Positions 1 to 61,470 are shown, counted from the first letter of the whole stretch. The stretch is DNA of 61,470 nucleotides, filler included, from Sphacelaria rigidula (GCA_964200075.2; 8 parts of 8 records of this genome joined end to end with filler, not necessarily neighbours in it), one strand, 5' to 3'. The notes: generated by a model not told the origin, from the sequence alone. Made by a program: numbers and translations.

Positions 1-1325
1 CATGTCCGGGCTGTGTTTTAGTAGGTGAAACAAAAAAGAGGGTTAGCTTCTCTATTTCATGTCTATGTCCGGGCTGTGTTATAGTAGGTTAAAGAAAAAG
101 GAGGGTTAGCTTCTCTATTTTATATATATATATATCCGGGCTGTGTTATACTTCCTCTATGCCATAAGTCTGTGCAGTTATTCTTATATGAGCCCTCAAC
201 GATGTCCGAATTGATTTTCGATTTTTTGGCTGCATTCGTTAGCGTTTTTTTAGCTACAAACAATACTCTTTCTGCAACATGGGTGCTTGACCCGTGCAGA
301 CTCGCGACCTAGAAAACGTGAGCCGGTCAAAATTTGGGCATTTTTCAATTTTTTTCCCAATGAAGTACAGCAGACCCGGAAATCGCGGAAAATCGTGAAA
401 AAAAGGCGAAAACCGCAAAAGCACCACTGATTTGGATATCCTCGTGACGTTAATATACGCACGCCCCATCTGACAAATTTTCAGCATGTGATCGCTAGTG
501 CTCGACGTGAAAACGTCCAAACTTGGTCAACATTGGGGTATAAGTGGACCAAAAAGGGTCAAAATGAGGTATATTTTGACCTCAAATTAGTATTGAAAAC
601 AAGCTTTTCTTTCCTTCATTTTTTCAAGTCAGCTTCGTCCGCGCGTCATCTCTCTAACGAACCCAACTATAGGATGATCATCAGCGTTGAAATACCCAAA
701 CAATCAAACGCCCATAACTGCACAGACTTATGGCACAGAGGAAGTAGCAGTTTAAATAAAAAAAAGGTTAGCTTCTCTCTTTCATGTCCATATTCGGGCT
801 TTGTTTTAGTAGGTCAAGCAAAAAGGAGGGTTTGTTTCTCCATTCCATGTCTATGTCCGGGCTGTGATATAGTAGGTGAAACAAAAAAGGAGGGTTAGCT
901 TCCCTATTCCAAGTCTATGTCCGGGCTGTGTTGTAGTAGGTTAAATAAAGAAGAAGGGTTAGCTTCTCCATTCCAAGTCTATGTCCGGGCTGTGTTATGG
1001 TAGGTTCAATAAAAAAAAAGGGTTAGCTTCTCTATTCGATGTCCATGTCCGGGTTGTGTTATAGTAGGTTAAAGAAAAAGGAGGATTAGCTTCTCTATTT
1101 CATGTCCATGTCCGGGCTGTGTTAGTAGGTTAAATAAAAAAGGAGGGTTAGCTTCTCCATTCCAAGTCTATGTCCGGGCTGTGTTATGGTAGGTTCAATA
1201 AAAAAGGAGGGTTAGCTTCTCTATTCCATGTCTATGTCCGGGCTGTGTTATAGTAGGTTAAAGAAAAAGGAGGGTTAGCTTCTCTATTTTATATCTATAT
1301 CCGGGCTATGTTATGGTGGGATAAA
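1..1325. repeat. Tandem satellite, 63-64 bp unit, interrupted by a MITE at 151-744
   Basis: Unit approx. CATGTCTATGTCCGGGCTGTGTTATAGTAGGTTAAAGAAAAAGGAGGGTTAGCTTCTCTATT; its GGG(C/T)T motif recurs at 8, 71, 138, 859, 923, 987, 1051, 1114, 1176, 1240, 1303. Confidence 0.95.
151..744. mobile_element. MITE with 31-bp TIRs and TA TSD (Tc1/mariner-like)
   Basis: CTTCCTCTATGCCATAAGTCTGTGCAGTTAT (151-181) is the reverse complement of 714-744 with 1 mismatch; TA at 149-150 and 745-746; removing it restores a satellite unit. Confidence 0.9.
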
Positions 1326-1619
1326 TAAAATGTGTTCCCGGGGGGAAACCATTGGAGTGTTTAATTTTCATCCTGTCGTGTATGTCGGTGACAGGCTGTA
1401 CATTTGTCTAGGTTTTGGTGGCTTGTTTTACAGGGCCGTTGCCACTCGACGCCAACCCAAGAGTCTGGAGGTGAGGGGTGGTGGGTTGGGGGGGGGGGGG
1501 AAGAAGAGAGAAAAAAGAAAGGCAAGCTGACACGAAAAGACCGGAGAAAAAAAGCANNNNNNNNNNTGTGGTTTGTGGTGTGTTTTTTGAGGGGGGGGGT
1601 CCCCCGCGAGCCCACGAAA

Positions 1620-1662
<43 letters not shown>

Positions 1663-2689
1663 AGAAGAGAGAAAAAAGAAAGGCAAGCTGACACGAAAAG
1701 ACCGGAGAAAAAAAGCAAGGTAAGAAAGTGAAACTGGGAAACGCTATGACTATGCCAGTGCTGGAGTCTACAGCAGTAGCGCGGAATGCTTGTGGACAAG
1801 TAACACTGGATGGTTGCACAGCGCTGCATACACGTGTACAGTGTGTGTTCGGAGTGAGGGGCGAAACAGCATTCGAATCAATTATCTCGCTCACATGTGC
1901 TGTACTCACGCAAATGCAGAGCCATGAGAGTACAGTGTCACAGCTTCCAACCTTACCAGTAGCGCAACCTGTTGCTCATGTTCACTGAGTAGAGCATAAT
2001 ATTCATAGCTTGCAGCTGAAAAAGGGGGATTTTTGTAATTTTTCGTAGTCGACGATTTTCAATTGCTATTCGCGTGCCTCCAGTCATCCAACTGAACGTC
2101 TCATCCCGAACTTTGCGGATCGGGAGACACCAGGCATCTACTCCACACTCCGGAACGAGAATAATCTCTGAGCTCAATAGTGAACTACTGTATGGCGCAC
2201 ATGTTTTGGCCTCCGTCCCGTCAATAATGCAGAGGGGGCCCTCCCTGCTCCGGCCACTCTGATTTGTTTCGTAACATCCGCAAACTCGACAATCTTCGTG
2301 CACTTTGTACAATATCCACGACTGTGAACTGGCTACTCCGGCCAGATCAGTTTTGACCGGCCACACCAGCGGCCGGTACATCGTGGTTTTCCAGTTAACC
2401 GGCGAAGCCACGAGCCGCAAACGGTCCTCCCCGGGGAGTGAGGGGGCTCCGCGGGAGCGCCGCCGGAGGCACGAAGAATTGCGTTATTTGGCTTGTTTTT
2501 TCTTTTTAAATGTTGAAAATTGTAGAAAATGTGACCCCTCACATTGAGCAGCTAAAATTCTTAGCTGACATTCAAATCCCATCTAAAGCGGTGAGCGATT
2601 CTAAAATCATTCATCTGTAATGTACAGCTGCAGACTTTCCGTGAGGAGAGGAGGATACAAAACAAGACGAGGCTGGCAGCACGCGGGGT

Positions 2690-4232
2690 CAAGGTATGCT
2701 AAATATAAAAAAGCCTTCTTATATATATATATATTTTTAGGGGGGGGGATGAAGTTCGGGCGTTCTCGTGAAAAAATGGTCGTTGCCATGCTGAAACGCC
2801 CTAAACCAGTGAAAAAAAAAGGAAAAAAACTGACCCACTTTTATTGGTTCGTTACACCCTAGCGAGGTCCCACCCAAAATCTCAATACACAAACACCAAA
2901 CGTGGGCCGGTAAGTTGCCTGCAAAACACTGCTCCGAAATTTACCGACCCGGATTTTGACGGCACATTCGCAATTTAATACCCAAGAGTTGGACCCTATT
3001 TTTTTATATGGGTAATCAATAGGGCAAAAAAAAAAAAGTGATGCGTAGATCCAAAGAGTTTTTTCTTTGTTTTCATGAGTTAAAGGCAATAATCAGTTTT
3101 CCGTTTTCAGTAAAATGCCGTTGAATATTCAAAGAGCAAAATCTTTGGGTCCATTCATAATTTTTTTCATCATGTCCTACGAGCTGGACCGCTCAAGAAG
3201 CCACCAGGAATGTTGAAACGCATATTCTTCGCTCAATTTTGGATCGTCTTCGATGAAGTTTCGACACCATGTACAGGACGTATGTGCGAATACCAAACCT
3301 TCCATCCCTTCTTTTTTTCTTCGTGAGTTTCTGTCAATTTTGTTCCGAGAAAAATGTTCTAAAATGTTCCGTCGCCAACAACACACAGAGAAAAAAAAAG
3401 TGATGTAAGGCTTTGTATTCGCACATACGTCCTGTACATGGTGTCGAAACTTCATCGAAAACGATCCAAAATTGAGCGAAGAAAATGCGTCATTGTGTCG
3501 ACAACTGGTCACTTTAGTATATGGAGGTGGACAAGTTACGAATAATTCGAACGCATTCATGCTCTTCAATTTCAAGCTGTTTTCGATTAAATTTTGACAC
3601 GATGTACAGGACGTATGTGTGAACACCGAACGTTTCCTCCTATGTTCTTCTTCTTCGGGAGTTATTGGCAATTTTGTTCCGGAAGAAACTTTTTTGAGAT
3701 GTTCCGTCGCCAATAAGTCACGAAGATCAGGAAAAAACACACGGGAGAAACGAAGGTGTGTTTGCACATACGTCCTGTACATCATGTCAAAATTTTATCG
3801 AAAGCGACCAAATATTGAACTCGAGAATCGTGCTACAGCTTGTGCGGCACCACGCGGCACAAAACTGACTGTAACCGAAAATCCAATCTCAGCCGTTTTC
3901 TTTTGGCTAATTCCGCCGCACATAGAACCTACCCTCAACTCTTCACACTTTCGCACTTGACTACAGTTTGGTATTTCGTTTGATGATATCTTGTAGGGAT
4001 CGCAGCGCTACATGGATTTGAAGACGCGCGCTGATTTGCCGATTACCCCGATGAGTCATAGTAGGCACAACTCGCGATACATCGTCAGTTGGAACGGGCT
4101 GAAAGAAAGAGAGCTTCTTAGGCGGCCCAGCCTGTATTGATTGTCCATACCAAATTTTAGTATTCAACTCGAAGTATTAAACTGCGAATATGCCTGCAAA
4201 CTCCAAATCGGCTTCTAGGCCAGCCCAGCTCG
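2690..4232. mobile_element. Partial non-autonomous TIR element (CGAGCTGGGC-ended family), homologous to 57360-58573
   Basis: 2740-3175 and 4137-4232 align with approx. 58040-58573; right end GCTTCTAGGCCAGCCCAGCTCG|TA; left end not resolved. Confidence 0.7.
3180..4134. mobile_element. Nested TA-TSD TIR element containing two internal foldbacks
   Basis: TA|CGAGCTGGACCGCTCAAGAAGC ... GCTTCTTAGGCGGCCCAGCCTG|TA; internal inverted arms approx. 3216-3306/3402-3490 and approx. 3570-3640/3740-3815; empty site visible in the contig-8 copy near 58470. Confidence 0.75.
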
Positions 4233-6955
4233 TAGCACGCGTACTGTCTGTACTTGTACTGCTGTCAGGTGCAGGCCCCAATTCTACTGTCATTTTGTTC
4301 GAAATAATGTAAGCATCTTTGTGGTAAACTCACTACACTAATATTGGTATAAACATAGCCGGTCACGGCGAGCTTCAAATAAACTGGATAAACTGGAGTC
4401 CTCGTCACCATTTCCAGTTAAACTCCAGTTCCAGTTTAACCGCCAGTACAAACTGGTCCAGTTCACAGCCTGACAATATCCCTTCGCCACAGGAACCTCA
4501 TTTCCCATGAAGCTCTATTGAAGGCGACTTCAGGCGCTTGTTTTTGTGTTTGATCTCCCATTTCCCGCCGCTACACTCGCGACAAGCAAATAACCAAACT
4601 CCCCTGCCATCCTGCATGCTGCAGATGATAATAAATTCACGAAGAAGCGTTGGGAAGGATTCAGTATCACGTGGAAGAGACGATGCGGTTGGCGATCGTG
4701 ACCGATCGTCAGAAGCGTGGTCTCACGCAATAATGAAAATAAATGCAGAAGCTCACCAAGCGTCTTTACGACCAGACGAGCTATCTCATCCACCGTATCA
4801 AGGAGCTACAGGAACACCTTGATAGTGGCGGGTAACACATCTGCCGCCTTTTCCAAGAACATTAGGGCGATGCTAGCATGCTGTTGCACCGTCCCACATA
4901 CGACCAGGACGCTGACCTTGTCGAAGCTGGGAGCGGCGCAGCTTATGCGGGGGGCGGGTGGAGGAGAGGCATGCCATCAACGACAAGTTTCGAAGAACCC
5001 GGATGATAACATGCTCAATTCCATGTGCGGGGGTTGATAATGATGCAGGCGGATGCGTCGCTTCGCATGAAGACCCTGCGACCACCACTGGGCGTACCTG
5101 GCGCTCGAGAAAGGCTGAGCCATCATGTTCATGGAGCGGATCGAGGGAATGCGGACGGCTTCTAAGGCGCTACGTAAAATCATGGACATAGGACCAAGAT
5201 TCATTGACACGCAGTAGACTCAGAGTAGGGATGGCGAGGATGGTCGGCGAATGACCGTGTACCTGGAGATCTCATGTTAATACTTCGGAGCTTTGTTTGC
5301 GCTTTGTTTTTCAGTGACACCCTGACTTCAAAATTATCAGTGCATGCTCGTATAATACTTTGGCTCAAGGTTGTCTCGCACGGCCGCGAGTTCGTTCGCA
5401 CGGCACCCATGAAGTAACCACCATTTCAGCGCTCTTCTCGTGTCACGTACTTTCGTACGTGAGAGGGATGTTAGCGTTCCTTGCGGGTGACCTTACGCTG
5501 CGCGGACGTCAAGATATTTCATCGTCCCATCAAAGCTATGTAAAAAAAATGCTGGGACTTTTCTCGTAATGAATAACCTCCAAGCACTGCTCAGGCGAAA
5601 ACGTCCATGCGCGGGGCAAGTTTTTTTAATTTCGGGTTGAAATTATGACACCAGATGGAGAACACATAGGCCTATCCGTGACTTCAGCTTTTGGTTTATT
5701 CACGACGTTTGCACTTTTGGCGCCGGAGCCCTCAGATGAACCCTAGAGTGACACCTGAAAAATGAGCGAAAAACGATCACTTCGTCCACATTGAAGACGC
5801 AGGATCACGCGGGTGAGGGGTGCGACTCCGGATCTCCGTGGAAGGGAGTATTATCAGGGGTAAGCGGATGGTATACACGAATAAGACCAAGAAAATCATA
5901 AGTGCACATGCTACTTGCGATTTTTACACGTGAACTTCACAAGCCCTGCGCCAATCTTCGTAGCAACGAGCTAGTGCGCGAGTCCTTGATGGCAGTTCCC
6001 AGTGCAACTTTGGCTCGATGAGAGCGATGACGGAGAACACCGTGCGGTGTCTCGCCCTGTCCTCTCTATAGACCACCATCAGTGGTTCACCGTCGGCGCT
6101 CCGTCACACAACACACAACCAGAGAAAGGCACAAGCAAGCAACGCCTCTGGTCAGCGGTTGTGGGGTCACCGTAATTCATGATCCCCAGCACCGCCGCGT
6201 ACACCCCGGTGCCTGTATCTGTTGTCCGCAGACCGCTGTACTTTTGTTTGAAATAATTGTCATCTACATGCTATTAATACTGTATGGAGACGGTACAGGC
6301 AGGACAGCATGCACTGCACGTCGTTCACCTCTCCTTAGTACCGTCCAAGGATGCCCATATCCCGCGGGACTGTCAGCCGAAATATTGTACCGAAACGAGG
6401 CCTGGCGGTCGAGGGCTAACGAAGCCAAAGACACTCGGTTACACTGCATCCGCCGAAGATGGCGTTCGGAACAGAAACCACAAATTATCCGGAGCGTAGG
6501 TCTCCATGTCGCCTATCTGGTGTCGAACCCCCACCCCATTATTCAGAGAATTGCGCCGCGTATGGCCTGTTCATGAGGAGGCTTAGTCGGCCCAGCTCGT
6601 GGAGCGAAACATAGTGTCACTTACGGTACGGGTGTACATCTCAGTGCTGACAGTCAGGCAGCGCAGTACATGATTGTGCAACACAATTACTCTGATTCGA
6701 CCCTGTACCATCATCCCAGGGAAAAAATGGCACCCGTTTGATCACCTCACCTCACCTGCTTCACCTCATTACTCACGGCCGTGCTGCCATGGAGTTTCAG
6801 TACTCGTACGCCGTACTGTTGTAGTAGCTCCAGTTGCAATCCCAACTTCCAGGAAAGCTGCTACTTGTACAACTGCACCGTCCGCGATGCTTACAGCGGA
6901 AATAGGCCGGTGCCCCCCCCCCCCCCGTAGAACAGATACCCGATGCAAATGAAAC

Positions 6956-7117
6956 CTGCTCTCGCTCCACCGGGAATTCCTCCGTGTACCTAAGATCAGT
7001 AAACTTGATGTCCCCGTGTAAGTCCCGACCGTCTTCCTTCTCAAAAGGATTGTCGATCAGACATGCGATGTTCCGGATTTCATTTTCCGAAGCGGAGATT
7101 CGTCTGTAGAACATGAC
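6956..7117 (-). CDS. Probable internal exon of an unidentified gene
   Basis: AG|GTC...CAG|GT boundaries, 162 bp, phase 0/0: VMFYRRISASENEIRNIACLIDNPFEKEDGRDLHGDIKFTDLRYTEEFPVEREQ; no family recognised. Confidence 0.4.
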
Positions 7118-7389
7118 CTTCCGCAAAAACGTTGAATCATGACGATCGGGAATATACAATTGTTTCCCCTCAAACCCTTGTGCAGCAGCGTGGAGCAAGT
7201 GGGACACAGTGCCCGCAGTCTAGTCCAATCCAGTCGAAACCAGCCTGTACACCAGCTTGGATAGAGCTTGGTTGGATAGATATGCGGTGAATGCACTGTA
7301 TTTTGATTCCGATCCCTTCCGAGATGAGGTATATGTTACCTCGATCAATTAATTCCCTTCCCCATCAAGCTTCGTGGGGTGTGTTCCAC

Positions 7390-7597
7390 AACGTGTGTGT
7401 TGTCGTCCCATCTATTCTGGACGCCAGTCTACACCTTTCGGTATATGTGGGCGCACCAGCCGGGTTCACGCAGGAGGAAGGTCAACACAGGAGCTTTTCT
7501 TTTTTCTTTTTCTGTTTGGTACCCCACCTTCCTTCTGCGGTGCTTGCCTTTTTTTTTAATCGCGAGAGGGGTTCGGCAGCCCCTTTCCCTCGTCGAC
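7390..7597 (-). mobile_element. 3' part of tRNA-derived SINE (same family as 13355-14179), cut by contig end
   Basis: CCCATCTATTCTGGACGC...GGGCGCACCAGCCGGGTTCACGCAG...CCCTTTCCCTCGTCGAC shared with 13370-13419 + 13885-14023. Confidence 0.8.
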
Positions 7598-7697
7598 NNN
7601 NNNNNNNNNNNNNNNNNNNNNNNNNNNNNNNNNNNNNNNNNTTAATTAATTAANNNNNNNNNNNNNNNNNNNNNNNNNNNNNNNNNNNNNNNNNNNN
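7598..7697. other. Artificial contig spacer (N44-TTAATTAATTAA-N44)
   Basis: 100-bp spacer with stops in all six frames; identical spacers at 15295, 22991, 30687, 38383, 46079, 53775. Confidence 0.98.
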
Positions 7698-7768
7698 TGG
7701 CGCGTTATGTGATTTCCGGCGTTTTCTCTTCCCGCCCCCCCTAGGCTTAAAAGGGGAGGAAACGACGC

Positions 7769-7801
<33 letters not shown>

Positions 7802-8110
7802 CTGCGCATGCTACTACATCACCCTCCACCACATCGCAAACTTTTATCCAGAAAGTATATGTGAATATCCCCGGATATTGCCTCTTGGACTATGAGAATG
7901 CATCTGCCGTTGGAAACAATGGCGCGAAATTAATGATCTAAAAGCTACACAGTTGTAGACGACCATATGATAACAGGCGACCGAACACTTTCCTAAAAAG
8001 CAACGATGAAATCCTCGAGCCAGTAAGTATTGCGTGCGTCGTTTGGCATCGAAGCTTGCTGTATTCACATTTATCGTACTCGGGACAGAAGCTGCCTCTG
8101 ACTTGTACGA

Positions 8111-11100
8111 TCAGTCATAATCAGTGAAGGTGACCAGATACCCTTGGTTCGCATCTCCGCCTGTCGACGACCTCGGCAAGTTCCAGCAGGGGAAAATATT
8201 GCCAAGTTGTTCGCCAATGCATCGACTATAACACTGGACAGGAACCACGCGCAAACAAACTCTGTACACATACAAACGATGTTCGAACGAAGCACGCGGT
8301 TCAATTGAGATGAGCATTGCCATCTCCAACGAGGAGCTGGTCATCGAAATGCGGCCAGTGGTTGGCCTTGTTGCTGACACCAGCGTCTAGCATGGACACC
8401 GGTGTACCGCCACCTCCTCTGCCAGCAGGTAGTAGCGGAGAAGCGCGCGAATGTGCTTCATCTTTGACGTCGCCATCCCAACTACCGTGCACATTGTTCT
8501 CGCCGTAGTCATTGCGTCGTTTTGAGGGAGGGCCGGAAGAGGAAGCAAGCCTCGAAGGCGCTATCCTGTCGTGACCAGGGCGGGAGCGTTATACGTGAAG
8601 AGTAAGAGAGCGGAGAGGAGTGAAGAAGGCAGAGTGAGATTATGGCACTTACGCCAGAGAGTTCCGACACACGACCCCAGGCATTTGAGGATATGCCGTT
8701 GATTGTGTTGCGGTAAAGGAGCGGGGGCGCACACATGCGAAGCATATGGAGTAAATCAGTATCATGACTCAGTACAGGGTGGCGCGATCAGCGACGGCGC
8801 ATCATTGAGAATCATCACCATATGTTTCTCGCAGTTGTATTGCCTCTTGATACTTGCTCCTCACGTGATACGACGCGCTCATGTGGTTCCCACACTATTT
8901 GCTGGGGGACACAACAAGGCTTGGCGTCTCTCATGGAACCCACTAGACTACCCCCACCACTCACAACGGAAAAGGAATGCCGCGACCCCGACGTGCTTTC
9001 CGCGATGATTCAGCCGGAGGAGGACCCGCTGGTGCAGGGATATCCAATTTATCGCGAGGTTTCCTCGGCGACGCACCCTGCCCGTTGCTGGCGTCACTGC
9101 GATATTTGATGTCTTCTTGTTCTGTCCCGATACTCCAGGAGCGAACGTTCTCCACGCGTCCATTGTCTGCCTCCTTAGCTGCGGCTTGAAGAGCCTGAAC
9201 CGCTGCAGTAGCCCTTCTCCGATGTTTCTCAATCTCTAGGTTCAAGTCATAACTGGCTTCGTCATCTTCCGAGTCACTAACGTCCACGGGTCCGCGGTCT
9301 GCCGGCGCAGCGAGCTTCTCCTCCAGGCGAATCGACCGGGGCTATTCGTCATCAGGAGCGGCGAGATTGAACGAAACAGCGCCGCTGAGTTGGTTGGCAG
9401 GACGAGGATTGCAAGTAGGGGTGTAAGCATTGCTGGTCGGTGTTTGAAAATGCAACTTTCACAAGGGGTTTCAGAGAAGTACTGCGAGGCGGTGTGCATG
9501 TTCTAAGGCGCACACCCACGAACGGGAGATGGTCGTGAATGGCGGGATTTCCCATAGAGGGGAATTTTCCCTCGCTATTCTATAATACGAGGTTCGAGGT
9601 TTGGCAAAGCGGTCGTGTCAACACATCACTTTGTACGCCGGAATAATTGTAATCCTGCCTTGCGAGACAGCAACAACTCATGGAGGGTATCGTTTTCTAA
9701 GTGAAGAAAACAAGGAGCAGTCTCTGTGTCATTGACCTGCCGAGGTTGTTCGCCGTCGCTCCACTCCAGATCTGCTGCACTTCGCCTCCGGCCTTTCACC
9801 GAAGACTTCGCGACACTACCACGCTTGATGTCTTTGGCTTCAGACGAATCCGGTTGTCCGCATCGGCCCGAAGACTGCGAGTTTGAAGGGTGGTCGGAAA
9901 GGAACTCTTTCGGCGGTGGAAGTACAAAGGCATGTCTCGAGCCCTCCCCTTCGCCTGGTGCTCTCGATATGTGTGGATGTAACCGAAACGCGGTTGTCCC
10001 GCTCGGGCGGGACCGCTCCCAGCTGAGTTCAAACGATGGGGCAGACATCTCAATATCGCCCTCTTCAGTTCGCGTCACTTCCCCCTCGTCGTCTTCATTG
10101 CTGTGCTTGGACTCCGCCACGTGTGGTGACAGCTGGCCTGCTTCATTGCTGATTATGCACGGTTCATTCCGCCGCTCGTGGTTCTGCCTTTGTTCATGTC
10201 CAACGTCATGGCCGTCGTCCAGATTAATTGTGCTCTCGTCATCATCGTCAGTACCCAGAGGGTGGAGATCCTGCTGTTCCGTAACATCGTCGTGACCCGC
10301 ATCCGACTTAACACCATGCTTGTCGACACTGTGTTCGCCGGAGGGGGATTTCTTATCAAGATCACTTTCGACTCCGATACTAGAGCAACTGTCAGAGCGG
10401 CGGTGTTTGTCGCCTGTGGTGAAGCTTCGTATTATATCGTCGCACTCTGCGTCGCTCGTCCAACTTCGCTTCTCCGACCCGGCGCTCTCAACACCTTGGC
10501 GATCCCCCTCTTCTACGTGCTTGCTTGTGTTTGACTCTGGGTCACCCCCGTGACGGATATTATCGGGTAATTCCTTGCGACCATCTCCGGATTTCTCTGT
10601 TTCCACTGCCACGTATTTTTCCCGTTTTCTTGTTCCACTCTGACAGCTGGGTCTACTTTCTTGCCCATCCCCATCGTCATTATTTTCGTTGCCACTACTA
10701 CTAGTGCTTCCTTTCTGAGCGGCCGTCGCCCCATCTCTGAACACATTAGCCCTGCATTTTCCTGTGTCGCTGTGATCGTAGCTAGCTCTAATTAATAGTC
10801 GTTCGCTCTCCCCAGTCCGATCGTGCTGTTCATCTTCTTCGGACGACCTGCTCCGCTCGTCTTGACTCACGGAGCGTCTACAATACTCATCATCTACGAC
10901 TACCGTATCATCATAGTCGTTGATGACCCCGTTGCTCGAGCGGGGAGGGTCACTTGAGCCGCTGAAACCCTTTAGGTGTGCTAAGCGCGCGTCGCCGTCA
11001 TGTTCCTTTGTGTTTCGGAAATATCTCTCTTTTCCCGGGATTTCACCGTTATCTTGGGCTGGGACGGCCTGGACGCTGGTCGTTTTCTTGAGCAATGGTG

Positions 11101-14100
11101 CGTTGCCTGCGTTGATTAGTGGAGATACCCAATCAGCGAAGTGCACCATGTTTATTGCACGCAATTCGAACTTCCCCCCGTATGGTCGACGTCATTCATC
11201 TCTTGCCATGACCCTACATATGATATGTTCACGGATGGACGTAACGCAAGCTGAGACTAGCAGTGTGCCCAGCTTCGAGGGCATTTGTTAGAACCCTGGG
11301 CGGCCTTGCGATACTTGAATGTACCATCTGTACTCTAGTCTCGTGTACTGTACTGCGCTGTATTGTACTGCACTGTAATTTACCGAGTATTTCTACGCAG
11401 CCCCCCCCAAGAAAAACAGCCCAAACCTGTCACAGGGAAAATGGTCACAGAGCGCCTGATGTTTGGCTTCAGGCTACATACAACGCCTCGTATGGGCGAC
11501 ATTGACAAAAGCGAACCGGAGTGAGGGAATTCCGAGCTGTTCGTTGTGCTCGGCTTTTTCAGTTCGATTTACGTGTAGATTTTGCCCCCCCAAATCAACC
11601 ACTTTCTTTGGGGGGGGGGGGGGGGGGCTATCGTAGAAAGTGTCTACTGTGTACAGCGACGCCATTTTCGTGGGGGTACAACCTAAGCCAAGGGAAGTGA
11701 TGATTTTTTTTCACAGAGTTATGACGAATTCGAAGATGTACAAAATTGTGCACTACCAGGAGGGTAAGTGAAACTCCAGACGTATGATGGGCGTATAATC
11801 GTATTCTAGAGTTGTTGTCTGTTTCTGACTTTCGAATATTCCCTCAAGACTGCTTTTAGCGACGCAAAGAGGGTCATTTTTCCCATTGAAGCATTTTGCA
11901 TGCAACTTTCCATTTCTTCTATTTATAGTTTGGAAATGTGCATGATTTTTTCCCCATGGCGTTGCCCGTTTCCATTTCCGAACTGGAAAGTGGACACACC
12001 CGAGAATTAGCACGAATAGCTCAACAGCTGTTAGGGTTGCACGTAGACTGTACATGTCGTTGCTCGGGGATCATGTTTGGCCTGTGCAATTGGCCTCTTC
12101 TGTTCCGGGAACGAAACACCTCGGCTGTGTGTTTTCAGTGCCGATGAAGACGCAACCCTCATGCGATCATGTAACCGACAGCAATACCGCATGGGGAAGA
12201 AAACACATCCACACCGCATGCGGTTGTACCTTAACTCATTCTACACCCGACTCTTGCATGTACCTGTGCATTGACTGAAGAAGCGTCGATTGGGCAATCA
12301 GCCATTCTAACGGTTACTGGCTGGGACATACTTCATCATACTCCTGCAATCAAAAGATCCCTTGTTTTCAAACGGAGTCAGCCCACGGTAGATACACGAA
12401 TTGCTCGATTCATCCCTCGTACATGATGTTAGTCCACAACTGCAGTGAGCAATGTTTTCGTCGATTGAGAGTGAGTTTATTATTCGCTCTAAATTGACCA
12501 ATTTATCGTTTTGTGTGTGCTCTTCTTTGCCTGTAACATTATCCTGTGCTTACAGCTACACGTCGATATCCTACTCAGGGGGATTAAAGTCTTCAGTGGC
12601 AAGCTACTACATAAAGTTTATCTACCCTCGTGTAAGGTCCGGAGGGATATTTTGGAACTGAAAATACTTTATCCATTTATTGATCGCTTCTCACTCTCAA
12701 CCGTATCCTGGACTCTCGATCCCACGAAAACATGGTCAGTTACCACTGGAACTATTATTTCGACTGAAAGCGATATTGTGTTTATTTTTTTCGCGACTAT
12801 GGTTGTCATGGCCTACCCGTGACCCCTTTTTCTGAATCGACAGAGGTTGATGCGCGGCATGATTTTCGAAAATATAATGTTTTCGCGATAAAAAACTTTA
12901 ACGATTTGTCAGCGAAACGTTCGTCGGTGGCCTTATCTTTACACCATGCTCTTGTATATTGCATAACCGTACCGCGTGTATGTGTAGATTGATGTATAGC
13001 ACAAAGCAGAGAATAAAAAAGGATTGCACAGAACCAAGACCCTAACTCTGTCCAAATACAGCACACATATCTGGACAAGAAGGAGGTGGACATCAATATC
13101 TTCTACTAGGTGAGTACAATTATCAGTTAGACCGGGTAAAAAATGCCTAAAGATTCCTTGGCAAATCTGTTTCTTCCGTGGTCTCAGGCGGTAAAAGGAA
13201 TGCCTTTTCTGTAGTCATAAGATCTGATCTTCATCAATACTCAGTTTCTAGTTTTTGTTTTTAAGCTAGAGTATCGTGGCGTCGAGGTGAACCACACAGG
13301 ATTAGCGCTCAGCTACAGGAAGACATTATTGGGCATGGCGTTGGGAAACACATATTATGTGTTGTGTTGTCACCCCATCTATTCTGGACGCTAGAGTACA
13401 CCTTTCGGTATATATGGGCTGTGACGGTTTAAGAGACAACTAACTAGAGTACTGAACAGTCAGCGCTGACTGATCCCCGTCACTTTCACTCCGAGGAGGG
13501 CGACTTCCCTTGCCAGTGCTCTATCGACTGCCATCACGAACCTCTAGTTTTGTCTCTTCTCACCGTAACCTTGAGTTCCTTGTCTCCCCCACTCGTTTCC
13601 AGAGTGTGTACACCGGGGTCCCTAGCAGTCAACTCCTAATATAGCCACCAGGCTATGCTCCACCCTTTTTCTTTCGGCCAGTTTTTTACTGAGGTTTTCT
13701 CTCCTTGGGGCCAATTTTTTCACAGAGGTTTTCTCTCCTCTTTTTTTCTTCAAAGAAAGTGCGTCTGACGGGAATCGAACCAGCGACTAATTTTTGTGAC
13801 GGTTTAAGAGACAACCAACTAGACTACTGACCATTCAGCGCTGACTGGTCAGTAGTCTAGTTGGTTATCTCTTAAACCGTCAAAGGGCGCACCAGCCGGG
13901 TTCACGCAGCAGGAAGGCCAACACGGGAGTCCTTTTTTTCTTTTAGTAATCAACCTTCCTTCTGCTGTTCTTGCCTCGTTTTTTATCACGAGTGGAGTTC
14001 AGCGGTCCCTTTCCCTCGTCGACCGTGAAGTCGAATTATGTGTACCCACGACATTGTCGCTCTTCACTCTTATGCATGGCGTGAGAAAAATCCCAGATCG

Positions 14101-14599
14101 TGTGACCTTACTGAGATTCGAACTCACAATCCAACCGTGAGACTGTTTCGAGGTTACCGACTGAGCCACCGGGGCGACCGGCACACATACATGGGCACAA
14201 CTGGGTGGACAGCTCGTACGTGCACGTGAAAGTAGCGGTCATATTACGGTGGTAACACACGTATAATAAAATGGCTGTGCCTCGTTGTGGTTTGAAAGGA
14301 CCAGCAATCACTGCTCCGACGCTAATAATGCACATATATTTCATATTTTTTCATCTGTGAATCACCCACGCACGTTCGAGCTTGACGAAGGCTTCAGGGC
14401 AGAGCTTCACTAAGCCTGTCACCCAGCGATTGTGCTCTGCCCTCGTTTCCGCGTACAGGTGAAAAGTTCGCGCCGTCGAAGAGATTATCATGGTGTCTTT
14501 GTCTTCAGCGATTTCTGTTATATCCCTCAGATACACCCAACCGCGTACCTCCGGATCCTCAGCGTGTTTGTAGTAGCATAGCGCCAGATCGAAGAGTCC
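8111..14599 (-). CDS. PH-domain protein with long acidic/disordered C-terminus (5'-partial, 5 exons)
   Basis: Exons 14599-14374 (GLFDLALCYYKHAEDPEVRGWVYLRDITEI...RTFHLYAETRAEHNRWVTGL, C-terminal half of a PH fold), 11106-9737, 9341-8965, 8565-8381, 8160-8111 (TGA). All AG/GT-bounded, phases 1,0,2,1 compatible; last exon least certain. Confidence 0.8.
9737..11106 (-). CDS. Large 1370-bp exon of the PH-domain gene (D/E/S/G-rich low complexity)
   Basis: Body of the 512-aa ORF 9626-11164; acceptor CTAATCAACGCAG|GC phase 1 matches the PH exon donor; donor CAG|GTCAAT phase 0. Confidence 0.8.
11385..11644. mobile_element. MITE, same family as 48067-48317, opposite orientation
   Basis: TTTCTACGCAGCCCCCCCC ... 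GGGGGGCTATCGTAGAAAGTGTC; internal sequence aligns with the reverse complement of 48067-48317. Confidence 0.8.
11690..13330 (-). pseudogene. Decayed KDZ (Kyakuja-Dileera-Zisupton)-type transposase in intron of PH gene
   Basis: Across frameshifts and stops, in order: CTGTCKSR..., TACGVDVFSSPCGIAVGYM, HEGC, RPNMI/SNDMYSLRATL, HFPNYK...C...NDP, NSRIRLYAHH...HLRIRHN. Order resembles the KDZ core (Cxx...G....pCG, E, PxxxxD, H...C...P, ExxNS). Confidence 0.6.
13355..14179 (-). mobile_element. tRNA-derived SINE, interrupted by insertion 13420-13884
   Basis: Minus-strand head GGTCGCCCCGG-TGGCTCAGTCGG (A box, 14168-14157) ... GAGTTCGAATCTC (B box, 14125-14113); body shared with 7390-7597. Confidence 0.8.
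13420..13884. mobile_element. 465-bp TIR element with 4-bp TSD (GGGC), a 90-bp terminal palindrome and internal Pol III A/B boxes
   Basis: GGGC|TGTGACGGTTTAAGAG ... CTCTTAAACCGTCAAA|GGGC; 13795-13884 is a palindrome with 45-bp arms and 3 mismatches; uninterrupted site seen near 7449. Confidence 0.85.
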
Positions 14600-15201
14600 C
14601 TGCGATGGGGGGGGGGAGGAGGGGGTTGGCCAATACCGGCAACGAATGTCCGAATGAGACGATGCGCACTTTGTGGCCGGAACAGAGATTTGCATGTGTG
14701 CTTTGCCAAGGGTTTGATGGGAGAATATTTTCGGACACGGAGCCCCCCCACCCCCCCTCTCGGAGGGCAATTGTCAAAAAATTTGTCACGACTTTTTCTC
14801 CATGTTATTCAAGAAATTTACAAAGAAACACTGACAAAACCGAAAATTCTGGTGGGCTTTGCGAGGTTTCTCTATTTGCCTCTGCTCCTTGCCCGCTCTA
14901 ATGTCCCGATGACCTCGGACGCCGGTCACCCTCACAAACATGTACGCACACGAGCGCACGGTAGCGACAGCCTGCAGCCAACGTAGCAACTTCATTTCAC
15001 GCCTCGCCACATTTTCCCGGACCACTGGTAGATACTCGAGGCCCACGACACGTAATATTATCCCATAAACGAAATAATAGTAAGCAATGGACTCCGGGGG
15101 GGCGGCGTGTACACCATCTCATCGGTCTCCATGCCAAGGATCTCTGTAGACGGTAGCTGACCGCAACCGCCAACACTTCGGCAATAAACTAGGGACAGCG
15201 G

Positions 15202-15238
<37 letters not shown>

Positions 15239-15294
15239 ACCCCACCCCCCCCCCCCCACCCCCCACCCGACAACTCGCCCGCACCCCCCGCAAG

Positions 15295-15394
15295 NNNNNN
15301 NNNNNNNNNNNNNNNNNNNNNNNNNNNNNNNNNNNNNNTTAATTAATTAANNNNNNNNNNNNNNNNNNNNNNNNNNNNNNNNNNNNNNNNNNNN
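15295..15394. other. Artificial contig spacer
   Basis: N44-TTAATTAATTAA-N44. Confidence 0.98.
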
Positions 15395-15946
15395 CACTAC
15401 TGTATAACTAACCATGGGGGTGTTCAAATTCCGATGCGGTCCTCTAAGCACGCGGTCCTCTCACGTATTACAATGTAGTACCGTTTCATTCGTATTTCAG
15501 ATATACTTACACGTGTAGCCACATAACCACGTAGGATACTGCAGTAAGAAGTGTGCCGCTATGGTTTGTTATACAGTAGTGTACGCCATCAAGGTAGCTA
15601 GGTCACGTAGCTTGCCATAGATCTAGTCTGCGAGCTGGAAAGACCCACACGTCAGTAATATTGAATCGAGGATACGATTTGATCTTACGTGCGTGCGTGT
15701 AGGGACCCTGGCGTTTTGTTCCAGGTTTGAGGATGTTTAGACCCGGTCACCTCTACCACCCATGCATTCACTCTCCTCTTTTTCCTCAGCCCTCTGCTTT
15801 TCAAAGGGGCTATTTGATTTTGTCTTGACCAAGTGAAGAGCCCCCGATAAAGTATCTGTCTTTCGATCTTCTGCTGCAGAAGCAAGTGGTCTAAGCACCA
15901 TGGTGCAGCTACTGCCATATGCTACTGTCTGCGCGACGGTAGTCCG

Positions 15947-16163
15947 TCTAATGCGTGAGAGGACCGCGAGCTTGGAGGACCGCATCGAAATTTGAACATC
16001 ATTATGGTTACGGTTATGGTCAGGGTTAGGTTAAGGGTTAGGCTTATAGTCAGGGGCGTGGTACCTTTAGGGACTGACCCGATTAGTTTTGAAAAACGTC
16101 GATCTTGAGGTGCTTTGAACTACGGCGCGGTCCTCTAAGCACGCGGTCCTCTCACGCAATAGA
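15947..16163. mobile_element. TTAGGG-containing MITE (degenerate copy)
   Basis: TAATGCGTGAGAGGACCGCG ... CGCGGTCCTCTCACGCA TIRs with internal GGTTAGG repeats; a further right-end fragment at approx. 15405-15471. Confidence 0.8.
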
Positions 16164-16318
16164 ACAGTACCACACAACACGAGCCAATATTTCCAACAGT
16201 GCAAGCTTCAACCAAGGCAAAGTGACAGGAAATATATGTACATATTTGCTATACCCGCAACAAGTCGTATTCCGCCTTGATCAAACGGAGGCAGATCAGC
16301 TGCTTGAAGTATACTTAC

Positions 16319-19300
16319 ACTTGATGGGGTGGAAACGCTCCCACTTGTCGTCGGCTCTCCCACGCTTCGCCTTGAGGTCGGTCGGATTTCGCGGTACACC
16401 CTGCTCAGACCCCGATAACGCCATCGGTCAGTGGGTGGGGCGCAAACCGCACGATGGAACATAGGTACAAGTTTCAGCATCGCTAGCATGTTATCAAACT
16501 TATCGTGGGGCATGGGGTAGGTAGAAGCATGTGGAATGTTCCACTGAGTATTGTGTATGCTTTGAAGGATAGCGAAGTTATATGCCGCTTGTACGGATGG
16601 CGGCACGCGTGAGTTGATCGCGAAGGACACATGTTGAGTCTCAGCTTCAAGACACGTCGCACATGTATCGTGTGTTTTGGTGCAACGTGAGTGAGGAAAC
16701 CCTGCCCTTTCTGTGTTGCCAACACAACCACAAATATGTTTCGTCAAGCACGCACGTACACAAACACCCAGCCATCAAACCTGAAACACGACTACAACAC
16801 TATGGTGTCGGGAGGAAACGGTGGCCACATGTAGCGCAGTCGGTTCCATGAGGCTTGTTGTATGTGTACACTCCCAAAACATCTGTGACTATCGACTAAT
16901 GTCAATGTGGCTTGGAGCCTTGGCTTCGGAGCCGGAAGTATGTCAGCGCACGGGCTGACGATGATCTCCGTCAACTATACTCTCACCGCACGAATCATGC
17001 AGTGCACGAGTCCTGTAAACTCATGTGCACGTGTATCCAGAAGAGGCATCTGCAAAACTCGTTACCAGGTCGACAGTACCTCGACCGGGATGCGTGCGAT
17101 TACTTCCGTCGTTTCGGTTGTCAGCCAATTTTCAATTGTTGCCGTGCGGTCGTTGGCGGCAAGTCTCTCATATCGTCCCAAGAGCAACTAATGAAGGGGG
17201 GGGGGGAGGCACTGCCCCGGGACCGCCGAATGGGAGGAGAAAAAATTAACGCAGAGAAACAGGCCTCTTCCTCACCTTGGTGGGGTAAGTGACGGACTCC
17301 GGTGCAGTATCCTTTCCAGTACGGACGTTGAATCTTTCCCACGCGTACATGGTATTGCTCCTGCCGGCAAGGGGCATTACGATTGGTCGCAACACGCATG
17401 AAATCAGCTTCTTCAAAACCAAACTCACATATAAATGGGCTTCAGGAGAACCTTCAAGTCGGGTAAGGGTTAGTGAAACTGTGCTTGTTGTGCCTCAAGC
17501 GGGCGGTGTTCTCCACCACGGCTATAGTTTTACAATCTTTCCAGCGTCCTATTTCCTCCAGAGCCATGCTGCAATAGGGGGGCGGGGGGGGGGAGGGGAG
17601 GGTGTTCGATTCCACGAAAAAATGTGCTCTTAGATGCGTCAAAGGGCCTGAAACATTCGCGGCGCACTTATATTTGGGTAAAGGCGGCGTAAAGCAGTAT
17701 GAATGGGCGTGTTTTGTCGAAATCAATCGCGTTCGAACACTAGTTGGCTTTTTTCGACGGTGATTGAAGTGCAATTTTATGGCAGAAAACGACCAAAAAT
17801 ACCCCCCCTCCCCCTATCGTAGCATGACTCTTCAACGATCGTCAGTCCAGTCCACACACGCGTGGGAGCTCCCAGCAATCACAACAAAAACAGGACAAAT
17901 ATGACCACGCTATGAGAGGAACCTAGGCGAGGCTACCTTGTGCCGATGTGCATGCGGTACACCGAGCCACGGACAAGTCCCCACTGTAGCAGGTACTTGA
18001 AGATGAAGCAGCCAAGGCAGAAGTTTACGAACCCTTGGAGAGCCGTGGCCACCGCCAGTCCAACCTGATGCGACGATACGCACGCATGGTATGGTGTGTT
18101 AGCAAAGTGGGTGGGGAGGGGCAAGGTTTGCACTAAATTACGAGCTTTCCTTTGCGGCCCGTCGTACGTTGCTGTCGTGATATTTCATACGAGGAACGTG
18201 GGCTGAGGAGTGCTTCATGTGTTGAATCCCACGTATCTGATGAAACTAGGCATTCGCGTCTTACTAACTGTCTGACCAATGTTTTGGACGGGACTATGGC
18301 TAAGCCACAGCATTCGACGCACATGGTGTTCGGACGGAATGGGCGGTGACGCAAGTTGATTCCCCTTGGGTTACCTGACGCGGATATCGTGAGTAGAGCA
18401 CCAGTCAGCGACCGAATAAGAAATTTTGCCACAAAAACGCAAGGACTCTCACCAGAAAAGCTTGGGCAGCGATTGTGTAGTCCAAGAGGAGAAGCACCCA
18501 AGCCACGAACGCCATGAAGATCCCACACAGGTTTGCGAACTGCTTAGACGCTCCCGGGCTGCCGATGTACAACGTCAGGGAGGCAGGTACACAACAATTT
18601 AATGTTTCAAAAGTGCTCTGAATAATGTTGTTGGGCTCTGTACTCACTCGCTCACAAAACGTTCAACAGTGTAAATTCCAAACCGGGGAATAGTGTAATG
18701 CGTGAGAGGACCGCGTGCTTAGAGGACCGCCCGGTAGTTCAAAATATCTCAGGATCAACGTTTCCCAAAACCAATCGGGTCAGTCCCTGCAGGTACCATG
18801 CCCCTGACCCTAACCCCAACACTAACCCTAACCCTAACCATAGGGGTGTTCAAATTCCGATGCGGTCCTATGAGCACGCGGTCATCTCACGCATTACAAT
18901 AGTTCAACAACGGGTTTGGAACGATAGTGTCAGATTCACTCGAATGAAACGAACCGGCCTAGAAAGTATAGGACAGACCTTTGGCGTTTCGCTCAGAAGA
19001 CCCGTATGTTCCACGACGGGGGGGGGAATGGCAGCACGAGACGAAAATGTGCTCGAATCAGGAATTTATCGGCTATTAGGCCACCGAATAATACGTAAAC
19101 ACGCGTCGCACGGGGGACGGAGCAGCAACATATACACTGTTGGGGATGTGGTGCAGTGGTACGGGAGGAAGTGAGACCGCACGCTTGTGTCCAAATTCAA
19201 CGCTTTCAGTATTGAAATATATCTGGTGCTAGTATGTGGAAAGATTTGTGGCACTGGATGGAGTATCACATGGTATGGGTCAAAGATGCAGATAGCTATT

Positions 19301-21929
19301 CCGTGTACCCACCTTAGGTTCGGTCTAGTGCCAGCAACGGGTAGGGCCGCGAGCATGCCGAGGGGACTCGGGAACCCCCCTAGCTTGAGAGCGAAGTCTA
19401 CCGTCAATCCTAGCACCTGTGGTTTAGGACCACACAACAGATTCAGAAACGCGTCCGAGCAAGGCTGTGAGCCGTGGCAGGGGTGGGAGGTGAGTGGATC
19501 GTCAACGCCGGGTGGGCAACCAAACACGTTCGTAACGACTCGACACCGACCGGCCGAAGGTAAAGAACCGATGGTTTGTGTTCAAACAAAAGCCTCACGC
19601 GCAACCAGGCATCGAAAAAATGCAAAAAAAAAACAGCTCACCACCCACTGCGTAGCATCCCTGTTGGCAAACCAGCACGTCACTGCGGAGATGATGAAGC
19701 CCCAAACCCCATTTAATCGGACCACCCGATTGTCCACGGTGGGCGGGGAATGAAACGGCAGAAAAAAGGCAGCGTCGGGTCCAGGGTAGGTAGTAACCGC
19801 CGCCGACGCTCCGTCGCCCTGTATGGATCCGAATAACCAATCAACAGCAACGTTTTGTTTCAACGTGCAAACCAGCGTGAAGTTTTGCTTTTATTTTTAT
19901 CCACATTTTATGATAGTACCCTTCATACTGTTAAACTGAATTGTAGACCATGCACTGGTCAAGATGTGCGTACGCTACCAAGTGCTCTGGACTAAATTAT
20001 ACATCTCGGGCAACCCGATTTACTCGACAGCGATTTGCCACGACACCTCTCGGTCACGTTTAGATCACTGCAGGGCGGGTATTGGAAGTCGGTGGTGCCG
20101 AGTTTGTAGAAAAAATATTCGGGTGCAGTCGGAGAGCGTGGTCAACACTCCACAATCAAAGAGAGGACATCCGAACTAGTCTCGTGTCTTGTGTTGGTAC
20201 CATACATATGCCTTGCTCACAGTACGCCCGCCTTGTTCGATAAAACCTTCAAACCTCGGAAAATATTTTCATCCCTGACTTCGGGGGAAAAACTAGGATC
20301 GACTCACACCTTCTTTTGCGTCGAACACGCACGGATACCACTTCGCGGCGGTGCCGGCACCATTTGTGGCTCTACACCGTTCTGACTGGAGGGTTCACGA
20401 GGTCTGTGTATGGTACATGCAGATGCATAGGATATCGTAGACTGAAAAGACGAGCCCCCGTGAAATATGACGAGGAACAGGAAGAATCTGTAGAAAGATC
20501 CCGGCAAAAGTTCTGGGTGGATCCCTATGCCCTCATGGGGGTATGTCAATATTTTTGCGAACACCGGCGGCAGTGGCATTACGAACAACGGTGGGAAAAA
20601 AACAACTCCAGTAAATAAAACCAAAAATAATGGCGAAACTCAAGCCGCGAAATCCTCGAGGCTGCTGCACCTTCATGAGCACTCCAGCCTCAGCGTCTTC
20701 CAAGCTGGAGTGGTCGTGCACCGCCTTCAGCCTCATGCCGAGGTCGCCCGTAGCGTCCAGCGCCTGACGTGGCATGTGGCGGGTGGATGTGGTGCAAAAC
20801 GAGTGGAAGGCACAGGTGTTTGGCGAACAATTCGAAGTCTTGATTAGAAGCTTGACGTTATTGTTTTGCCATAAATTCTCCCCCTGGCTGTTCAAGTTTG
20901 TGTCCTAGATGGAACTAGAGGCCAGCACGCGCGTGTTTACTGACTGAGCGTTCACAACCGTGGAGGGCCGAGAGCACAGTAACCCGACGATCGACCAACC
21001 CCCGTCGAAGTGAGTTCTGTCCAAAGTGTCCGTCGCAGCCGAGCTTAAGGGTTGTCCCTCGTGGACTATTTTGTTCAAGTGTGGAGATGTATTCAGGTGG
21101 GCGGTCTTCGGGGTTTGCTGAACTGGTGGTATACGGGGTCCAAAAAAACCCGTCGGTTCCGCATTTGGTTTGGATTGGTGGCCATGATGAGGGGGAAAAT
21201 CAAACAACGTCGAGTGAGATAATGAGAACAACTGATACTGGAACATACCATTGGATACTCCGAATACATTAAGATGAACCAGAAACCGATGTTTCTGTGC
21301 GACATCGAGGGCGAACCGCATTGTGCCACCCCGCCGTTCGATGCTGTTGCGTGGGCTATGTATCGAACGCTTGGGGATGTTGGAGGACGGTGAAGGCCGA
21401 AGCTGGGATATGTGATTTAAAGATTCTCGCTTCAACATCGAGATAAAATGGGTCACCATCGTTAGTATCATCACAGTTCATTATGACCGCCACATGTGGT
21501 CAATGAAGAAGGTATAATCCAATACCTTGAGGTTGTCGCAGCCACCGATGTGCTCCTGGTTGATCCATATTTGAGGTACAGACGTCCTGCCTGTGATGGC
21601 GGCCATTGCCTTTCGCGTCTCTGCCATGTTCGCCGTCTGGTGAGTGCATTGAAGTAGAAAAGGAAACAATCAAGGGATATTTTGTACGCTTTCATTGACT
21701 ACTACGTGAATACTTGAAACGGAGTTTCCTAGTCGCTCGCCGAGAAAGGGCGTTTCAAAAGAAGGCCATGAGGACTCGCTACTTCACGAGGTCGCGGATC
21801 GAAGTGCGACCATGTCAAAAATACTTTCAGCAATATACTACTGGTATGTCTGGTGATGTGGTACCAGTGTACCTTGTCTATGTCGATGAACCGGCCTGTG
21901 ATGCCATGAGCCGCCAGAGTACGCTTAGC
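16319..21929 (-). CDS. Glutaredoxin + DUF4395-like membrane domain fusion (partial at both ends, 10 exons, approx. 338 aa)
   Basis: Exons 21929-21873, 21636-21526, 20763-20671, 20381-20310, 19818-19642, 19416-19313, 18558-18453, 18064-17937, 17360-17276, 16400-16319; all AG/GT-bounded with compatible phases and no stops. Confidence 0.85.
17561..17830. mobile_element. MITE with GAG...CTC ends (Sola-like), intronic
   Basis: GAGCCATGCTGCAATAGGGGG ... CCCCTATCGTAGCATGACTC; flanks TCCA/TTCA; a related end at approx. 53905-53932. Confidence 0.55.
17937..19818 (-). CDS. DUF4395-like membrane domain exons of the fusion gene
   Basis: PPTVDNRVVRLNG..., VDFALKLGGFPSPLGMLA, PGASKQFANLCGIFM, ALQGFVNFCLGCFIFKYL resemble the DUF4395 VD..R / SPL / K.FA...G / FCLGC pattern. 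Confidence 0.75.
18694..18898. mobile_element. TTAGGG-containing MITE, TGT...ACA ends, 4-bp TSD ATAG
   Basis: ATAG|TGTAATGCGTGAGAGGACCGCG ... CGCGGTCATCTCACGCATTACA|ATAG; internal CCCTAA repeats approx. 18808-18839. Confidence 0.9.
21526..21929 (-). CDS. Glutaredoxin domain exons (active-site exon not in contig)
   Basis: AKRTLAAHGITGRFIDIDK + TANMAETRKAMAAITGRTSVPQIWINQEHIGGCDNLK, with the Grx (T/S)VP and GGxD motifs. Confidence 0.9.
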
Positions 21930-22091
21930 CTGATTCCAGACAGGTCAGGGTAGACGACAGCATAACACGATGTGTCAACGCAGGCAACAGCGGTAGAAAC
22001 GGTAGCGGAGGGAGCAGAGGGAGCAGGGGGACAGGGGTGACAAGAACCACTCGCCGTCAGACAAAAGTCCCTCTTTTGTTGCTCGCGCCGC

Positions 22092-22384
22092 TGTAATGCG
22101 TCAGAGGCCCGCATGCTTAGGGGACCGCATCGTAGTTCTAACAAACCCGCAGGATCGAACTTCCTCAAAACAAATCGGGCCAGTCCCTGCAGGGACCATG
22201 CCCCTGACCCTAACGAGCAATGCTACGATAGGGGTGCACGTTTTTCGCGAAATTATGTCTAGTTCAGGGGCTCCCAACGATTCTAGACGCACAAAAATAT
22301 GGGTCAGGGCATTCTAACCCTAACCAAAGGGGTGTTAAAACTCCGAGGCGGTCCCCTAAGTCCGCGGTCCTCTCGCGCATTACA
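22092..22384. mobile_element. TTAGGG-family MITE with 4-bp TSD CCGC, carrying a fragment of the GAGCGATG MITE
   Basis: CCGC|TGTAATGCG ... CGCATTACA|CCGC; approx. 22215-22311 matches 61100-61190 and the reverse complement of approx. 29460-29555. Confidence 0.85.
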
Positions 22385-22990
22385 CCGCAGTCTGGCATCT
22401 CAAATATGGAGAACGCATCCACCCCCCGGATATTTTGTTCAAGAGGTCGACGCCGCGCGCTTACAATCCAGGTTTATTGGGCTGGATTTCACGTCCTATC
22501 AGCCGCTGTCAAATAAATGCTATCTTCGTGTATCAGGGCAAATATCATGCACGTTTTCAGTTGAGACGATTTTCAATATATTTTGCATCATGCAGCCCAT
22601 ATTGTTCGTCATATGGCCACAAAACTGTTTTTTGTAACAGTGTCATGCGTGAGTGCACCACGTGCTTTTCGGACCCCATCGGGGTTCAAACACGCGCACG
22701 GTAAGGGTTTTGATTGGGGTTGGTGTAATGGTCAGGGTCGGGGGCGCGGTCCCCGCACGGACTGGCCCGAGGGGTCTTGAAAAAAATCGGTCCCGGGGTG
22801 TTATGAACCCCAATGCGGCGTCAAAAGTAAGCGGTGTTGGAAATTTACACAGCCAGCAATCTAACGGTATATCTATTGTGTGAGTTTTTACTCTGTAGCA
22901 AATTAGCGGGACAACTAGTTACGGTTCGGGTAGTCGGATAATAGCACAAATCTAACCCGAGATTCCGGGTACAAGTACCTCTTTTATATG

Positions 22991-23090
22991 NNNNNNNNNN
23001 NNNNNNNNNNNNNNNNNNNNNNNNNNNNNNNNNNTTAATTAATTAANNNNNNNNNNNNNNNNNNNNNNNNNNNNNNNNNNNNNNNNNNNN
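22991..23090. other. Artificial contig spacer
   Basis: N44-TTAATTAATTAA-N44. Confidence 0.98.
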
Positions 23091-26000
23091 AGAGACGCCG
23101 TGACCCATTTCAATTGCCCATACCCCCTTCCCCCCCCCCCCCCCCCCCGCGCGCGCGCCCTTCAGTACATCCCTGAACTCAACGGCAGAATATGTCACTG
23201 TTCGTTGATACCGCCTCGCACTACTCCTTAAACAAGTATTGAAAATGACTTTAAAATGAGCGCTGTGCCACAAGGGCGGTGAGCCGTCAACGATCTCTTT
23301 TACGCCCAAACGCCACCTCTGCCCCACACTTTTGTTCTTAGTTTATTTTCTTTGCTTCCAGATACACCGTTACTATACGAGCAACAGCTTCTCGATGCAA
23401 AGAGCAACACAGCGGGAATGCATCCGCAGAAGAAGCCCCCTTTCCTCACGGCAACTCCAACTTCCTTTATTTTTCTTTCAAACATATTTCAGGGGGAACA
23501 AAACAAAAAGGGCTCAAAACACTACACTACACACAAGACAGAGGCAGAGGCTATGTGACGCTACCCACTACAGGCTCGTAGGCTTACGCGTTTACGTGAC
23601 AATATTAGTGTCATGATCCACTATAATAGTGTGTTATTAACACTCGTCGAAAGAAAGAATCAGGGTATGCTACATATGAGGACATTGGGATATCTTCGCT
23701 TAGATAGCAGGGATATGTCAAGACGTTGGCCACCGGGGGGCAAATATAGAGCGATGACAGACCGTTTAATGGCGTGTGCGTTACAGTGTGCCTCACACTC
23801 GCGTCACCAACAGCATTCCAACACGTCATCAACTGGGCAACGGTAAATAATGACCACGCAAGGGGGAAAACCCCAGCAGTCAGTCCCCCCCCCCCCCCCT
23901 CCACCCTCCCGACATACAAGCCATCATTCTGGGCAAAGATGTAAAAAACACGCCTCGAACGTCTACGAACATGCCGTGCGCCCTACCGACCCGTATGGCG
24001 AGGATATCGAGGTGCAGGTCAAACGCGCATTCTACGTGCGCTCCCTTGCCTGCACTCACAAGCCGTGATGCAGCTAGCTTTGAGCCATGCCTCCCGTCCC
24101 CAACTCCCGTCACGCATTTTCTCAGACACCACATGAGGAAGCCCCCCCGTCATACGGGACGCACAAAATGTTGCTCCGCGCGGGTACCGTTTCGTCGAGC
24201 ACATTACGCTACAGAGAGACGCAACTCGTCCGGCCTGACCATTCCATTGCTCCACACCGTTGAAACATCATAATGAGATACTATCACCAAGCTTCAAATA
24301 CAGCAACTAAGGAAGCAACGCGAGAGTGGTCCAACATGCTCCCGGGATCAGGTCAGCAGAAAAAAGAGAAGAAATAATGAAGGGGGGGGGAGGCAGAGAA
24401 AGAGCGAGGAGGGCGGGAGGGAGGGAAAAGCAAAATAGCTGTCCCTACCCAAAGTCCATGACTCTGGAGAAAGAGCAAGTACGAACTTGGACAGCAGCAC
24501 AGCCACCACCATCGTGTGAGCGCACCGACACCGACTTCCTGCATTAATTCTGGTGCGCCCAGCGTCGGGAAAACAAAGGTCGGGTACGATAGACACGGGC
24601 ACGGCGGGTGCGAGAACAATAGCCGAATGTAATGAATACTGGTGTGAAGACAGGAAAAAAAAAACTCACGAGCGCGAGATCCACAAGACTTGAGCTGCAC
24701 TACCAACGATGATCCACAACTACCGGGGCGTTGTGCGGGGAAGGGGTCCTATTGGCGAACCCAGATGTGCAAGGGCAGGTCGAGTAGAGTATACTCAATT
24801 GCGGGGTATTTTGAACGCCGTACTTGAAGTACACACATTCGGGGTAGGGTTTGATACGCTTTCCAGTCATGTTTTGGGTACGACTTCTAACGCTCTACCC
24901 TAATTTCAGTACCTCAAGCGCGTCTTTCAAAACACCCCGCACTTGAGTATACTCTACTCGAACTGCCCTTGCAGATGTGGTCATTGGATGGACGTACAAG
25001 AACTAGCCCCAAGGTGAGTGAACGGACGCAAGTGCTTGCGGTACGGTCTACTCGAGAAAGAGGAAATATGCGCACGAAAGGGGAGCGTAACGCAAAGTGA
25101 AAAAAAGGGCGAAGACGATGAAGGGATGTTGCGAGTACAGCAAACATTGATTTCGAAAACGAGTGAACAAGTCTTTGGAGGTTTTTCTCAGGTAACGCGT
25201 GTCGCTCGAGCAACGCCACCCCCCCGTGTGACGTGTTATCCCTTCACGGGGTTCCTCTTGGAGGCATGCTCCGAACATTTCACCAAAACGACCCGACACT
25301 GTACACCACAAAATATCGAATTACTCGGGCGTCGTGTATGTGGATAAAACTTACTCGAGGTGAGTACAGACAACTTTTGGGCAACCAAGAGATGAAAAAA
25401 TTTCACCTCGGGGAGGGGGTGGAGTGCGACACTACACCCTGGTTCGTTATCCTAGCCTCGTACCCAGCTCTTATCCTGTAAGGAGGGGATACAAGACTAT
25501 CAATCATATGTTGGACATACATCTCAGGTGTGGATTCCCGGGCGGGCCATCAACCACCCTGGGAGGAGCCAGTGCAGTTTAGAGCAGAGCAAGGCGTCGG
25601 CAGGAACGGTTCAGGAACCGGAGCTAGTACGGTTCAGTGCGATGTACATAAAGGAACGGTTCGAGGACCAGTACTATAGCCAGTGTGATTCAGTTTAACC
25701 AGAACGGTTCCGTGAATCTATATTGAAAGCGCTGCAGGTGGGGTTCAGGGCCGAGATTCAGAGACAAGCTTCAGATGGGACCGTACAGCGTGCTTGAAGT
25801 TGACCTCTGTAGAAGTAAGGCCGTGGCTTATCGAGATCAAAATGAGAAGCGAGAACGAAACAAGCGTCCAAAAGTAGCATGTTGATTGGTCGCCGTAACA
25901 ACAGATCTGCCCGGCGACCAATCAACGTGCCTTCTGTGATTTGGATTCCGTAAGACACGGCCTAATAAAAGCACGGCGATGCAACCACACCCTGGACATT

Positions 26001-26955
26001 AGATTGCATTGCCTACATCTGTGCTGCGCACAGTATCGACTATTGAATATATCGCTTTAGACGATACGGAGTAGATTCCATCCTGTACGCAGTACACTTT
26101 TCAACAATGTGATCCCCTCTCCAGGGTGTGGATGCAACACCCCACGCGGGTCAGCCGTCTGCTCAACCCATCAAGGTCTCTTGTGACAATTGTTTGCTCC
26201 GCCATATACGGTGCACTGCGAGGTACCGTTGACGGTGTACTGCACGACACAAGAGCTGGAAACCTGTATGAATCATAAATGATGTACGACTCGTATGATT
26301 TATTCGTTGAAATGATGAAAACGATTTGAATCACGATTTCATTTGTCCTGCCCGTGAAAAAACCCAACTGAAGAGGATACAAGTGTAGTCATCGAATCGA
26401 GTACAAACTGCTGCCGAGATTGCCCCCCCCCCCAATATCGGTGAAGAAAAATGCATGGAGGCGATCATCACAAATGCGTTGGAGCTGGTTTCGTGCTGCA
26501 CGACGCGACTCATTTGGGCATCGTAGCCGATTTGGGACTGCTACACACCCACCATGTGGGCCAAATTGCTGCAAACGAGCCCAATAGTGGAATCGCAGCC
26601 GATTCGTCGGACAGTCTCCGCTGCACTTTTTGTGGGGAGGCCATCTCGGCAGTAGTCTTCAGAGGATATCCCCCCCTCCACCGTCTCGGCTTTGTAGGGA
26701 TGCGAGGTCAACGGTCTCATGGCTACGGCATGCAAGATCATGAGGACACCCACCCCCCGCGAAAAACGTTACAAGAAAAATGCGGTACAGGAACGAACCC
26801 TCGAAGAACAGACAGCCCTGGAATAAACAATAAGGCATCAAGTCATCACGGAAGCAAAAACAAACTGAAAATTTCGTGTGACCATGGCTGGATCCCTGGG
26901 GAAACAGTCAAAGGTGCGACATTTAACCCACTAATTAAAAAATGACAGTACTCAC

Positions 26956-29899
26956 CACCGGCCTCATCTCTACACCCTTCTTCTTCAAAACGCTCATAAC
27001 GTGCTCGCGCATCGAAATCTCCTGGGGGCTTTTCAGGGGTGGGGTCGGGTCCTGCCCGCCGATTTCCTGCAACCACAGAATCGGACAAGCACGTGACAAG
27101 CGGCGGCGCGGAACAAAAAAGCCAAGGATGCCGTTGAGCACGCGCAGCAGAGAGGCAAGAGCGGGGTAGGTACTGGGGTAGGTACTACGTGTGTTACAGG
27201 TCTTTCCTCTAACTGCGCCCAAGGCGTCAGGGAGATTTTTGCGTGCCCATACTGAAAAACATATGTACAAATCAGGAGAGAACACACTGAAAAAAAAAAG
27301 AAACGTTTATCCGCTCGACAAGGAAAAACAGGGGCACGCCTCTACTATCTAAACGGGGAACGGGACAGCCGACAAGAGGGACTTCTCATCATCCCGGGTG
27401 CTGTGTGGCTACTTTCACCCTCTGCGCGCCCTCAGATGGGAAACCCAGAGCCATTTTAGGAACAACAAGTACCGTGCAACACGGTGTACTCGACCCCCGG
27501 TTGGTATCACTTCAAGACCTAGAAAATTAATGCCGAACGATAAGGAGGTATTCAGGGGCCAGAGGGGGGGCGTACTCATTTGTTGCTTGCCTTAGTCGTG
27601 TGACTGTTGACCACGCATCCCTTTCGAGACGGAGCATTCAGGCCTTCAGGGGCGGGGGGGGGGGGGGGGGGGGGGGGCACGTTCACCCGCTTGGCGAAGA
27701 GGTGGGTAGCTGGCGGGAGGATATACTATCTTGTGAAAATAAGTAGATGTTGCTCGCTCGACACCGACACCGTTTACTGGAAACCGATGGATCGGGGAGT
27801 GGGGGTGGGGGTAGGAAGCGTGCTAAATGAACGCCACCGATATCCAACAGCGGAGGCGGGGGTGAAAATAATAGACGTGGGTTCCGTCAATCCCTTCAAT
27901 TGAGACTCCGGACTCATCCCGAGGAAATAAAGGGGTTACGAAAAGTAGTGATGGAAAAAAAATAAACGAGATGGGCGTCAATTTCTTGCGCTTTACTCGT
28001 GTATCATTCTAATATATTGAGATAAGCATATATAATATACACATAATACAAAAACCAGCGAGATGAAGAAATACAGGAATATATTTCGCACCTCCGGAAC
28101 CTTGTCCAAATCGACGAGTTCCTCGAGCTGAGGAAGGAAACTCCCGCCGCATACGACCACTTTAGCCCTCGTGTTCGGGTGCACGAAGGGAGACACGAAC
28201 TGCCGCAGCACAGAAACAAGGTGGGGGGGTGGGAGGGTGTAGTCATGATCATGCATGCCATAGTCATAAGATCAATGACCTTGCATCACTAAAAAGCCGG
28301 GACGGAGCACGCCGGGTTTTCGCCGAACCAGACTCGCAGTCAGTCACCAAACGCGAAGCGCCGTGACGTTTGCCGAGTCGCATGAAGGGTGAGCCGCATT
28401 CTGCGAAGATTGTTCGGCCCGAAGCCTACTGATTGTCTTGCATTTGGATGGCAAGCTACAATGAGAGGGGGGGGGGGGGGGGGATCACAACAACAACTTG
28501 AACCAACTGAATATGCCAGAAATTGAAGGAGAAGAAAAATCCTGGCGAGAGAGACACCAGGTATTGGAGGGAAAGCATGATACAGAGAGACATGCAGACG
28601 AATCGGACCAATTGAAAACGAAGAGAACGAAGAGAACGAAGGAACATTCAACAGTGACGCTCTTTCAATGTAAAGCTTGAGCACAGAATACCGGCAAGAA
28701 TGGTGCAAAACGGGACCGTGAACATCGGACGGGATGCAGGTGATGAAACAGAACAGCATCATAACAGTTGTAGCCAGGTGACTTGTGGACGTATGGACGC
28801 ATATGGAGGCGTGGGGGGAGGGGTAGAAAGTATGCTGCGAACATAAATAGTTACAAATATCTAAACTGCGTTTGCTCTTCTCACCACCTGGATCATGCAT
28901 AGAGAACAAGAACATGGCTCTCATTTCGTCATTTTATTTAGCACGAGGCTGTCTGGCCCTCCTACCAGCAGGTAGGCCTTAACCGGGTATTCAGTTATGA
29001 ATGAAAATGACCGGCGCTTAAACTCAAGCCGTTTTTTCTTCCTTTCAAGTGGGGGGAAGGGGGGAGGGGGATCAAAATCATCTGCGTCCTTGCAAGAAAA
29101 ACGAAAAACAGAACAAAACGAAACAAGAAAAAAGAGAAGAAAAAGAGCAAAGTACCGTCACTTCCCTTCGGCTGATGCCAAGATAGCCCCCCAAAGAAAA
29201 GTGGCTGGTTGAAGGAGGCAAAGTCCGCATGTAAATCGAAATGACAAACGACGGGCGCACCGAGCAGCTGAGAACTCCCACGCTTGCGATCCTTTCTGGA
29301 GCGATACTACAGTAGGGGTGCACATTTTTTCTCAAAGATTAGAATTGTTAGTAGCCCTTCATCCGATCCGAAGCACGACTTATGAAACATGTGAGAGTAC
29401 GACAGGAATACTATTCCAACGTGCTGAGGATTTTCCCGAATGAATTCGCAAACAGGGGTGCCCTGACCCATACTCTTGTGCATCTAGAATAGTTGGGAGC
29501 CCCTGAACCAGACAAGATTTTGCGCATAAAGTGCACCCCTACCGAAGCATCGCTCTCTGCCAGTGTCGCCGATATGAGGCGCTTAATACAGTCTGAAATC
29601 AGCCATCACGCGCTGTATGCCCATTCTCTTTCTGGTATTTTTGGGGGTTAGTATCGCGGCATCACTGCTTCGTAAAAGCCTCCTTCGTGACATAACTTCC
29701 AGTCTCTTCCCGAAACGAACACACACACTAAATCAAAATCAAACCAAGTATACCATAGCTCATCATCATGGAGCCTTGCCGGACGCAGGTTCACCTTCCA
29801 GACGAGGCTAAACCACCACGGGGCGTTGAGGATGAAGATCTTGTACGACCGCTCGGGGTAGTGCGCGCCGATCATTTTGGCAGATCGCACTAGGAACTC
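26956..29899 (-). CDS. CRAL-TRIO/Sec14-family lipid-binding protein, 3' exons (partial)
   Basis: Exons 29899-29795 (EFLVRSAKMIGAHYPERSYKIFILNAPWWFSLVWK), 28199-28092 (FVSPFVHPNTRAKVVVCG...VPE), 27066-26956 (EIGG...); all phase 0; contains the YPER/NAP/PF..T..K/P.E.GG signatures. Confidence 0.9.
27562..27650. repeat. Dispersed repeat end, also at approx. 38305-38382 and 61395-61470
   Basis: GGGGGGCGTACTCATTTGTTGCTTGCCTTAGTCG..TGACCACGCATCCCTT.CGAGAC in three contigs. Confidence 0.8.
29299..29555. mobile_element. MITE with GAG...CTC ends and 4-bp TSD TCTG (Sola-like)
   Basis: TCTG|GAGCGATACTACAGTAGGGGTGCAC ... GTGCACCCCTACCGAAGCATCGCTC|TCTG; second copy at approx. 61100-61350. Confidence 0.85.
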
Positions 29900-30024
29900 C
29901 TGCAGGAGCGAAGACGGAGGTTTAGGGCAGGAGGTGAGGGAATAGGGTTATCTGGAGTGGGCAGTAGAGAACAGGGTTACGTGATAAACCGTTACTTGAA
30001 CTATTAACAGTCCTTCAACATCCG

Positions 30025-30686
30025 TACCTGTCGCTACGATTCAAAAGGTACTCGAGTACCCTCGGGAGGTAGAAATGGTTTACGGGATGGTGCTGCGAAC
30101 TCATCTTTTTCCATGACTGCTTCAAGTCCCGTCATGTATCGGTGACTGTGGCTACTTTTCAAAAGGTACTCGAGTACCCTCGGGAGGTAAAAATGGTTTA
30201 CGGGATGGTGCTGCGAACTAATCTTTTTCCATGACTGCTTCAAGTCCCGTCATGTATCGGTGACTGTGGCTACTGTTCAAACGATACGCCAGTGGCCCGA
30301 GGAGTAGAAAGAGTTCACGTGATGATATTCCTGACTGTTCACAGTTCCGTAACTGTTTCAAGCCCTGTCATGTATCGGTAACTGTGGCTACAGTTCAAAC
30401 GATACGTCAGTGTCCCAGGAAGCAGAAAAAGTTCATGTGATGGTATTCCCGACTCTTCACAGTTCCGTAACTGTTTCAAGCCCTGTCATGTATCGGTAAC
30501 TGTGGCTACAGTTCAAACGATACGTCAGTGTCCCAGGAAGCAGAAAAAGTTCACGTGATGGTATTCCCGACTGTTCACAGTTCCGTAACTGTTTCAAGCC
30601 TCGTCATGTATCGGTAACTGTGGCTACAGTTCAAACGATACGTCAGTGTCCCAGGAAGCAGAAAAAGTTCACGTGATGGTATTCCT
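30025..30686. repeat. 118-bp tandem repeat, at least 5.5 copies, two unit subtypes
   Basis: TCATGTATCGG at 30132, 30250, 30368, 30486, 30604 (exact 118-bp spacing); runs into the contig end. Confidence 0.95.
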
Positions 30687-30786
30687 NNNNNNNNNNNNNN
30701 NNNNNNNNNNNNNNNNNNNNNNNNNNNNNNTTAATTAATTAANNNNNNNNNNNNNNNNNNNNNNNNNNNNNNNNNNNNNNNNNNNN
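30687..30786. other. Artificial contig spacer
   Basis: N44-TTAATTAATTAA-N44. Confidence 0.98.
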
Positions 30787-33700
30787 GAGTCGAATCAAAT
30801 ATACCAAAACCAAGTAATTTCCAGACGAATCATTATTTGTCCGACCCTTGAATCTTTGTAAAAAGTAACGCAAACCCTGAAAACCCTGACCCCAACCGAA
30901 GAAACACCGAGAAACCGCGGGCGAGGGGGCTGTGAAGCGTTCCCTAGGCAAAGTGTGGCGTTGGCAGACCTCAAAACGGCGCGGCAGGCGTCGATTTTGA
31001 CGAAAACGCATTCTGCGCATGCGAGGGGCAGTTGGGGCTGTCAGCGCCGCTAAAGATCCGAATATCAGTGTCTACACTCAAATCAAGTGATGAAATTTCC
31101 GGAAGGCTCTAATTGACCAAGTGGGTGAACACTACTGCACGCGAAACCGAAACGCCGGGCGTGGGGGACAGAAGGGTTGATCCCTTCAAAGGATGATTTC
31201 GTCCCGAGGAACGGGGGTGGGTTCAATGAGCGACGAAAAAAGTGGCCTCTTTGCAAGCACTCTCAGGAAGTCAGTAGCATCCACTCTTGGCGATACGATG
31301 ATGAGTGGATGATGGCCGCAGGTTCTTTTTGGCTGCCTGCAGTACGTACCCCTGATCCCGCAAAATGGTACCGTTTATTTGCTCTCGTGTTTCTTCCTCA
31401 TTCTGTCATTATTCATGTTCATCCCGTAAACTGCTTAACCTTCCGCTGCTTTTTTTTTTTCCATTGTTTTTCTTGGTGTTGAAATGCCCGTCCTTGCCTG
31501 CTGTTTCGGTTTCCTCTCGGGCAGATGCAAGGTGAAAATCCAGTTCTTTCCGACTGAAGGGGAGCTACACATGTTTCTGCGTGGTTGGGTGCTGATAGTG
31601 GTTGGTAACTAGGTGACTGACCGCACTGATCGGTCGTATTTGTTTTTGCGAAATATCGCGTGTATCTATCAGGGGGGGAGGGAGAGAGTGGGCGGTGTTC
31701 ATGCCTAACAGAGGAAGGTGGACGTTTTGCTCACACTGTGCGGCGCCGGGCAGGGGTGTGAGGGGGGGAGGAAGAACTGATGCAAAATTCGAAGAAAAAA
31801 CAAGGACTTCTTGCTTGCTCACAGAGTATAGCGTAGCGCTCAGCTTGTAAATTGTGTTACCGTCGTTATCCACATGGAGCGGATGGAATCACGCCCGGGA
31901 TGCGCGTGAGAGGAAAGCGTGTGCTTGGGTGTCGGGAGGATCTCCGGGAAACCCTAGAGGGAGAAAGTAAAGTGGAACCAAAAAACTTGAGGATATTGAT
32001 TTGCCAAGACTTGTTGGATGGCGGCTGGCTGATTTCGTGCACGGTCTTTTGGAGCGGAGGGACATTCGAACATGGATGACGTCATGCGGTGGCTTCCTTT
32101 GCTGCTTTGGCCAACTGTTTTGTTAATACTTTGTCGGACGAACGTGAGTGTCTCAACACTGAGGGTGTTCGGCAGGATAGACCGCCGTTTTGAGTCAAGT
32201 TTTGGCACTCGTGTGAAGTCAGTCAATATAAAGATTTTCAAAACCTCGTTATTTTTTTTTGTCTCGTTGTCAGCGTAAATTTTGTCATCGTACAGAATAT
32301 CTCATGCGGTTGCATTTTTTTCGCTCAACAGTTTATTGTGTTTTGTGAAAAAAGAGTTTCCGAAACTCTGGACTTTGCGTGAGATAGCACGCCGACAAAA
32401 GCTACGCTGATGAATAAAAAAAAGTGAACGCGCGGTTCTGAAATTCTTTGATATTCTGTATTTTGTAGTTATTATTGGCGACATCTGTATCAATTTGCGG
32501 CATGTCGAAAGGGAGGATAGCATAGTGACCGCTGGTCTCACGTTGAAGATTATAGCGTCTTCGGTTGCAGATGATGACTTAGCCTAGGTTCTGATTCGTG
32601 TCTTGGAGAGACGATGCGCGCCCACAACTACGTGCACAGGTCGGATGGTGTGACTTTTTTTGTGTACATATGGATTTCTGCAAGTACTACGATGATGCGC
32701 ATCTCTCCGAGAGAGCTGTCGCTGTATCATCGGGTTGCTCTAAACGATACCCCTGAGGAAAATCGATGCTTGCTGTCGGCGATAGCGTGCGCATTACGCC
32801 GAGTAGAGAGTACCGGGTGAAGTTTAGCGAGGAGATGTGTCAGGACCCAAAGACAGTCGCTGTAATTGCCATTTCAGCGTGGCCCTAGCACTCATGGTCC
32901 CAGTTAGCGCCGATGAGGTATGTATGCCACTATTGTCTTCTTTAATTTTTCGTGTTGTCAGTGTTGGCGGCGAGCTCAGCGCCCGAGGTCGCGCGCGCTT
33001 CGTCGTCGACGAAATACATCTGGGATCACGCGCGTTTCCCTGATACATGGTGGTGTGCTGTTGTGCCATCAGATCGCGCGAAGTGGACGCCGACTGGGGG
33101 TAGAATTGTCGAGTCTTTTGAATACGAGGAATGGATGGAACAGCCAGGAGTGGGTGCGGCTTCACCGAGTGGATAATGGCCGCAAACAGTCGGGCCGGTT
33201 TGTGGTGGCTTTGGTCGAAGGTTGTGGGTATTGTGGTTGTACAGTAGCGCGGTGCTTCCGCTGTGCGTGGTTGGTGTTCGCATCTTCACCGTGCTTGCCT
33301 GAGTATGTCTGAGTATGTGTGTGTATACAATGTAGATGTTGGTGCGACATATGGAAGGGGCGGTACAACGTGTAACAGTTGTTGTGTTGATATGTCCATG
33401 AAGTGCCGCGGAGAGGGTTGGAAGTGAGATTGACGAATGTACCTAGGGTGGGTGGGCGTAAGACGGGGCGGTTCCACATGTCATTAGCGGGATTGAGGGT
33501 AGGGGTGGGGGGATGGCATGGAGGTGGGGGGATGAAGGTGCGGCGACGCTGCATGTGGCAAGGTACTCGTTGATATGGGTGGCGGGAGCTGTATTTCGGG
33601 AGGTGCTACGAAACACTGACTGGCGTGGGATGCGAAATTTCCTCGCAGTTGTCGCTGTTGGACCTTGACCCGTGCGTTTTGAAGGGGAACTTTATTTTTC

Positions 33701-35831
33701 CTGAGGATGCGGTGTTTCGCTAGTGTCGCGACTGTTGATAGTCGTTGATCCGCATTCCCCAACGTTTAAATGGGATATGCCAGGTAGACCGAACGTGTTT
33801 ACAACGCGAATGAAATAGAAAACCCATGTCTCACGAGTTGAGCAGCTCGAAGCAAGTTATTTGTACTCCGTACACTCTAAAGTGAATACGAAGCGAATCG
33901 TGTTGACAACGAATGTGCGTTCGCCCATTTTCTTTGCATGTATTTGATACGAAACCACTTCTCCACCAGCCTTTTTAGGGAGCTTGCTGCCATCGGCCAA
34001 AATAGATATACGTTTTTTCGTGCGCGTATCCTGTCAATCAATGTGCTTGTTCATGGCCTGCAGCCGTTGGGACAGACCAATATCGTGGAAAGCTATCAAT
34101 TTACAAGTGGTTGTATCCGCACCTTTTCCTTCTTCGCCGAAGGGAGCTGGAGAAAAACGTTACCGTCCATATCTACACCAGGGGTCGCCTTTTTAAGTCG
34201 TATATTATCCCTTATACCCTGTAACTGCTACCGCCTACGTGGTTGCCCGAACCTTGAACTTTGTGTATGTAATGGTGGCGGACAGGTTGTCACCACGTGA
34301 CGCCGTTCGGGCATGTGTGTCGGCAAGATGTTCACACATGCTCGTTGGATCCTTGTCACCTCCGGCACACTATACGAGCGCCCTGTATGCATCGTTGAAT
34401 CTTCCGGTTCCTCGGGCCAACTAGCAGGGGGCTACCCTCTCTTGGTCGTTGGGTTTCGGCCTTTTTGGGTGGGGTATATTGACCGAAAATGGCTATTGTT
34501 GTGACTGCTCGGCGTATCTCCTGCTAAGCAGGCGGTACTGTCACCACTTCACAGAAAAGGGTCGACAAGTGAACAAAAGAGGTTGATAAATAAATAATTA
34601 AAAAAAGCAGGGTGTACCCTCCTGGTCTGCTTACAAAAAAGGGTACTCTCACAGGCTCTCATTTTCGGTGCCGTACTTCAGGCTAGTAACACTTATGAAA
34701 ATAAAAAAAAATGGCCGGGCGTGCTGCCCAGACACCTTTTTGGGCATGGGGCTGAGGCGCCGGAACGGGTTCTCGAAGTGTTCAGCTCATGCAGCGCCGC
34801 GCCCCGAAGCGAAAAACTCGTTACCCTTTTTTGATGCAAAGCACCAGAGTGTACCCTTTTTTGTATATTGCCCATCGTAGAACACAATTGACGGGTTACA
34901 GGCTCATCACTATCGACAGCGTTTTTTCTAGATCTCCAAAATTTTCGGGACTGGCACGGTATGGAATAGGAACTATCATCAAAGAAAATCCGTCTCTTTG
35001 GAGCCGTTAGTGAGGGTGCGCCCGCTGGTCGTGCTTGTTGATCCCCCAGATCTCTGGAAGCATGACATGGCATGTCATACACTAACAACACGGAGGAAAG
35101 CAATGGATCAGACCCGCGGTCAACAACGGCGCAGTGTATGTGATCAACCTCAGAATTCTCTCTACTGCCATAAGTCAACCAAGCACATAGCTACGGATGA
35201 CACCAACACGCAGTAGCTCAGGGCTAGCGCATTTTTTATCCCACACGAGGACCCACACCAACGTCTGCTTTGCCGTTGGATATCTGCCGAGACGACAGGA
35301 TCGGTTACGTACCTGCTATGTTACGGTTGGATTGCCATATTACGGTTCGTCTACGCACATGTTGAGTTCCTCCGCATCGTGCCCAAGTTGCGCGAGGCTA
35401 CCCGGTCGTCCGTGGAAGAGATTCAGCAACCCGGGACGTGCTGCTCAGGGGGCTGAGCGGTTGAACTTGTACCACATTACGTACAGGTGAGGGAATAGGC
35501 TGTGGTAATGGCGATGCAGGTTGGATTCCAGTAGCAGCTTTGTACGTGTGAGCGAGAACGCCATGTTTGACCGACGCGCTCGAACGTCCCGGACGAAGCA
35601 CGCGTCGACGAACGTCAGCCCTTCACCTGTTATTTTGCGAACCCTATAGCTGTGCATGATGTGTATCACCCGAGTGTGTGTATGTATTGCGCATTTTATT
35701 GCTTGTCAAGAATTTTGTATGCTACTACTCTCGTCAGCTCAAAAATAGCCAAAAGTCTGAATACTGTGGAACTACGTACACCATCGTTTCTTAGCGCAAG
35801 TACCGAAGCACCTCACGCAGTGTTGTAGTAC

Positions 35832-35910
35832 TGTAATGCGTGAGAGGACCGCGTGCTTAGCGGACCACATCCGAATTTGAACATCCCCATGATTAGGGTT
35901 AGGGTTAGAT
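35832..35910. mobile_element. Truncated TTAGGG-containing MITE
   Basis: TGTAATGCGTGAGAGGACCGCGTGCTTAG...GATTAGGGTTAGGGTTAG; no second TIR. Confidence 0.8.
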
Positions 35911-36159
35911 TCCCTGGTGGAATGGGGTGACATGTGCGATTTTTAGCTTCATGCACAAGAAACCTCGGTTCGTATAGGTTTTTGCTCAGTTTGGATATCA
36001 CAGCGGCATCTTGCCCTCGCACTGCGGTGGTCTGACAGGTATATCGAAGGGTAGTTGGAGCGGAAGGATGCGGGTTAGAATCCCAACAGATGCGTTCTTT
36101 ATGAGAAAAATCTATTTCCGCCGTTGACAGCGCAAGGGTGTGAGTAGCAAGGAAGATTC

Positions 36160-36805
36160 CGAGGCTTTACATGGGATCACGGGACAGACAGGACGGGACA
36201 TTTGGAGATGTGTCGGGACGGAATGCACGCCCCTGAATGCACGACAGACCGAGACAGGACGGAAGACAGGGTGTCTGGACAGGACGGGAACTTCTCGTCC
36301 CGTTGTCAAGGGAAGGAGGAAATATCGTCCTTCGAGATCCTCGTTCCGTTCCGTCCCGTCTCGACGGGAAAAGAAGGACTGTCCCGTGAGATGCCCGTCC
36401 CGCCCCGTCCCGTCCCACCCCGTCCCGTCGTCAACCGATAATGTGCCCTAAACCCAAAATATACGCGCTGAGACCAGAATACTCGAAGTATTACACGAGC
36501 GATGCCTTCACGCATCAGTAAACATGATCATGGCTTTTCTTTATTTGTAGCATGTATGGCTCGCGTCTGGTGAATATGCGAATATACCCCAATATAACTT
36601 CAATTTCCTGCGAGGTTGGACGAGATTTCTCGTTCCATCGACGGGGCGGCCAGTGGGGACGGAATGGGATGTCCCGTGAAATATGACGGGAAACAGTCAA
36701 TCGGATCCCATGAGGAAGGGACGGGAACGGAAAAAACCAGGACGGGAACAGAACGGGAAAACTCGTCCCGTGCCGTCATTTTTCCCGTGAGGCGTGAAAA
36801 ACCCT
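36160..36805. mobile_element. hAT-like MITE with GGGACGG/CCCGTCC subterminal repeats
   Basis: Ends CGAGGCTTTACATGGGA / CGTGAAAAACCCTG (degenerate CAGGG TIR); many GGGACGG and CCCGTCCC motifs in both orientations. Confidence 0.6.
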
Positions 36806-38382
36806 GTAAAATTCGACGATAATCGATAACATGCGGGAGTGTTGATCAAATACTCGACGTCATAATGCCAGAAGGAAATACGGGTTGATCCCTTAAGACT
36901 ACGGGTTCGTCCCAAGGAAGGAAAGCCACCACGAGTATGGCGAAGAATCAGGGGGCAGCAGAGACACCCCTCCGCTCCCAGGCCTCGCCTTGTACAACCA
37001 TCTTCAAGACACAAAAACGATCACATTTTTTGTTATCGTCTAAAACTGCAGTAGTAACAGAGTTGCCAGGTGACATGCAAGTATTTTGTCTAACCGATGT
37101 TACGTGGGGTTCAGGCTCACTTAATATGTGTTGTCCCTCAGCTGCATTTTGATGTCTGTCGTTCCCTGTGTGCATTGCACATTCCTGGGGTATAGGGGCA
37201 CAGATTGACGAAGTAGCCCGCAAAAAAGGCGGGGAATTCCTCAAAACGTTAATACAGTAAAGGGCTCACGTAATAAATGGACAAAGTGCGAGTGCTACAG
37301 CAGCGGAACGCTCAGCACATCGATGGCGTGACGACACCAACACTACATAAAGAAATACACAAAATTAAAAACTACACAGAAACAGAACTGCCAGACCTGC
37401 AAGTATTGTCTATCCAATGTTTACACACAGGTATAAGCGGCCATGAACGCACTCTGAAAGCTTTGAATTAGGTGCAGGAGTGACCCAGGACATATAGATA
37501 ATCCTCTAGGTGAGCTGATATCTTCGTACATCCTTTCTACGGAGTGCGGGGTGATCTCCAGGAAATTCCTAAACTCAGCGACTGTACTGCGTTTTATTAT
37601 TAATCAAATCCGTTTGATTTTTCTGACCCGCAGTGCGCTTTTGTGAGTAAGGAGGTCAGGAGCAGTGTACATTCGTGCTCCAACTCTAGTGGTATACCTT
37701 ATACACGGGAGCCAACTTCAGTTTTAGAGGTCCGGCTACGTGTGGCAGCTGGATTTCTTGGATTTAGAGTACCCTCCCCCACTGTGGGGTCATATCGAAA
37801 ATTAGGCCATGAATTGTCGCTTGATCTATTATGTAGACCAGTTGGTTGATCATGCGGTCATATGGAGCGGTAGGACTCGCCCAAAGCCTACAGTAGGACC
37901 TACGTAGCTACGTACTGCATTGTATCACCGCACAGTCTGTGAACGCAGTCTGGGAAACGACTCAACCTACTCGACAACTAAAAGCAATTGATAATGTCAT
38001 AGGTATTCCTCGACACTCACCTCCTCTCGGGTACTGGAAACAGGGAGGTATACATCTGCCGCGCGGGGTCGAGAATTTATGGCGGACCTCAAGCTAGATG
38101 ACGAATTCGGATCAGCACTAGCAGGAGCAGGGTCGAAGCCTGCGTTCGCCAATCTTGTCCGCTTCCGGGCCAAAGACGCGACACAGAAGGAGTTCCCGAC
38201 CACTCTAACTCTAACGTGGGTGGCATTCTCTCAATGCTTGTTCAGCTTGCTGACACTGGGCACCAACCCATACTTCGGTATCGAGCTAAGTAATCGGCAA
38301 GATAGGGGGGGGGGGGGGGGCGACCCCATTTGTTTCTTGCCTTAGGCATTTGACCATTGCCCACGCACCCCTTTCGGGGCGG

Positions 38383-38482
38383 NNNNNNNNNNNNNNNNNN
38401 NNNNNNNNNNNNNNNNNNNNNNNNNNTTAATTAATTAANNNNNNNNNNNNNNNNNNNNNNNNNNNNNNNNNNNNNNNNNNNN
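38383..38482. other. Artificial contig spacer
   Basis: N44-TTAATTAATTAA-N44. Confidence 0.98.
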
Positions 38483-39142
38483 GTTTGTTCGGGACACAGT
38501 CACATAGTCGCCGAATGTCGGGGCACATGAGTTTTGTCAGAGGTTACCCAGGGACATGCTTCTGCCGTTCAATACGCTAGAGCACATCACCAATCAATCA
38601 GGTAGTCTACGAAGTCAGGTTTGAAATAATTGAGTCAAGACAGTTTCCCTGTAGATACATGGCCGGCGATCTTGAATATGTCAGGATCCGGCGTAACTGA
38701 CGTTTCCTCCGATATCTTGCTCGTGTTGTGGCGTGCAACTCACCACACGGATGCAGCGACGGGCGAGATATGTGCGCACACCACTCGACCATGTACAGCG
38801 GTGAAATATAGCAAGAGGCAACTCAGCCGGCGTTTCTGAGCTGTTGAGTAGTCAGTTCAACTTCCACAAGTCGGGGCTTGACAACAATTTGATTTTAGAT
38901 GCTCTTGATGCACCCACATGTTTGGTTCCTCGACTTTTTCTCGATTCACGACCGATACATGGGGTGAAAGCAGGAAAAGCTATGCGGCATACGATAGTAC
39001 AAGAACACGGCAGCACATTTCTCGCAACAACGGACGGTACCCTGTGACTGTGCCGCTGGAAGAAGCGAAAAAGAAGTGAGCACGGGCGTTTCATGCTGGA
39101 GTACCTACATGCCCAGACACGCTCGCTTCATTCACAAATCAC

Positions 39143-40029
39143 CTCGAGGATGATTTTGTCCTCTGCCGCTCGGTCTGCCTCTAGCGCGGCGATTTGAACG
39201 TCCTTGGCCTCACAGCTCGCTTCCAACGAGGAAACGCTGGCCTTCTGCACCGCTAGCTCCTTCGACAGGCCGAGAAGCTGTGCCGCGACCGCCGCTTCGC
39301 GGGCGTCGCGTGTCCGCCCCTCCCGCTTCAGCTCCTCCACCTCGCGCGCGACCCGCAACCGCGCCGCCATCAGGCCACTGGCTTCCGCCGCGAAGTTTGA
39401 AAATTCGGCGTTCGCGGCCGACACCTGGTTTTCCGCCTCAAGGCAGAAATCGGACTGTGCAGAGGGAAGCAGGCGGTGGCGGCGTAAGAGGCTGGAGGTC
39501 AGGCTCACCACCATGCCATTCCATCCACCGGCAAAATCCAACATACATGAACGTGACAAGAGCGGCTTTCCTCACGTCGTCTGTTCGACGGGCTGCAGAA
39601 ACATCGCTCTGAACTTGGCGCAACGGCATATTCCGATCTTCTTCCACACCAGTGTCTTTTGCAAGCACGAAAACATCGCGCTGCTTCACGGATGCTTATC
39701 CGGTGTCGTCGAGAACGATAAATGTGCTGACACTCGCACTTGCGGCAAAACTTGCGGTCTGCGTGCAGGCCTGTGGTTCCAACCAATTCGGGCGGATTTG
39801 CTCCTGCAACTTCGCCATTCTGGCTCGATACAACGCTCATCTCAACAACAGTACTTTTGGCCCTCACCAGCCCTTGCTTGATGGTGAGGAGTTCGCCGCA
39901 GCTGCGGCTGGTGATGCCGTTCGCGGCGTCCAGTCGACAAAACACCTCCGACAGCATGGCTCGGTTCTCGACGCCAAGGAGGAAACTCTGACGATGCTCG
40001 CCGTGGCCAATAGAGAGCGTGTCGGCCCG
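39143..40029 (-). CDS. Coiled-coil protein, internal exons (partial)
   Basis: Exons 40029-39868, 39680-39576, 39454-39143 (SDFCLEAENQVSAANAEFSNFAAEASGLMAARLRVAREVEELKRE...), all AG/GT-bounded phase 0; possible upstream exon approx. 40130-40260. Confidence 0.65.
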
Positions 40030-40999
40030 CTGTTCAGGGGTCAAGAAATATCGTTACGCGAGACACATGTCAGCGTAAGGAACGGCGCTGATAAAACACA
40101 AGCTTGGCAAAGAAAAAACGTACACGCCAATTTGGCTCGAGAACGTCGGAGCTGACCCCGTGTGACCACGAGCTGGGCCAGCTGACAGTGGTTGTCGAAT
40201 GTTTCCTGGTTTTCGGCTGTGATTAATTCGACAAGCTGGGAGCCGAAATTTTGACGCGACACTTTCGTCATCAATACGCACAGCCATCCGGGGGATGCAA
40301 CGAAGAACAAACAAGCAGAAAGTTGGAGCGATTCGAAGTTTCTGCAAAAACTGGGAAAATCCTACAACTCCGTGAAAATTGAAAAAATACGTCGGCATCC
40401 CTTGGGTTGTTGTACGTACTTGTGTGCAGAACATCCTGGTGCAGCTCCGGCCAAAAGTGCCTCAAATTGAACGCAGTACGGCACTCTTTGTGTGACACGG
40501 CTGCGCCCCTTTAATCCAAGTAATATGGGAGACTCCAGTTATGGAGGTCGAGAGTTCGAATCCGGACGGATGCATTTTTCCTTGTACCGTCAGTGTCGGT
40601 ATCGTCATGCATGACGTAGTACATTTTCTTTTCATTTCTTCTTCAGTCAGCGGCGGTGCCGTGCGTTACCAGGCTGGTCTGCAGGTCACACCGATATACT
40701 CGAGTCGGGCCAATATGGTAAACTCGATGAGTTGTCCTTTGACATGCAAATGCGGGATTTACTGCTGGCCCAGCACGTGGACCAAATCTCAACAGAAAAA
40801 ATGCCCGTCTATAGTGCCAAGCACCACATGCGATAGTACTATCGCCAGCCCCCGCCCCCCAACACACACCGGGAATCTTGTTGGGTGCTCCGTACAGCAA
40901 CATGCGTCAAGTTGAGCATGCGCCTACAGTTCTTATTACGTGATACATACGTCAAGGTTGTGGTGAAGGGAGAATTAGTAAACACAGGAACAAGCAATC

Positions 41000-41800
41000 G
41001 AGGAGGTGTTTCCCGCGAGAGCGGTAGGTGAAAGACAACACCATCTCCTCAAGTGACGGCGGGTTTTGTACTTCAATCTCGAGAATGGAGCCGTGCACTT
41101 CCCAGACATCCCGATGACGACACATGCCAAAGGCGATATTCTCCCCCCTACTTTCACGTTAGCCGGCGCGGCTTCGCACGGAGTTGTTGAGAAAAGTCGT
41201 GAGCGAGAATCTTCCGTCACCCGGGTTATCTTCCTGCGTTTCTCACGGCTACTGGAAAAGTGACTCACCAGTGCATATTGAAGCCTATCCAACGTCGTCT
41301 GGGAGAAGTTCATGATCGTTTCCTTGTAGGTTATATCCAGGTCAAGCGGGGCAACGGAACAACGACAGAGCACGCATTCGACGGTGAACAGGCCAGGTTA
41401 GTGCTGTGCTGTTGCGGATCGTACTACTCCAGAGCTTCAATACAACAGCGCGGCGGTCAATGTACATCATATTTTGTATGCAGTTCCAACTAACGGTGCA
41501 TGTTCGTGATTTTCCGTTCGTGAAATACTCCTGCAAAAGCGCCGACTTTCCTGCTCTAGGGCAGCAATCGTCGACCTCAACAATCGACGTACGAGACAGA
41601 GATTAGGATTGGTGGCGTCACTGAGGTCGAGGCTTGTACGACCGAAACCAAAACTTGTCCTCTCTTCTCCGATGCCCGTGAGGATAGTGATGCAGTCGCT
41701 GGCCATTTTGTCAGCATGATCGACTATCGCGCATAAAGTGACTCCCTGCTTGAGGAGATTTGCCCCTGGTCCCAAGATGAACGTACCCGACGTCAACAGA
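41000..41800 (-). pseudogene. Possible decayed PIF/Harbinger-type (DDE_Tnp_4-like) transposase fragment
   Basis: Fragments ITYKETIMNFSQTTLD and TTFLNNSVRSRAG*RESRGENIAFGMCRHRDVW loosely resemble the y..yK...Q..vD and FN..ls..R..vE.aFG.lk.rw motifs; multiple stops and frameshifts. Confidence 0.3.
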
Positions 41801-42499
41801 AACGCAAACGCAAACGCCCACTAATATTGATAGTACACGAATCCCGAGAGAGGGGAAATACGAAAGTAGAGAGCGTGAAGGCAAACAAAGTGAAATGCCA
41901 AACAAGAATCGAAGGCACTCGGCCCACAGACAGGGGCAAAACGTATGAGTGGAGAGGTTTTTCGACCAATTGAGCTCTCTAAATTAAGATTGTATAAATA
42001 TCCACTATTTTCAGGGGTTGATTTGATACTTGTTTTTTCTTCCAAACCGGCTTGATTTCATCATGACTAGTTGATTATATCGACTGATCGACAACACGTC
42101 AATTAAATCAACGAACTTGATTACTTGATTTTTTTCGGTAAAATTCAAGCAACACACAAGCCAAAAATCGGCTGAATTATCTCGTGTAACGATGTAGAGC
42201 ACACGAGCACGCACACGCGAGCCCACAGCAGCAGCAGCAGCAGCAGCAGCAGCACAGCAGTCTTGTGTTCAATATTCTACCCGTAGCTCAACCTGCTGCA
42301 TCGGTACTCAAGGACCCCGTCTTCCTGCACCACCGCTGCATTTTACTTCGAAGCACTCTCAAAAATGAAACAAGTACAGTAGTGGGCGGTCATCTGAAAT
42401 CAAGCAAATCGCACGAGTAACGTCAACATTCCATGCTTCACCCAGGAAAACGTTTCGACGGTAAGCACCGAGTAGCCCTCTCCTTGACTATCTCATCTA

Positions 42500-42730
42500 T
42501 CTCGAGCAAAACGGAGGGTGGTAAGCCCCTCCGAGTGAAGCCCGCTATGCCGTGCTGTACTGCCATGTGATGTTTCTCGTCGACCGGTAAGCGAAGCCAT
42601 ACCAACACGAACATGCGCCTAGTAAGCTGGGGCGCGGACTCGAGCTGTGCCAACAACGCACACTTCTTGCCTAGGACATCAAATAGACACCCTTGGCCCG
42701 AGGCTTCTCGGGGCTGTACGTGTTTTGAGT
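42500..42730 (+). repeat. Dispersed repeat with a second direct copy at approx. 44490-44720
   Basis: ACGGAGGG.GGTAAGCCCC..CGAGTGAAGCC...ACCGGTAAGCGAAGCCA...AGTAAGCTGGGG.GCGGACTCGAGCT..GCCAAC shared. Confidence 0.85.
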
Positions 42731-43850
42731 AAGAGGCTGGGTAGCAGGGCTCTCGTTGTAACATATACTATCAAGCACAACAAACGACTGGGCGCACACG
42801 GGTGGCAGCTGGTGCATTTTACAGTCTAACTGTCACATACCTTTTTGAGAGTCGTTGGGTTTTTGGGGAGGTTGAGATGTGTTTGAGGGAGGGGGGGGGT
42901 GGGGGGGGGGCGCAATGGTGACATTTTGATTATATTTTTATTTTGCACATAAGCCACATCTCTCGAACCCGTGGTAACAGATACAGGGTGGCCCCCTCAG
43001 TATGCTATATATACATATTCCCTATACGATAATCGTGAAATATCCCCACACGACGTTGCCCACGTTTTTCGAGGGATATACGATAAAAAAAAAACTATAT
43101 CCAAGTACGTCACACCATGTACTCTACATACAGGGACTGGTGGTATATGATATTGATGACCAAAAGAACGTGACGTACGAGCCTACATCACGTGAAATAT
43201 GTCAACAGATGAATTCCTATGACTTCAAACGCGTTATGCGCACAATTTTCCTTTCCCACCACACATTTTCGGAAACATCACGTGCTAACACACACCCTTA
43301 GCAATCCATTCTTCGATCGAACGAGTACGGCAGAAACTGAATGCGGCGGAAAATAAAAATAAAAATTCCCACGTGAAAGGTCGTCGCTGATGTGCACATC
43401 GTCAATTCTGTTGAAATGACCACCAGTCCATCAGTCTTGTCCATCGCACTTTTCTCATGGAAATGTCATTTGTTTAGACGCGCCCAGCTATCGGGTTGCA
43501 TCGAATATCGAAAAGGAGTACGAGTAGTCCTGAGGCTATATCATGTTCTTCTGTTCTACCTTCTCTGTCCCTTCATTTTCTGCAGCGAGTGTTTCAGTTC
43601 CGTGTTGTCTCAGGCACGTCTATCATGTGACCACGGCTGAATGAATCCCTGCAGGGTCAGTCAGTCAAAGTGCGATAATTTAGCAATCAATCAAATCAAG
43701 CATGTGTACGGTAGTTGGACACAAATGAGCAGACGGTTTGCACGAGAACAAGAACTTACTCAGTCGTACACAAAACGGCGGGTATTCCACCCGTCAGATC
43801 TGCTGACCGGTTGATGACCGCCGTCAGGGCGCCTTTTCCCAGGCCGTGTC

Positions 43851-44029
43851 TGTCTCAGCACATCAATTTTCGATCGAAAAAGTGCGGTGGAAAACAAACA
43901 TCCCGATCTGATAGGTCGTGATCTCAACCGTCTTCAAAATTAACGACGATGTTTGAAATGACGAATTATCAGATCGGGATTTTTGTTTTCCACCGCACAA
44001 TTTTGATCGAAAACGAATGTGCCAAGACA
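43851..44029. repeat. Foldback with approx. 62-bp arms (likely MITE-internal)
   Basis: GTGCGGTGGAAAACAAACATCCCGATCTGATA (to 43912) versus TATCAGATCGGGATTTTTGTTTTCCACCGCAC (from 43967). Confidence 0.8.
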
Positions 44030-46078
44030 GGCGCCAACACACGCCCTCATACTGGGGCCTCGAACGATCGGGGCGTGCCAAGCTCCTATAACGAGGATCA
44101 AGGTTATGGCCAGAGGTTGTATCGGCGCGCACCCCACATGGCACGGAAGTGGTCCGAGTGTCGACGGAACGATCGCAGTCACTGAGTCGAAGCAAATTGT
44201 ACAAGTATGAAACAAGCTGCCTGAGATTGTCAACACTCCTTTTTCGTAGCTCCAAACAGGGTGCTATAATAGTATGAGGGGGACACAAACATTCCATGTT
44301 TGACCCAGGGGAACGTGTAGATCGTACGTACCACAAATTATGTGGTGCACATCTTCGCCAGAAGAGATGGTGAGCGCCGACATGCTTTGCTGTCAAACCA
44401 CGCTGTCGTAATCTGTTTTTCAAAACCATCGATGCAATTCAATCCCGCACTTTCGCCCCCTCTTTGACTACCGTATACCTTAATCTATCTCACGCAAGAC
44501 GGAGGGCGGTAAGCCCCTTCGAGTGAAGCCTGTGATGTCTACGTACTGTTGTACTGCGATGTGACTTGTTTTATCAACCGGTAAGCGAAGCCACACCGAC
44601 ACAACCATGCGCCCAGTAAGCTGGGGTGCGGACTCGAGCTCTGCCAACGCAAACTTTTTGCTCAGGACATCACATCCACCCCCTCCGTCCGAGGGTTTTC
44701 GGTATTGTCTCCATGTGTTGAGCTGAAGGTGAGCGTCATGACAACAACAGTACTATTCCAGCATATGCACTTGAACAAAAAACAAAGTATGTTCAACAAT
44801 GACGGGAAAAACATGTCTGTCCGCTCGCGTGAACGTCATTATACCCCCACCTCAACTACAGCCACAACATGAAAAGAAGCGGGAGCTACAACAGCAGTAC
44901 TAGTTGACAACCTACTGCCGCAGGCTCGAAACGCGGCTGCTTCTGGGAATTTGCACTAGCCCGCTAGAACATCATCTCGCCAATAAACCCATGCCCGTTA
45001 GTCTCTCCCTCTCTTTTTCTCTGTCTCTTTCCCTCTTTTTCTCTCCTTCTCTCTTGACGTCGATTTCGGCGCAACGATCTGAACTGGATGGCGAAGATGA
45101 CTAGCCTAACCCTTGGACCGCGAGGTAGTCTTCTGTTGAATCGGCATCAATTTCAAGTGAAAAAAAGTATGCATGGTCCGGAAAGACTAATCTCGCGTTT
45201 CAAGGGTTAAATGGGCTCTACAGACAGTAAGGTGCGGGTGGTGGAGACACTAAAACTGTGTACATGTACATGTCCGAATGTCACATGTGTCCCCAGATCA
45301 TGATGAGTTGTGCAAAACAGAAACAACGCGCATGGAGCGCGAGAGTCGGGCTGTAGACGCACGCGTTTTCAGACTAATTTCGTGTCGTGTCAAGCACTGT
45401 AAAATAAACCTGCCTCTATATGGGAACACTCGTTTCATGAGGCGAATCACGCTCTACACGTGGTCCGATTTTCTCAGAGTCGCGGGAAGTCGTGGGATGG
45501 AGAAGAGCGAAATGAATGTAAAGCACTGCCAACCGTAGACGGCCAGTTGTGTGTTGCGCGTGAGGAGATATCTTACGAGAAGAGCCTCGCCAATATCACT
45601 TGTCACTTGTCAGTCTGAAATCACGAACCTTTGCGATGTCAAGTAGCTCCTTGCCGTAGCCTTCCTTCGTACAAAGTGTCCTGTTCGCTGTTGCTTTGAC
45701 TTCTTGGGATGATCTGGATTGGACAAGGTGGCGCAAAGCGCCTATGGCCATTATTTACTACTCTCTGTTTGCACCAAACCGATCTCTCGGACCCGTGGTC
45801 ACAGGTGTAGGTCCGCCTTCCTCGTATACTGTATCCTATTTCATACATCTGCCCCGCTACAATATATCCTATGATATGGCTGGCTCACTATAGATGATGG
45901 AAGTATACAACTACTCATTTTTACATTGAGGCGGGGAAACATCCTCGCAGCAAATCGAAACGAACTGACGCCAAGTGCGTGCAAATTGACAAGCAGTACA
46001 GTATTGCCCGAAATGTGTCCGAGTGGTCTCGAGTTGTAGAGGAGGGGGCTAGTTCGTATACGACAGCTTGGATCGAAG

Positions 46079-46178
46079 NNNNNNNNNNNNNNNNNNNNNN
46101 NNNNNNNNNNNNNNNNNNNNNNTTAATTAATTAANNNNNNNNNNNNNNNNNNNNNNNNNNNNNNNNNNNNNNNNNNNN
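46079..46178. other. Artificial contig spacer
   Basis: N44-TTAATTAATTAA-N44. Confidence 0.98.
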
Positions 46179-46314
46179 GATCGTCGAGTATAAACAGCCG
46201 ATCATCTATGTTGAGGATGGTGCTTTTCATCTAGGTTTTAATCCTCCGGGTTCTCATCCTCAATGAAAAGCACCATCCTCAACATAGATGATCGGCTGTT
46301 TATACTCGACGATC
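46179..46314. repeat. Perfect 52-bp inverted repeat at contig start
   Basis: 46179-46230 is the exact reverse complement of 46263-46314; 32-nt spacer. Confidence 0.9.
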
Positions 46315-46343
46315 TGAGGAAAGTGATACTTTTGATTGTCATG

Positions 46344-46938
46344 TGTTGGAATTTGAGAAATAACAGTTCCGAATATACATACCCGAGATTAGCGGTAAAA
46401 CCAGTAACAGTTCATCCTTAAAACAACGATCGAAGTAATACACGAAGAAGTAGCATAATCGCCGTAGAAAAATGAATAGCTCATGTACTGTATAGCTCGT
46501 ATGCAGACAGTCAGCATATTGTCAGCATAGTGAAGGGTTAAGTACGAAGAGTCTAAGGTATCAACAGTTTGGATAAACAGTTTTATAGTGTTCAAGAGTT
46601 TTGTCGACAGAGCGAAATAGCCCCGCGGAATTTACTCTCCAAAGCGACCCACCTCACGGAAGCCTACCAGTTTGCTATCAGTCTTCGATGAAGTAGAGTC
46701 TGTGTTTGATTCGAGTAATGCCCAGATGAAGCGGCAAGTTCCATAACCTTTTCTCATCGCACAAGCATGTATGTGTTTGACCAACACAGTGCAGCCTCTG
46801 CGAGCTTTCTTGTTAGAGCTGGGTCCACCAGTTGAACTAATTCTTCCTGTCAGGTGGACAGTTGAACACTGTGTATTTTTTACACAAGCCACGATAGCCA
46901 CACACACACACATATATATATACATATATATTTCAACA
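46344..46938 (+). repeat. 5' LTR (595 bp)
   Basis: Direct repeat of 50172-50762; TG...CA ends. Confidence 0.95.
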
Positions 46939-47195
46939 GGTTAGAGCCTCACCACGCGAACAGGCTATTATTGTGTGACTACAGTATAGTACCGTAGTCT
47001 TCGGCACCAGCAGCCAGGACACTCAATCGAGGACGTCAAACTGCAGCAGGGAAGGAGCGTGGTCGTCCCGCCTATCAGCGAGGGCATCAAGAAGAAATTG
47101 AGGTGTGGATAGTGTAGTTCCGTCGCAAAGACGAAGAAGAAATCCAAGGTGAAGAGACATTGAGTTGTGAATAGAAGTAACACAGATTGTAACGG

Positions 47196-49085
47196 ATGAA
47201 CTTATCTAGGGAACCATCCGTTACTGAAGTCATAGAGAGTCTCTGTAAGGTTTACGGGACAAATTTCCTTGAGTGGAAACGGTCCGTTCGGGCAGTAGTT
47301 TCAATGACACACCCGGGCATTTCGCAAATTGTTAACGGCAGAAATCGTCCCGGAAGAAATTTATGAGCTTAGGCAACGACAGGATGAAGGAATTCTGCAG
47401 GTCAGTGCTAGAAGTACGTCGAGAGTAAGTCCTCTAGCTACACGTTTTAGAAGCCTTGCAACGAGAGCAGGAACAGAAACGTCTTTAGAGGAGACGTCGA
47501 CAGTAAGAGTAGCTGTCTCATCACGTCAGGATTCCACAGTAGTTGGAGTAGATGGCACTAACACCCATACAAGAGTAGTCAATAACGCACACGAAGTAGC
47601 TGATTTCGATTGCAATATGAAGTGCTGTTTCATATGTTGTACCTGACTACGACCGCACCTGCGAACAGCTTTTTGCTGAGGTTCGAACCACAGGGCGCCG
47701 ATAGACCTGATGGTAAAAAAGCTTGGGAAGGGTTGATTGCGGAGTATCAGAACTCGTCCAAACAAAGACGTCGAATTCTCATGAGATAGTTGGACAATTC
47801 AACTATGTCGCAGGGTGAGGACCCGGATGTAGTCCTCTCAAATTTATATCAAATCAGAAACAGTGGACTTATATCAATGAGAGCGTCAGTGAAGAACGGT
47901 CACCAGATACAGTAATAGAAGGACTGACTGATGATTACAGTCAAATTAAATACGACGCTGAACGAGATCCTGGTTTTAGCGTTTCATAGATCAAATCCAC
48001 TGTGAGGAATCTATATGTCAATCGTTTAGCTCGTGGTTCCTCGAATGAAAAGTCACATGGTAGATATGACACTTTCTACGATAGCCCCCCCCCCCAAAAG
48101 TCCATGGTTTTGGGAGGCAAAATCTTCACGTAGATCGAAATGGGGAAAGCCGAGCACGACGAGAAGCTGGATAATCCCACGCTTATGTTCATTCTAGCCA
48201 CTGTCGTCAATATGAGGCGCTTCATGCAGCCTGAACCCGAACATCAGGCGCTGTATGGCCATTTGTTTCGTGACACTTTTAGCTGGTGTTTTGGGGGGGC
48301 TATCGTAGAAAGTGTCAGATAGTGCTATGGTTGCAGCATCGCCTGCAGATTATTACGGGAAGAAAACAGTACACCAAGTGAGGTGTTTCACGTGTGGTAA
48401 GATAGGTCATTACATGCGTGAGTGTAGATCTAGCCAGCAGCCTAATGATAATGTCAGACAGAGAAAATGGTGTACACTGCACAGAACAGCCAATCATGAT
48501 AACACGGAGTGTAAAAGTCAAAACAGGAATAAGGGCACAGGGAGTAGTAATGGCAATGTCGGGCACAACAGTGATGTCGAGCATAGTAGCAATCTGGAAC
48601 ATAGACATCAGCAAGTAAACACAGTTACCGTGGACACAAGTGCATATGCAGACCCTACAAATGCACAAGCTCTTCATGCAAGCGCATCATCGGCACAAGT
48701 GGCAGATAATTCGACTACAAGCACGATGGGATTTACCTTCCTCACAGAGCCTATACAAAATAGCAGTAGAAAAGTAGCCATGTCAATCTCGTTTTCAGTA
48801 ATAATCGACTCAGGGGCAGTCACCTACTGTGTAGACAGTAATTCACCACCTGGCATAGAGCGGAAAATGTCAGATTATGCCGAGTTCAATCCCCCAATAA
48901 GTATACGAACAGCAGGAGGACACCTGCTAAAATGAACAGGTAAAGGAGTTGTACACACGACAGTGGTAGATACCCATGGCTATGGGTGGTCTGTGCGTTT
49001 ACCAGCCATTGTAGTACCTAAATTAGGAAAACACTTATTTTCGCCTTACGAAGCACTCAAGAAGGGCGTGAGTACTATTTTTCAG
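47196..49085 (+). pseudogene. Copia gag-protease pseudogene
   Basis: NFLEWKRSVRAVV; DGKKAWEGLIAEYQ; GEDPD; zinc knuckles CFTCGKIGHYMREC and WCTLHRTANHDNTEC; protease IIDSGAVTYC...VVPKLGKHLFS; interrupted by stops, frameshifts and a MITE. Confidence 0.9.
48067..48317. mobile_element. MITE with TG...CA ends and 4-bp TSD GATA, inserted in gag
   Basis: GATA|TGACACTTTCTACGATAGCCCCCC ... GGGGGGCTATCGTAGAAAGTGTCA|GATA. Confidence 0.9.
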
Positions 49086-50171
49086 CAGATCAACATGTTT
49101 ATTTGGGAGATTTTCAAGTTCCGAAATAAATGTCGATAACAGCGGGATATTAAGGAGAATGAGTATGAAAATCACCCATGAGGGTAATTCAAGTAGCTCA
49201 GCGCTAACAACAACAGTAGTATAAGGAAAACCAATGGGCGTAGGAACAACTTTGCTAGTCGGCAAGAGAGCAAACGTAGATCAAGAATCGCGTAGGAAGC
49301 AGAAAAAAAGCAGTAAAAGTAAGGTATTTTCGACTAAGTCTAAGACATTAGATCAGAATAAGAGTAGATAACACTCTACAAGTAAGAAAAATAACCATTT
49401 TCACCAACACAGTAAGAGGCGGGAACAACAGCAGTCATCTTCACGACACAAAGCAGCGTATATTAAAGAGATACTGGGGATCAAGGATGACGCAGATTTA
49501 TTCTTAGGCAAACAAGTTCGAAATAAGAAGAGGGAGGCATGTCCAGCGAGTAGTAACATAAGATCAGTTCAGTCACCTTTATACCTGAGCAGTAGATCAG
49601 TAAAATCGCCTGCGTACATCAACAGCAAGGAGGATACACATGTGCGAAAAATAGAAGAAGCACGATCGCAAAATGTTTTTATTTCCAAACACTCCCAGTA
49701 ATGCAAACAGCAGGATTGTCAATTTCCAGCGACAAGGAAATACGGACGAAGAACAGATCCGAGAAGCATTCGATCGTCACGGACAACAGCGACGACGTCG
49801 ACACCAAGAAGCAGCAGACAAACATACTACAGACTAATGTTTTAGGTATAACGTAAAGTAGTACATCGTAGAGAATAAGCATCATCAACGACGTAGTGTA
49901 TCAACGATCAAGTGAAGAGCAAGAACAGAGGAGAGCAACTTCGACGACATCAACGGAGTAGATACGAGTAGTCGACTTTGTTATGGAGGAAGATATGAAT
50001 GAAGTACAGTAAGGTAGAGTAAGGTGCAAGGCACAGTAAGGCACAGTGAAGTACAGTAGAGTACATTAGCGAACAGTAAGGTACAGGAAAGTACAGCATA
50101 CACGTTGGATAGGAATGGGTGTGTTTTTTTTCTTTGATATATATATATTCGAAATATCATTTCGAAGGGCG

Positions 50172-50762
50172 TGTTGGGATTTGAGAAATAACAGTTCCGG
50201 ATATACATACCCGAGATTAGCGGTAAAACCAGTAACAGTTCATCGTTAGAACAACGATCGTAGAGATACACGAAGAAGTAGCATAATCGCCGTAGAAAAA
50301 TGAATAGCTCATGTACTGTATAGCTCGTATACAGACAGTCAGCATATTGTCAGCATATCGAAGGGTTGAGTACGAAGAGTCTAAGGTATCAACAGTTTAG
50401 ATAAACAGTTTTATAGTGTTCAAGAGTTTTGTCGACAGAGCGAAATAGCCCCACGGAATTTACTCTCCAAAGCGACCCACCTCACGGAAACCTACCAGTT
50501 TGTTATCAGTATCCGATGGAGTAGAGACTGATTGTGTTTGATTCGAGTAATGCCCAGATGAAGCGGCAAGTTCAATAACCTTTTCTCATCGCACAAGCAT
50601 GTATGTGTTTAACCAACACAGTGCAGCCTCTGCGAGCTCTCTTGTTAGAGCTGGGTTCACCAGTTGAACCAATTGTTCCTGTCAGGTAGACAGTTGAACA
50701 CTGTGTATTTTATACGCAAGCCACGATAGCCACATATATATGTATATATATATATTCCAGCA
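50172..50762 (+). repeat. 3' LTR (591 bp)
   Basis: Direct repeat of 46344-46938. Confidence 0.95.
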
Positions 50763-52052
50763 ATATGTCCGAGGCTCTCTGAGCTTGGTCTACTGCTACG
50801 TAATCAAACTGTTTCTTCATATCTTCCTCGGATTCAAGAACAATCTTAATCGGTACTGGAGTACGAAAAAAGGGCTTCGAAGCATTTCTCTTGTCGAACG
50901 TATGCGGCCATCTGCACCTGGAAGACTCGACATCTGGACTCGAGGGTTTCCCCTGCTCTTACAGAGACATCCCAAGGAGGACTGATGTTATGGCTACGGA
51001 TACGAACATCATTTGCTTGGGCTATTCGTCCCGACATGTATTCTCGTCCGATGGCTTGAGTGGCATAATTTTGCTGGTTTATGTTCACTGAACTCGTGTT
51101 ACCAGGGATGCCTTGCGTGAAATCTGTAACCTCATCGTGCAGCCCTCTGTCAGCTCACACTCTTATATTACCTCGCGTTCTGCGACTCCAATCATCCCTC
51201 TTCGATTAACTTCCTCGAGTCATAACTCTGCTCTCAAGATCTCTTGTGTAACATCTTCACGATCGAGTACATGTTTCGAATGCCCTTCACCTTAATTCCA
51301 ATCATTGTTACTCTCAATCGCTATTGTACTCAGTACGCAGTACTGTTGACCCAGTTCTACGGCAGACCTCCCGAATTTTCTTCGTGCTTACTCTTGTGAA
51401 GCTCCTCGCACTAATGATATCTCAAGGGAGGCCTCACAGAGGGGGTGGTGTAATACCTTTGTATTCTTTACTTCATGGAATATGCACTCACTACTCACAC
51501 ACACTCCATGCACCCAAGCTCCTGCCAAGCTCGAGGCCAAATCAAAGTGATACAGTGCGGGACGCCTCATGACCAATAATGTATCCGCGGCACATGTACC
51601 GTTGCAGTATATGCATTATGACAACGCTTCACCGTGATTAGTCGAATTTCTTATTGCCCAATCATTCCGTTACGTGCCGATCTTATTCTACTTGCACACG
51701 ATCCAACGCTGGTACACACTCAGAAGGATCTAGTCCGCGCACACTCGACGCGACATATCTCCCCGCCGTGCCCATCCTTGACACGAAAAACGTTCCATAG
51801 CTCAACCACATCTGACCAACAGCGGGCGCTGTGGGCAAACCAAACCCGGTGGATTCGTTCATGACCAGCGCGCTCTCCCAAAGGCTGTGCTCGTGTGTGA
51901 AACAATACTCGCCACGCTAACTGTGCGTGATATGAAAGCCCAGAAGATCTAAAAGACATAGCTGGTTGTCATCGTCGAATGGCGCTGAGTAGAGTCGTCG
52001 TTGCCCGTCGACTGAGCCGGGCCTGTTCTCGTGACGACCGCGACATGTTGAC

Positions 52053-53138
52053 CTACGGCACGGGGATTTGAACACGATCACCCGGAAAGACCTTCGGTGG
52101 CAGCGTCACGTTCGCCTTCTGGCCCGAGGGATACGTGACCTGTCAACAATGATCATCGCAAGCGCACCAGACAGTGATATCGTGTAATGAAATCATCATT
52201 GTGCTGTCCCGTTACAAAGTCGATGTTCGCCAACGCCTTGGTACTACGGTGAACACTGCAACTTTCTTGCTAGATTTAAAGTTTCAAGCGAATAGTCATG
52301 CAGTAGTCCCAGATTCATCGTACGTACTAACAGCAAGTACACCTTGCCGATGACATTCAAACTCATTGGGCCGTACCTACTGCATTCCTCGGTAGCAGTA
52401 TATGCTTCGGCGTCACCGGCATTTGGCCGTGTGTATGCTATGCTCGTTATCTCATGGCGCCCAGCGGATCCATCGTCTTGGCGGTATCCGCTGAACACTC
52501 TGCTGTTGTGCCCGCATGCCGCGTGTCATCTATGCGCAATTACTACAAAATACTTTACGACGTCGACGCAACTTCCTTTTCGCTCCAAGCGAAAAGTTGC
52601 TCAGATTCAGTGCGGCTGCGCCCGGCGTTTAAAATCGGTACAGTGTCGGCTAGTTTCGGCAGAGTAGGATGCAAGTTCCGGCAGTCATGGTCTACACTAC
52701 TACATTCCGTTGAAAAGGCGTGGGAGTCTGGCTGACTACAGATATTAGTAAACGTCGACGCACTTCGGGGGTTTCGAACCAATCTTCGCTCAAACGATGC
52801 CACGTGGGCCCGGAGGATCGAGCGCGTGGAGTGGGTCGTATGGTGAAAGACGAAGGACGCCTCTCCGCGATAGAAGTGATATTTGCTATCCTGCTGCCTT
52901 GCTCTATACAATTAACGCGCACCTCGATCACATCGCCCCCAAACTGGTCTGGACCCAGCTCGATTTCCATGAACGCTGGCTTAACTGGCTCGGGCTGCGC
53001 GACTGGAGCTTCTGGCGTGTAGGAAGGAGGTACCGAAGGGGCACTTGCCATGTGTTGACCAAAATACGCTGGTTGTTCAGCGTAGCCATAACCCTGCAGT
53101 TGCTGCTGCTGCGTCGTCGGCGGCTGCCAGTGCGTCGA
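52053..53138 (-). CDS. 3' two exons of a Q/P-rich protein ending in a small beta-rich motif
   Basis: Exon 53138-52923 (STHWQPPTTQQQQLQGYGY...MASAPSVPP...MEIELGPDQFGGDVIE|gtgcgc) + exon 52139-52053 (VTYPSGQKANVTLPPKVFPGDRVQIPVP*); phase 0. Confidence 0.75.
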
Positions 53139-53571
53139 CTACGTACAACAGGAAACACATACACGTAAACAACGGTGCGAGTATGTAGTAGTGGCGTTGA
53201 AAGGTCAGTGATGTATGATTCTGTCTCACAACACAGACCTGGCGAGGATGCACAATGACTGCGAAGTTCACTTCCTTCGTGCAGCATAAGACACGAAGTC
53301 AGATGGTGTTTCACCGGCGATTATTGGCCAAAAGTTCTGAAACACTCTGTCTCTTCTCATGACAGAGAACTAAAGATAAGTTGGGAGAGCTGGGAGAGTG
53401 AGATCAGTAGGGGATCGAGATCGTCGAACGTGGGCGGCGATCACTCTTGGATCATCATAATCAATTCTCGGTCGCTGAGGACACGTGAGTAGGTTGTATC
53501 ATTCAATTCAAGATACCCCTGACCTTAGTCTCATCAGTTTTACACTCGATCTACTGTATTTCTCACTACAT

Positions 53572-53774
53572 TGTAATGCACGAGAGGACCGCGTGCTTAG
53601 AGGACCTCATCGGAATTTGAACACGCCTATGGTGAGGGTTAGGGTTAGGGTTAGTGTTGGGGTTAGGGTCAGGGGCGTGGTACCTGCAGGGGCTGACCCG
53701 ATTAGTTTTGAAATACGTCGATCCTGAGGTGTTTTGAACTACGGCGCGGTCCTCTAAGCACGCGGTCCTCTCAC
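53572..53774. mobile_element. TTAGGG-containing MITE cut by contig end
   Basis: TGTAATGCACGAGAGGACCGCG ... GGGTTAGGGTTAGGGTTAG ... CGCGGTCCTCTCAC. Confidence 0.9.
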
Positions 53775-53874
53775 NNNNNNNNNNNNNNNNNNNNNNNNNN
53801 NNNNNNNNNNNNNNNNNNTTAATTAATTAANNNNNNNNNNNNNNNNNNNNNNNNNNNNNNNNNNNNNNNNNNNN
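53775..53874. other. Artificial contig spacer
   Basis: N44-TTAATTAATTAA-N44. Confidence 0.98.
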
Positions 53875-54599
53875 ATATGACTATGGCATGCATGATCATG
53901 AGTACCCCCCCCCCCCTATCGTAGGATGACTCCTAAATTTGTACGGGCCCTCAACCGTGTCCCATCTGTTTTTTTCATTTTTTTGTTGCAGTCTTTGGTG
54001 TTTGTCGAATAGAAAACATGTTTTTTTTTTCAGCCGGTGCTTGAACCGTGCGGCCGAACGACGAGAAAAAAACGGTCGACCCCAAAATGGCCGTGTTTCA
54101 CGCCTTTCCCACGGGATTACATGACCATCGCAATCTCTACCGCTATTGCGCAGCGGCCACCAAACGATATCTTGGCCCCCCGTTTGCAAGGTGGGGGTGT
54201 GCTGGGGGGCGAGTCCATCGTTAGAATGGTGTAGTGGGCAAGTAGAGTACGAAATTTAGACGCTTCTGATATGTTTTCGGGAATTCTCAGAAACATTCTC
54301 ATATATTCCCAAAATAGGCCTAAATAGGGTATATTTTTACCAATTTAGGTAAAAGAATAAGACTCCGTTTTTCCTTCTTCTCTCGCTTCGTCTTCGTTCC
54401 ATCTTTCTAACGAACCCGACTATACTATCTATCCTCACTAACACGGTTGTACTCAGACAACGTATCGCCCATACGTCCCCTAACTTTTGAGACAAAAACG
54501 TTGTTTAAGCACATGTATATGTGTGTACAGCGGCGGAAACTGAGATATTGGTACATGTATATCCGTACATATCTAAATTTGTCATCTTCATACTTTGAA

Positions 54600-55540
54600 G
54601 TCCTCTCCTTCCTCAGGACGGGTCCGTAGTCTCGAGGCATCAATTTATCAATCATTCCCCCGGGATCTGTCTATACTTTTTTTGTCGACGATTAAATCGG
54701 CACTTCCACCCATCGACTCTCGTCTAGTTACCTTTGCAGCAGGCGTCCCCACGCTATGAACGACGGGCATCAGGTTGCGCTCAAAAACACGGTATCTGTC
54801 GGAAGGGTAACCCACAACCCTCCACGGTAGCTGGCTCCTGCTGTATTCCTTTGATTTAGACCACATGGATGCGGCGGCTCGTGCTCCAAGAAAGTCGCAC
54901 TTCGTTGTACAATACATTTTTCACTGACGCAGGGAAACCCAGGTCACAGCCGCGAAACGGTCAAACATGAAGAAAGAAGAGCCAGTGATGGAGGAGGAAA
55001 TCATTTTGCGGCATGAAAATTAGCAAGCTGAACCGTGCCAATGAAGGCGCTCTATCACACGCCTTCGTTTGGTGCCCGCAAGTAAGACGACCAGTATGGG
55101 CTGCTTCACGCACATGACCCAAAATTATGTCATCAGCAAACGTTTTCCCCAATAGACGCATACATGACATCATAGCGGTGGCACTAGGGGCCAAAAGGTA
55201 CCTTGACCAATCAGCGTCCTTCAAAATGTTCCGAAATCGACAATACGAGTTCCAAGCCCAATATTCACCTGATCTCCACATGCTTCAAATCGTAGTAACC
55301 GCCATCAGCTCGGGAATCTAACGGTAAAACATGTTTGAAAACGGTTATTACGGGATCGAATTGTACCCAAAACCGTGGTGCTTCGGTGATGTGGGGTTTC
55401 CGCATCGTCTAATTTCCACTAATGATAGGAACGAATGACTCAGGGAGCCTCGCGACGATTTCCCTTGTATTTGTCGTAAAGAGGCTCAGATCGCCCTCAA
55501 ACTCGGCAGTTCCGTAGGTATCGATGTTTTCAAATGTCTT
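54600..55540 (-). pseudogene. Possible decayed Ulp1/C48-like protease, probably transposon-borne
   Basis: LIFMPQNDFLLHHWLFF resembles the catalytic-His motif (ifiPin...HW.l); upstream YYDLK/MWRSGEYW and downstream PWRVV...QPD..RGDAC; several stops and frameshifts. Confidence 0.35.
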
Positions 55541-56027
55541 AGTCTACTATGTCGTTCTGTTCAACTTTTTCTGTTCCTTCTTTTTCTTCAGCGAGTGTTT
55601 TCAGTTTGGTTTTCTCTTGAGTGCGTCTATCATGTGACCACGGCTGGATCCCTGGGAGGTCACTTGTAGTGCGACAATCAATCAAGCAATCAATCAAAAT
55701 GGAAGAAAAACTGTACTCTTGACAATATCTAAATGTTTCTGCGTTCTCTACCGCCTTCCGGGGGTCTTCACACTGTGACCCCCGGAAGGCGGTACAGAAT
55801 GCTTCAAGGGCAAAAAGTAAAGTTTGCGTCCCGGAGTGGCTCAAGGAACATGAGTACAAAGTTTGATCGAGAAACTCGAAAATCTCATCAAGTTTTTCTC
55901 GCCTTGACGTTAAATACACCCGAAAAAGACGTTTTCATACTAAAATCAAGTAGAGTTAGGAGTTTGCACGTTTCAAGCTCACGTCATCGCAAAAACGCGC
56001 AAAACTCCACGCCATTTTTAGGAGTTA

Positions 56028-56505
56028 GGCCGGATGTTATGGCAGACAGATTTTTGGCCCACGGCTTGTTCACTTTTGGGACGTTTAACCCACTTTTTGA
56101 CCCCCAAACAGGGAAAATCGCCAACACACGTCTTGGACACTTTGCATCACCTCACAGAGAGGAGCCTAGCACACTTTTCAGATTCGCTTGGCTCCGAGGT
56201 TTCGAGAGCGGCCGCTTAACAATAATCCGTCTGCGATACAATCTACGGCGATCTCCACATATTTTTGGGCAAACTGGCGGGGTTGGCAAGCACAGATGTT
56301 TGTACACGAAATTTTGTTCAGCGGTCAGTCTCGAAACGTCGGAGTCAAGCGAATCTGAAAAGCAGACTAGGCTCCTCTCGTGGGGTGATGCAAAGTGTCC
56401 AAGACGTGTGTTGGCGATTTTCCCTGTTTGAAGTCAAAAAGTGGGTTGAACGTCCCAAAAGTAACAATCCGTGGGCCAAAAATCTGTCTGCCATAACATC
56501 CGGCC
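56028..56505. mobile_element. PIF/Harbinger (Tourist-like) foldback MITE, TTA TSD
   Basis: TTA|GGCCGGATGTTATGGCAGACAG ... CTGTCTGCCATAACATCCGGCC|TTA; arms approx. 195 bp. Confidence 0.9.
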
Positions 56506-57359
56506 TTAGATGCTGAAATTTTGCACAAATGTGCTATGGGTCATGACGCAAATTTCGATGGACGACTTTTTTTTCCCAACTTTGTTAACTTTTTGTCGAG
56601 GGTCCGATGAGATCAAAGTCCTGAAAATTTGCACAAATGTGCTATGGGTCATTACGCAACTTTCGATGAAAGAGTTTCATGTCTACTTTTTTACTTTTGA
56701 AGCTTTGTTCGGGGTCCGGCGGGATCCAAGTTTCCCCAAAACCCTGGGACCCACGGAGAACGGTGAAAAAAGTGTAAAGAAAAAAAACGTGCACGAAAAG
56801 TTGCGTGGTGACTCATTATCTATTCACGCAAACTTTCAGAGTCTAAGTCGTGGAAACGGCGTGAATTTTTGCGGATGAGGGTTTTTAGGTTGGTAGGCGC
56901 GAACCAGGCTGTAGAGACAGCGAAAAGAGGAGGTGACCCCGGGAAGAGAGAATGCTGTCAACTCATGCCCACAGACGTCAGTGTGACAGTGGGAATGCTG
57001 CGCCGCCACCACCATATCACGCAAAGCAAACGCCAAAGTATTACATTTACAGTCCTTGGAACCCTAGTTGTGTCAGTTTTAATATTTCTTGACATCATGG
57101 CAGTGATTGAGTGGGAAATGCTGGAGAAGAAGTGCAGGGCTTTCTTCGAGACCCTCCCTGCGCTTCATCGCGGTATATGAAACTTGAGCGCTTCCGCACA
57201 AATTTGCAAAATACATCACCGTACCGTACCACGATACTGCAGAATTGTAACTCCATGACCAAGCTATACTGTACCGCGATTCACTGGTACCGTACTGTAT
57301 TTTTATTACCGCACATCACCCGCCCCGTACCCTACCTACCGTGAGCTACAAACACCGTA

Positions 57360-58573
57360 CCAGCTGGGCCAGCCTATAAAAACGGATTTAAGCTCTCAAA
57401 GCAATATCTCATCGACACGGACGAGTTGGGCCGTGATCCGCATATTGTATTGATCGTCTAATCAAGGGGAAGGTGACCATCTGCTCAACAATCTGCGCCA
57501 ATATTTTCTCGTTGATTAAACCCCATGTCTACTGTAGTAATTCCTATACCGTACGGAGATGAGCGTCCATACTAAAATATCTATGAAGCCCCGAACGATG
57601 CATGCAGCGGATGGTGATGATTTTTGGTGTGGGTATTCCCTGGAGCACGGGGAGACGATAGATACCCTCACCTTAACCTAATTCGCAATCTATCTCGAGA
57701 TATGGTTCACATAAGTATTAATACTAAAATCAATGTATTACGAGCAGGGGCACTAGATACCCTCAATCTGGATATCGCGTCTCAGTTTTTGAGGGGTGTG
57801 CTATGAAATCTCGTGTGGAGAACTGCTAGTGCATAATAAAATAACATAAAACAGCTTTTTACTTTTTTCCCCAGTTTTTTTGTCTTTTTTTTTCTGTTTT
57901 TTGGGTTTTGAGGAGAAATGGACATCGCTCTTGGGTCTTATCTCAATTTTTTAGCTCAATTTTTAGCATTATGATTTGAATCTGAGCATGGATAAACACA
58001 GAGGTATGCTGAAAAACACAAAATGGGCCTTCAGTTTTTTTTTTTTCGGGGGAGTCTCGGGCGTTCTCGTAAAAAAAAATGGTCACTACTATACTAAAAC
58101 GCCCTAAACCAGTAAAAAAAAATGCAAATACCAACCTGACCCCCTTTTCTCGTTCATTATGCCCTAGCGAGGTTCCACAAAAAGTTTCGATACACACACA
58201 CCAAACGTGGGCCGGTAGGTGGCCTGCTTAATACTGTTCCGAAATTCTACCGACCCGGTTACTAAACGGCCCATTCGCCGGCCAATATTTAGAGTTGGGC
58301 CCTCGAATTTGGTAGGGACGATGAACAGGACACGATGAAAAAAATTACCCGTGCACACAAAGTTTTTTTCATGAGTCAAGGGCAATAGTCAGTTCTCAGG
58401 TATCAGTACAATGCCATTAAATCGTGAAAAGAAAAGAAAAAACTTTGTGTGCACGGGTAATTTTTCATCATGCCCCATTCATTGCTCATACCAAATTTTA
58501 GGGTCCAACTCTAAAAATTGGCCGGCGAATGGGCCTGCAAACTATAAGTTTGCTTCTAGGCTGGCCCAGCTCG
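57360..58573. mobile_element. 1.2-kb non-autonomous TIR element with TA TSD
   Basis: TA|CCAGCTGGGCCAGCCTATAA ... TTCTAGGCTGGCCCAGCTCG|TA; internal foldback approx. 58269-58368/58438-58535; homologous to 2690-4232. Confidence 0.75.
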
Positions 58574-60341
58574 TACTTCACATGTAAACATCATGTGAGA
58601 CCCGGCATCTGTTGTGAAGTATGGCTCAGGCCACGTCTTGCCGAGACGAAAAATAGCGAAAACAAGAGCAAGCAAAAAGGCTTGTCCGCTCACAACAATC
58701 AGGTAGGGTCCTGTCGAGGATACATAGAAGTGATTTTTTTGTCAAGAGCAATATTTCTTTCGGCACTGGACGTAAGCGCAGTCGGGAATAGGTCTGGAAA
58801 TCTCAACGGGTGTGACTGAAACTGGTGATTGAAACACGTTACATCTACACAACAGAGCCCGAGCAAACACGCATAGGCACCCACGGTACAAGCGCATTAG
58901 GCCTACAGTAGCGCTAGCTCTTGCTCACCTACGCACAGGATGCTGTCCGTTTCACGGCAAATCGTTCGGTGTCGGAAGAGAAGCGGCCGCGTGTGTACCA
59001 CAAAAGTTGCTCACGATGGAGTCACTGGCCGTCTGTGCGCGTGTTGTACGGCTCCCGTCTGACGAAAATAATCGTATCTCCACCAATTTTGAACCGATTT
59101 GCCCCGAGCCGGAAACGTCGAACTCAGCTGATCAACAGCTCCTGTACTGTACGGCTCGAGCTATGTATTGTGCATGGTGGGAGAGTGGGACCAAAAGTTG
59201 ATGCGTTCTTGTGCCATAGGTCCGAGCTGTGTGACAGGCGTGTAGCACGTGAAGGATCATTGCGCCGCTATTTCATGTTCCTCTTGATAATGAACAGCCC
59301 AAAACAAATTGGTCAAAAACCGAAAAAAACTCCGGGATAATATAGAGAAAAGGCGCGGCTCTTTCGGTGGTGGGGGGTGTTATCGCAGCGACCGATCAAC
59401 ATGATCGCTCTTTCTGCTCGCGTCTTTTGTTCTAGCCTCCATCAAGATAAGACCTCAGAGGTACGCGTGGTGTCCTAGGGACGCCACGGGTAGTGTCTTC
59501 GAATCCCCGATATGCACTCTTGTCGTTCGCATTTTTCCCTCCAACTGTGAAACACCTCTGTTGCAGTCGGTATTATCTGAAAAAATATATATATATATAT
59601 GTTCACATCCGCGGTCGAGAGGGTTGGCCAGTCCGTCTGTACATACACGATGACTAATCGGATCGCAATACATTCGTTGGTTGAGAATGCTGACGTGTCA
59701 TACTTTTATTCAGCCGCGTAGGTACCGTATTCATCCGGCGCCGTACCATCCGTACCAAACTTTCTGGAAAGCAGACACCGAGGTACGATAGGATCCACAA
59801 TAACAAAATACGGCACCGTACGCATTGCACTATACAGGTACCAAAGACCGTACACCCCAGGGATGCCACGGAAGTCATGTTCCATACCGTAGAATCAGAC
59901 CCGAACAAAAAATGAGCCGAGGAAAGCTCTACAAAGGTGTTGATTGGGGTATGTACGAGGGACCGACGGTGTGTACACAGATATGTACATGTAGATTCAA
60001 ATGCCACCGTTCATCCTCGACCGCCTCGTTGCCTATTATAGTGTGAGGGAGTAGTCATTTTGAGCGCCCCATGTGTGCTCACTCGAACGCTTTGTGACTT
60101 GATACGAAGGATATGGACATGGGAATGATGATACTACTGCAGTAAAGTTCTCCGAAGATCTTGGCGGTGCTGAAAAAGGGTAGTTGAAACCCTGTATTTT
60201 TTCTCCAAACAGGTGTTGGTCGGAAGGTGCTATTGTTGTACAAGCAGTCGAGTTTTCAAAGTAGAGCTCGATAATGCGATAACTGTTTTCAATCATGACT
60301 ATGATTTGTGCTGCACGCACAATTTCGATTCTTGTCTACAG

Positions 60342-60469
60342 GCGCACCTGGAAGGTCCTCATATGAACAACGAGGAATACCAGGAGCTTCTCTTGGGATC
60401 GAAGTTCACGCTGTGCCCAGGTGGACACAACCCGGAGACGTTTCGAATGTTCGAAGCCTTGGAAGCTGG
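60342..60469 (+). CDS. Exostosin/GT47-like glycosyltransferase exon
   Basis: ACAG|GCG...GG|GTGAG; AHLEGPHMNNEEYQELLLGSKFTLCPGGHNPETFRMFEALEAG carries the Y...L..S.F.LcP.G......R.fEAl..G signature. Confidence 0.88.
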
Positions 60470-61099
60470 GTGAGCTCTACATTCTCCCTCGCGTTCCATT
60501 GGTGTTCCTGATTATACTGTTGAGCGCTTGTAAAGTGGGAAGACCGGGGTGAAGAGTAGTTATTCGTTTGTTTTTCGGGGATTTTCAAAGTTCATGGAAA
60601 GCAAAAGCCAGTTAAGGGTCCCTCTTTTGGTGGTAGGTTTTACTCTGTCACGCCAGGTATCGTGTCGTGTTCTGCAGCGATGGCGACAGACCCGTCTTCC
60701 TTATTCCGTTGCCCTCGTTGCTGTCTGTGGGGGGAGCGTCGGTGTTGATCTTGTTCGTGTCTTGTTTTCGGTGTCGTTGGTGTTGGCTTTGGCGTAGTGG
60801 AGTTGGTCCTCTGTTCGTCCTTGTTGTGGTTAGCGGTCGTGTCGGTGCTGCCGATGACGCTTACTGCTGCTGTTGTTAGTCATGTCATGTCACGCTTCTC
60901 GTGGCAAATGCTGATACCGGCCGTACAGAGCGGCGAACGACCAGTCCAGTCTAGTCCCGGGTCGAGAAGGATTCGTCAGTCTCATGTCTTACACCCGCAC
61001 TCCCGCTAGACCTCCTCCTCCGCCAAACTACCTCGACAACCTATATTATAAGGACGACAAGGAATGGTGTGGCGCGACCACCCGAGACTCTGGAGAAAA

Positions 61100-61350
61100 A
61101 AGCAGTGCCACGGTAGGGGTGCACTTTTTGCGCAAAATCTTGTCAGGGGCGCCTAACGATTCTGGATGCACAAGAATATGGATCAGGGCATCCCCGTTTG
61201 CAAAATTCATTCGGGATATCCCTAGCACGTTGCAATAGTAATCCTGGCGTACTCTCTCATATTTCATAAGTCCGGTTCTGGAAGAAATAAAGGACTCCTA
61301 ATAATTATAACCTCAGAAGATGTTTGTGCACCCTTACCGTCGCATCGCTC
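61100..61350. mobile_element. Second copy of the GAG...CTC MITE (29299-29555 family)
   Basis: Reverse-complement homolog of 29299-29555; ends GTGCACCCTTACCGTCGCATCGCTC|GAAA. Confidence 0.8.
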
Positions 61351-61470
61351 GAAACATTACTGAGACGATAAATCACCCGGCACGGGAGGAGGGAGGGGAG
61401 GGGGGGCGTACTCATTTGTTGCTTGCCCTAGTCGTTCGACCATTGACCACGCATCCCTTACGAGACAGAG

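Follow-up and report, generated by a model that had tools for sequence, protein, structure and literature searches.

Channels of the SLAC1 type are known from plants, where kinases gate them, and from bacteria and fungi, where they are bare pores; the SLAC1/TehA N-terminus is cytosolic and in plant SLAC1 is a kinase target, and the TDT family includes TehA (tellurite) and fungal SSU1 (sulfite). Glutaredoxins (Grx) with a CPFC or CPYC site are of the oxidoreductase type and bind Fe-S clusters poorly, and Couturier et al. (2009) may mention an algal Grx fused to a dicarboxylate-transporter-type domain. Algal TDT proteins have been placed outside the SLAC orthologue clade in a study whose passages on them do not mention glutaredoxin (PMC3509319), and the relevant passages of a 2026 glutaredoxin review name GRXS17 and class IV DEP/DUF547 fusions, not Grx-DUF4395-SLAC1 (PMC13621322). 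Across titles and listings, and in passages of PMC3509319, PMC2173943, PMC13621322 and PMC6920818, a literature search returned no description of a Grx-DUF4395-SLAC1-hemerythrin fusion, and the family described here is widespread but apparently unstudied.

The window, that is, the whole stretch analysed, comprises 61,470 nt of Sphacelaria rigidula DNA (GCA_964200075.2; 8 parts of 8 records joined with filler), in which the gene-bearing contig occupies 15395-22990 and is bounded by N-spacers. Nine minus-strand GT-AG exons between 16319 and 21929 splice in phase into 314 aa without a stop, and these exons are the front (5') half of a brown-algal gene. The product runs from the C-terminal part of Grx (SVPQIW..GGCD) through a linker and the hydrophobic segments of DUF4395 with FCLGC to a linker leading to the channel, and exon 9 ends in an open phase-1 donor at 16318. 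The first-pass annotation had both end coordinates right, and splicing bears out its order of Grx, linker, hydrophobic segments, FCLGC and final segment with an open donor; the in-phase, stop-free joining that it described also holds, but for nine exons and not for its ten exons and 338 aa. In the features below, RNA-like contigs are those of three runs of one study (X1-X3), whose RNA status is inferred from exon-only cover and GT-AG joints, not from the records.

21873..21929, minus strand: exon 1 (19 aa), the Grx helix and strand that immediately follow the active site
21526..21636, minus strand: exon 2 (37 aa), C-terminal half of Grx (Pfam PF00462), carrying the SVP cis-Pro motif (Pro at codon 21574-21576) and GGC (its Cys at codon 21538-21540); an exact RNA-like contig includes this exon
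20671..20763, minus strand: exon 3 (31 aa), final helix of Grx, then the first part of the flexible linker; from homologue alignment and RNA-like contig
19642..19818, minus strand: exon 4 (59 aa), linker end and DUF4395 from helix 1 into the beginning of helix 2; from homologue alignment and RNA-like contig
19313..19416, minus strand: exon 5, DUF4395 helix 2 and loop; partly on an exact RNA-like contig
18453..18558, minus strand: exon 6, DUF4395 helix 3 with KQFA motif and third Cys (codon 18525-18527); PF14340 E 0.004
17937..18064, minus strand: exon 7, DUF4395 helix 4 with CLGC motif (18008-18019); PF14340 E 0.003
17276..17360, minus strand: exon 8, soluble linker from DUF4395 to the channel; from exact RNA-like contigs X1-X3 and homologue alignment
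16319..16400, minus strand: exon 9, linker end, after which homologues go on with SLAC1/TDT helix 1

The exon model is not a product of chance: it matches full proteins with 63-90% identity (E 1e-78 to 1e-162). Its brown-algal homologues P0001-P0004 carry DUF4395 and SLAC1 above cut-off; exon 5 is 100% identical to P0001 over 34 aa, and the nine-exon model aligns with P0003 over 298 columns with zero gaps. In a Pfam scan of eight exons (exon 1 being too short), exon 2 reached 28.3 bits against a Glutaredoxin cut-off of 22.9, exons 6 and 7 matched adjacent parts of the DUF4395 profile below cut-off, and the other five gave no relevant family; the 89% identical P0001 scores 62.1 for DUF4395 against a cut-off of 24.5. 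Exons 2-3-4 lie on one exact RNA-like contig in each of the three runs, and exons 7-8-9 are joined directly on exact contigs, through joint 17936/17359 (CT..AC ends, runs X1-X3) and joint 17275/16399 from exon 8 to exon 9. The gap-free alignment and these direct joints leave no room for a tenth exon, which was ruled out by enumeration of candidate exons as well. RNA depth in the exon 1 bin is what the contig carrying exons 2-4 would predict, and the joints of exon 6 (5-6 and 6-7) appear only on a paralogue contig of run X3.

The RNA-like contigs link the Grx exons to the DUF4395 exons without mismatch. That Grx and DUF4395 might belong to separate genes, or that the protein might end after DUF4395, draws on the loose ends at 16319, which, read by hand, enter the first SLAC1 helix as in P0002 but come from contigs that are probably of paralogues. 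Against this stand the exact contigs joining exons 2-3-4 and 7-8-9, an exact X1 contig of 569 letters that extends about 370 letters beyond exon 9, and the existence of collinear full-length homologues, and the idea is largely refuted and scarcely credible. Read-through to TAG 17933-17935, which comes right after the exon 7 donor and had been named earlier as a possible end, was likewise rejected, the codon being intronic and spliced out in all three runs.

A SLAC1/TDT domain (PF03595) is present in all seven close homologues, which run straight on into it from DUF4395, and the DUF4395-SLAC1 link put forward in the first-pass annotation is therefore right. Together with the shared transcript and the spliced-out TAG, this decides three of the four refuting conditions set in that annotation in its favour. 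The one complete homologue, P0004 of Ascophyllum (structure model pLDDT 90.2, pTM 0.89), has all four domains in the order Grx-DUF4395-SLAC1/TDT-hemerythrin. As such, the S. rigidula gene very probably encodes a Grx-DUF4395-SLAC1/TDT-hemerythrin protein of about 900-950 aa, its downstream domains being predicted from homologues and its pore domain from collinearity together with the paralogue loose ends. The pore of P0004 has the ten-helix SLAC1/TDT fold, with Z 34-41 against plant channels; its best PDB sequence matches are plant SLAC1/SLAH (E 1.6e-13), and it shares the pore fold and helix-9 Phe-Pro with plant SLAC1, SLAH1 and SLAH3 (PF03595; PDB 9m7r, 9m7s, 7wnq, 7en0). The helix-9 Phe, F630 of P0004, aligns with the Phe-Pro motif of SLAH3 and SLAH1, is kept in 62 of 64 alignment rows, and is what we take to be the TehA/SLAC1 gate residue. 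In contrast to plant SLAC1, P0004 has Grx and DUF4395 at its N-terminus and an added hemerythrin-like tail, and at about 20% identity it appears to fall outside the plant SLAC1/SLAH subfamily. Within the TDT family (bacterial TehA, Mae1, SSU1), TehA is a pore only and the closest fold (3m71: Z 41.1, rmsd 1.7 over 305 residues), but P0004 stays far below the NCBIfam cut-offs for TehA (76 vs 342) and TDT (72 vs 237).

The family spans stramenopiles, green algae, red algae, holozoans and Discoba, with hosts that include seaweeds, the streptophyte alga Mesostigma, animal relatives and diplonemids. SLAC1 was found in all 48 long representatives scanned, DUF4395 in 46, Grx in 33 and hemerythrin in 29, with all four modules together in 23. 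In two members an unrelated SelW-type redoxin (Rdx) occupies the Grx position, which suggests selection for a thiol reductant there. At least six of the 48 (P0031, P0041, P0068, P0078, P0097, P0152) are Met-initiated and have no redoxin, which makes the tethered redoxin dispensable in part of the family.

The family Grx resembles class I dithiol glutaredoxins (PF00462) in its fold, SVP/TVP cis-Pro, GGC and the CPFC of orthologue P0004, whose Grx superposes on a class I structure with Z 17.7 and rmsd 1.1 over 99 residues; it differs in being tethered to a membrane protein. In the 64-row alignment the first Grx Cys is kept in 35 of the 37 rows with a residue there, and the site reads CPFC or CPYC in 19 of 37. 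The S. rigidula exons hold the Grx fold with cis-Pro and GG motifs (SVP, GGC). In P0004 the CPFC site lies just before residue 46, where the exon 1 alignment starts. No CPFC-type motif occurs in the three minus-strand frames of 21930-22990, and tblastn of seven homologues against the whole window added nothing to the nine exons; the exon with the active site and those of the 3' part thus lie outside the window, the first-pass annotation having placed them outside the contig. The active-site exon was also not found in a metagenome scan of 598 candidate stretches, and among the matches of a protein search there was only a partial Sphacelaria model, its match starting at the same exon.

These results bear on whether the gene could be a degenerating or deregulated paralogue, with a Grx lacking catalytic cysteines and a tail lacking iron, so that a thiol switch would be absent here. 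The gene groups with P0001 and P0003 in the tree (support 100/100), a clade with incomplete hemerythrin sites, its closest annotated kin (P0003, P0184) have gene models without the active-site exon, and paralogue contigs have the higher word depth in the RNA-like runs, a poor measure of expression. However, P0184 and P0001 are labelled partial gene models whose matches begin at exon boundaries, the gene retains SVP, GGC, the three DUF4395 cysteines and an open frame, and exact RNA-like contigs extend 135-197 letters beyond exon 1, with room there for the 45 codons of P0004. Such a degenerate copy is rather unlikely on this evidence.

The CxxC of DUF4395 is kept at its two Cys positions in 61/61 and 60/61 spanning rows of the 64-row alignment. 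The S. rigidula gene has CLGC and the third DUF4395 Cys; of 60 eukaryotic rows, 32 share this third Cys and 28 have V, I, L or G instead. The model predicts four long DUF4395 helices that would place Grx, the CxxC and the channel start on one side. A Foldseek search with the DUF4395 fold gave no match at E 0.001, and VIA-align returned generic bundles only (best Z 7.6, rmsd 7.9, 99 aligned); the modelled domain appears to have no known structural relative in these searches, a new fold being unproven. Besides cycling through a disulfide, conserved CxxC motifs can also bind metals.

Bacterial DUF4395 (PF14340), mostly a stand-alone protein, resembles the eukaryotic domain in its four helices, KQFA-type motif and C-x-[GA]-C, but has extra Cys motifs on its own tails, whereas the eukaryotic domain sits between redoxin and channel. 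C-x-[GA]-C is conserved throughout the 28 bacterial matches, every one of which bears another Cys motif on a tail; 13 have a second CxxC plus a C-terminal two-Cys motif. In actinobacteria a thioredoxin-DUF4395-rhodanese neighbourhood is known, and a search for it covered plasmids (1 and 2 records) and a genome scan (2 loci). Of the 28 bacterial loci 26 were scanned; no thioredoxin or glutaredoxin gene was found next to DUF4395 in these, and arsenic-type genes (ArsC, two LMW ArsC-like, ArsB, ArsP) lie within about 1.5 kb in 5 of the 26, with an ArsP-like neighbour seen by eye at a sixth (L012); Rrf2 regulators adjoin three loci, and thioredoxin reductase and a sulfhydrylase one each. From a rough background count (31 such matches in the 10.3 Mb of five genomes chosen among those with matches), about 0.3 of 26 would be expected.

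The arsenic-type genes and the lack of redoxin neighbours favour the main rival of a thiol relay, a reduce-and-export detoxifier or sulfur-species transporter, in which Grx would pass electrons to two or three DUF4395 cysteines that reduce or hold As, Se, Te or persulfide species while the TDT pore moves the product, the cysteines being catalytic rather than a gate switch. The third Cys, present in about half of the eukaryotic rows and in the S. rigidula gene, the Rrf2, thioredoxin reductase and sulfhydrylase neighbours, and the tellurite and sulfite links of the TDT members TehA and SSU1 fit this proposal. The replacement of the third Cys by V, I, L or G in the other rows does not. Most bacterial loci have unrelated neighbours, and the loci, mainly of a single phylum, are not independent samples (L019 is nearly identical to L027); moreover, bacterial context need not transfer to the eukaryotic fusion. 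We regard this rival as unlikely, though a serious one.

The tail resembles hemerythrin-like HHE domains (PF01814; FBXL5 and Rv2633c type) in its H..HxxxE..H..HxxxE ligands (Atlas feature score 0.94), but differs in being attached to a channel and, in the clade of the S. rigidula gene, where it would lie outside the window, in being degenerate. The full set of six ligands is found in 42 of 62 rows, P0004 included, and the P0004 tail matches the hemerythrin domain of FBXL5 with Z 12.4 and rmsd 2.8 over 151 aligned residues and an Rv2633c homologue with Z 11.4 and rmsd 4.4 over 148; generic helical bundles can reach such Z values of 11-13 as well. In P0001, P0002 and P0003, the nearest kin, three to four of the six ligands are lost (HNKRAE in P0001 and HHKRNE in P0003 vs HHEHHE), and judging by sequence the tail has probably lost iron binding in this brown-algal clade. 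The intact sites and structural matches, together with the additional bacterial Cys motifs, are consistent with a metal or Fe-S sensor, in which DUF4395 cysteines would bind a metal or cluster, Grx would act as donor or keeper of reduced ligands, and together with the di-iron tail they would tune the pore to iron status. Yet most Grx sites are of the CPFC/CPYC type, a poor Fe-S binder, the fold scores are of generic size, and P0001-P0003 keep all three DUF4395 cysteines despite their loss of iron ligands, which leaves such a sensor quite improbable.

The preferred reading is a thiol relay within the protein. Glutathione would reduce the tethered class I Grx, which, on a flexible linker of about 30 aa (P0004 model residues 120-149, the counterpart of exon 3, have pLDDT <50), would reduce or deglutathionylate the CxxC that DUF4395 helix 4 is predicted to carry at its cytosolic end. 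An ordered linker of about 70 aa leading into helix 1 of the channel would then transmit the CxxC state and shift the Phe gate. In most family members the di-iron hemerythrin-like tail would add an iron/O2 input, and its probable loss in this brown-algal clade would leave the thiol input. The gating, topology, Grx-to-CxxC transfer and permeant ion that we infer would make the protein a TDT-type anion pore under the control of a thiol relay within one molecule, a reading to which we give slightly less than an even chance. On this reading the fusion may let the redox state of the cell govern anion flow. The features counted for it are the exact contigs and homologues with their domain order, the first Grx Cys, the DUF4395 CxxC, the pore Phe, the Rdx swap, the pore and Grx folds of P0004, the same-side geometry and the bacterial C-x-[GA]-C with its tail Cys motifs; counted against it are the members without redoxin, the missing active-site exon in the closest kin, the bacterial loci with arsenic-type genes and no redoxin gene nearby, a CxxC capable of binding metal, and the joints and the step into SLAC1 seen only in paralogues.

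A broader and more doubtful proposal makes DUF4395 a membrane module for thiol relay that has so far gone unrecognised. The four-domain protein would then be an ancient channel and sensor in one, complete in itself, in which glutathione redox and iron/O2 act on a single TDT pore and kinases play no part; four eukaryotic supergroups would have kept it, with its redoxin swapped at least once (Grx for Rdx). As a part of this same tentative proposal, the brown-algal copies would be an expanded set of paralogues, some without the iron input. A SLAC1-type pore equipped with its own glutaredoxin, an invariant CxxC in the membrane and a di-iron domain would be controlled in another way than the channels known so far. 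DUF4395 would gain a candidate job, with reductant, target and read-out in one protein, and the natural variants (iron site lost, Rdx swap, no redoxin) would be ready controls. The C-terminal hemerythrin-like domain, the pan-eukaryotic spread and the third DUF4395 cysteine had been absent from the first-pass annotation.

The proteins closest to the gene product come from the brown alga Sphacelaria rigidula, which suggests a brown-algal source of that kinship. The gene lies on one of several separate contigs of ~7.6 kb that are joined by N-spacers:

15395-22990, gene-bearing contig, with the gene on the minus strand

Nine GT-AG exons run on the minus strand from 21929 to 16319, agree in phase at all joints and splice into 943 bases encoding 314 aa, stop-free. 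The first-pass annotation had proposed the same ends, motifs and open donor, all confirmed in this model. Its ten exons and 338 aa give way to nine and 314, and the brown-algal homologue P0003 aligns with zero gaps over 298 columns at 74.8% identity. Identity is 89.1% and 89.9% to two further brown-algal homologues, P0001 and P0002, and 62.8% over 320 columns to P0004, the full-length Ascophyllum nodosum protein. In a profile scan of the exons, exon 2 alone lies above the Pfam glutaredoxin (Grx) cut-off, and exons 6 and 7 match neighbouring DUF4395 segments, both under cut-off.

Four of the eight listed sequencing runs were compared with the contig. Three are RNA-like (X1-X3; the tool's guess, from a single study), and the fourth, whose kind is not recorded, covers 30/30 bins, introns included. 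In each RNA-like run, exons 2, 3 and 4 are contiguous on one zero-difference contig that, judged from bin depths, also carries exon 1. Grx and DUF4395 therefore share one transcript, as had been proposed, and their assignment to separate genes is scarcely credible. Exons 7-8 and 8-9 are likewise spliced together on exact contigs from these runs, with CT..AC at the ends of the gaps. The TAG at 17933-17935, earlier named as a possible point of termination, is therefore intronic. Joints 5-6 and 6-7 are found only on a paralogue contig, with 7 and 12 differences. Read by hand, the loose ends at 16319 (X2, X3) continue into SLAC1 helix 1 just as P0002 does, and these contigs are probably paralogues. 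An exact X1 contig extends ~370 letters beyond exon 9, and exact contigs hold 135-197 letters upstream of exon 1, enough space for the 45 codons of P0004 there. Variant letters suggest several paralogues in the same genome; they occur at 16356-16372 and 17309-17336, in the RNA-like and the all-bin runs, with a read depth not usable as copy number. The window gene could itself be a deregulated paralogue, which we consider decidedly improbable.

P0004 (929 aa) contains Grx with CPFC, DUF4395, SLAC1 and hemerythrin, each over cut-off, and P0001 and P0002 contain DUF4395 and SLAC1. The suspected SLAC1/TDT domain after DUF4395 is thus present in three homologues and, by collinearity with them, is predicted for the window gene. 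Among 1.84 billion representatives searched, 92 proteins match at E <= 1e-30. A domain scan at E 0.001 of 48 of 150 listed proteins, picked by length, finds SLAC1 in 48, DUF4395 in 46, Grx in 33 and hemerythrin in 29, all four together in 23, and a SelW-type redoxin (Rdx) that replaces Grx in two. The latter are P0051 and P0053 (Salpingoeca macrocollata), with Rdx of SelW/SelT type; P0035 (Raphidocelis subcapitata) carries a pair of Grx domains, and its hemerythrin site is degenerate. The family spans four eukaryotic supergroups: 30 members were looked up, and the part with known organism names includes Ostreobium, Myrmecia, Tetrabaena, Raphidocelis, Pedinophyceae, Mesostigma, Porphyridium, Creolimax, Pirum, Salpingoeca macrocollata, Diplonema, Papus, Tribonema, Choristocarpus and Ectocarpus. 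Databases label them piecemeal, as 'Glutaredoxin-C6', as 'S-type anion channel SLAH3' or as 'tellurite resistance protein'.

In a 64-row alignment, the two cysteines of the DUF4395 CxxC are present in 61/61 and 60/61 spanning rows, a third DUF4395 cysteine in helix 3 in 32/60, the pore Phe in 62/64, and the first Grx cysteine in 35 of the 37 rows having a residue (CPFC in 17/37). In a tree built on the DUF4395-linker region from 60 rows, with rows of <=150 residues there excluded, the window gene branches within a brown-algal clade (100/99), together with P0001 (100/92) and P0003 (100/100). A second, distant subfamily of brown algae is represented by the Ectocarpus cluster P0030/P0194. The full set of six hemerythrin ligand positions is intact in 42/62 rows, and three to four of these iron ligands are gone in P0001, P0002 and P0003; therefore the window gene's tail, by comparison with these relatives, probably binds no di-iron. 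Metal or Fe-S sensing is an improbable account of the protein.

The AlphaFold2 model of P0004 (pLDDT 90.2, pTM 0.89) is ordered apart from its N-terminal end and residues 120-149, the Grx-DUF4395 linker. Its pore superposes on TehA (Z 41.1, rmsd 1.7, 305 aligned) and on plant SLAH/SLAC1 (Z 33-41), and its Grx domain on class I Grx (Z 17.7). For the tail, the resemblance to hemerythrin-like domains is weaker (FBXL5, Z 12.4) and lies amid generic bundles. In DUF4395, four long helices are followed by a short one that opens with the CxxC. With an even number of membrane crossings, Grx, CxxC and the linker to channel helix 1 would lie on one side. Given a SLAC1-like orientation of the pore, this shared side would be the cytosol; the charge bias is weak yet consistent with this placement.

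On these established features of domain order, splicing, conservation and folds, we tentatively favour, at somewhat below even confidence, a thiol-relay-regulated anion channel, for which we infer thiol transfer, gating and the permeant ion. GSH would reduce the tethered Grx, which may act in turn on the membrane CxxC of DUF4395; the CxxC state would then reach the linker and the Phe gate of the pore. The hemerythrin-like tail may add an iron or O2 input in most members, probably absent from the window gene's clade. At least six of the 48 scanned proteins begin with Met with no redoxin detected, which counts against an obligatory relay.

Bacterial DUF4395 bears on another reading, the reduction and export of arsenic, selenium, tellurium or sulfur species, which is the main rival but less likely. 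The 28 matches, from 19 genomes of mainly one phylum, all keep C-x-[GA]-C; 15/28 have an N-terminal CP motif, and 13/28 a second CxxC and a C-terminal two-Cys motif, the two subtypes of the stand-alone proteins (L007-L031, one phylum). A neighbour scan of 81/93 frames at 26/28 loci found arsenic-type genes at 5/26 (one ArsC over cut-off, two LMW ArsC-like under NCBIfam cut-offs, a partial ArsB, and an ArsP), Rrf2 regulators at 3/26, thioredoxin reductase and sulfhydrylase at one each, no Trx or Grx, and unrelated neighbours at most. The rough background, 31 arsenic-type matches in 10.3 Mb of five hand-picked genomes among these, gives ~0.3/26 expected, for loci that are related to each other. 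One DUF4395 gene in genome G016 lies downstream of an arsC-arsP-arsB run. These neighbours make a metalloid or sulfur role for DUF4395 a lead only.

The fold and gate residue of its homologues put the protein in the SLAC1/TDT family, and it would work as that family does; it is not a plant SLAC1/SLAH. The Grx-DUF4395-SLAC1-type architecture is already present in automatic Pfam annotation. Couturier et al., in 2009, reportedly may mention an algal Grx-transporter fusion. The full-text literature searched, in which DUF4395 is named in two papers, once in each, does not describe the fusion; nor do the accessible portions of PMC2173943, PMC13621322 and PMC6920818. The available part of PMC3509319 sets two groups of algal TDT proteins apart from the SLAC clade and makes no mention of glutaredoxin. 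New here are the RNA support for joining Grx to DUF4395, the degenerate iron site of one brown-algal clade and the swap of Grx for Rdx. For bacterial DUF4395, the cysteine tails and the neighbouring arsenic genes are new as well.

The window also holds the following features, the first on the gene-bearing contig and the second on a neighbouring one:

15947-16163, 18693-18900, 22092-22386, with partial copies at 15408-15474 and 22641-22798, MITE-like element
29793-29900, 28092-28199, 26956-27066, minus strand, SEC14/CRAL-TRIO-like exons (by eye; HYPER..IFILNAP motif)
~14370-14600, minus strand, PH-domain-like exon (by eye)

Spacers at 7598-7697, 15295-15394, 22991-23090, 30687-30786, 38383-38482, 46079-46178 and 53775-53874, each of paired 44 N flanking a fixed 12-base word, link unrelated ~7.6 kb contigs; genes are not to be read across them. 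A long low-complexity exon near 9740-11100 follows the PH-domain-like exon. The MITE-like element (~210-295 bases) has terminal inverted repeats of 40-55 bases and internal telomere-like TTAGGG-type runs, and its depth in read run X5 is thousands-fold over single-copy level.
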